Shown in pieces: positions 1 to 54,861 of a DNA stretch of 54,861 bases. This DNA comes from Girardia tigrina (Eukaryota). The stretch covers positions 1 to 54,861 of the forward strand of contig MQRK01245678.1 of NCBI GenBank assembly GCA_001938485.1. The letters are read 5' to 3'. How positions within the stretch are numbered: position 1 is the first letter of the stretch; each line of letters starts with the position of its first letter. The position numbers and the translations under genes are program-made. The notes under the pieces were generated by a model, which saw only the letters and a program-made list of their open reading frames with translations, was not told where the DNA came from and did no database searches.

Positions 1-817
1 TGATTATTTATGAATTAATTTGTGATTATTTATTAATTAATTTGTGATTATTAATTAATTAATTTGTGATTTTTTATGAATTAATTTGTGATTATTTATG
101 AATTAATTTGTGATTATTTTTGAATTAATTTGATTATTTATGAATTAATTTGTGATTATTTATTAATTAATTTATGATTATTTATGAATTAATTTGTGAT
201 TATTAATTAATTAATTTATGATTATTTATGAATTAATTTGTGATTATTTATGAATTAATTTGAGATTATTTAATAATTAATTTGTGATTATTAATTAATT
301 AATTTGTGATTATTTATTAATTAATTTATTATTATTTATGAATTAATTTGAGATTATTTATGAATTAATTTGTGATTATTTATGAATTAATTTGTGATTA
401 TTTATGAATTAATTTGTGATTATTTATGAATTAATTTGTGATTATTTATGAATTAATTTGTGATTATTTATGAATTAATTTGTGATTATTAATTAATTAA
501 TTTGTGATTTTTTATGAATTAATTTGTGATTATTTATTAATTAATTTGTGATTATTTTTGAATTAATTTGATTATTTATGAATTAATTTGTGATTATTTA
601 TTAATTAATTTGTGATTATTTATGAATTAATTTGATTATTTATGAATTAATTTGTGATTATTTATGAATTAATTTGTGATTATTTATGAATTAATTTGTG
701 ATTATTTTTGAATTAATTTGATTATTTATGAATTAATTTGTGATTATTTATGAATTAATTTGTGATTATTAATAATAATTAATAAATAATTTGTGAATTA
801 ATTCATAAATAATCACA
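1..817. repeat. 22-bp AT-rich minisatellite (TGATTATTTATGAATTAATTTG)n with one inverted unit at 796-817
   Basis: Tandem 22-bp units with some 20-bp variants from 1 to about 770. The reverse-complement unit AATTAATTCATAAATAATCACA sits at 796-817. Probably in an upstream POLA2 intron. Confidence 0.95.
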
Positions 818-1215
818 GACATGTGCCATATTTAATTGGGCTAATGTCATTTAAAACTTTACTTGTTCATTTTTAATTAATTACAAATTATTTAAAAAAT
901 AAATTCTAACTCCACATAAACAAATCGAGAAATCGATTTGCATAATTGTTGTGACTGGAGGTTTTTGAGATGGTTTCACGTATTTCATAAATAAAATAAT
1001 TGAAATACATTAATCATATTTAAAGATTAATCATTTTAGCTTTGTTAAAAATTTTCGACTTTCCTACCTTAATTTATTGTACTTTATTATTACGATTTCA
1101 AAATTGCTTTCTATTTTCAATGAAATGCTTAGAAATAAAAATTTATTTATATCGATTTCTTGATTATTATCAAATGAGATGAAGGAAAAACTAACGAAAA
1201 AACAACAAATTTTAG

Positions 1216-4200
1216 TCAAAAATTGTGTTTAATGGGGGTAATACTGAATCGATCCTAACGATGGATCTATTGAGAATTTGTACGAATGTAGTACTGGACA
1301 GACACGATTGGAATAATTGTAAGAATCAACTGAGACTATGGAATGAAACGAACGCAATCGATAAAGACCGAACCGATAGATTAAAATTGTCAGATTTGAG
1401 TCTGGTAGGAGAATTGAGTCATCTGGAGGATGTCTGGATAGCAGGCAGAATTTCTTTAGACCATTCTCAAATCCATCGAACAATCGAAATGGCGTTGGAA
1501 TCAATCGAAAGTGGCAATTGGGACAAATTGTCTGAGACAAATATCGCGCTCCAGGGTTACTCAGAGCAGCGCGCTGCACTCGAGTCACTTTCCTTTGACG
1601 ACTCCATATCCTATTCCGTGTTTCCAGGCGCTAACATTATCGTGAAGGGTAAAAATCCCACTAGAAACGGCTTCACTGTTACTGAGATTTTACCGGTTTG
1701 TTTTGTTGATTGATTTTGGTTTACTTCCAATTGTCACAGTCTTTAGCAAGGAAGAGTTCTTAATTTTTCGAAAATATTTTAATGTGATAACGACGGTCTT
1801 TCATGAGCAAATTTTTAAAATAACTTTAACCATTCTTAACTGTCAAGTCTTATTAAATTTTTACTATCTCTTGCTGTAATTAGTCCCTAAAAACATCTCA
1901 CAAAACAAGAAAATATTCGTGAACAAATATTTTCCAAGAGTTCTTCTTTGACGTGTGACGATCTAAAATTGATTGATTATCTTAAAAAAAACCACAGAAA
2001 TTTATTAATCCATGTCCGATCATTCCTGATGAGAGAATCGGAGATTTGAGAGTGACGATTGCAACCGGGCCGTTTGGTGACAATTATCAATCGATAATCG
2101 ATAAATTGGTGGCAAGGATCAAAGCGGATCGATCTCATGTTCTGATCATGATCGGACCGATTATAATTGATAATGCCGATTCACAAACCGACCAAATTCG
2201 ACCAGATCAAGACCGACTTGTGGAACGATTGTCGTATTTGGCGAAGAGCTGTGTCGAAATCAAAACAAGATTGATTGTCGTACCGGGACTGGAAGACCCA
2301 ACGGAGATCCCGGTCTATCCTCAGCCGCCATTCGATCGACTAGAGTCCGATATGCCAGTATTGATTTTGATTATTTTTTTCAGAAATTTCTCTTTTATAA
2401 TTTGCGATTTTATTTCAATATTTTTTTATTATTGATTATTTTAAAATATTTTGTGATTTTCACAATTTTTCAGTTCATTTGAAAAAAATTTCCAACTTTT
2501 ATGAAAATTCTGCAACCCCAATTACAACTACTCTATTGATTATTTATTTATTTAATTTATTTTAGTTCCTTCTCGAAATTATCGAATCTTTGCCTCAAAT
2601 ATTTATACGGTTAATTAAGGACTGAGTGCGAAAAATATTCTTCTTCTTTTGACCTCAGCAGTTGAGACGTGGGTGCACCCAATTATAAACAAGCCTTCGC
2701 CACATCTCTCTATTTGTGGTTTCTTTTCTCAGACATTCCATACTCAGTCCAGTCCATTCTTTTAAATAGTCTGTCCATTGCCTCTTTGGTCTTCCTCCTT
2801 CCACTCTTCCCTCAATCATAACCTTTGATAGTGCTGTTTTCTTATTGGATGACCGTAGAATTTCAGCTTCCTTCTATTGATTCCGGTCTTTTACCTATTA
2901 TTTCTGTCTCTCCTCCACACAAAGTCATTTGTATTCTTTTCTTTCCACGTGATCTTCAGCATTCTCCTGTAGTACTTCATTTCAAACGCTTTAAATCTAT
3001 CCATACTCTTCTGATTTTTTGTCCAACTCTCGCATCCATAGAGGAGTGTTGCCCAGACAATAACCCTAGTGATCTTCAATCTGCTCTTGAGATGGATTTC
3101 TTTGAGGTTAAAAACTGTGCTAAGTTTAATCATTGCGCTTGTTGCAATACCAATCCGGCTTCTGATTTCTTCTTCGCTTCCCCCATTCTCTGTGATAGTA
3201 GAGCCTAAATACTTGAAACTCTTAACTTGTTCCAGCTTCTCTCCTTCAATGAAAATCTCCAGTTTAACCTCGCAGTTATGGTATTACTAAATATAAATAT
3301 AAATAAATATTAATAACTTTAAATCTCTATAACTCCAACATGAATTCACAAATTACAAAACACTAATCAAGTGGGCTGTTGTTTGAATCAATCAAAATAG
3401 AATTCATTTTTCACCAGAAACAGGAAGTCGCGAATTACTTATTCGTTTATTTCAAGAAAATCCACAATCAAGTCTGAAAACAATCGCCAGAAAGGCGATT
3501 TTTTTTGTCAGAAAACAGTTTCTAACGTGATAAAAAACTTCAATGAGAACTTGAACGTTTTTAGAAAAATTGGTTCGGGAAGAAGAAAGGGTTTTTCGTA
3601 TACACAGAATGCGAAGAAAGTAAAGGCTCTGTTAGAGAGAAATCCTCGTCTATCCAATCGTAAGCTGTTGGTAAAGGCAAATTGTAGCGAGAAAACAGTT
3701 CGGAAAATTAAACAGTCTGGGTTTAAAAACGTATAAAGTTCAAACAGTGCAAGACCGGAACGCTAACAAGAATGTAAAGGTGCAGCAGCGAGCCAGAAAG
3801 TTGAAGTCTGCATTTCTTGTGAAGAAAAAATGTTGCATTTTAGATGATGAGACTTATGTACTATGCGAGTTTTCCCAGCTACCCGGGCAAGAATGTTACT
3901 CAGCAACTAAGAGAAGAGGAGTTGAAGAAAAATTTAGAAGCAAGAAAAAATCTAAGTTTCTCAAAAAAATTCTTGTTGTGGATGCGGGACAAGGAGTAAA
4001 AGGTAAGGTAGTCAAGAAGTGGTACGAAGACAATAAAGTCGATGTGGTGCAAAGGGAGGCAAAGAATGTTATTGAAGTATTGCTGTAGCAATTAGTCGTT
4101 TTTTTGCATCGTTGTAAAACACAGTAATTGTAATTACCTACGAGAAAATTTATAGTCCAACAGGTGCGCCGCGAAAAAATTTGTAAGCTTAGTGTGCCGC

Positions 4201-7200
4201 AACTCGAAAAAGGTTGCCCGACACTGATCTAACTGGACAACATTCTTCCGCTTATAATTAATCAGAGTTGAATAGGATGGCGGCTTTGTTGTAGGTATTT
4301 TAACTCTAACGTCATAGTACTTATAACATTCTTACACCCCTCAGATGAAGATACTCCAGATATTCGAGAGAAGCCAAGATTCTACACTTTGGTTGGACTA
4401 TGAACATTTATGTTATACTTAGGCTGTCCCAAAAGTCCTCAGATGGCCTTTAAAAACACACTAATATTTTGCCAAATTTAACCAAATTTGGACTGAATAT
4501 TATTCAGACTGTCATAAATACTGTGTTAAAATTTCAAAGCATAAAATTTGAAACTTACCAAAAAAATAATATTATTAACCAACAAAAAAANNNNNNNNNN
4601 NNNNNNNNNNNNNNNNNNNNNNNNNNNNNNNNNNNNNNNNNNNNNNNNNNNNNNNNNNAAAATTTCTTAAGCAACAACATATTCACCATTGTTGTCAATA
4701 ACCAACTGACAATAGTTAAAAAGTTTATCTAGTTGATTTTTTAATGTTTCTGTTGATAAAGAATTAAAAAAGAATTTACAACTTTCTTCAATTTCTTCAT
4801 GTGATTTGAAAACATGATTTTTAAAACTTTTCTTCATTTTTGAAAACAAGAATCTGTCACACAGATTAAAATCTGGACTATAGGGCGATTGATAATTTTT
4901 TTCAATTTTTCTTCTTTTGAAAAAAAGAGTTGTTTCTTTACTAGAATGAGGTCTTACATTATCATGCCACCACTTAAGTTCCTTTAGCTTGATGCTGTTA
5001 GATCTAAGTTTCCGCCATTTTTCATCGGTGTCGTGAACAAAGTTCACATACGCCTCGGAATCAATCTTGGTACCATATGGCAGTGCTTTTACATTAAAAC
5101 GTTTGCTGCAGGTAAAGGTTACGAAAACAAGAGATTTTTTATCAGTCATTGGCGATGGCTTTATCACTTTTGGTGGAACAGCATTAGAAGGAATCCAAAC
5201 TTTGTGATCTTCTTTCTTTCCTCTACCTTGGAAAAAGATCCATGTCTCATCCTCGATCGCTATGTTGGAATATGCTTCATCACCCATCTGTGAAATTACA
5301 TGGCGTATATGATTGCAGTGTTAATGCGTTGTTGTTTATTAGCAGCAGAAAGTTCGTGAGGGACCCAAACAGAGCAAACTTTTTTGTAATGAAGTTTTTC
5401 ACGCAAAATTTTGTGAACTGTATTTTTGCCTAAAGAAAGTTCATTTTCAATATAACACAAAGACGCATTTTGAGCTTCATCAATCACTTCAAGGCAACAT
5501 TTATTTGGTTCCATTGTTAAAAACCGCTTGATTTGAATTCGCTGCACTTTTAAAATTTCAATACTTTAATAAAACAAAATTTTATTTTTTTTTAATTTTA
5601 TGCTTTGAAATTTTAACACAGTATTTATGACAGTCTGAATAATATTCAGTCCAAATTTGGTAAAATATTAGTGTGTTTTTAAAGGCCACCTGAGGACTTT
5701 GGGACAGTCTAAGTAATTGTAGATAATGTTTTTTTGCTGATTTTGTGATTGTTTCAAAGAAGATGAAGCAATTTTCATTAAAATATGTGTTTTAGCTTCC
5801 ATTCCCAAACTAGTAATCCCGGGATTATTTGAAAGTAACCCCGGGATTTCGGGACGTACTTTATAGTCCGGGATCCCTGGAAACAGTATCGCTGGATTTG
5901 AATCCCTACCTGTATACAAATGCAAAAATAATGAATATGTAATCGATTGCATGAAAAATATAAAATTATCAATAAGCTGATTGAAACTGCCGATTGAACA
6001 TTGATTTTAGGGCAACGTGAACATTTTTTTCAATATTGCTCTTACTCTCTTTTCATCCATGTTCTTAAATTGGTTTAGAAATGACGGACAGTCTTCTAAT
6101 GCATTTGGTTTATAAATATTAGAACAAAGGTGTAATAGATATATTACAGAACATTTCTAAATTTAGGAGACCGTGATAAAATTTTCAAATTTTATTGATT
6201 GTTGCGTTTAACAATTCATTTTTTAAAGTTTTAAAATCATTCAGAATAAGGTACAATTAAGCAATATTTAGGCATATTAATAATATTTAATGCTACTTCA
6301 ATTTCCTTCTCAGGAGAAGCATCCACTTCGTTCTTCAACAAACAAAACTTTTGTTCACTTGTAGTACCTTGTATGATTCATCCAATAATATTTTAATTTT
6401 TTTCTTAGTATCATTTCTATACGTTAAATGTTTGTGGTAGCTTGTCTTGTACTTCTTCTGTCAAATCTCTATGATATCCATCCGTACATGATCTCAGATT
6501 ATTACAAGTCGTTTTATTCTAAGTTGTCATATTAAGACCATGAACACACTTTTGTTTTTCCACAACAATTTTGACAGAATTTTTTGACAAATCCAAACTT
6601 TTTCATTACATAGGATTTCACAATTCGATTGTCTCACTGTTAGTCCTTCTGTTGTTGGCTCCTTACCGCGGACAGGAGTGATTCTAAAAAAAATAATGAC
6701 GATTTATAACTTGAAAAATAATTTAAATAAAATATGCATTTAATCATTTAAATGGTTTATGTATACTTAACAAGGGATACACAAACATGCAGTTCAACAA
6801 CAAGAAGCAGTTTAAAAACAAGTATTCACAAACTTTTGCGCCTGACTGTAGATCTGTCTTTGATTATCAAACAGGGTCCAGAACGACTGAAAAGTTAATA
6901 TTGCTGTGTCATGTCTTTTGCACATCAAAATATTGATAGATGTTATCACAAATAGACCAAACGATCTTAACTTTTCTCACACTGAATACCATCCAAGTTT
7001 ATAGCAATTCGATCCTTGTTAGCATTTATTAACCCTCGTTCATCACACGGATAGCGGAATTATTGTTCTTGTTATAAATTTCTATTGCATCTAAACTGAA
7101 TGTATGAGAAAATCGAAATAAATCAGAAAAAAATCGAGAATAATAATAATTTTATTATGCACCTAATTATTTATTGATTGAAAATATATTTTATAATTTG

Positions 7201-7973
7201 AAAAAAATCAGAAAAAAATTCTTTCGATTTATCTTGATATAAATAATAAATTGTTGCCCGCATTTTGATCATCATCAAATCGATCGATTTTGTGCTATGT
7301 AATTGTTAATTACTGATTTCCTCCCTCTTTCTCTCTGTCTGTGCAATTATCTGTGCCAGTCATCATTTGATCGTCTACATTAATAATCATCGATAATAAC
7401 ACGTCATGAACGACAATTGCTACAGGAAATCCTCCGCACCAATCCTCTCGTCGATTTCCTCCCGAACCCGGCCGCTCTGTTTATCGGCCCCTACAAGTTC
7501 TGCTTATCGTCAGTCGATGTATTGCGGCACATGAGCGCCAACGAGATCAGCCGCGGTCGAAATGACAATCGCATCGAGCGGCTCTGCCATCACATTCTTG
7601 CCGAGTCTCACTTCTACCCACTGAGACCTGCCCATCCAGAGGTATCGATCGACTGGCCGCTCTATGACGCTCGGTGCCGTTCGCTCTTCGATCGAGAATC
7701 GCCGCATTGTCTTATTTTACCTTCCAAATTGAACGCATTTGTTAAAGTAATTGGTGATCATTGATCGAAAAGTCAATCATAATAATTTAGAACGTGAGTG
7801 GAGTCGTTTGCATCAATCCGGGGTTCATTAATCGCGACTCTCATCTATCAACGTTTTGTCAATTAACGATTTTCGATAATAATGATGTTAATCGCGAAAA
7901 TTCAATGAATACTAATAACGGCAATATTAATTCCATCAGTGACAGAATCGATCATAAAATAATCACTTTATAA
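1216..7973 (+). CDS. POLA2: DNA polymerase alpha subunit B, 5'-partial; exons 1216-1695, 1998-2357, 7426-7746, 7791-7973
   Basis: All introns are GT-AG and phase 0, and the joined frame is open to TAA at 7971-7973. Motifs match Pol alpha B: AGRI, YSVFPG..VKGKNP, ATGPF, LIMIGP, VYPQPPF, LPNP, HFYPLRP, LILPSKLNAFVK, VCINPG. Introns are 302, 5068 and 44 bp. Confidence 0.88.
2638..3290 (-). mobile_element. RTE-clade LINE 3' fragment (RT end, 3' UTR, (GAA)n tail)
   Basis: Minus strand reads LEQVKSFKYLGS, LLYGCESW, AFEMKYYRRMLKITW, GGRPKRQW. It ends in AAAAGAAGAAGAA. Confidence 0.85.
3400..4090 (+). mobile_element. Tc1/mariner DD37E (ITmD37E-like) transposase remnant, internally deleted
   Basis: HTH-like N-terminus (RKIGSGRRKG, RNPRLSNRKL) and CILDDETYV..F.QLPGQE.Y motif. 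Frameshifted, and no TIR pair found. Confidence 0.7.
4160..4226 (+). mobile_element. hAT (Charlie-like) right terminus
   Basis: GTGTGCCGC...GAAAAAGGTTG...CACTG terminal signature. Confidence 0.5.
4418..5713 (-). mobile_element. mariner (DD34D) transposon with about 120-bp TIRs and TA TSD, in a POLA2 intron
   Basis: TA|CTTAGGCTGTCCCAAAAG...CTTTTGGGACAGTCTAAG|TA. Motifs WVPHEL, IEDETW, HDNVRPH-(34 aa)-YSPDFNLCD. ORF is broken. Confidence 0.92.
5810..5908. mobile_element. non-autonomous hAT-like terminus with repeated CCCGGGAT motifs
   Basis: Reverse complement starts TAGGGATTCAAATCC, followed by iterated CCGGGAT subterminal motifs. Confidence 0.45.
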
Positions 7974-8264
7974 TAAAAATATTGGAATGTATTAGTCGTT
8001 TTCTTTTTTATTTGTCTTGAATTATTGCTCGGGTGATCCTGGACGTTATTAATAATTAACAAAACAATAGTACAGTCTGCTCCGGCTAATCCGAGCACCC
8101 AAATACACAAAAACGATCGGTTTAGCCGGAAATCGAGTAACCCGAATAAATGTTCGAATTGACCTAACAAAGTTGCTATAATAACCCCATACTAAAAAAG
8201 CACTTTAGTTTAGCACTTAAATTTTTCTTTTTATGCATTTTCATTCGAAATAAAAAATTGATTT

Positions 8265-8520
8265 TGTGAGGAATATTTTAAATTTTGTATGTTGAGTTTA
8301 GTATTTAAATAAAATCATTTTTTAAATAAAATTAATATGTAGATAAAATTTACTAAAACTACAAAATTTGAACTTTACAAATAAAATCTGAAAATAAGGA
8401 AGAATTTGTTCGAATAGTTGTTTATTAAAAAAACATTAACTAAAATTCATCAATTTAGAACGATGTCGAATTACGAAAGCTTTGCTGAGAGTTGTCCAAA
8501 AGACAATTCTGACTGTATTG
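8265..8520 (+). mobile_element. gypsy solo-LTR fragment (TGTGAGGAATATTT family)
   Basis: Same head as other LTRs in the window. The body matches the reverse complement of about 29545-29745. Confidence 0.7.
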
Positions 8521-9119
8521 AAAATAAAAGTTCGAAAAGCCATGTTGATGTTTTTAATAGATTTTATTGACTTGTAAAATACTTTAATAGTATTGACGGT
8601 TCCATGTCAAAAGAGCCAACAGTGAAAAAAGAATAAAATTTAATTAATAATTGAAATAAAATTTTGCTTTAAACTTTGTATAAGTATAGAAATTGTAATC
8701 ACAGATTACTATAAATTCCTTTTATGTAAAATATATATCTTCAAATTAATCCAACTTCTCAGCATGAGTTTTGATTTAAAAGTTTTAAATTTGTAAAATT
8801 TCCTTTGTGTGCGTACAGTTTGTTCAGAATTTACATGAGTAATATCCAATTTGTGAATACCATACTCTTTTTTTGTAAAATACAATAAATCTACATACTG
8901 TGAGGTCCATTTAATTATACAATAAGTCCATTTGATAATAAAACCATATCTAAAAATGAAAGAGAAAGAAAATAAACCAATCAAAAAGTTAATATGAAAA
9001 CATACTTACTTAAATTTCCATTTGAGAATAGAGAATATATTAAATAATGTTTTCTACCCCCTAACACACATACATATATACCTACAAACACAACATACAC
9101 ACATAATATTAGGACCATT

Positions 9120-12100
9120 TGTTAATACAATGTCCATTTAACAATATTAAAATTCGTATTTTTTTCTTAAATTTTTCATTTAATTAAAATTTTTAATCAA
9201 AATATTTTAAATTTATTTTAAATTACAAAAATCACATTTTTTTCAAAAAAAATTTTCTTTTAACAAATGCCAAAGTAAAAAATACATTAAATTTAATTAA
9301 AAAATTAATAAATATTTAATTTTAATTTAATAATTAAACAATCGACAACGATTTTTTTAGAAGGGTGGGAGAATCACCATTCTAAATTCAACATAATTCC
9401 TCAATTCATTTATGCATTCAAGCAATTCAAAATATTCCTCACATCCTCTCGGTTTCTGATCAAGATCTTACTGTCCTCTAGTTGTATCTCATAACTTCTT
9501 TCGTGTCTTTGCTTTATAATTTTAGCTGGTCCCATATAACTGTCATCATCTTTTGATAGGTTAACTTTCTTTATCAAGACTATCTCCGACCTGAAATAAT
9601 CACTTTATTTCAATTATATTTTTATTTTCTTTTCCACCACTTTTTCCTTCTGTTGTAGTTTTCCACCAATGTCTTAGTTTTCTTCCGAAGATTATCTCGG
9701 CTGGAGATATTTCAGTTGTTGCTTGGATTGTACCGTTTAACATGAATTCTATTTCTGCCAACATTTCTACAAATCTCTATGCATTTCATCCTTTAATCAT
9801 ATATTTACGGCGTCTCTTATTGTTCTGAATTGTCTTTCAATGATTCCGTTAGTATTGTGGTGATAAGGGCTTGAGTAGACTATCTCCGTCTTAAATATTT
9901 TTGAAGTTTCTTTAAAGAGTGCTGATTCAAAAGTTTTCCCTCTATCAACGTGTATCTCCTTTGGTGGTCCGAATTTCCAAATCCATTTATCCAATAGTAC
10001 CCTCCGTGTAGTCTTCTCGTTTTGGTGTGCCACTGCGGTCAAGCTGATGTACCTACTAAATTGTTTGATTATTGCTAAAATGTATTGGTATCCAGTCTTA
10101 GTCTGAATGGTCCGCAAAAGTCCATGTAATTTTTTTGAAATGGTTCGTCGGCAGATTGTTTAATGTGTTTCTCTTACGTTTTTGCCGTCAGTGTCTTCCT
10201 TTTCTGGCAGTTTGCGCAACTTTGTACGATGTTCTTTATCTATTGTCTAATTTCATACATATCAAAGTCATCTTTTATGTAATTGTAAACTTTCTTACTT
10301 CAGTTAAAGCAAGGATTCTAGTTTTAGCTTTTCCTTTTTTAGCGTCATCGTGCATTGTCTGACATTGTACACATAGTTCACATGTATTTCTCGACATTGC
10401 GTCTGCATTAGTGTGTTTTCCCCCTTGTGGTATTCAATCCTCATGTCTAGTCCACTAATGAAGTTTATCCAAGTTTGGAATTATGGAGTTATTGGGTTCT
10501 TCGTTGTCATCATGAATGTGATGGCCTTGTGGCCCGTTCTAAGTAGAAACTTCTTTCCGTATAAGAAATGTTTGAAGTGTTGGGTGAAGTAATAGATTGC
10601 TAATAATTCCTTTCTTGTAATACAGTATCCCAGTTCGTGTTTGTTCATCTTGTGGGATCCATATGCTCCATTACTCTTTCCCATCCGTATGCATCCTTCT
10701 GTGCAAGTACCGCCCCTATTGTATCAAAACTGGCGTCTGTATCCAGTATTAATTCCTTTTCGAAATCTGGTTATGCTAGGATTGGTGTTTTAGTCATTTT
10801 ATCTTTTAATGTCGGAAATGCTTCGTCACATTCCTTTGTCCATGTCAATTTTTTATCTTTATTTTTCCACACAGCCCTTCCAGTATTTTTGAATATTTTG
10901 CATAATCCTTCAAAAATTTTCTATAATAGTTCGTTAACCCCAAGAAACTTCTTAAACGTTTAATTCATGAAGGATTTTGAAATTTTTCGATTGCTTCAAT
11001 TTTCGTTTTATCCATCTCTATGGCATCTTTGCTCACGACATATTCTAAAAATTTTGTCTTTTCTACCAGAAACTGGCACTTTTCATGGTTTATCCGAAGG
11101 CCTGAATCTTTAATCTTTTGAAATATGTGTTCGACTCGTCTTAAATGTTCTTCTTTGTCTTTTGCGAACATTAGAATATTATCCATTAGAATATTACAAC
11201 TGCTTCTTTCCAATTTAATTCTCATAACACTCTTGTCATTAGTTCTTGAAATGTCGCTGGGGCAGCTGCAATTCCGAATGGCATTCTTTTAAAACAATTT
11301 TGACCGTTCTTTGTCGAAAATGCTGTTTTTTTTATTTTTGCATCCTTCTCCAATTCAACTTGATGATATGCGCTCTCCAAGTCGATTGTGCTAAATTACT
11401 TCGCTCCATTTAATGTATTTAGCATTTCTTCTACATTTGGCATTGGAAATGCTGGTCTGATTGTGACTTTATTTAATTGTCGAAAATCAACACATACTCG
11501 AATATCCTCTTTGTCCTTTTTTTCATACGCATACTAGCGGAAAATTCCACGTCGAACTGCATTTTTCAATGATATCATTTTCCTTATAATTCTTGATAAT
11601 ATCATCTAGTTTTTCCTCAATGTTTTGGCTTTTTTACCAATATATGTTCTCCTTGCGTTTCAATTTTATGCTTAGTTAGTGTGGTCTTCCCGATATCCCA
11701 TTTGTCCGCCATAAATATCATTTTATATTCTATTAGTAATTTCATTAATGGTTCATCTATCTTATCTGAGTATATTATCCTTATTCTTTTAAGTCTGTCT
11801 CCATCAGTTAAAGTATCGCGTATTACCAGCACTCCTTCTTTGTATCCTGTTTCTTTCTTTAGTTTTATGCTGAATTTATTTAAAAAATCCATTTCTGCAT
11901 TCATTTCGGGTTCCAAATCTTTTACTACAAAAAAGTCCACTGTTTTCTGTATTCTTTCAATCTTAATCTTTAGTTGTACAATTCCGTAATTTACTAGTTC
12001 CGAATCGTTAACACAGTGTATACGTCTTTTTGTCTCCTTTATTTTGATATTTTTCATATTTTTGAGTATGTCTACTTTAATTACATTGACTCGTGCTCCC

Positions 12101-14124
12101 GTATCCAATAGACATCGTTTTTTTCTATTATTTATATTAAGGATATTAACAGCCGAAGTCGTATTACAAGATTTATTACGACAAAAATTGTCTGTAATCA
12201 GCGTCTGGGGCATGACTTGTTTCTTCAATTGATTTTCCAAAAAATTGCCAAAATCTGCAATGATTAAAACAATTGTATTTTTATTAATTGTTAAATAACA
12301 ATTAATTTATTATACAATAAATAATATAAATTTTTAAATTCGACAATAATTGACTTCAATTGTCTAGGGAGAGATGTCATGCTTCAAACACCAACCAGTG
12401 TCAAACATACTATAAAACTCATTCAACAAACACTCAACATCATTCCAATATCCCTGACAATTTATTTGAAAATCTATACTAGGTCTCCCTTTTAGTTCTT
12501 CATATTCTTTTTAAACTTTGATATTTTCATTATATCTGTGCTTCTGTCTTCATCTTTTCCTGCGATCAAACTGTCACATTTCGCATTAGATATTTCGTTT
12601 TCACTATCTAATATACACAATTCCTGAGGAATATTTTCAACAGCATCCCATATACAACATATGTCATCATACAAACAATCATTTATACAGTCAAACATAC
12701 ACATACATTCGTTTCTTAGTGAAGTGCACTGTTCACTTCTCCTTGTGATCGTGTCTCCTCGTTTCCCTGTTCGTCTCTGAAATTTTTCTTGTTTGTAATA
12801 TTTTCTCTTCTTGTTAGACTTCCTCTTTTATTCGTATATCCCATATGACATCTGTACTGTGTGTTTGTGCATTCCTTTCGGTCATTTCTTCTATTCCTTG
12901 TATTGTTCGCGCTCTCTAAATCTGTTTGGATTCTCATAACATTGTGTTCTTATATGCCCTTTTTAATTACAATGGTTGCATTTAACATTTGAACATTCCC
13001 GTCTCACATGTCCTTCTTCATGACAGGCCCGACATATGAAATTTCTCGCTTTAAAATTTCTTCTTGGATCTTCGATCATTCTCTCTTCGTATCTTGGTCT
13101 TCTTGTTCTATATTCTACTTTCTTCCATTCTTTATTTTCCTTTGTCGTGTACGCGTCCACTCTTATATTTCTGTCTTTCAGCTCAAATTCGTAAATTTTC
13201 TCTTGAATGTTCTTTATGTCTTCTGATTTTGTGGCATTTTTGAGAGTCATTTCTCTTTTTACTTCTCTACCTTCGATGGCGTTGGTGTACGCTAGATCTG
13301 AAAGTTCCTTTTTTCCCAGTTTTTTCTCACTAGTTCATCAATCTTTTTAAATACTTCTGATGGATTTCTATCCCCGATTCTAATCTCTACAAGCTCCTTC
13401 ATTATTTCCAAATTTTTCATTCTTGTTTCCCAGTTGTCTCCTTATGTTTACTCATATTTTTTATCACCTCTGAAGTCATGAATGCTGTGACTAATATCGC
13501 TTTTCTTTCTTCCTTAAATCCCAAAATCTTTGAATATCTCTTAAACCTTATTAGGAATTCTTCTAATTTTGCTTCTGACCATCAAATGTCTCCGGTCCTT
13601 TGATAATTGATGTCACGTGGTCGTGTGCCGCCATATTAAGAACATTAAAACAAGTCTTATTTGAATTTTAATTGCAATTACATTTAGAGTCATTACAACT
13701 CTCAGAAGGTCTTTCATCGTTCTAATTGGTTTTCTTATTTCTGTTTTTAATCATGTTTATTCGAACAATTTTTCTAAGTTATTTTTTAAAACATTTAACC
13801 TCTAAAAAAATATTAAAAAAAATAATAATTTTTACCATTTCTCAATAAATCCAAAAATAATAAAAAATATCATCAAATTATTAAAAATGCATTTAATTTA
13901 AATTTTACTAAAAATATTAAACTTAATTTTAATTGTCAAATTAAAATTATGAACTTATCAAATGATTATTTAAATTATGTTCGAATAGTCAATCCTTTAA
14001 ATTTAATACAAAAATACTAATTTCTATCTGAGTGGGAGAATCATCAATTTAAATACAACATACTTAAATCAACATACATCCTCAATACATTTACACATTC
14101 AAACAATTTAAAATATTCCTCACA
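9120..14124 (-). mobile_element. degraded Ty3/gypsy LTR retrotransposon (5' LTR 14124-13634, gag-PR-RT-RH-IN, 3' LTR from 9443, its far end uncertain)
   Basis: Gag has P.TFDG and CCHC knuckles (CRACHEEGHVRREC). Protease LLDTGA, RT RVCVDFRQLN and MPFG, RNase H DTDAS and KELLAI, integrase HVDRGKTF and SPYHHNTNGIIER. TGG follows the 5' LTR, and a purine-rich GAGAGGA precedes the 3' LTR. Confidence 0.9.
12243..12459 (-). mobile_element. LTR-like fragment (TGTCAGGGATATT head) inserted between gag and protease
   Basis: TG start, TG-rich head and TCTCTCCC motif resembling the other LTR heads. It interrupts coding sequence. Confidence 0.45.
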
Positions 14125-14149
14125 GGAAAAATGTTTCCCTTGATCGTAA

Positions 14150-14272
14150 AATGGTTAATATAAACTACTTGTAGTTTATAAGGAGATCTTTTTATACTAA
14201 TATAATTTTGTTCCCATTCTGAGACCTAAAATTTTTTTTGATTAAATTTTCACATAATCATTTATTGCCATC
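14150..14272 (-). repeat. dispersed non-coding repeat (copies at 16600-16800 and 29040-29250)
   Basis: Shares ATTATGT.AAAATTT.ATC, AATGGGA and AGATCT.CTTATAA.....AAGTAGTTTATA blocks with the other two copies. Confidence 0.65.
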
Positions 14273-15341
14273 AATATATATATATATATATATATATTCA
14301 AAAAATGCATAATAAAGAGCTAAGAAAAAGAATGGAATAACTAATTCTTTGTGATGATTTGAATTAATTCACTTCCCTATGTTAAATGTTAACGCAATAA
14401 TTATTAAATTCTTAATTTTTTGTACCCTCAATAAATTCAAATTGCGTATTCAATCTCAGACCATTAATATATAACGACTTCGTAAAGTAGTTGTCGTGAA
14501 TTTATAAACCTGAATTTATAAAAATTATTAATGAAAAAATTATTGCAACTTGTCCAATTAGTTACAATTAAAGTAATGTTAAATAAGTATTTTAACATTT
14601 TCAAGTATACAGTTATTTTTTTCTGAAATTTAACTTTGTATAAAAATTTTCAAATAAAATTTAAGTTAAATAAAAAATTTTGTTTTGAGAAATGCAAAAG
14701 GAAATTCTTGTTTTCTACATTGCTCATCAATATTTTTTAATTATGAATTAATTTAATCTTTTAATAATAATAAATAATTATAATAATAAAGTAATCAAAA
14801 GTAATTAGTTTAATTAACAGTTTTTTAAAATATATTTTTATCGAATTTTAGTTTTCATAATTTTTCTTATAATTTTCAAAGTCACTAAATTTAAATTTAA
14901 ATATTATTTAGATTTTGATTAATGGATTAATGTAAATTGTCGACTATCAGTAAACATACTATTTCAACCTAATGTAAAATTGTCAATTTATAAAATAAAC
15001 AAAAGTTTCAAGATTATTCATTATTCTTTTATTTTTAGTCTTATCATAAAGAGTATTTTGTAAGTGTTATGTGACTAATAAAGTTTGTGATTTGAAAGTA
15101 TTAAACTACAGATGCAAATGTATTGGGATGATGCTAGAAATTAATTATAAATATTTAAAGACATTAAATCTGGTGAATCGGAATTGATATTTACAGTTAT
15201 AATATAATCACTACCAAATTTTAATATAATATTTTAATCAAAATGATAATCAGATAGAAACAATTTAACTTATGTATAAACTGTTAAACTTTTTACCATT
15301 ATTTTTATATATACCATTATTTATATATATATATATATATA

Positions 15342-16568
15342 CAGGGTGTCCCAAAAATATGTATACACATTAAAAATTTAATTTTATTGAATTTTATTTA
15401 TGTTTAACTTTCATTATATTTAATATAAATAGTTTTTNNNNNNNNNNNNNNNNNNNNNNNNNNNNNNNNNNNNNNNNNNNNNNNNNNNNNNNNNNNNNNN
15501 NNNNNNNNNNNNNNNNNNNNNNNNNNNNNNNNNNNNNNNNNNNNNNNNNNNNNNNNNNNNNNNNNNNNNNNNNNNNNNNNNNNNNNNNNNNNNNNNNNNN
15601 NNNNNNNNNNNNNNNNNNNNNNNNNNNNNNNNNNNNNNNNNNNNNNNNNNNNNNNNNNNNNNNNNNNNNNNNNNNNNNNNNNNNNNNNNNNNNNNNNNNN
15701 NNNNNNNNNNNNNNNNNNNNNNNNNNNNNNNNNNNNNNNNNNNNNNNNNNNNNNNNNNNNNNNNNNNNNNNNNNNNNNNNNNNNNNNNNNNNNNNNNNNN
15801 NNNNNNNNNNNNNNNNNNNNNNNNNNNNNNNNNNNNNNNNNNNNNNNNNNNNNNNNNNNNNNNNNNNNNNNNNNNNNNNNNNNNNNNNNNNNNNNNNNNN
15901 NNNNNNNNNNNNNNNNNNNNNNNNNNNNNNNNNNNNNNNNNNNNNNNNNNNNNNNNNNNNNNNNNNNNNNNNNNNNNNNNNNNNNNNNNNNNNNNNNNNN
16001 NNNNNNNNNNNNNNNNNNNNNNNNNNNNNNNNNNNNNNNNNNNNNNNNNNNNNNNNNNNNNNNNNNNNNNNNNNNNNNNNNNNNNNNNNNNNNNNNNNNN
16101 NNNNNNNNNNNNNNNNNNNNNNNNNNNNNNNNNNNNNNNNNNNNNNNNNNNNNNNNNNNNNNNNNNNNNNNNNNNNNNNNNNNNNNNNNNNNNNNNNNNN
16201 NNNNNNNNNNNNNNNNNNNNNNNNNNNNACGAAGAGGTTTTGTTGAATATCCTCCCCGTTCACCAGACCTAACACCACTAGATTTTTTCTTATGGGGATA
16301 CTTAAAAGACAAAGTCTACGCTAAGAAACCTGCAACAATCGCTGAATAGAGAGAAGCAATTGAACATGAATGCAGCAAAATACCAAGGGAAATGTTTGTT
16401 GATGTGTGCGATTCCATTGCTTCGCGTTGTCAGAAGTGTCTGGATCAAGATGGACGTCAGTTTGAGAACAAACTGTGACCAATATAAATAAATATTACTT
16501 GTAGTTATTTTTACTTTTTTAATCAATAAAATTAAATTTTTAATGTGTATACATATTTTTGGGACACC

Positions 16569-16571
<3 letters not shown>
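15342..16571 (+). mobile_element. Tc1/mariner rosa/DD41D-type transposon inserted in (TA)n; centre is an N gap
   Basis: About 50-bp TIRs CAGGGTGTCCCAAAAATATGTATACAC. C-terminus reads PRSPDLTPLDFFLWGYLKDKVY...GRQFE. Confidence 0.85.
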
Positions 16572-16599
<28 letters not shown>

Positions 16600-16608
<9 letters not shown>

Positions 16609-16800
16609 TGAAGGCCTTTTAGTTAATCAATTTTCTTCAAACTTTGCACACGTATTCATTCTCGATGACAAAAAATGATTATGTGAAAATTTGATCGAAA
16701 AAAAATTTTTAAGTCACAAAATGGGATAAAGCAGAAAATTCGGAGTTCCTGAACAATATTAGTAAAACAGATCTACTTATAATTTATAAGTAGTTTATAA
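16600..16800 (+). repeat. dispersed non-coding repeat, possibly Helitron/DINE-like
   Basis: Clear similarity to 29040-29250, including the TTCTTCAAACTTTGCACA motif. Family assignment is a guess. Confidence 0.65.
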
Positions 16801-18151
16801 TACGCAAAAAAGTATTAATATAAATATTGATAATAATTATAAATGTAATAGTAAATTTCCTTTCTGCAAAAGATCACAAAAATGTCTTGGCCAAATAGAG
16901 TTCTGCTAGCATAAAGAATGAATATATTTTTTTTGATTTACTAGCTTTGTATATAAACTAAACTGTATATAGTTACATGAAATATTTAAATTAAAAGTAA
17001 CTCAATTTATGTACTAATCAATTTAAATTAATATACCAGTGTTCGGAATTTAAATTCGAATTAATAATATTTTTGTTATTGTTATTTATATTTGAATTTC
17101 CTCTCCTGTAAAGGCTATTTCCAATCGGCATATTCATATGACAATTTGTGATATTTTATTGCTTTATGTTTTTTATTTATATATTTAATGTCAGATTTAA
17201 AAAGAAATTTAAATTAAATATAAAAAACAAAGAATTAACAAATTTGAATTGAGATCATGTGATCTTTGTTCATTTTAAAATCGACCAAAGGTCATGTTTT
17301 TTATTTTCATTTACGACAAATATACACATTTTCCATATCGAGTAAAATCGTGCATGTGTGTTGAAGCTGGTGTCCGAATGGTGATCCGAGAGAGAGAAAA
17401 AACTGATTGAAATGAATATCACATACTAATTGACTAGCCAATCAGAGCGAGTATATGATTCAAGTGAAATTAATTTTCACTTTTTATGAATTAGGATTTA
17501 ATTTCTGATTTATTATTCTGGAATTTATGTTTCTTCGATTCAACTTATTCGTTCTGTAATAAAACGACACTGAATTATTTTTGATCGAGCGTTTTTGAAT
17601 TTATTTTTCATGATTCAAGTGATTTTTTTGTGATAAAACCGATATCCTTTTTATTTTTGAATTCAATTTTTTTAAAGATTTTTTTTGAATTTGATATTTT
17701 CTTGAGTGACAGTCAAATTTTGAAAAATCTTAAATTTTCTGACTTCAAAATGAACTTATCAACTGATTAAAAAACAAAAAGGGCCCTGCACTTCGCGCGT
17801 GGACTCCTATTTCGACAGCACACCTCTGATACTACCGTTTGGTCTTTGAGACAACCTGGGGATTGTCCGGAACAACCCGTATTTGATTTTTCTAAGATGA
17901 TTTGAAACAATAAATAAGAATACCATCATCAACTAAGAAAACATTTGTGGGATAAACCTCAATTTTCAGATGTAATGCAGTACGTTAAATTGAATTAATT
18001 GTTCAACAGACAATTCAAAATATTTGATGACATATTTGACCATATTGAAGACCGCTTGTTCAGTATTTGTAAAATACTCCGTATTTTTTTATCTTTGTCA
18101 TAAAATTTAACAACATGTGAGTGGCAATGGAATATTTATTTACAATATGGA

Positions 18152-18260
18152 TGTGAGGAATATTTTTGAATGGTGTTTATTGTGTGTTGTTTGGTATGTT
18201 GTTTTAGGATTGTGTTCTCCCACCAAACCCTATTTTTTCAAGATAAGATTTTTTTAAGAA
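18152..18260 (+). mobile_element. LTR head fragment (TGTGAGGAATATTT...TTCTCCCACC)
   Basis: Both conserved head motifs are present. Confidence 0.6.
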
Positions 18261-18289
18261 TTAATATTGCATTATAAGTGGTAAACGAA

Positions 18290-18750
18290 AGTTAAACTCC
18301 CATTAGCGTTTCAATAAATTTACCATCAACAGAATTCCAATCCCCTTTGTCGACAACAGACACCCCATCAAATTCCTCGGATCACCGGTAACTCACAACC
18401 AATACACAAACCCAAGATCCAAATTTGACGAAATCATGGATTACCTAAAGAAAGTCGAGAAAAGCGACATATCCCAGACAAAAATTCTCTACATATAGGT
18501 TTTTTCTACACACGAAGTTACCTTTCTACCTTAGGTCTAACAAAATCGCCATGAACAACTTCTCAAACAACAAAGATATCAAAATAAGAACAGAAGTTCA
18601 TGAAATTACCCCTGAACACCAGCGACCACTTCTTCTTCACAACAACCGCTGAAGGAGGAGCTGGACTCAGAAGAATGGTGGACGAATACGCAGTCCATTT
18701 GATCATGTACATTTATCGTCTCGCCAATATTAAGGACCCTGTAGAAACAC
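18290..18750 (+). mobile_element. RLE-type (NeSL/R2-like) non-LTR retrotransposon, RT C-terminal/thumb fragment
   Basis: Translates PIKFLGSPV...KKVEKSDISQTK and LNTSDHFFFTTTAEGGAGLRRMVDEY, matching the GGxGL thumb motif. Confidence 0.6.
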
Positions 18751-18759
18751 ATTTCTACT

Positions 18760-21460
18760 TATAAAAAAAATTAATAATTAAATTATTAATTTTTAAATTT
18801 GTTTAAATATTCACTTTTTGTAAAAATAAAATTTTTAAATCAAGCGTGTTTTTTTCATTTTTATAAATGTCGTCTTCAAATGGTGTCAGAAGCGACAAAA
18901 TTGGACATATGTCGTCAAGAATGGACTCCACAATCAGAATTCCACAGTATTTTGATAATCCTCAAATATGGTTCCAACAGGTAGAAGCAATTTTCACTAC
19001 TGGGAATATCGTCAAAGAAGAAACAAAATACTACCACCTTCTTGCCAGCCTTACTCCAAGCATCCTGCTCTCAGTACAAGATCAACTAACCATTTCATCA
19101 AGCACCCCATACTCGGATTTAAAACGAAGAATAATCAAACTCAAGCAAAAGTCAAAGGCATACCATCTACAAAAACTGTTGGATCAGAAGAACATCGATG
19201 ACTTAAAACTGACAGAAATTCTACAAAAAATCAAACGAAACGTTTCAGAACTGCAATCAAGTTCAACAAATGACGATTCACTTTTAATACGTAATCTCTT
19301 TATTAGATCTTTACCCTCTCACATTCAGCTCCATCTAACAACCCAAAATGACAAAGATTTTGATGATCTAGCTGAAATGGCTAACCTACTGATGGGATTA
19401 TCTCACAACTCAACAATCAACACGGTTACAAGCCAGTCAGAATTACGAGAATCACAATTGGTTGCAGAGATATCTATTTTAAGAGAGGAGATCAACGCAC
19501 TCAAACAAAGAAGCTTTAGAGATACAACAAACCATACAATCTGCTATTATCATAATCGCTTCGGTTCCAAAGCTATTAAATGCCAACAACCTTGTAAATG
19601 GAACAACAATACTTCGGGAAAAGGGACTGGTTCCTTGTAAAGCCGGCTCAGGGAACCGAATCAACTCAAAAACCGGCCTCAATCTCCAGCATTTTCACAA
19701 TTCCTGAAAAAACTCAGAAGTGCCTAATTAATTTTCTCATAGACTCTGGTGCCGATGTCAGCGTTCTGCCCTCAAAACAATTTCAACCTGACAATTCAAA
19801 CTCAAATGAAAAGTTAACTTCAGCAAGCAACTTTCAATTAAAGTTTATGGAAAGTCGATGACTTTTCAATTAGTTGAACTCGAGCGACAATTTCAGTGGA
19901 AGTTTGTGGTTGCAGATGTCAACCGACCAATCCTAGGATCGGATTTCCTAGCATAACCCCATGCCATTGTTGATTGTGAAACAACCAAATTTGAATCGAT
20001 GAAAACGTTATACATGGCTCAAGCAGATCAATCGAAACTATAGCTATTGATCAATTGCACAATGTAAGTTCAAAACTTTATATCGAAACTGAAGGAAAGC
20101 CAATTTTTCAACGAGCCCGACGCATAGGTGGGAAAATACTTGAATCAGTCCGTCAAGAATTTGAGAACATGCTGCAAAAAAAATTATCAGAGAGAGCAAA
20201 AGCGAATGGGCCTCACCACTAGTAGTGGTAAAAAAAGGTGATGGCTCTTACAGGCCATGTGGTGACTACCGACTATTAAATCAAAGAACGAAGCCCAACC
20301 GCTACCGACTACCGCGCATGTAAGATATACTCAGTGCCGTCAGTAACTGCAAAATATTCTCGACTATTGATTTGGAGAAATCCTACCACCAAATTCCGAT
20401 CCATGAAGAGGACAAACATAAAACGGCGATTATCACTCAATTCGGACTTTATGAATACAACTTCATGCCATTCGGACTGAAAAACGCCTCCCAAACTTTC
20501 CAACGGTACATAGATCAAATTCTAAGACCGTTTCGAGCATTTGCATTGTCATATATTGATGACATAATAATATTCTCGCCTGATCAAAACAGTCACAAAC
20601 AAATCTCGCTGCCGTCAGAACAGCATTACAACAGAATGGACTGAAAATCAATGAAAACAAATGCAAATTCCATCAACATAATGTGAACTTTCTGGGTTTT
20701 AACATCTCGTGTGAGAAATTACAACCAATTCAAGACAAGATTGACCAGTTATTGAATCTAAAAGCTCCAGCAAATGGCAAAGCACTGAAACGCTTCATTG
20801 GAACAGTAACTTTCTATCAGTGTATGATACCACATTTATCACAAATAATATCACCTTTACATGATTTAGCCGCATCAGCCAACAACAAGAGGAAGCTGTT
20901 TAATTAGACGACAGAACACCAAGAAGCATTCGAAACGTGTAAACAGAGTCTATCAAATATTACCTCGATGACAATACCCAATCAGGAGAAAATCATGGTA
21001 CTATACAGGGACGCTTCAACTAACGCAATCGGTGCAAGTCTTAACCAATACATTACATCAGAAAAACTGCAGCCAATAGCCTTCTTCTCTCGCAAACTCA
21101 ATGGAGCAGAAAAGAAATACTCAGCATTTGACAGAGAACTCCTAGCGGTATATCTCTCGATCAAACACTTTAAACATCATTTAGAAGGAACCAAATTCAT
21201 TCTGCGAACCGATCACAAACCAATACTGCACATTCATAGCATGAAAGAACCATCCAACAGACAATGGAGATGGATCGAATTCATTACTAGTTTCTCATTC
21301 GACATGCAACATGTGGTAGGAAAATCAAACACAATTGCAGACTACCTATCAAGACCAGATCATGAGATATCTAATTTGAATCGAATATCAACTCAAGAAT
21401 TAGCCAGAGAGCAAGTCACTGATCCAAGTCTTCGACCACTACCTTGACGTTCAGATGGAC
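18760..21460 (+). mobile_element. CsRn1-clade gypsy element: intact gag 18867-19640, degraded PR-RT-RH, 3'-truncated
   Basis: Gag P.IWFQQVEAIF and CHCC motif CYYHNRFG..A.KC..PC. Protease FLIDSGADVS, RT RPCGDYRLLN, MPFGLKNA, YIDD, RNase H DAS and DRELLA. PBS TGGTGTCAGAAG (tRNA-Leu type) at 18881. Confidence 0.92.
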
Positions 21461-21464
21461 CTTA

Positions 21465-21880
21465 TAGAACGTTTCCACAAAAAGGAAGTCAAAATTTTAC
21501 CCTTTGTCGTCGGATGTCTTGGAAGATGGCACCCGGACAACACAACTCTACTTCACGCCGTTGGATGACATGACGATGAAGTTTAGACATACGCGACTAG
21601 AATTGCAAAACGAAATATTGAAATATGCGCCAAGCATTATAGCCAAGACCTCCTCTATATATCTGACGAGGAAATAATCAGAGAAGGCACTGCTTAACTA
21701 CATTCAGTCAAAACTTCAGTAGTTGCACCCTGTAAGAGAGTGCAACTCTTCGCCGTGACGAAGCGAAGGCAGAGGCGCAAGCCATCAGTCGGTCATCAAG
21801 ACATCTACACGAAAGTGTAGACATTCTTGTATTTGATTTAACTACACCTAAGCGGTGCGTTTAAATTAAATTAAATCTGT
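21465..21880 (+). mobile_element. RLE-type (NeSL/R5-like) non-LTR retrotransposon 3' end with structured 3' UTR
   Basis: KILPFVVGCLGRWHPDN resembles the RLE C-terminal VVG.LG.W.P.N motif. Hairpins follow downstream. Confidence 0.7.
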
Positions 21881-22259
21881 TATATTCTACTCTACCAAAA
21901 ATTTATAAAAGTAATTTTTAACAGTTCAAAATTACTGCAATCTAAATAGTCAAATTGAAAATTTGGAGTTTTTCCGGTGGTGCATCAGTTTTTTTTAGAA
22001 AAAAAGTTAATGTCAGCCTGTCCCTGTGTATGAAGATAGTTTGTGAAATGTTTTATTTTATTTAGTCAAACCGTCCAACAGACTAAGATACCATCTTTCA
22101 AATCAGCAGTAATTTATCTTGATCAAAAATTCAAGAAAGAATTGAAAATGAGTAAAATGAAACCAGGTTTTTAATTTTTAAAATTTATTTCAGTATATAA
22201 TTTAGCGCTTAACCCGATCCTGGCTAAATTAATATTACATTAAGTTTATAATTCAAAGA

Positions 22260-22415
22260 GGGCCTCCTATCTCTTTCAATGGTATTGAGCCTAAGGCTCT
22301 TTAGAGAGTCCGCCAAAACTAAAGTCCTTAAGGGCCCTCCGCTAGGCCTCCTACGAGATCAGTGACTTTCTGCCTCTGAGCAGTCGGCTTTCCAGTGATG
22401 AATGACCAACCATGG
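22260..22415 (-). repeat. GC-rich structured 155-bp element, copy A
   Basis: Near-identical to 23414-23567, with internal inverted repeats. Confidence 0.8.
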
Positions 22416-22419
22416 CCAC

Positions 22420-22838
22420 CGACATGTTCAAACTGTCACCCGGGAGAATCTTCTTTTGACCAAGCAACAGCCATGCGTCACATCTCCCCACACCAAACAC
22501 TCGGTGCAACTCACTTTTGATTTCCTTGGCATTTCTCTGTTGATCCGGCGATAAGCCCTTCCACGTGTCGTATGCCAGCCCGTCAAAAAGCATGACCAAG
22601 TATGAAAAGTCTTTTTCTATTAGCCAGTCTAACTCGATGGTAAACTTTAATCTGTCGATCCAACGTTCGACGTCCTCTCCACCATCAAATTTCTTCAAAT
22701 TACTGAGTGCTTTCATAACCGCGATAGCTTGTAAAATAAGATGATTTTTTCGATTTACAAAAAACTATATTATTCAAACAAATTAGAATTAATCCAATTA
22801 ATTACAAATTAAATTTGAAAAAATCTCAATTTATTACA
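22420..22838 (-). mobile_element. gypsy 5' fragment: 109-bp LTR (22838-22730), atypical PBS, gag N-terminus
   Basis: TGTAATAA...TTTTACA LTR. Gag KFDGGEDVERWI..L...L.G.A is homologous to the gag at 51065. Confidence 0.75.
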
Positions 22839-23059
22839 CAAAACATGTAAAAAAACCAACTGTAAAATTTGTATTCATAGTTATTTAAAATTCTTCCTTG
22901 GTGGCAAACTGAATTGAAAGCGTGTATTGTTAAAACCTTGTTTTCCTACTAACTTGATAATTTTTCATATTAAATGCATATTTTTACATATTAAATTGAT
23001 TTTTTTTCATATTAATAAGAAATTAAAAAAATAATAGTAAATTCTTATCAAGAACGCCA

Positions 23060-23390
23060 TTAAATTAAAATTTTATTATCGCAATATATTTCGGTGGATT
23101 TTCCACCATCTTCAGGCTGAATTAACAACAATTTTGCTGTCTTATATATAGCAAATCGATGATTATCCAAACATCTGCGTAATAATTAATTAAATATTTT
23201 CAAAGTGGAAGAGAGACTTTTTGGACATTAATGGACGGATTAAGTGATTTAATCAATAATGCCTCACAAGTAACTCTTTCCCAATAATTTTTAAAATTAT
23301 TTGTTTTACCTCCGATCTACAAACATTCATATGTCCAGCATTATTACTACCATTACCCAATCGCCAATGTTCCTGAATCCGTTTAGAGAG
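23060..23390 (-). mobile_element. Penelope-like element 3' fragment (GIY-YIG tail and pLTR)
   Basis: KRIQEH...YWERVTCEALLIKSLNPSINVQ followed by a hammerhead motif. Confidence 0.75.
23081..23117 (-). ncRNA. minimal type I hammerhead ribozyme
   Basis: Minus strand: GC CTGAAGA TGGTGG-AAAAT-CCACC GAAA TATAT T GC. Confidence 0.75.
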
Positions 23391-23413
23391 ATGATGAGAC
23401 GTCTCTCCAATGT

Positions 23414-23567
23414 GGGCCTCCCATCTCTGTAATGGTATTGAGCCTAAGGCTCTTTAGAGGTACACCCAAACTAAAGTCCTTAAGGGCCCCCCGATAGGCC
23501 TCCTACGGGGTCAGTGGCCTTCCGCCTCTGAGCAGTCGGCTTGCCAGTAACGAACGACCAACCATGG
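23414..23567 (-). repeat. GC-rich structured 155-bp element, copy B
   Basis: Second copy of 22260-22415. Lies downstream of the zinc-finger ORF across an N gap. Confidence 0.8.
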
Positions 23568-23650
23568 AACTTGGTACCATGNNNNNNNNNNNNNNNNNNN
23601 NNNNNNNNNNNNNNNNNNNNNNNNNNNNNNNNNNNNNNNNNNNNNNNNNN

Positions 23651-24245
23651 GGCAGTCGGTATTGTAGGTGCGTCTCTTCGGCATCGTCGTTCGGCTGTAT
23701 CCTCGGCATACTCACAGTTGCGTCCGGTAACTGAGGATTGGATTGGTTTGATGTCGGCTCTTCCTTGTTTTCTTCTTCCAAGTTTTTTTCTCTCTGGGCG
23801 TTGGATGTTGGCGTTTCTTGATGATTCTTCTGAATATGAATCCTTAGGAAACCAGCGGCCTTGTATTCCATCGGACAGTGTTGACACTGATATTTTCCTT
23901 TCTTCTGACGTGGCTGGGCTTTCTTCTCTTTCTTCTTCCGCGGGATTGGCTCTGCTCCTTCGTGATCTCTTCTGAGATGCCTGTTTAACTCCTTCACTTC
24001 CGCATANNNNNNNNNNNNNNNNNNNNNNNNNNNNNNNNNNNNNNNNNNNNNNNNNNNNNNNNNNNNNNNNNNNNNNNNNNNNNNNNNNNNNNNNNNNNNN
24101 NNNNNNNNNNNNNNNNNNNNNNNNTTTTCCTGCAGAACGTCTCTTTTAAATTCACCGAAACTGTACTCGGCTCCAAAGAGCCAGTGAGCATCCACTCTGA
24201 GACATTCTACCAGATGTTGCTTTCTCCGACCGCTGATCTTCTTAT
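23651..24245 (-). mobile_element. C2H2 zinc-finger ORF fragment, probable N-terminus of an RLE non-LTR retrotransposon
   Basis: YQCQHCPMEYKAAGFLRIHIQKNH plus a preceding LNRHLRRDH finger end. Interrupted by N gaps. Confidence 0.55.
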
Positions 24246-24341
24246 GTGTATGTGACGTTGCACTCATTACTCGAAAATTGATAAACCCCACGGCGAAATT
24301 AATATAAAGGTTAATTAAAGGTTCTTCTCCAATATATGTAG

Positions 24342-24890
24342 CGTTGCACTCATTACACGAAAATTGATAAACCCCACGGCGAAATTAATGTAAAGGTTCA
24401 TTTCGGTGAGCTGTGATGTGACCTTGTCTGGTTTTCCCGGACGAGTGCAACATCAACCCGTCTGAAGGTGTTCGCATCTGGGCGGAGTTTGAGCGATCGT
24501 GTAAAGACCCGAAAGATGGTGAACTATGTTTGTGCAGGTTGAAGTCAGAGGAAACTCAGATGGAGGACCACCGCAGTTCTGACGTGCAAATCAATCGTCG
24601 GACATGAGTATAGGGGTGAAAGAATAATCGAACCATCTAGTAGCTGGTTCCTTCCGAAGTTTCCCTCAGGATAGCTGGCGTTTATGATTCCGTAGTTGAA
24701 CCTGGTAAAACGAATGATTAAAAGTATTGGGGGCGAAATGCTTTCAACTTATTCTCAAACTTTAAATGGGTTCGAAGTGTGCCTCTCTTTAATATTTTTG
24801 TTGGAGGTGTACATCGAATACAAATGCCTAGTGGGTCATTTTTGGTAAGCAGAACTGGCGATGTGGGATGAACCAAACATGCGCTCAAAG
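24342..24890 (+). pseudogene. 28S (LSU) rRNA fragment, D3 region and downstream core, degenerate
   Basis: GACCCGAAAGATGGTGAACTATG, ATCGAACCATCTAGTAGCTGGTTCC, GTTTCCCTCAGGATAGCTGG, TTTTGGTAAGCAGAACTGGCGATG. Substitutions occur in conserved positions, and both ends are truncated. Confidence 0.93.
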
Positions 24891-25320
24891 GAATATGAGA
24901 TTTATTGCTGAACATACTTTGAATTTTGTAAGATTTAGAAATGATTTTCAAATTGAAATTTTTATTATCGATTGATTTTAAAATAGACGATTTAAATTTT
25001 TTGTAACCTTCTGAATAAGAAATGATTAGCGTACATCCAATATTAGACTTTATTAGATAATTTATCGGGTTTTAATTCCTCTTTACCCTCATGTTCTTTA
25101 TTCATTAATTTATTCATTAATGTCTCATTAGTTAGTTTCTCAAAAAATGATTTCGAATATCCATTTTTCTGCAGTAGTTTATCTATGCATGCATCTACTT
25201 TTTCATATGTTGATGATAAATACAAACATCTAAATAACAAACCTTATATCATTCTTCTATTATACTTAGGTTCACAGAAACTTTTGGTAGTAGTATATAA
25301 CCCTGTATCTGTCGATTTTC
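24890..25320 (-). mobile_element. Penelope-like element RT-thumb/linker fragment
   Basis: KSTDTGLY...LFRCLYLSSTY...LQKNGYSKSF, then KIISKSYKIQSMFSNKSHIPL, homologous to the linker at 33600-33670. Confidence 0.75.
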
Positions 25321-25593
25321 TTATTAAATTGATTTTTTTCATACCAAATATATTTTTTTCATGAATTAAAAAATTTTTATTTGGCAAAAATTGCCTAATT
25401 CACGAATTCAACACAACAGATCACACTTGATTAAGCTAAATATTTTATAAATAAACTTACCAAGGACCAAAACTAATTTTAGCTTTATATTTTACTATTT
25501 TTATAAAGTGCCCACTGACCCACCATGTGTTGTACAAAAGTTACACTATGCCCGAATATTATCCGCGACTCAAAAACGTTGCCAACGCTGGTC

Positions 25594-25931
25594 TTTTTTT
25601 TGGTACCGTAGCCTTTGAGCCGTGGGTGCACTCAATTATGCACAGGTATATGGCTTGGGTTTGCATATTTTGAGTGTCTCAGTAGGCAAGGAACCTGGTG
25701 GCGCCTATCTCCTCTCCAGGTATGGATAGCCGTTGGCTCCAAGGAGCTCATCCGCCCTTTGCTAGGTGTCCACACACCTCTGCATCCAGGTTGATCTGGG
25801 TGAGGCAGCCGGTTTAGTCGCCAACTATTCGACCATGGGACAGGTATTACAGGTTCACATGGTACCTGTAGCAGACAGATTGCCTGACCTGACCTGTAGC
25901 CAATGGCCTCGCGATTTCCCTATCGGTCACC
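25594..25931 (-). mobile_element. non-autonomous RTE-derived retroposon (SINE-like) with A tail
   Basis: GC-rich non-coding body. Its 3' end ATAATTGAGTGCACCCACGGCTCAA.GCT.CGGT + A8 aligns with the 3' end of the RTE LINE at 2650-2688. Confidence 0.7.
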
Positions 25932-26613
25932 AAAATAAGTATTAACGCGGCCGTTGGACACTTGATTTCGGAGATCCGGCGTACCCAACTGCGGCCATTG
26001 ACTACTGCTGGTCTAGAATGTTGTCAAATAAGAAATAGAAACAAAATTATTATTTGATAAATCAGGAGACAAAGCCACAGAAATTATTTGTCACAACCGA
26101 TTGATTGATTGATTGTTAAAACCGACAAACACCAGAATCAATTTAGGCCACGACTGGCATTACTTTGTGCTGTGTGTGGCAGCATTCATGTATCGTTGTG
26201 ATCATCGATTAATTGCACCAGAAAAGCAATGACTAATGATTGTTTGCTATTGGTAATCAATTGATCATAAATCATCGAGCACTGATCACCAATCAATAAA
26301 TAACATAATTCAATCGATTAAAAAACGAATAAACATAAAAGAAGCACATTAAAAAAGATTTCCTGTTATCGATCCATATTTTATTAATTTTTTTTCATTA
26401 TTGATTTGTAATCAAAACGAGAATCAATAGTAATAATTAAAGCTTACAAAGTAGAAAAAAACAAGCGCGGAATGTCATAACAAATGATTACACTTTTTCT
26501 TTAATCTTAAACGATAACATTTAGCGATTGTAATAAGACAAAAATTATGTATAAATAATTGCGTCGATTATTGACTGATCGATCGATAAGTAATGGAGTA
26601 GTCCAAGTAATAA

Positions 26614-29600
26614 TCAATAGTGTTGTTGTTGTTGCTGCTGCTGCTGATATCCGCCTCCTGAAAGATCCCCCCCGATCATCTGATCATCATTGTAAAGCCC
26701 CCCAGACCCTGAGCCTCGACCAGTACTGTCCGGGTAACTACCCGAGTACGGTTGCTGATCGAGCACATCATCACTTGAGGCGAACATATCGCCATCCCCA
26801 CTCTGGTATTTTCTTACAGCAAAAAAGCACTGGAGACCCTAAAAGAAATCAATCGGTGAGTCCCTGATACCATTTTGTAAGATTCGAAATATGTTTTTCT
26901 GTATTGCCTTAATTCACAATCTCTTGCAATATCAAATCAATTAATTTTTATAAGTTTTTGAATGTTTCATTTTCCAAACCTTTAAATAATCAAATTTAAA
27001 ATGTGAATAATAAAATTCAAATTAGGAGTGTGAGGATACTTTCCCAAACTCATAAAATTTAAACTGTAAAATATTAGGTTGGGGAAAAGAAATCCATTAT
27101 TTTGGCGTGAAATTCAAAACTTTATTTAACATGTTTCGGTTTGTCCTCTTGGAGTCAAATATGCACCGTTTTGTTGTACAATTAGTTGACATTTTGAAGA
27201 TAGCTTCATAATGCCTCTCTCGTAGAAGTCTTGGTCCTTATTGGCGAAAAACTGTAGTAATCGATTTTCACAATCTTCTATTGATCCCAATTTCTTAGCA
27301 CTCAGGAAATTTTGCAATGCGAGAAAAAGGTGGTAATCGCTTGGTGCCAGGTCCGGACTATATGTTGGATGCATAAAACTTCCCAACCAAGCTACCTGAG
27401 TTTCTGGCGAGTCACTACAGACGTATGTGGTCTTGCGTTGCCGTGATGGAACACAAAACCTCTTCTGTTGGCCAATTCTGGTCGTTTCTCATCAACTGCT
27501 ATTTTCAAACGGTCCAGTTGTTGACAGTACAGATCTGAATTTAGTGTTTGGCCATACGAAAGCAACTCATAATAAATGATTCCTTTCCAGTCCCAACAAA
27601 TACACAGTAGAACCTTCCTGGTTGTTAGTCCTGGTTTGGCGACCGTTTAAAGTGCTTCACCGTGCTTTGACCACGATCGTTTTCATACAATATTGTCGTA
27701 TGTGACCCATTTCTCATCCTCAGTAACCATCCGTTTAAGAAATGGGTCGATTTCATTTCGTTTGGCCAAGGCTTCGCAGATGGAAATTCGATCCATCATG
27801 TTTTTTGGTGTTAATTGGTGCGGAACCCAAACATCAAGTTTCTTTTTGAATCCTGCTTTGTCCAAATGGTTTAAAACCGTTTTGTGGTCGATCTTCAGCT
27901 CCTGTGCGATGCTACGACTACTAACATACCGGTCAACTTCGATCATTGCCGAGATTTTATCGATATTTTCAACGATAGGCCTGCCTGTGCGAGGTGCATC
28001 TTTACATCAAAAATGCCTCCACGGAATCAACGAAACCAAAATTGCGTGTAATTAGCTGTTACAGTATTTGCACCATAAACACCATTCACAATAACAGCCG
28101 CCTGGCTTGCATTTTCGCCTTTATCGAAAAACTTTAAAATGTACCGAATTTTTTCTTTGTTGACTTCCATTTTTAACACCCTGTAACTCAGAACTGAATA
28201 AAAAAAGCAAAAAAAAATTTGTGAAATTACGGTGTTACCTTGACAAAGAGCATAAATTTGAAATTGTTTGATCAATAAATAATGAATTAAAATAATGGAT
28301 TACTTTTTCCCCAACCTAATATTTAAACATAATGTATAAAAATTTTAAAACATTTTTTGTTTTAAATACATAAAATTTAGATTTAATCATATAAATAATA
28401 ATCGTATACAAAACAAATATAAAAATAATCGAATATAAAAAAATACTAAGTACAATTAAATGATTTTCAGAATTAATGTGAAATATAATTATAAGGAAAA
28501 TAAATATTATTTCAAACGTATTAATAAGTTTTAAAATTAAAATGGTTTTAAAAAATTGAAATTATAGTTATCAGTGTGAGGAATATTTTAAATTGTTTGA
28601 ATGTGTAAATGTATTGATGCTGTATGTTGAACTTAGAATGGTGATTCTCCTACCCTGATGGAAATTTGCATTTTTTATTAAATTTAAAGTGACTATTCGA
28701 ACATAATTAAAATAATCATTTAATAAGTTCATATTTTTTAATGTAACAATTAAAATTAAGTTTAATATTTTTTAATAAAATTTAAATTAAATGCATTTTT
28801 AATAATTTGATGACATCTTTATTATTTTGAGTTTTATTGAGAAATGGTAAAAATTATTATTTTTATGGGTTAGGGTTAATGTTTTTAGAAGTTAAATATT
28901 AGAAATGACTTAGAACAATTCTTCGAATAATCATGATAAAACCAATTAGAACGACGACAAACGATGAAAGATCTTCTGGGAGTGGTAATGACTCTAAATG
29001 TGATTGTAATAAAAATTCAAAAAAAAATCCATGGAATTTAGAAACCTGTTTTTGAAGGCTTTTTACTCAATCGATTTTCTTCAAACTTTGCACAATTACT
29101 CATTCTCGATGACGATAAATAATTATGTAAAAATTTGATCGAGAAAAACTTTTTTAAGATCCCGAAATGGGAAAAGCGGAAAATTTGGATTTCCCGAACA
29201 ATATTAATTGAAAAAGATCTGCTTATAAATTATAAGTAGTTTATATTAATTTTTAATCTGTTTTTTAAATTGTATTTAAAGTTATTTTGCAATTGAATAT
29301 TAAAGTTAAAATTAATCGATTATAAAAAACATAAAGTCCAATTAAATGATTTTAGGAATTAACGCAAAATAAAATGAAGTGGAAAAAAATATTATTTTAA
29401 ACAGAATTATAAGTTTTAAAATTAAAATGGTTTCAAAAAATTTGAATGATAGTTATCAGAATAAGTTCGATATAAAATATTTTTAAATAACTGTATTAAG
29501 AACACCAACATGGGTTTTCGAACATTTATTTTGAATAGAATTTGAATTGTCCTTTGGACAACTCTCAGCAAAGCTTTCAGCATTTAACATCGTTCTAAAT

Positions 29601-32600
29601 TGATAAATTTTTGGTTATGTTTTTTAATAAACAATTATTCGAACAAATTTTTCATTATTTTTAGATTTTATTTTTAAAGTTCAAATTTTGTAATTTTAGT
29701 AATAATTTTTATTTACATAGTAATTTTATTTAAAAAATGATTTTATGTAAAGAAAGAACATTTATTTAATTTAAAACTTAGTTAAAACTATTTACTTTAT
29801 TTAAATTTTAATATGAAAATTTGAAACGATTTGATATTCTTAAAGTTTTTAAATATCTTATGCTGTAATTTAAAATGCAAATTATACTCGAATAATTATT
29901 CATCGTGAACATCCAAAATATCAATTTTCCATCTGGGTGGGAGAAACACATTTCCAAATACTAAACTCAACATACAAGATTCAACATAGCAAATTTTAAA
30001 ATATTCCTCACAAATGATTTTAGGAATTAACGTGAAATAAAATTATGTGGAAAAAAATATTATTTTAAACAGAATTATGAGTTTTAAAATTAAAATGGTT
30101 TCAAAAAATTTGAATGATAGTTATCAGAATAAGTTCGATATAAAATATCTTTAAATAACTGGAACTCAACAATGACTAAACCAATTTAAATTGCTTAAAA
30201 AATCAAATTGAGATTAAACAAATTCGAATTGGAACTAAATAAATACTAATGACAGGGGTTCCCAGAAATGGTGACAGTAAAAAAACAGGACATTATTAAC
30301 GAGAAACAGACTGACTAGAAATTTTCGCTACATTTTTATATATACTTTAAATGATGCTTGATATACTGATGATATACTGACGAATGCTTGTGAAGGATTT
30401 CATAACGCATTGAATTCGTTATTTCATGGCTACAATACCATTTGGAATTTAGTAGGAGGCCTTGAAAGAAATATGACATACCTACTTTTAACTTAGACGA
30501 ATTCACAAACGAAAATGAAGAACAAAATATTAAAATCTTACTGAACAAGTAGAAATTATAATAACGAACATAAAAAATTGAGGTTTATACGCCGCATGGC
30601 TAATTTGAAATAAATATTTATTCATTTTTGTTTTATCTTTGTTTCATATATTTTTATTGTTTGAAAAATCAACTTGACAAAATTAAAGATTTTATTTGCT
30701 TTCTTAATATACATATGTATATGTATGTTATACCGAATTTGTGTAATTGCCGAATTCACGAACTTGGCAATTTTTTTAAAAGTTTTTTAATTCAAATATA
30801 AAATTGATATCATTTAATATGAATAAAATATCAATTTAATATGAAAATATCGATTCAATATGAAAAAATATCGATTTAATATGAAAAAATATCAATTTAA
30901 TATGAAAAATATCGATTTAATATGAAAAATATTTATTTAATGAAAAATTATCGATTTAATGTGAAAAAATATCAAATTAATTTGAAAAATATCGATTTAA
31001 TACAAAAAATTATCAATTTAATATGAAAAATACTTTCAAAATACAAACGTTTGCAATTCAGGTTACCACCAAGGAAGAATTTGTAATAACTGTGAATAAA
31101 AATTTTTTATTTGGAGTCCATTTTGCATAAAAAATTAAGATTTTTTTCATATTTATTAAATTGATAATTTTTCATATTAAATACATATTTATTCATAATA
31201 AATTCTGAAATTTTCTATTAAATTGATTTTTTTAATGTAAAATTGATTTTTTTTCATATTAAATCGATATTTTTTCATATTAAATCGATATTTTTTCATA
31301 TTAAATCGATATTTTTTCATATTAAATCGATATTTTTTCATATTAAAGCGATATTTTTTCATATTAAATCGATATTTTTTCATATTAAATCGATATTTTT
31401 TCATATTAAAGCGATATTTTTTCAAAATAAATTGATATTTTTCATATTATTAGGTGTATAACTTAGTTTTTTGGATTTTCTAAGAGATGGTGTAACCTTT
31501 GTAATAAGCAGTATTTTACAGTCGTACGTACAGATTTTTAAAGTGCTGAAATCGAGGCATTAAAATTAAGAAGGTCATTGACCTTAAATGCGTCATAAAC
31601 ATATTTTTAATCACGTTTTAGCATGACAACTTTCATACCAATAAAACAACATTTGCGGGAAGCACTACTGTGTTGCTTTAATCAAAAAAAAGCTGCAGAC
31701 AGTTTTCAGCTTCTTGAAGAAACTTATGGTCAACATGCACCAACTCAACAGACTTGCGAGAACTGGTATAAACGTTTCAAAAGTGGAGATTTCGACGTAA
31801 GTGACAAAGAGCGTTCCGGTCAACCAAAAAGATTCGAAGATGAAGATTTGGAATCATTACTGAAGGAAGATTCTACTCAACGTCTACATGCTATGAAAAT
31901 GATTCAAAGAGAAGGAAAATGGATACCACATGAATTGAATCAAGCCAACATTGAAAGTCGATTACTGATATTCAATTCATTGCTTACAAGATAACGAAGA
32001 TGGTCGTTTTTGCATAATATTGTGACTGNNNNNNNNNNNNNNNNNNNNNNNNNNNNNNNNNNNNNNNNNNNNNNNNNNNNNNNNNNNNNNNNNNNNNNNN
32101 NNNNNNNNNNNNNNNNNNNNNNNNNNNNNNNNNNNNNNNNNNNNNNNNNNNNNNNNNNNNNNNNNNNNNNNNNNNNNNNNNNNNNNNNNNNNNNNNNNNN
32201 NNNNNNNNNNNNNNNNNNNNNNNNNNNNNNNNNNNNNNNNNNNNNNNNNNNNNNNNNNNNNNNNNNNNNNNNNNNNNNNCACAGTGATTTTGCTCCATGA
32301 CAATGCTCGGCCACATGTCGCAAAACAAGTAAAAAACACGTTGGAAGCACTTAAATGGGGAATTCTACCGCATGCTGCCTATTCACCAGATTGTGCCCCA
32401 TCAGATTATCATCTGTTCCGATCAATGCAAAGCGCTCTTCGGGACCAGCACTTCAGAAACCAGGAACATATAAAAATGGCTGGAACAATAGATCGCATCA
32501 AAAGACCAAAACTTTTTTTTCGATGGAATTCATAATTTGCCTGACAGATGGTCGAAAGTCATAATTAACGATGGAAAATATTTTGATTAGAATAAAACTC

Positions 32601-35600
32601 ATTATGTCGTATAAATAAACTTGTCTGTTCTGCAAAAAAATCCAAAAAACTAAGTTATACACCTAATAAATACATAATCTTTCATTTTAAATTGAGAAAT
32701 TTTCATTTAAAATGAAAATTTTTCATATAGCTAGTGATTTCGGCAAGAATTAACTAGTTCATAAATTCGGAATGTTGCCGCTTTCACGAATTAGGCAAAA
32801 TATTTTGCAAGTCGGCCATTACACAAATTCGGCATAACATGTATATTGTTAGTCTCCAGGTTTCACTTCAGGATTCATAATATCAACAAGCAGAATTTAT
32901 TTAATATTTACAATCTTTTTAGAATACTTAAACAAATAATAATCACAACTTTGTTCTTGTATTTTAAGTTTTTTTAATAATCAACTAGACAAAAATAAAA
33001 ATCAATTGTTAGTTAGTTATTAATTAACGTATTTGTAATATATACCAATTATTTCTGATCAAAATGAAAACTTCCTTTGCTATTATATAGTTGCAATGTA
33101 TTTGTATATATTATGTGAAACGATTTTTTAACGTGACAAAAAAAATTTATATTTTATTATTTTAAAAATATATTTTAGGATAATATATTTCGACGGTTTA
33201 ACCGACATCGTCAGATCACTGATTATGTTCTTTTTTATTGCTTTTATATAAGAAATGAATGATTATGCAATCACTTACGTAAGTCTAATCGAAAACTCTT
33301 AACAAATTAGTTGAGAGTGCTGTTTGAACGTTGATTTTAGGATCACATGATCTTATCAACAATGCTTCACATGACACTCTCTCCCAATAATTTTTAAACT
33401 GCTTGCACAAAATCTTAAAATCATTTATGCTCATATTACATTTACACGTTTTTTATGCTCAGCAATATCACTCTTTCCCCCTTTTTGACTGTGTTCTTGG
33501 ACTCGTTTGCAGAGATGGCGGGTAGTCTCTCCGGTGTATGTGGCATTGCACCCATTACATGTGTATTGATAAACAATGTCCGAACACAATCCTAAAGGAG
33601 TATGTGATTTATTGCAAAACATATTCTCAACTTTAAATGAATGAGAAATAATTTTTAAATTTAAAATGTTATCTGTTGATTTCAAGATCGAATTCTTGAG
33701 GTGTTTAAAGCCCTCGGAGTAAGGTGAGCTTAGAGTATACCCAGGTGTAAAGCAGTTTTCAATGTTTCAACTATTAATTTTTTCTAATAAGTTGAGTTCA
33801 TCTTTAGACAAAACCGTCTGACTTAAATTTAAAACAGTATTTTCGACATTAAATTTAAATACACCAAACAATTTCCTCAAGTTAAATAATTTTTTATTTT
33901 GTGCAGCAATTTTACTTTTATTGGTAAATTTTTTACTTTTATTAAAAATTATTGGGAGAGAGTGTCATGTGAAGCATTGTTGATAAGATCATGTGATCCA
34001 GCACTTTCAACTAATTTGTTATGAGTTTTCGATTAGACTTACGTAAGTGATTACATAATCATTCATTTCTTATATAAAAGCAATAAAAAAGAACATAATC
34101 AGTGATCTGATAATGACGGTGAAACCGTCGAAATATATTATCCTAAAATATATTTTTATATGGCGTTTATTTGTTTATCATAAAAAATTGTCATCTTTTT
34201 TCAAGTTTTTTTATTTTGTTATTACTTATTTTGTTTATTTCTATGTGTTTTTCATTCTTTTCAAAATCTTGTTTTGGTTCCATTATTGATTCATCAAATT
34301 CTCTACTTGAATTGATGTTGCTTTGCTTTTCCGCGATTACGTCTGTTAATTTTTGAATTGTTTTGTCTACGATTATGATGTTCGTTTGAATTGATCTATT
34401 TTTATTTATCAATGTGTTGGTATACATTTCTTGGAGTGTTGGTTTTAATTGATTGTGTTCCGTGTCTTTGGTTTGTGAATAATTATCTCTGAATTTTCTA
34501 ATTAATAATGATTAGGTTTGTATTTCTTTAACGAAAGTTTTGGTTTGTGAGTGTTTCTTTGTTGCTTGTGTTTCTTTCTCTGTTAGTTTGAAGAAATTCT
34601 TCTGATAATTTATGTCATGGATATGGTTTTGTGGGTTTGTGTTGCTTGCTTTATTTCGAAAAATTCTGTTTTGGTTTTGTTACAGTCAATATTTTTATGA
34701 AAGATTTTTCCTTTTTGTATCGGTGTTGTTATCTCTTCCACATAATCTTTTTATGAACTTTTTGATTTTGGAGTTGTAAAACGTTCGAATCCTTGGTTTT
34801 TGTGCACATGCTTTTTGTTTGAATGAGCAATGGTACTGGCATTTAAGTGCATTGCCTTTAAACTTAGTGTGGTACCAGCAGAACATATTTTCTTATATTC
34901 TTCTATTGATGTTTCTAGAATCTCTTTATGGTTTTCTGTTTCTTCTTTTATGTATATTGAATTTTTTTGAATTATTGTGTTTCAAAAATAAATAAATGTT
35001 CTGTTTTATAACTGTTCTGTTCTGTTTTATCATAGAACACCAGAAATATATATTACGATCAGAACAATAATTATTTTCCCCTAAAATCTTTATTTCGTTC
35101 CAATAGTAATTATTTTATTTTCGTCAATAATGATTGTATTCCAAAATAAACATTTTATTCGTGAAATAACCGTGTAATAGAAAATAAGCTGTAAATATTT
35201 TACGATTTTATCAAACAATTAACATAATTTCGTCTGTCAGAAATTAATAATACAAAAGATGGAAGATTGAAACTCTTAACTTGTTCCAATTTCTCCTCTT
35301 CAATGTCGATCTGAAGTTTATATTCGTTACGGCTTCCTGAAACCATTACTTTGCTTTTTTCTCTGTTTATTTCCATTCAAAATTTATTTGACACTGTGTA
35401 ATCCGTTCGTAATTTTCGCTTTAAATTGAGAAAATTTTCGCTTAAAATTGAGAAGTTTCACTTTAAATTGAGAAAAGTTTCACTTTAAATTGAGAAAATT
35501 TTCGCTTAAAATTGAGAAAATTTTCGCTTAAAATTGAGAAAATTTTCACTTCAAATTGAGAAAATTTTCACTTAAAATTGAGAAATTTTCGCTTAAAATT

Positions 35601-37154
35601 GAGAATTTTCGCTTTAAATTGAGATTTTTTTCGCTTTAAATTGAGATTTTTTTCGCTTTAAATTGAGAATTTTTTCGCTTTAAATTGAGAATTTTTTCAC
35701 TTTAAATTGAGAATATTTTCACTTAAAATTGAGAAAATTTTCACTTAAAATTGAGAATTTTTCACTTTAAATTGAGAAAAGTTTCACTTTAAATTGAGAA
35801 AAGTTTCACTTAAAATTGAGAATTTTTTTCGCTTAAAATTGAGAATTTTTTCACTTAAAATTGAGAAAATTTTCACTTAAAATTGAGAAAATTTTCACTT
35901 AAAATTGAGAATTTTTCGCTTAAAATTGAGAATTTTTCGCTTAAAATTGAGAATTTTTCACTTAAAATTGAGAGAATTTTCACTTTATATTGAGAAAATT
36001 TTCGCTTTAAATTGAGAAAAGTTTCACTTTAAATTGAGAAAAGTTTCACTTTAAATTGAGAAAAGTTTCACTTTAAATTGAGAAAATTTTCGCTTAAAAT
36101 TGAGAAAATTTTCACTTAAAATTGAGAAAATTTTCACTTAAAATTGAGAAAATTTTCACTTAAAATTGAGAAATTTTCGCTTAAAATTGAGAATTTTTCG
36201 CTTAAAATTGAGAGAATTTTCACTTAAAATTGAGAAATTTTTCAATTAAAATTGAGAGAATTTTCACTTTATATTGAGAAAATTTTCGCTTTAAATTGAG
36301 AAAATTTTCGCTTTAAATTGAGAAAATTTTCGCTTTAAATTGAGAATTTTTTCGCTTTAAATTGAGAATTTTTTCGCTTTAAATTGAGAATTTTTCACTT
36401 TAAATTGAGAATTTTTTCGCTTTAAATTGAGAATTTTTTCGCTTTAAATTGAGAATTTTTCACTTTAAATTGAGAAAATTTTCACTTTAAATTGAGAAAA
36501 TTTTCACTTTAATTTGAAAATTTTCAAATTAAATGGAGAATTTTTCCTTTTACAGTTTCTCAGTTTTGCGACCCGTGAATACTGCAAATGTTCAAAATGT
36601 AAATTGATTTGAGCAACACAGAAAAATATATAGAAAGAAAACGAAAATAATCGATACCCAGGAAATAATTGAGAAGAAGCTGAAGGCGATGGCGCCTCGA
36701 GGATCGTTGAGAGCAACATTTGGATGTTCTGTGTTCAATTTGTTCGTCATATAACAGAACCCGACGAACCACAAGAACGCCCAAAAGGCCGAGAACGCCA
36801 TATCAAGATAAAGAACGTATTTGCGCTGCTCGACACTCGACAATTGCGGAAACACCGCGTCTAGAGCTAGAAACGCAACACATGCCAAACAAGCAATAAC
36901 GCCGATTGTGGTAGCATACCCGCACGCGCTCGAATTACTAAATAAGCATTCGTTTCTTATATAACCGCCACTACCGATACAACTACACACAACCACCGCA
37001 AACACCTGAACACAAATCCGATAATTTTTTTCTTTTTGTTCAATTTGATTTCGCTTACAAATGAAATCACACGTAAAATGACCGAGGGATTTTTGATAAA
37101 TTCTCTAAAGTCGAAAGAATTTCCGGAAAGACCGCTACCGAACACTTGACTCAT
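26614..37154 (-). CDS. SYNGR: synaptogyrin (MARVEL domain), 222 aa; exons 37154-37059, 37005-36658, 26838-26614
   Basis: Phase-0 GT-AG introns of 53 bp and 9819 bp. Motifs FD..FIK.P.VILR, FAVVV..CI...GY, CLF....ACGY...[41 protein letters not shown], then a Tyr/Gln-rich tail ending in TGA. Confidence 0.92.
27074..28319 (-). mobile_element. full-length mariner (mellifera-like subfamily), defective
   Basis: TA-flanked 31-bp TIRs [63 protein letters not shown]. The second catalytic D is replaced (HGNARPH), and there are frameshifts. Confidence 0.95.
28575..29020 (+). mobile_element. solo LTR, 3'-truncated, of the 9120-14124 gypsy family
   Basis: Colinear with the reverse complement of 13660-14124. 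Confidence 0.85.
29040..29250 (+). repeat. dispersed non-coding repeat (third copy)
   Basis: Similar to 16600-16800. Confidence 0.65.
29494..30012 (-). mobile_element. complete solo LTR (TGTGAGG...GTTCTTAATA)
   Basis: Same termini as the 5' LTR at 14124-13634. Flanked by 149-bp direct repeats. Confidence 0.8.
30350..30610 (+). mobile_element. MULE/Mutator-like transposase C-terminal remnant
   Basis: [15 protein letters not shown]....TIWNL resembles the TNN..E.WH...N...HP.IW motif. Confidence 0.55.
30726..32839. mobile_element. non-autonomous foldback-like DNA element with TGTTA...TAACA ends, 4-bp TSD (TGTA) and inverted 21-bp minisatellite arrays
   Basis: About 30-bp TIR TGTTAT(A/G)CCGAATTTGTGTAAT(T/G)GCCGA. 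Arrays at 30800-31030 and 31240-31447 run in opposite orientation. Confidence 0.7.
31450..32666 (+). mobile_element. mariner (mauritiana/Mos1-like), defective, nested in the foldback element
   Basis: TA-flanked [80 protein letters not shown]. Confidence 0.95.
33178..33217 (-). ncRNA. minimal hammerhead ribozyme in pLTR
   Basis: GAT CTGACGA TGTCGGT-TAA-ACCGTC GAAA TATAT T ATC, with one stem II mismatch. Confidence 0.7.
34104..34142 (+). ncRNA. minimal hammerhead ribozyme in pLTR, core-mutated
   Basis: GAT CTGATAA TGACGGT-GAA-ACCGTC GAAA TATAT T ATC. The CUGANGA core has a G>A change. Confidence 0.6.
34170..35045 (-). mobile_element. highly degraded CsRn1-like gag remnant
   Basis: CHCC motif [19 protein letters not shown] and a TGGTG start near 35042. 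Confidence 0.5.
35268..35400 (-). mobile_element. RTE LINE internal fragment
   Basis: [12 protein letters not shown]...EKLEQVKSF, similar to 3215-3270. Confidence 0.7.
35412..36515. repeat. about 22-bp minisatellite (AAATTGAGAAAATTTTC(A/G)CTT(T/A))n, roughly 50 copies
   Basis: Direct tandem array about 140 bp from the synaptogyrin exon 2 donor. Confidence 0.97.
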
Positions 37155-37757
37155 TGTATATGTCAATTGGTTTTGAAAACGATGCGTCAAATGCAATTGG
37201 AGTTGATTTAGTTAAACAAAACTGAATTTTAGGATTTCTATTACTTTTAGTACGGGTAGTAGTAGTTTTACATTTAAATTATTTATAAATCGAAAAAAAA
37301 TTTCCAATTTGTTGGAAATATGAGAAGTTATTTAATTTTTTTTCATTGATAAATTTTAATAATTTAGAAATGATTGAAATTTTTAAACATTATTTTAAAA
37401 TTTTTAAAAAGACATTTTAAAGAAAATTTAAATTATTAATATGCAGTAAAGCGACATAAGTCGAATTTGTTTGCAAGAGTATAAGTTAAATGACTTACGT
37501 CTAAATCTGATTTATAGAGAAAATTGTAAGAATAAACTACTTATTTACAAATAAATGTTTTTAATAAATTTCAAAATTGAAATTTGTTTTCTTGGAAGTT
37601 TAGTAATAAAAGTATCAACAACATTAATATGATTTTTTGACATTTATTAATTTCAAACAGAATTGTCGTTACAACAATTATTCAAACCACTATTTCTTTT
37701 TCTTGATTAATTTTTAAAATAAATGAAAAATATTTATTAATTATCAAGATTCTAATT

Positions 37758-40260
37758 GGTGCTTTTTTTAAGTAGGAACTCAGTTCCCATACCTTTTTTG
37801 CCAGATTCGTTTATATTGATATAAAATAATCGGCGTTTTACTTACTGTCAGTCCTTTTTACAATGAGGACTCACGGGAACGACATAAATTACGGTTTATA
37901 AATATACAACAAACTATATAAATGTACCAAGTAGCAAAGGCTGTTATTCTCTAATATTTAATATGATATCCATGGCATAGCCTTTTCAGGGGGCGTGGCT
38001 ATATTGATTAAATTATTTGGTAATTAATTATTCGATGTCATTTTAGATTTTACAGTCTTAAAATTAATGATAATTAAACAAACAAAAAAGCCTTGAAATG
38101 AAGAAAATCTCAAGTTTTTTTCCCAGCTGCTGCTCCGGTAAGCAAACAATTGAAACAAGAACTTGCGGAAGATAATCATTTTCAAACAACAGTCTCAGAA
38201 CAAACGTGTGTAGGCGATGTAGACATAGACTCGGACAATGATCAGCCAAGTTGTTGGAACAAAGATTAGACTTCTGCCGAAGATATGAGTGGCTGTGTGT
38301 TAGAAGAAAAAAGCTCGGCTGTGCTGTCTGCCGAAAGGTTGGAACACTTGGCATAGAAACAAAAATTGACATGAAAATATAGAAAGAATGGACTGATGGC
38401 GAAGTATCTTATTACAGAGATGAAAAAAGAAACAGCAGTATTCACTTCGAAAAAAAAATTTGCTTCAAAAGGAATCTGCTGGACATCAAACTGCTGTAAA
38501 GATAGTAACAGAAGCAGAAAAGGAAGAGCTTGAAAACGTAGTTTTAAAGTCATTGACACGTGAGAAAACATTAACGGCTAAAATTTTAAACACTGCATAC
38601 AAAGTTACGAAAAGAAATCAGTCATTTAATAACTTTGAAATGGAAATTGATTTACAAGAAATGAACGGGATAGACATTGGTCACATTCTACATTCGACAA
38701 ATGCATGCAGTAATATTGTAAATCATATAAGCACTGAAATGAGACAGACGCTGGTCAAAGAAGTGGTTAATTCCAAAAGTAAAATGTCACTGATGATCGA
38801 TGAGTCTACGACATTGAGTGGAAAATTAACCCTTATAGTGTACTGCAAAGTTGTATAGAAGGCACTGAAATGAAAGAACCAGTAAATTTATTTCTGGACT
38901 TAGTCAAACTTCAAAGTGTCACAGTCAACGGAATCCTTACTGCATTACTAGACTGTCTTAAATATTACGGGATGGGTGAAGAATACTTAAAGAACTATTT
39001 AGTTTCTGTAACATGGGATGGTGCATCTGTCATGTCGGGATGCAGAAGTGGAGTAAAGAAGCTACTTACTAATAAATTTCCATCGGTTATATTCTGGCAC
39101 TGTGCTAATCACAGACTTAAACTATCAGTAGCAGATATCGTAAAGGACGTTTCAGGAGTCAAGAGATTTAAATCATTCCTTGATAAGCTATACGTAATAT
39201 ACCATGCTTCTCCAAGAAATAGTAGAGAACTGCATTCATGTGCTAAATTACTTGAAGTAGAGTTATTAAAAATTGGACGGGTTTTAAGTACGCGATGGGT
39301 TTTGTCAAGTTTCCGTGCAGTGTCTGCAGTGTGGAATAATTATGCAGCTCTGGTAAATCATTTTGAAGAAGCAATGACTGATCCCACAATAAGTAACAAT
39401 GAGAAATGTATATATGAAGGGTTGAAGAAGAAAATAGCATCAACTGAATTTGTGATGGATCTGGGTCTGATGTGTGATGCTCTTCAAGAGTTATCTGAAT
39501 TGAGCTTGGATCTACAGCAGCGAAACATGAATCTTTACAAAGCGAATCAAAAAATAAAATCACTCGTACAGGTGTTCGTGGAACGAAGGGAAAATCCAGG
39601 CCCATATTACCGGAGTGCAACAGCAGCTGCTGAGCATCTAATATTTAATAAAATTGTACTACACAACAGAAACTGCAAAAATGATCCTTCTATTGATGCA
39701 AATGTCTTTTATGAGAAACTTAGCGAATCAATTGCAAAAAGATTACTGTCTAATGAGGATGTTGAACTAGCTCAATGGACTAGCATACTAGGTCCAGAGC
39801 CATTGGACAGATAACATGAACAACTAGTTGACATTTGGAGAAGCGGAAATTGAGAAATTGTGTAGCATGCTGCAATTTAACGCAAGAGAAATCATTCATG
39901 GATTCCGTGATTATCTTACGGAAAGAACATATTCTGAAAGAAGTTTTCCTCTGATACATGCTATTAATACAATTTCCATTTCTTCCAGCGAATGTGAAAG
40001 GGGATTCTCACAAATGAATTTGATAATCACTCCAACGAGAGCTTCGCTTATGATAAAAACAGTTTCCGCACTTTTATTCATCAGAATGGTCGGTCCTCCA
40101 CTAACATATTTTGATCCTACAAAGCACGTAGACTCTTGGTTGCTTCGAGGCAAAAATTCAGCTCTAAACTCACAAAGCAAGAAAAGAAATAGAGATGATT
40201 TGTCTAATGAAAACATGAGAAAACTCTGGAAGTTGTTTTAAAGCCTAATACGGTACAGTA
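37758..40260 (+). mobile_element. hAT transposon, KIAA1586/ZNF862-type transposase (about 38098-40241), broken ORF
   Basis: WL...KLGC.VC, LMIDEST, DGASVM, WHCANHRL, TRW, SSSECERGFSQMN. Subterminal GGAACTCAGTTCC palindrome. Confidence 0.9.
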
Positions 40261-41299
40261 TCATAATACAATAGAATACATTTTACACACGTGAAAATTT
40301 ATTAATAATAAATTATTATAAATTTATTTGATTTAAAATATAAGTTAAAAAAATAAATGGATTATATAACAGATAAAACAGTATTTTTTAAAATAATAAT
40401 TTTATTTGAATTTTATAAAATGTTTTTATTAAAATCTGTAAAATTTATTTAAAACATAAAAATATTGAATTTTAAATATACGTAAATTAATAGTTTTTTT
40501 AAAATATTTTATAAAAATTTGAAAATTAAAAATGAAATATTATTTTGATTTGGTTTAAAAAATAATTTTAAATTATTGGAAAATAGAGATCGGAAGATTG
40601 ATTACAAATTGAGGAAATCGTTGAAAATTTTGTTTGATAAATATAAATATATAATAAATATATAAATTGAGTTAAATTGACTTCTGGTATTGACGTTACA
40701 AATACTTCTCACAATTTCATTGAGTGTTCGAGCAGCCTTCAGGTTTGCAGTTTCATCGTTTTGGTGGGGTATCGAGGTGAAAATATAAATTCAACAGAAA
40801 TCAACACAAGATAATTTATCAAAATATGTATATTTATTATGCACACTTTACATATTAGATTTAGAGTAAAAATTTGTCTCTTAAACTTGGTAATTTAAAT
40901 AGATGGTAAGGCAGTTATTTTCTTCACCAATCAGTTTAAAATATATAAAGGATACAATGAGGTTATATATATATATTATGGTTAGCACCTTTTTTATTAA
41001 AAATTTCATTTTTTCTTTATCATTTTGCCTTTTCATCAGGTTTTATTTATTCAATTGATATAGTCGACTGGGTTTAGGTTTTTATTCAGTCAATTTATAT
41101 AATCGATAAAGGGAATAGTCGTATAGTCACTGAAAGCAATATGATTGCTGAATTTCCGCCGGGTATTTCTCCTGATATTGACACAGATTTGCTGCTTTGG
41201 TCTCCGGATTGATAAAGAGGTTGAATTGAATTCATCGGTCGTCGGGAAGAGACCAATCGAATATCCAGGCGATTCTCTTGCTCTAAAAGACTCCGAAGG

Positions 41300-42232
41300 A
41301 GTCATGTTAAATATTCCCGAAGATGAAAAACTTATGATTGAAGAAGGTATATTAAGGACGCACACGGGGAAGATTTGGATACCAAAGTCCGAAAAAGAAG
41401 AAATGATCACTCAGATACATACTTTGTTATCTCAAGCTGGCCAAGATAAAGTTTCAAAATACATTCTAGAAATTATTGCATGATCAATCGGAATAAAATA
41501 ATAAATAATAAAATAACGAATTGGGTAGTATGAAGCTGGTCAGAAAAGTAAAACATTAACGATCACTTCGAAGGAAGAACGAATGTCACTATTTACAAAT
41601 GAACCATTTAAGAAATTGTACATAGATATATGAGGACGTCTAAAGGAGACCTGGAGAAGGAAAGAGATTGTTGTTGAAAAAAGATTGTTGTAATCATTGA
41701 TCAGTTTAGCAGGTACATATCATTGACAAGTATTAGCAAGCAGGATTAAGTAACTATAAAAGTCGTTATAATGGAAAAATGTATCTTTCAAATTTGGAGC
41801 ACTAAAAGAAATACACGTAGATCATAGGAAGGCATTTAGATCTAAAATAATTTAAGATATGGCAACATCTATGAGCACAAAGTGTTATTCGAGCCCATAT
41901 CATCACAACTTGAATGGAATAGTAGCGAGACAATTTCAGAGAATCAGAGAATATTTAAATGTGTCGTTGCGAGAAAAAAAACAAGGACAGATTGGGAAGA
42001 CCTGCTACAAGAAAAATAATTTACACGGAACGCAACATTTCAGAAGATAATAGCTAAGAGCCCAGTGAAAATTATATTTTGTAAAAGAATATACAGAGAA
42101 AATGGCATAGTCGATATATAAAGATGAATCAGTGAAGCTATACTGAAGAACTACCTGTCAGGAAAAAGTTTGAAATCGGAGCGGAAGTGCTTGTCAAGGT
42201 GGAAACCGAAAAAAAGACAAATATGAAAGACA
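41300..42232 (+). mobile_element. gypsy integrase remnant related to the 9120-14124 family
   Basis: GKIWIP...H, IIDQFSRYISLT, KEIHVD, SSPYHHNLNG. Confidence 0.8.
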
Positions 42233-43024
42233 TGTTGGGTATTCAAAGTGTTGAGGTAGTATCTTAAAATTTATATGTATTTGTTTTAAGTTAATAAATA
42301 TTATTTAACAATTATATTTTCATAGATGGAATATTTATGATAAGAAATATAAAATTATATTTTTTATATAAATAAATAAGGCATTAAAGAAAGTTTAAAT
42401 AAATAATAGAAGAAAAGAAGGTTAATAATTACAAGAAATATATAAATTATAAATTAAAATTAAAAAATAAAATTAATTTATTAATAACGACCTAATATAA
42501 AAAGTCAAAAAATTAGTAAGAGAGAATTAAAAAAATAATAATTCAAAAGGAAACAGGTGTTACTGTTGATCAGGAGCTCGGGAGATCTGCGAGAATTATT
42601 GACACAGGTGTTAATATTGATCGGGAGCCCGAGAGTTATTTGGAAAAATTCTGCGTATATAAAGATCTCACAACTATAGTGAAATAATAAGAAAAAATAA
42701 ATCTCGCTGAAATAGTGGGAATTGATCGCTACCGAGAAAAATAGATTGAAAGCAACAAATAAAAAAGTAAATAATATAAAATAATATAAAATTATTATAT
42801 TCGTATATATTTCACGCTGTAAAGTGTGACATTAAATCCTTAACCTTCAAACAACCCGAGTTGTCGCTAAGGCTCTCGGTTTCATAATATAAAATCGACC
42901 AGAGGACAAATAAAATACTTCTTTCGCCTTTAAATTATACTTTGTAAATTGTAAATAAAACAGAAATATAACTCTATAAACTATTGTCTTTTCATTTTAG
43001 CAACAACACAACAAATACTCAACA
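42233..43024. mobile_element. 792-bp LTR (TGTTGGGTATT...AATACTCAACA)
   Basis: TG...CA ends with an 11-bp terminal inverted repeat, internal direct repeats at 42553-42635, TATA and AATAAA motifs. Confidence 0.65.
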
Positions 43025-43094
43025 AAAGTATTCAAATTTTATTATCAATTTTTTAATCACAACTTTATATCTGACTCCAGTAATTCAGTAGGCT

Positions 43095-43735
43095 CTTCTA
43101 ACACAAATATATGAACAAGTGAACACAAATTCTTTTAATAACTTTTATTTTTAATAACACAGATGTAATCACAGCTTCAAATAAATGTTTCAATCTTCAA
43201 TTATCAATTACCACTTGTGGTAGAAATCTAAATAACAATCCAACAATAATTAATAAACGCTGAGCACACAGCTCTTCAATGTCAATACGTTTGTAAGAGC
43301 GATACCGCCGAATAATGACAATTGTTTTAATCGTATTCTCCTTTACAGGATACTTGATTACTAAGAGGAAAGAACAATAATAAAATTTTACTTAAAATCC
43401 TTTAAGGATTATTGCAAATTTCACTGGCTTCTCTTCATTCAAAATTTTCTTTGAAATTAAGTTGTGAGCTAAGTCAATTTTTCATTTGGTTAAATAGTTA
43501 TTTTTATTTATTTATTCAATTGATTTGGTAAAACAAATTATAAAATATTTAAAAATATTAAGATACGTTGTGTTAATATAAACATTTTACTGAACAAAAA
43601 TTTGTAAAAATTATTTAAAACTTTATTATAAAATTTTCTAAATAAAATTTTAATATATATGTTTTAGATCCCTAACAAATATATGAACAAGTGAGCACAA
43701 TTTCTTTATTAAACGTTTATTTTCAAATAACAAAA
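43095..43735 (-). repeat. LTR-like remnants; about 60-bp direct repeat at 43098 and 43671
   Basis: CAAATATATGAACAAGTGA.CACAA occurs twice. The minus strand has TTATTTGAAGCTGTGATT, also present in the LTR at 50869-51047. Confidence 0.45.
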
Positions 43736-44786
43736 ATTTACACGTAGAATAGTAATAATAATTCAATTCTTTGATGACAGAACACAAACACAAATCAATA
43801 TTTCGTGCAAGTTAACAGATTTCAGTAAAAACTGTGAATCTCCCAAACAATCGATGCTTTGATTAAAAAATAAAACCGTCTTCTCCCATACATGATAATT
43901 AAGGTTTTATCAAAAAATATAAAATATAAATTGATAGTAATTTTATTTATGTAGCTTATTTCCTTTTTAAATTTGTAAAGAGTAATTTTAAGGGCAAACT
44001 AAAACTGAATTTGCTGCTGTTTATATAGTAGTTTTTATCAGCATTGGAAATTGATCAAATAAAACAAACACTAAAATATTTATAATTTTTAATTCCAAAT
44101 TTTGCTATACTAAATATTATTTTTTTTTGAAATTAATAATTTTACTGAAAGAATTATTTTAAATTTCTTCTACATAAAAATTTTATTAAAAATGTTCCTC
44201 TGTATTTTTCGAATCCCTAACAGACAGTACAAAGTGAATGGCAAGATACATAACAGAAGATACAAATTAGAAATTAAAATGGAAAAATCTTGGACAGAAA
44301 TATGGATAAACTTAAGAAATTCCTAAAAAATGGGCTATGAGGATTTTAGTTTTGAGAAGGTTAATCAGAATTTGATTGTTAGGATAAATATCGGAAAATT
44401 TAGTTAAAAGCACGTTGAAAATTTGTTTGAAATACATATTATTATTTTGTGCTAATAAAAGTTTTTATTTTTAATTATTAATCTTAATTCAAATATCGAT
44501 AATAATATCAACGCAACTGACACTTTCTAAAATCGATCGAATAATATTTTAGTTACAAAAAGGATTTATATATGGTAGATCAACTTTTTTTCTGAAACAC
44601 GTTTTGAGATTTAGGCTCACGGCATAGATTGTGATGAGTTTTTTCGATATTTATTGTATGTTTATTAAAATATTCTAAGGTTTTTGTTCACAACTGTTTA
44701 ATAGAATTATTTGAATGATAATTTGGAATAAAAATAATAAACCCATAATGAATTTCTGAAAAATAAATGTATTTGTTATAATATTT

Positions 44787-45090
44787 GTAGCCCGGGCAGT
44801 CTCTCGGTTCGATCCTCCTCCGAACCACTTAATTGTCGCGATCATTTCTGATCGAAGACGCCGCTTAGTCATCGGTCCGTCCTCTAAAAGTCAGATGGTT
44901 CTCCCAATCGCACGCAGACAGTGGAGGCACGCTGGTCCACTCGTCATTTGTGGCAGGTTTCGGAAAGTGTACTGACTAGAAGTATTAAAATAAGATGATG
45001 TGACTAAGTGTCGGCAGAAATCCGAGACGAGAACGATTTTTGAGTCGGTGATAAAGTGCCATTTATTTTGCGAAGGAATAACAAACATCT
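44787..45090 (+). mobile_element. candidate tRNA-derived SINE, 5'-truncated
   Basis: B box GGTTCGATCC at 44806-44815 at the head of a 300-bp GC-richer island. No A box or TSD seen. Confidence 0.4.
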
Positions 45091-45321
45091 TTGTTTTATA
45101 ACATTTACATAGTTTCTTACTTCATTTTAAATGATTGCAATTCGATTTTGAATTCTTACAAATCGATTTTGAATTAAATTATAATTATATAAAAATTTTG
45201 TTTGAAAGTCCAACTGTCAGAATGAAAATGAACTTTTTGAGGCGATTCAAAATGTGCAACGACGAATTACACCCGAAAACTGTAATATTTTTATCTGCGT
45301 ATGAGTATTTTATTTTACGTA

Positions 45322-45756
45322 TTAGGTGTCGAAATGACGAAATGATTCATGATGGTTAAATAAAGTCTTTTAATGTTAATCAGTTTTTTTTATAAAAAAT
45401 ATAAGTCTTTTAATTTTATTTCCGTATTTTGGCGCATATAACCCGCAAGTCATGTGTGATTTTATCTACGCCCCACGCTACTCACAGGGTATAAAAATAG
45501 GCGGTGTATCCTAAAAATAATTTACATGATAACAACTAACATTTCAGGATGATAAACAGCGGATAAAATGTGTTTTTACATACTCCAAATGTCCCTGGTG
45601 ATGAAAAAATTATGCGGGTTATATGCGCGAAAATACGGTACTTATTTTAATCACAGTCATTTAAAATTAAAAAAATAATATATTTTTAGAAAAAACTAAG
45701 TACGATTAAAGACTTTATTTAACTATCGTGACTCATTTCGTTGTTTCGACACCTAA
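45322..45756. mobile_element. mariner-type MITE with about 50-bp TIRs (outer element)
   Basis: TTAGGTGTCGAAA..ACGAAATGA.TCA.GAT.GTTAAATAAAGTCTTT at both ends in inverted orientation. Confidence 0.8.
45422..45638. mobile_element. pogo/Tc2-type MITE nested in the outer MITE
   Basis: 26-bp TIR CCGTATTTT(G/C)GCGCATATAACCCGCA, with TA at the right flank. Confidence 0.85.
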
Positions 45757-46018
45757 CAATAACATAATCTTTTGTTGTATATACATTAATGCATTTTAAA
45801 TAAGTCTGATTTTTGGAGAAGTAAACTGAAATGTGTTGGGTTATAAAAATAGTGCATCAAGAGTTAAAGAACTATCTAAATTTCGAACTACTGAGAAAAA
45901 AAGTTCAATGAAATCAATTATATTTATACAACCAAATTAAATAATATTTCTCTATTTTATTCAATGTAGAAAGCAATATACGATTTTTAATGAACAATTA
46001 ATCTTCTTTTCCTCTGTC

Positions 46019-46960
46019 TTATGATTGATGCATAAGACTATATTTCCACAGCTCTTTCCATTGAGATGGATATACTACATTTTTTCCGACTAAATATATA
46101 TAATTGATTAAATTTTCATTTATTTTTTTGTCTTGTAAGACATAATGTCCATAGTTTTCAGCAAAATCTTTCAGTTTTACTCCCGACTTTCGTGCAACCA
46201 AACCTGTAATGAAGACATCATCAATAAATAAATATTTCTGGTAATATGAGCATATAAGAAGTGGTGTTACTGATGACTGAGAAAACAGATATGCGAATCC
46301 TTTAGTAAAGGGTGGGTATCCATCTTCTTCATATTCGTTTTTCGAAACAGTCCATTTAAAGCCTTTGACACGGATCGGTTTTTCATTGTATGAAATTTTA
46401 CCTAAAACAAATTTTTCCTTTGGATTTAAATATTCTGTAGAATAATGCAAAAGAGGAAAAATATTGATGAAAGTATCATCATCTGTTTTAGAAATAAATT
46501 TGGCTTGAGGACAAAATTTCTGAATCCAATGTAAAGCAACAATGTGTTTCAACGTTAAGTTTCGATAAGTGTCTAGAAAATCCCCTTGAATTATGTCTCG
46601 ATAATGCTTACTTTCTTCTTCTATTTTCCTTTGGATTTCTTGGGACTTCGGTACTCCCAACACAAATAATACGTTCACAATTTTTGAATCAATATATTTC
46701 AAAGATCCCCAAGTTTCTCTTATCAGCATCCGTCGATCGAAATTAGTAGAAGACGTTTGAACGTAAAGCAACATGAATATATCGTTAAAGCAAAATTCTG
46801 GTTCATTTATTTTATAAGTGAAAGGAGTATGATTGTAATACGCATAACTTCCGTTTTGACAGCTTAAGGATGTTTCCGTTTCATTACTCGGAAGATTGAT
46901 AAATTCGATTCCTTTAACAATGGTTACTGAAAGGATTAATATCGCAATTTTGAGTCCCAT
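46019..46960 (-). CDS. beta-1,3-galactosyltransferase-like protein (GT31), 313 aa, single exon
   Basis: N-terminal hydrophobic anchor. RRMLIRETWG, FVLG, E...YRDIIQGDFLDTYRNLTLK, KTDDD, YPPF..G.AY..S, IDDVFITG. ORF is uninterrupted. Confidence 0.9.
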   Translation of the reverse strand: MGLKIAILILSVTIVKGIEFINLPSNETETSLSCQNGSYAYYNHTPFTYKINEPEFCFNDIFMLLYVQTSSTNFDRRMLIRETWGSLKYIDSKIVNVLFVLGVPKSQEIQRKIEEESKHYRDIIQGDFLDTYRNLTLKHIVALHWIQKFCPQAKFISKTDDDTFINIFPLLHYSTEYLNPKEKFVLGKISYNEKPIRVKGFKWTVSKNEYEEDGYPPFTKGFAYLFSQSSVTPLLICSYYQKYLFIDDVFITGLVARKSGVKLKDFAENYGHYVLQDKKINENLINYIYLVGKNVVYPSQWKELWKYSLMHQS

Positions 46961-48794
46961 GATAATTTTGGATAATCTTCTATGATTTAAATGACATAAA
47001 AAAGAAACAATGAATATTAATTGATTGATTTATTTATTTAATGTGCAAATTATTTAATCAAATATTAACACACATTATTAATTATTATTGTTCAAATACA
47101 CAGAAATTATTTCATTCATTCTTCAATATGCACTATCATTTCTTTTCTTTGTAATTCTATTTCTATTACAATTGTACTACAGAAGAAACACAACAATTCA
47201 TTTTAGTCATGAAAAATTTTTAATATAATGCGTAAATGTATTGCAATAAAAAGAACCTTTTTTAAAATATCGATTTAGATGGTGAATAATCCATTTATCG
47301 TAATAAATCCCTTGTATGATAATATAATAATAAAAACAATAACAGAAAGATAAAAAGAAGGTATGATAGTTAATTACAATAAAAGATGTTAATGACAACA
47401 ATGAGGAGTTAGTTTAAATTTGCACTTCGCCAAAATGATATACTATTTTTTTAAATTTAAAAGTTTGAAAAAATTAAATAAATCCACAAAGCTTTAAGAT
47501 TAAAAATGATCTCGAAAGGAAAATCAACAAAAATTAAATACTTATATAAAAATTAAAAAATAAAAATTGATATATTTTAATAAAAGTTATGAAATAAGAA
47601 TTTTAAAATAAATAATGAATGGATTAAACTTTATAATATTTTAAGAAATATTTTTTTAAATAAAAGGCTTATGGTAAAAAAATTTTAATTTAATAGTTTT
47701 ATGATAAAGTTTTATAAAAATTTTTTAGTTCTAATTTAAAAAAATAATTTTATAATTATAAGTTAAATTTGACAAATTAAATTGAAAGAAAATTTAATAG
47801 ATGGATTTTGGCGAAATAATTGAATTAACAAGAAATTCGTTTATATATGTGTATTATTGTCATGAATAATGTTTTGCAATAAATATGACTTCTGAAATTT
47901 CAGATAATGAAATTGACATAAACGCTACTTATAACAACGAATCAGTTACTTTACTTTAATTCAATGAATTTCAGATCAATTAAAGTTTGTCAGACAATAG
48001 AATATTTTCATCTTTGGTATAGTCGATTAATAAGAATGAGATAAAATAGTCTGTCAATACTTGGGAATAATTCTTCAAGTATAACTTTTCGTATTTGGTT
48101 AGGAAATCTTTTCTGTAACCAACAATGTCTTGATTGTTTAGAGATGAATAATATTTTGGAAAAATAGACGATATAATTCAGTAATTATAGACAAATAGAT
48201 ACGCGATCAGAATGAGTTAGAAAAACTGTTCATATGATTACCAAAATCGCAGTAGTAATTAACTATAAAAATACAGGTATAAATATGATATTAAATGAAT
48301 TAGCAAATTCAATTTATGAATTATAATTCCAAAACGAAATTCACATCGTTATGGAATTATGTTGAAATTTCAAGTAAAATTATATTATAATACATGTTTG
48401 GGATTCAAAAAATATAATATATATCTCCATTATTATCGATATTTATATCAAGAGGCTCATTCATTATCGCTCTCTCTCGCCTCAATTAAGAATGACAATC
48501 TTTGATATTTTTATTCGTTTTCGTTTCTTTTGTAAACAATAAATAAAAAAATTATAGATAATATGTAAAAAAATGTTGAAAGTTGAAAAGAAAATATCTG
48601 GAATCTTTTAGACCCCTTAAATATGTTTACGTCATTTTTTATATGAAATTTGTTTATCTGAAGAAAAGCTTGAATAATACTTTGAAAACATTTGAAATTT
48701 GAAAAATAAATATATCGAGGAATTGACTTATTATTGCTGAACAAGAAATAAAATCATTGTTAATAATCAGTAATAAAAAAAATTAATAATCATA

Positions 48795-50870
48795 ATAAAA
48801 AATAAGTGCCGGTATGCAGAAACTGGCCATACAGTGATTTTGCTCCTCCGCTGCCCAACGCCAACACCCTGACGTCAACTCCCACGCCCCCTCCCCGATT
48901 TTTTAATATATTTAAAAAAAAGAGTGGTTTCTTTTCCTTTTTGCTCACACAAAATTGTATACAACCCCCCACACATTAACGAACCCTGAGGGAAACCAAA
49001 AACCATTCTCCGTTTAAATCTTATTGACTACACAATAAAGATATTCACAAGCGTGTGTAATGGTAACTATAGTAACTACAGATCTCACTAAGTGTCCAGT
49101 CAACAATAAACTGTCTAGAGCTGACATATTTTGTAAATGCAATCGACACCAACATCGGCATCCTTTCCACTAGCCGATGTGACATGCAGCAAGTATAGTC
49201 GGCACTGCGATGACCACTGCTCAGCCAGCTGTGCAGGTATGGAATAGGATCCCACAGTGCAAGAGAAGGACCCACCAATCGGATCATCATCAGTTGCGAT
49301 ACGCGGCTTATTTGTATGGCAGATCGAGACGACGTCAAAATCAGATTCATGGCACTGAATCCACGCTCACATTCGGCTGTTGAAACGGGGATTGAATCCA
49401 TGATGAGAAGAAGTGGCTTGAGGTCCTGGGGTACTCGCTTTCCACCATTCTTAATGTACTCCCTCATGCCTTTCAGGCAGTTTGAAGAGCTGAGGTTGAA
49501 GTGACTGCAGAGGTAGCGAACCGCGTGATCACCATGACAAATGTTGACCGAATCTGGCCAGTAGGTGGGATGCAAGGCTTTGAAATGTTCTAGTAGCTCA
49601 GAAGAGGAAGGAAATCCTTTGTTGCTGGTTAGCAGGTGATCTTCCAATTTCTCCGCCAAATATAGGAAGAATTTGTTGGCGTAGATTTCGACATCACTTT
49701 TGCGTCCCTGATATACTCCCATAAAGCAGGAAGGTTTTTCGAGAACTTTTTGCATATGGGGGCCCTTACCGTCTTGAAAGGCTTTGAGCACAACGACTTC
49801 ACGTGCTATTAGCCTATTGGCCTCAAGTACGTTGATNNNNNNNNNNNNNNNNNNNNNNNNNNNNNNNNNNNNNNNNNNNNNNNNNNNNNNNNNNNNNNNN
49901 NNNNNNNNNNNNNNNNGGTTTGCTAGTCCTTGGTAAGTCACCTGCTCAGACTTCGACCTTGTAGGATCGGATGCAGCCTGAGAGAAGTGCTCGAAGAGTG
50001 CTGGATAGTTTTGCCAGACTGCAGCAACTGTTCTAGCACTGGAGGCTACCCAGCTCGTGTTTAACACACGTCCAATGGAGAGGAGTTGAGTTCCCAAAGA
50101 TTCACTCACGTCGTGAAGCTGGCGTTGGTTCTTAGGACTCTGATGATACAACGAATATAGTTTATCCATAAAGGCACGGAAGTTGTTCACTCCTCCAACT
50201 TCTTCCACAGCATCATTGACTGCCAGCTCGAGCCGATGAGCAGTACAGTGCCACACGAAGACTTGCGGAAAGTCTCTTAAAATCAGAGCAGCAACTCCTG
50301 CGCGGCGACCCAGCATTACAGATGCGCCGTCGCAGGCGAAGGATACCCAGTTTTCAAAAAGATATTCCTGTGTAAATCCATGGCCTTCATGCAGCGCAAC
50401 AATTCATCATAAATGTCAATTGCAGTAGTCCCTTGCAGCTCTACCAGATCCAAGAAGATAGTTTCCACGATGTCTTCAATGACGACTCGAGGGTACACGA
50501 CGAGAGCAGATTTGTTACTCAAGAACGTTGATTCGTCAACAAGTACAGAAATCTTTGAGCCCGAGATGACTATCTTCTTGATGACTTTCTCGCGCATTTC
50601 CTTCGATATGTGCTCAACTATATTGTCACATGAATGGTCGCTGTGTAGTATTCGACCGAGATCAATTCCGTTCATTTTCTGCAGCTGAACTTTGTGTTCC
50701 ATATCAGCAAACGGCCGATTGAGCTTGGCCTGCTTATACACTGTACGGAACACCTTCGCAGTGGTACTTTCTTATGCTTTCAATTGTGCTACCGTCAACT
50801 TCTCAATCGTTTTCTTCTTGCTGGCTTCCAAGATTTTCACCGCTTCTGAGTGTGCAGCACTTTTGTAGTG
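48795..50870 (-). mobile_element. second KIAA1586/ZNF862-type hAT transposon, interrupted by a gypsy element
   Basis: VLVDEST, ACDGASVMLG, WHCTAHRLEL, STAECERGFSAMN. GTGCCGGTA subterminal motif near 48806 and a possible far-end motif TACCGGTACTC near 53515. Confidence 0.88.
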
Positions 50871-53460
50871 TAATAATTATAAAATAGTTTGTTGTGTAAA
50901 TTATATAACAGGGATATAGAGAATGCACATTGTGATTCGGAAAATGATTTTTGTTTGAATAGTTGAATTTACGCGCATTATTTGAAGCTGTGATTGCGGT
51001 GAATATATATCTTTATTGAGTTTATTTATTACTTATTATTTATCACAAGCTATCACGGTAGTCTATGATGATCAAATCGGGGGATATTATCAGTCGTTAT
51101 GACGGTACCAGCGACTTCTCGGAGTGGATTTCCAAATTCGAATTGGTGAACCGTCTCCAGAAGATAGAGAATTTGGAATCGATGATGCTACTGTTCCTAT
51201 CTGGTGGAGCTTTCATCGTGTATGACGGCCTGGTGCATGGAGTGAAAAACCAGTATTTGGAGATCAAACCCGCATTAGAAAGGGCGTTCTGTATCGACCG
51301 ATTTGCGGCATTCGGTGAATTATGTCGCAGGACACTGACAGATAAATAGTCCATAGATGAGTTCGTGGCCGATGTAAAAAGAATGGTGCGTTTGATAGAT
51401 TGTAATGCTAGTAATGAGTGGATAAAGAGCTCCGTTACATTGGGACTTCCGGATCCGGTTAAGCAGTCAATCAAGTCGACCTGCTCGGTGAAATAGCGGC
51501 AGTTATCTGATATTATCCCGATGGCACGAGTGATGAATTAATCGGATCCATGTATGGTAGAACGATATCAGATAAGGGGACTTCATAGTGATTTTGGAAA
51601 CCGGACGAATAAGGGCGACGGAGGAATGGCTGACTGAACAACTTATAACGATCGTCGAGCAGAAAGGAGGTTTGTCAAGTGTAACAACACGGGACACATA
51701 GCCCAATTTTGCAGAGCCGCGCCTCGGAGGTGCTTTATCTGCGACGATGGGAGCCATGTGGCGAATCAGTGTCCACATAAATCTGAAAAGCAACCAAAAA
51801 ACGAGTAATGAAAAGGCAGGTATGCACAGCTGTCTTTCCATGTCAATATGAGCAGTTGCCCGGGTTTGATGTTGGACTGAATGATCGAATGGTGTGGATG
51901 TGTGTGGATTCTTGCAGTAGTAGGTCTATTGTGGTTCAGAAACATGTAAAGTTACTTAAACTCCGGAGAGCTAACGTGTATATTGTAATGTTGAACGGGG
52001 TGAGTCTGCAAGGTGCATTAATTTGTGATGTTAGTGTAAATGTCTGAGGAAATGAGATAGTGTTGAATTGTGAGGTTGTGGACGAGTGACCGGGTGTGAG
52101 CTGCTTATTAGTCTTGATGGTATCAGGAAGTTGCATGGGGCTAACATTACAGCAAATGGAGATGTAACTTTCGGAATTGAGATGGAGTTGTCGAGAATGG
52201 CGGATGTATGTAACGTGAGCGTCGGTCGGTGTGGCGATGATATGAAGAGCACTGTGAGGGGTAACAACATTGACCGTGAAGTGAAACTTAGTGTGGCGAA
52301 ACCGGAACCGCAGATTTTAGATAAGGATTTTGATGCGTGGCTTGATGGTGAAAACTGGATTGTCAGTTATCGATTGATTGAACCAGGTGGATGAATTGTG
52401 TTGAAGAACAGTTTATCATCGTATTCAGTTAGACAGGAGATTCAAGGCGAGTTCAATACTGAGATCGAGAAATGGATTCAGGAGAGTTGGTAACAAGAGT
52501 GCAATGCGCACGAAGGAGAGATCATTCCGTTGATGGCCGTTCATCAACATAACGAAGGCAAGGTCAGGCCAGTGTTTGATTTCAGGGAACTGAATGAATT
52601 TGTGTCCAGTCATTCGACAGAAAGTTATATTTATGCCGAAAAGCTCAGAAGATGGCGCAGAAATGGATCAAACCTCTGTATTATAGATCTGAAGACAGCA
52701 TACATGCAATTGCATGTAACACGAGAGCCATGGAAGTTCCAGGTGGTTCGGTTTAGAGGAAAGTCATGTATGCTGACCCGTCTCAGATTTGGATTAAACG
52801 TGGAGCCAAAAATAATGTCGGTGGTAATCAAGTTCGTTTTGTCGAGTAACCATGTTGTTAGAGATACCACAGATTCATATGTGGAGGATATAATTGTGGA
52901 CTTGAGTAAGGTTAGCAGTCAGGAGATTTTGAAGACACTCAAGAATTTTGGACTTCAGGCTAAACCAGCGGAACCGTTGTGTGAGAGACGACTTTTAGGA
53001 TTGAGGGTGGTTGAAGAGAATGGAGTGATGAAATGGAAACGGGACAACGTCCTTCAAGAAGTGAGTAGTGAGATGACAAAGAGACAGGTGTTTTCGTGGT
53101 GTGGTCAAACAACTGGGCATTTTCCTGTTGCTGGATGGTTATGACTCACGTGTAGTCTGATGAAGCGAATAGTGAGCGAGCTAAAGTGGGATGATAAGAT
53201 AGATGAAACAAGGGCTGGAATGTTGATGAATATTCAGAAGCGTTTGAATAAATGTGATCCAGTGGGCAGAGTACGGAGTATTCCGAAGTCAAAAATGGAT
53301 CGTGTATGGTGTGATACGAGTAGCCTCGCGATCGGTGAATGTTTGTAGGTAAATCACATCATTTTAGAAGATAATTGCTCGTTACAGAAGAAAAAGGATG
53401 TCTGCCACATTAATCTAGCAGAATTAGAAGCGGTGTTGAAGGAAGTCAATATGGTATTCT
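50869..53460 (+). mobile_element. gypsy LTR retrotransposon: LTR 50869-51047, atypical PBS, gag with two knuckles, PR, RT, RH; 3'-truncated
   Basis: YDGTSDFSEW, CFICDDGSHVANQC, slippery A AAA AAC near 51797, VDSCSSRS, KVRPVFDFRELN, IDLKTAYMQL, RFGLN, SYVEDIIV, GHFPVAGWL, WCDTSS, HINLAELEAV. Confidence 0.9.
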
Positions 53461-54324
53461 GTTTGTATTATTTATAAATTTAAATCACATTTAATAAATA
53501 ATCGAAACTCTTTTTACCGGTACTCAATTAAGTTTTCAAATGCAATTATTTAGTTTCATTTGCATAGTTTGAAATTTCCTTTATATTAGCGAAATATTTA
53601 TATTGTTTTATAAAACAAACATTTGTTGACATTTTTGATCTAATATAAAAATAATGACTTAGGAACTTTTATAACTTTGTTTGAGAATATCCTGCAATAA
53701 TTTCAATTACATTTTAAGAAGTTTCTCGGTAAAGAGAATCAAATGGCTAAAATTTACTTTATTGACCTTCTCTGATAATGTTTGTTAAGGAAACAATTTA
53801 AATTTAATAAAATAATTTTGTCTTAAATTTTCATAAAATCGTATTTTGTGTTTGAACGTTGTAGGATGTAATTTTTCATTCTAGGTACAAATTTATTATT
53901 ATTATTATCAATTATTATATTCAAAATTTTATTAAAAATAATTTATATTTCTAAAATAGAAAATTTTCTATTTGGCTGTTAACAATGCATGCTTATACTA
54001 TACATTCATATGTAACCGAACTTCTCACAAAAATTCTCATCGAAAGAAATGACGAAAGATAGTTTGTTTCCAAATAATATATGTACTACCTCAGAGATTT
54101 CCGTGATCTCCATTCGAATAATTAGATTGCGCTATTTTCAAACTGTTGAAAAAATACTTTATAGTTTTGGTACATCAAAATAGAAATATAGATAATTTGT
54201 AAAGACTCTAAACTTTCGTTTACCCAAAAATTGCAAATTTATTATTGAAAACATTCTGAGAGACTGATAGAAAATTGATTACATTGTTATCAAATAGAAA
54301 CAAAAATATTAACTCTTTTCTTAA

Positions 54325-54580
54325 AAATTTCTTTGAGAGAACCTGGATTAAAAAATTACATATTTAAATATAAAATCTTAGTATATTGTGTTAGTTTAAT
54401 ACATAGTGTGGATGGACCTGATGAAGGGATTGTTATCTCGAAACGCGTCGTCTTCCTTTTATCCCTTGTATATAGTTTATATTTTACCGATACAATCGAA
54501 AATTTTGCGATAGATTATGAAAGAACAAAGAAATTCAAAACGGAAGTATTTTGTTGGTGTGTGATTGTTTTACACTGACC
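54325..54580 (+). mobile_element. Penelope-like 3' end/pLTR
   Basis: LREPGL resembles the endonuclease-terminal P.GLN motif and is followed by a hammerhead. Confidence 0.55.
54415..54452 (+). ncRNA. minimal type I hammerhead ribozyme, intact core
   Basis: GAC CTGATGA A GGGA-TTGTTA-TCTC GAAA CGCGT C GTC, with palindromic stem III ACGCGT and a GUC cleavage triplet at 54447-54449. Confidence 0.8.
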
Positions 54581-54619
54581 AAATGCGTTTACAAAATTTT
54601 ATTATCATAAAACAATTAG

Positions 54620-54861
54620 AAAATTAGGGTCACAGAGGACCACAGAGAAAGCGCCGTTTTAGACTACAGCGTCTTTTAAACGTCCAGTGATTGAATTCGT
54701 TCCAGGATTGAGTTGGTAGGCGTATCCTTGGAACAGGGTTTGTAGCAGAGAGTGTTGTGCTTCGCTCAAGTTGATGCGCAGTGTTTGATGTTGGAGATTA
54801 CACATCTTCTCCTGAGACTATTGATTGCGGTTTCGGATAACTTCAAATCCACTAGTACCTC
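54620..54861 (-). mobile_element. RLE-type (NeSL-like) non-LTR 3' end
   Basis: EVLVDLKLSETAINSLRRRCVISNIKHCAST*AKH resembles the post-RLE terminal helix and parallels 21560-21640. Confidence 0.45.

Follow-up and report, generated by a model that had tools for sequence, protein, structure and literature searches.

A conserved site complementary to the 5′ ends of host tRNAs follows the 5′ LTR of DUF7047-bearing retrotransposons in Girardia tigrina

According to reviews, the primer of an LTR retrotransposon is one of three kinds: a whole tRNA, a half tRNA cut in the anticodon and a self-primer (available text of PMC6317226). Half-tRNA priming is known from Drosophila copia, yeast Ty5, plant Osser, Bryco and Bianca and fungal Helenus, where the primer is the 5′ piece of a cut tRNA and the binding site adjoins the LTR without a TGG start (accessible parts of PMC6317226, PMC10886601 and PMC10275265). 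In these sources the site pairs with the anticodon stem-loop and the mode is described only for Ty1/copia. Tf1/sushi of S. pombe primes itself: the first 11-12 nt of its RNA pair with the site, and its RNase H cuts the RNA-RNA duplex between bases 11 and 12 to give the primer (available text of PMC7175516). Canonical priming, in retroviruses, most Ty3/gypsy and Ty1/copia elements, uses the 3′ end of a host tRNA and a site directly after the 5′ LTR.

The elements reported here carry DUF7047 in Pol. As in the half-tRNA systems, their site adjoins the LTR and has no TGG start; unlike in those systems, it pairs with tRNA nucleotides 1-12, which would leave no part of the primer single-stranded, and integrase follows RT-RNase H. 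The likeness to Tf1 lies in the pairing of the first 11-12 nt of an RNA with the site and in a cut at the duplex end that would make the primer. Tf1, however, uses its own transcript in cis, whereas in the DUF7047 clade the LTR has no complement and a host tRNA supplies the pairing strand in trans. A host tRNA and a site directly after the 5′ LTR are shared with canonical priming; the opposite tRNA end, the absence of TGG and the need for a cut or a branch set the clade apart from it. Two of the tRNAs concerned, tRNA-Lys(UUU) and tRNA-Phe(GAA), also serve HIV/ETn and IAP (available text of PMC7472051).

The window is the whole of a 54,861-nucleotide contig of G. tigrina (MQRK01245678.1; C245678 of the 1.43 Gb assembly GCA_001938485.1, here G000, to which all site counts refer). 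It contains a decayed LTR retrotransposon on the forward strand. The 117-bp 5′ LTR (TGTGA...CACA) occupies 50931-51047 (+) and adjoins the putative primer-binding site AGCTATCACGGT at 51048-51059 (+), a form decayed by two transitions; the gag ATG follows at 51065. The earlier note had read the same LTR end, 12-mer and ATG. The CA at 51046-51047 is the true LTR end, since family alignments begin at 50929-50931 and a copy with both LTRs (L351) has identical ends. A broken gag-pol at 51065-53459 (+), matched by tblastn to residues 6-760 of protein P0026, comprises Gag, CCHC knuckles, protease, RT, DUF7047 and most of RNase H. It is interrupted by stops and frameshifts, and integrase, PPT and 3′ LTR are absent.

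A copy of a second family lies on the reverse strand, where the earlier note had placed a divergent relative with CA and a 12-mer in the same position. Both are there. The 3′ part of its 5′ LTR (22730-22815, -; exact start not fixed; 87-90% to L004, L028, L267 and L293) ends in CA and is followed by AGCTATCGCGGT at 22729-22718 (-), which forms 11 of 12 Watson-Crick pairs with tRNA-Phe nucleotides 1-12; the final base is C in three of the seven copies of this cluster. The ATG stands one base further on, at the head of a truncated remnant of the gag start (22402-22716, -; tblastn E 8e-4 to P0026 residues 12-106).

Other features of the window are a repeat, one copy of which (22308-22415) truncates the second element while the other (23460-23567) precedes it, a 452-codon open frame just upstream of the 51048 element (49045-50403, -) and two open frames of 336 codons each (46019-47029, -, and 38804-39814, +). 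An integrase remnant of another element, with a weak match to P0026 (E 3e-6), lies at 10087-9815 (-). Inverted repeats of 160 bp, 676 bp apart and MITE-like, occur at 33163-34158, and AT-rich tandem arrays with a 21-22-bp unit at 1-700, 30800-31480 and 35326-36560. Motifs of the form CTGA(T/A)GA-short hairpin-GAAA are found at 54418-54449 (+) and at about 23115-23089 (-), and we take them to resemble the minimal hammerhead ribozymes of Penelope-like elements.

In 30 copies with the LTR end of the window the 12-mer ends in ...GCGGC (18 copies, reading AGCTATCGCGGC), ...GCGGT (8), ...ACGGC (3) or ...ACGGT (the window alone), and both free positions vary by transitions only. With 18 of the 30 reading AGCTATCGCGGC, the AGCTATCACGGT of the window is taken as a decayed form. 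The site proposed in the earlier note is real; two of its letters, A at position 8 and T at the last position, are decay. AGCTATCGCGGC pairs perfectly with nucleotides 1-12 of host tRNA-Phe(GAA); as all twelve pairs are Watson-Crick, the G:U pair that had been invoked for G1 is unnecessary. tRNA-Tyr was considered as the partner of the window copy and rejected, as it makes only 10 of 12 pairs and the family is of the Phe type. A genome scan gave 129 matches for CAAGCTATCRCGGT against two for the reversed control, and 995 sites for CAAGCTATCGCGGC, the Phe type after CA, against none for its control.

A host tRNA with the matching start, which the earlier note had asked for, is present: the tRNA-Phe(GAA) gene begins GCCGCGATAGCT, and GCCGCGATAGCTCAG begins four loci in the genome. 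On contig C181207 the two halves of tRNA-Phe(GAA) flank an insert of about 1.8 kb, and ARAGORN joins them into a cloverleaf whose acceptor stem is paired throughout. The assembly holds no uninterrupted tRNA-Phe gene, and Rfam gave no match on the split loci. The tRNA-Phe 5′ end and its flank are covered in all four public runs, with no differences among the matches listed, and the 5′ end has a very high word depth in one run, as expected of a collapsed multicopy gene.

Inserts occur in tRNA-Phe (L055:89-1947, G000:C181207) and in many tRNA-Tyr genes (L031-L052). They sit just past the D arm, either following GAGCG or within the anticodon arm; about 16 target bases recur at the far end of the L055 insert. 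Judged by sequence, the inserts are an element that targets tRNA genes. Among known elements, Dada families insert into tRNA-Tyr and tRNA-Phe genes (available text of PMC8869645). The 12-mer itself was rejected as a relic of a Dada-like insertion: it lies inside the element, antisense and without tRNA flank, and matches three tRNAs.

The site follows the tRNA 5′ end by subfamily, as covariation would require. The Lys-type site AGCTATCCGGGC matches nucleotides 1-12 of host tRNA-Lys(UUU), four genes of which begin GCCCGGATAGCT, as a perfect complement, and its pattern occurs at 2316 genome sites against two for the control. Among the first 100 matches listed, 98 are exact, two have a final T and none matches tRNA-Lys(CUU), whose genes are in the genome and differ from tRNA-Lys(UUU) by one base in the site region. 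The Tyr-type site AGCTATCATCGG complements, without mismatch, nucleotides 1-12 of tRNA-Tyr genes beginning CCGATGATAGCT; its pattern has 72 sites (71 of them ...CATCGG) against four for the control. Three tRNA-Tyr genes beginning CCGATG, all interrupted, are among the 20 matches listed, and the intact tRNA-Tyr genes among the matches listed begin CCGGTG (11 pairs and one G:U) or CCGCTG.

An unbiased set of 30 copies was chosen by Pol similarity alone. LTR end and gag start are retained in 18, and every one of these has CA and one of the three 12-mers with at most two mismatches: 14 are exact, and by type there are eight AGCTATCGCGGC, seven AGCTATCCGGGC and three AGCTATCATCGG. No site among the 18 begins with TGG. 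The remaining 12 were excluded because by eye they looked truncated or gapped or reached a contig end; L059, one of them, retains a few last bases of the Phe type. Of the sites sampled for the three types, 17 of 30, 6 of 12 and 8 of 12 had Gag similarity downstream, against none of the 118 chance matches in metagenomes; contig ends explain several of the misses.

The 142 sites selected by pattern fall into 51 flank clusters (38 Phe, 10 Lys and 3 Tyr), none mixed, and the 12-mer is kept across all of them. For all three types the best register on the cognate tRNA starts at nucleotide 1 with 12 of 12 pairs, the 5′-end register that the earlier note had read; the anticodon stem-loop register is best for none. 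The base after the 12-mer is variable (A19 T11 C7 G1 in the 38 Phe cluster representatives), so the pairing ends at the mature tRNA 5′ end; in the Lys clusters it is A in nine of ten, unpaired with the leader base A of the gene. On the LTR side the pairing stops because CA mismatches C13-A14 of the tRNA. ATAGCT at nucleotides 7-12 is common to the Phe, Lys(UUU) and Tyr tRNAs; given the shared AGCTAT, we roughly estimate the chance that six more bases fit one of about ten tRNA starts at 0.002 per class.

In a tree built with FastTree from 46 RT-RNase H rows the Lys (seven rows) and Tyr (three rows) copies form separate clades, each with support 1.0, and the Phe copies occupy three branches. The deep nodes are weak, so at least two switches of primer type are claimed, in no order. 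A search with a degenerate pattern revealed no enrichment of additional site classes (453 matches, 851 in the control); the first 100 matches listed were either chance occurrences or mutated Phe and Lys sites. Folding around the site in four rows yielded no common structure (z -1.8 to +1.0). The site of L063 showed no variant among those listed in contigs of four runs, a result not used as evidence.

The element is an LTR retrotransposon, with paired TG..CA LTRs, a TSD, a PPT and Gag-PR-RT-RH-IN. Full copies measure 3.8-4.0 kb, have LTRs of about 105-140 bp with TG..CA ends and carry a G-rich PPT. LTR pairs were detected in 11 of 30 copies; TSDs of 5 bp are exact in six of ten copies and were recognized in three more on reading the sequence ends. 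Intact homologues encode a single Gag-Pol with the Pfam domain order PR-RT-DUF7047-RNase H-IN. The catalytic residues of RT, RNase H and integrase are conserved, the D-E-D-D of RNase H being invariant in all 30 homologues. DUF7047 (PF23088), which lies between RT palm and RNase H in each of these 30, marks the clade (P0026, alignment A1); from its position after the palm and its predicted helical structure it is probably the RT thumb of the lineage.

The name 'gypsy clade' used in the earlier note fits the PR-RT-RH-IN order, but this order is common to gypsy, BEL, Troyka and retroviruses. The gypsy-type RT/RNase H profiles PF17917 and PF17919 match none of the 30 homologues at E 0.01, RVT_1 matches at best with 3e-7, and GP[FY] occurs in the last 200 residues of none, some rows being partial; the label is thus unproven. 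An AlphaFold model (mean pLDDT 79) resembles foamy, lenti, gamma and caulimovirus RTs to a similar degree, at 10-18% identity, and the Atlas neighbours are gypsy and BEL clusters (0.91-0.95, fewer than 170 shared features). The RT and RNase H motifs may resemble those of DIRS elements.

Troyka, as described in the available text of PMC12440569, resembles the clade in its short LTRs, single Gag-Pol, PR-RT-RH-IN order, lack of GPY/F, animal hosts and position outside typical gypsy. It has CG..CG ends, 3-bp TSDs and a CX2CX8-10HX4C knuckle, whereas the DUF7047 clade has TG..CA, 5-bp TSDs and CX2CX4HX4C. Membership in Troyka was rejected, as termini, TSD length and knuckle all disagree. The words 'primer', 'PBS' and 'tRNA' are absent from the available main text of that paper.

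We regard it as very probable that the site binds the tRNA 5′ end, and likely that a 5′ tRNA piece serves as primer. The fuller model, in which a piece of 10-12 nt, probably released from the tRNA 5′ end by the RNase H of the element, then primes, is moderately favored by the sequence data and by analogy. It starts from what is observed: the site, its position, its register and the identity of the tRNA (Phe, Lys-UUU or Tyr by subfamily). In the particle, Gag would open the acceptor and D stems and the 5′ strand of the tRNA would anneal to the site; the predicted duplex has -19.1 to -23.5 kcal/mol (-15.9 for the window copy). RNase H, if it acts as in Tf1, would cut the tRNA where the duplex ends or close by, leaving a 3′-OH at nucleotide 12 (blunt) or at nucleotide 10 (with a 2-nt overhang, AG). 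RT would extend this primer to minus-strand strong-stop DNA, and plus-strand synthesis would later run off the primer at nucleotide 1, and this would account for the site ending at precisely that base.

RNase H is the first choice for the cutter because that of Tf1 cuts its duplex between bases 11 and 12. Its conservation does not single out a tRNA-cutting step, as every LTR element should have an intact RNase H. On the PPT side a G-run is followed by two variable bases (AG, CG, GT or AA) and then TG. These two bases follow the retroviral pattern of a 2-nt overhang and hint at a 10-nt primer: if the U5 end is processed alike, the primer would end at G10 with AG as the overhang, which places the primer end within nucleotides 10-12. 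Priming from a 5′ tRNA fragment of about 12 nt, as first proposed, gains support from register, covariation and the negative results for 3′-end and self-priming sites given below, with a primer 3′ end that may lie at nucleotide 10.

Instead of being cut by the element, free 5′ tRNA fragments might come from a host nuclease, be packaged, be trimmed to the 10-12 paired bases and prime. All of the sequence evidence would fit this origin equally well; 5′-tRFs are a recognized class (available text of PMC7472051), and the ATAGCT common to the three tRNAs at nucleotides 7-12 could reflect a nuclease preference. A longer fragment would, however, need trimming, as the CA of the LTR is unpaired with tRNA C13-A14. 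The common 5′ tRNA fragments measure at least 14 nt, and the 2′,3′-cyclic phosphate left behind by many host nucleases is unable to prime; we consider a host-nuclease origin unlikely. Priming from an uncut tRNA, in which RT would extend the 2′-OH of nucleotide 12 (or 10) into a branched RNA-DNA as in retron msDNA, has an established counterpart in retron RTs, requires no cut and agrees with site and register. To our knowledge there is no case of it in LTR elements. Since the Tf1 precedent also uses cleavage (available text of PMC7175516), branched priming appears improbable.

A site that merely anchors the tRNA, for packaging, dimerization or as an auxiliary arm like those of Ty1 and Ty3, would leave priming to the freed CCA end or to a protein. 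Ty1 and Ty3 do have auxiliary tRNA boxes, and annealing of nucleotides 1-7 would free the 3′ acceptor strand. In ten full-length copies, however, a cognate TGG+5 site occurs in none and no second cognate box rises above the non-cognate background of 7-10 nt, and the site occupies the sole place from which synthesis yields the LTR end; pure anchoring is accordingly hard to credit. The poorest candidates by far, and barely credible, are Tf1-type self-priming from the element's own transcript and an ordinary tRNA 3′-end site. The 12-nt length is close to the 11 of Tf1, and part of the site finds a loose complement near 50986 in the LTR at 50931-51047. Over 51 representatives, however, the 140 nt upstream offer a best pairing of 6.29 of 12 on average (maximum 8), against 6.38 in shuffled sequence. 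Pairing with four tested tRNA 3′ ends (Phe, Lys, Tyr) reaches at most 6 of 12. Both tests, proposed in the earlier note as able to overturn its reading, were negative, and pairing with the tRNA 5′ end stands.

The tRNA 5′-end site is real, is conserved and covaries with the host tRNA. It also appears to be new to the literature, as none of the openly available text consulted describes a site that pairs with tRNA nucleotides 1-12. The papers checked, in their available text, were PMC12440569, PMC6317226, PMC10886601, PMC13524379, PMC4202319, PMC7472051, PMC12801592, PMC10275265, PMC4558846, PMC7175516 and PMC8869645. A motif search of the searchable supplements of PMC6238403, PMC8556966, PMC4202319 and PMC10886601 found no such site, and a literature search by motif led, in the text available, to tRNA biology or unrelated subjects, with no retroelements and no mention of DUF7047. 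A PBS finder applies a 12-nt rule to tRNA 3′ ends (available text of PMC13524379). Finders based on 3′ ends miss 5′-end sites, which may be why more than 3,000 sites in one genome went unremarked.

A primer of tRNA nucleotides 1-12 would join the half-tRNA and self-primer types and fall outside the three listed types (PMC6317226, available text). If it is used, very short 5′ tRNA pieces gain a direct role, and the elements would escape the 3′-tRF defence described for mammalian ERVs and become exposed to 5′-tRFs. Tentatively, and with somewhat more doubt than confidence, we suggest that the elements may represent a fourth class of LTR-retroelement priming, in which RT-RNase H cuts off the first 10-12 nt of a mature host tRNA as its own primer, and that the widespread animal lineage with DUF7047 in Pol may lie outside Ty3/gypsy as a superfamily of its own.

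Homologues (124 proteins at E 1e-20 among 782 candidates) occur in Hydra, Macrosteles (leafhopper), Aplysia (sea hare), Amphibalanus (barnacle) and Watersipora (bryozoan). No relatives of the element were found in viral contigs, and the 118 matches of the window's 14-mer in metagenomes, none with gag downstream, were dismissed as chance. Four contigs with intact elements of the clade (L236-L239) are binned into two bacterial MAGs and are probably contaminating animal DNA. Two of them, taken to come from two further organisms, include a 5′ end, and both have a site: L238 carries the Lys-type AGCTATCCGGGC, preceded by AA, and L239 carries AGCTATTCCGGC after CA, the complement of which, GCCGGAATAGCT, would fit a tRNA start. 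A young Lys-type copy with 100% identical LTRs lies at L073:1300-4600. Its words are common, at 33-59%, to 20 runs from 11 studies under four organism labels, and these runs include aquatic, sediment and leaf-litter metagenomes.
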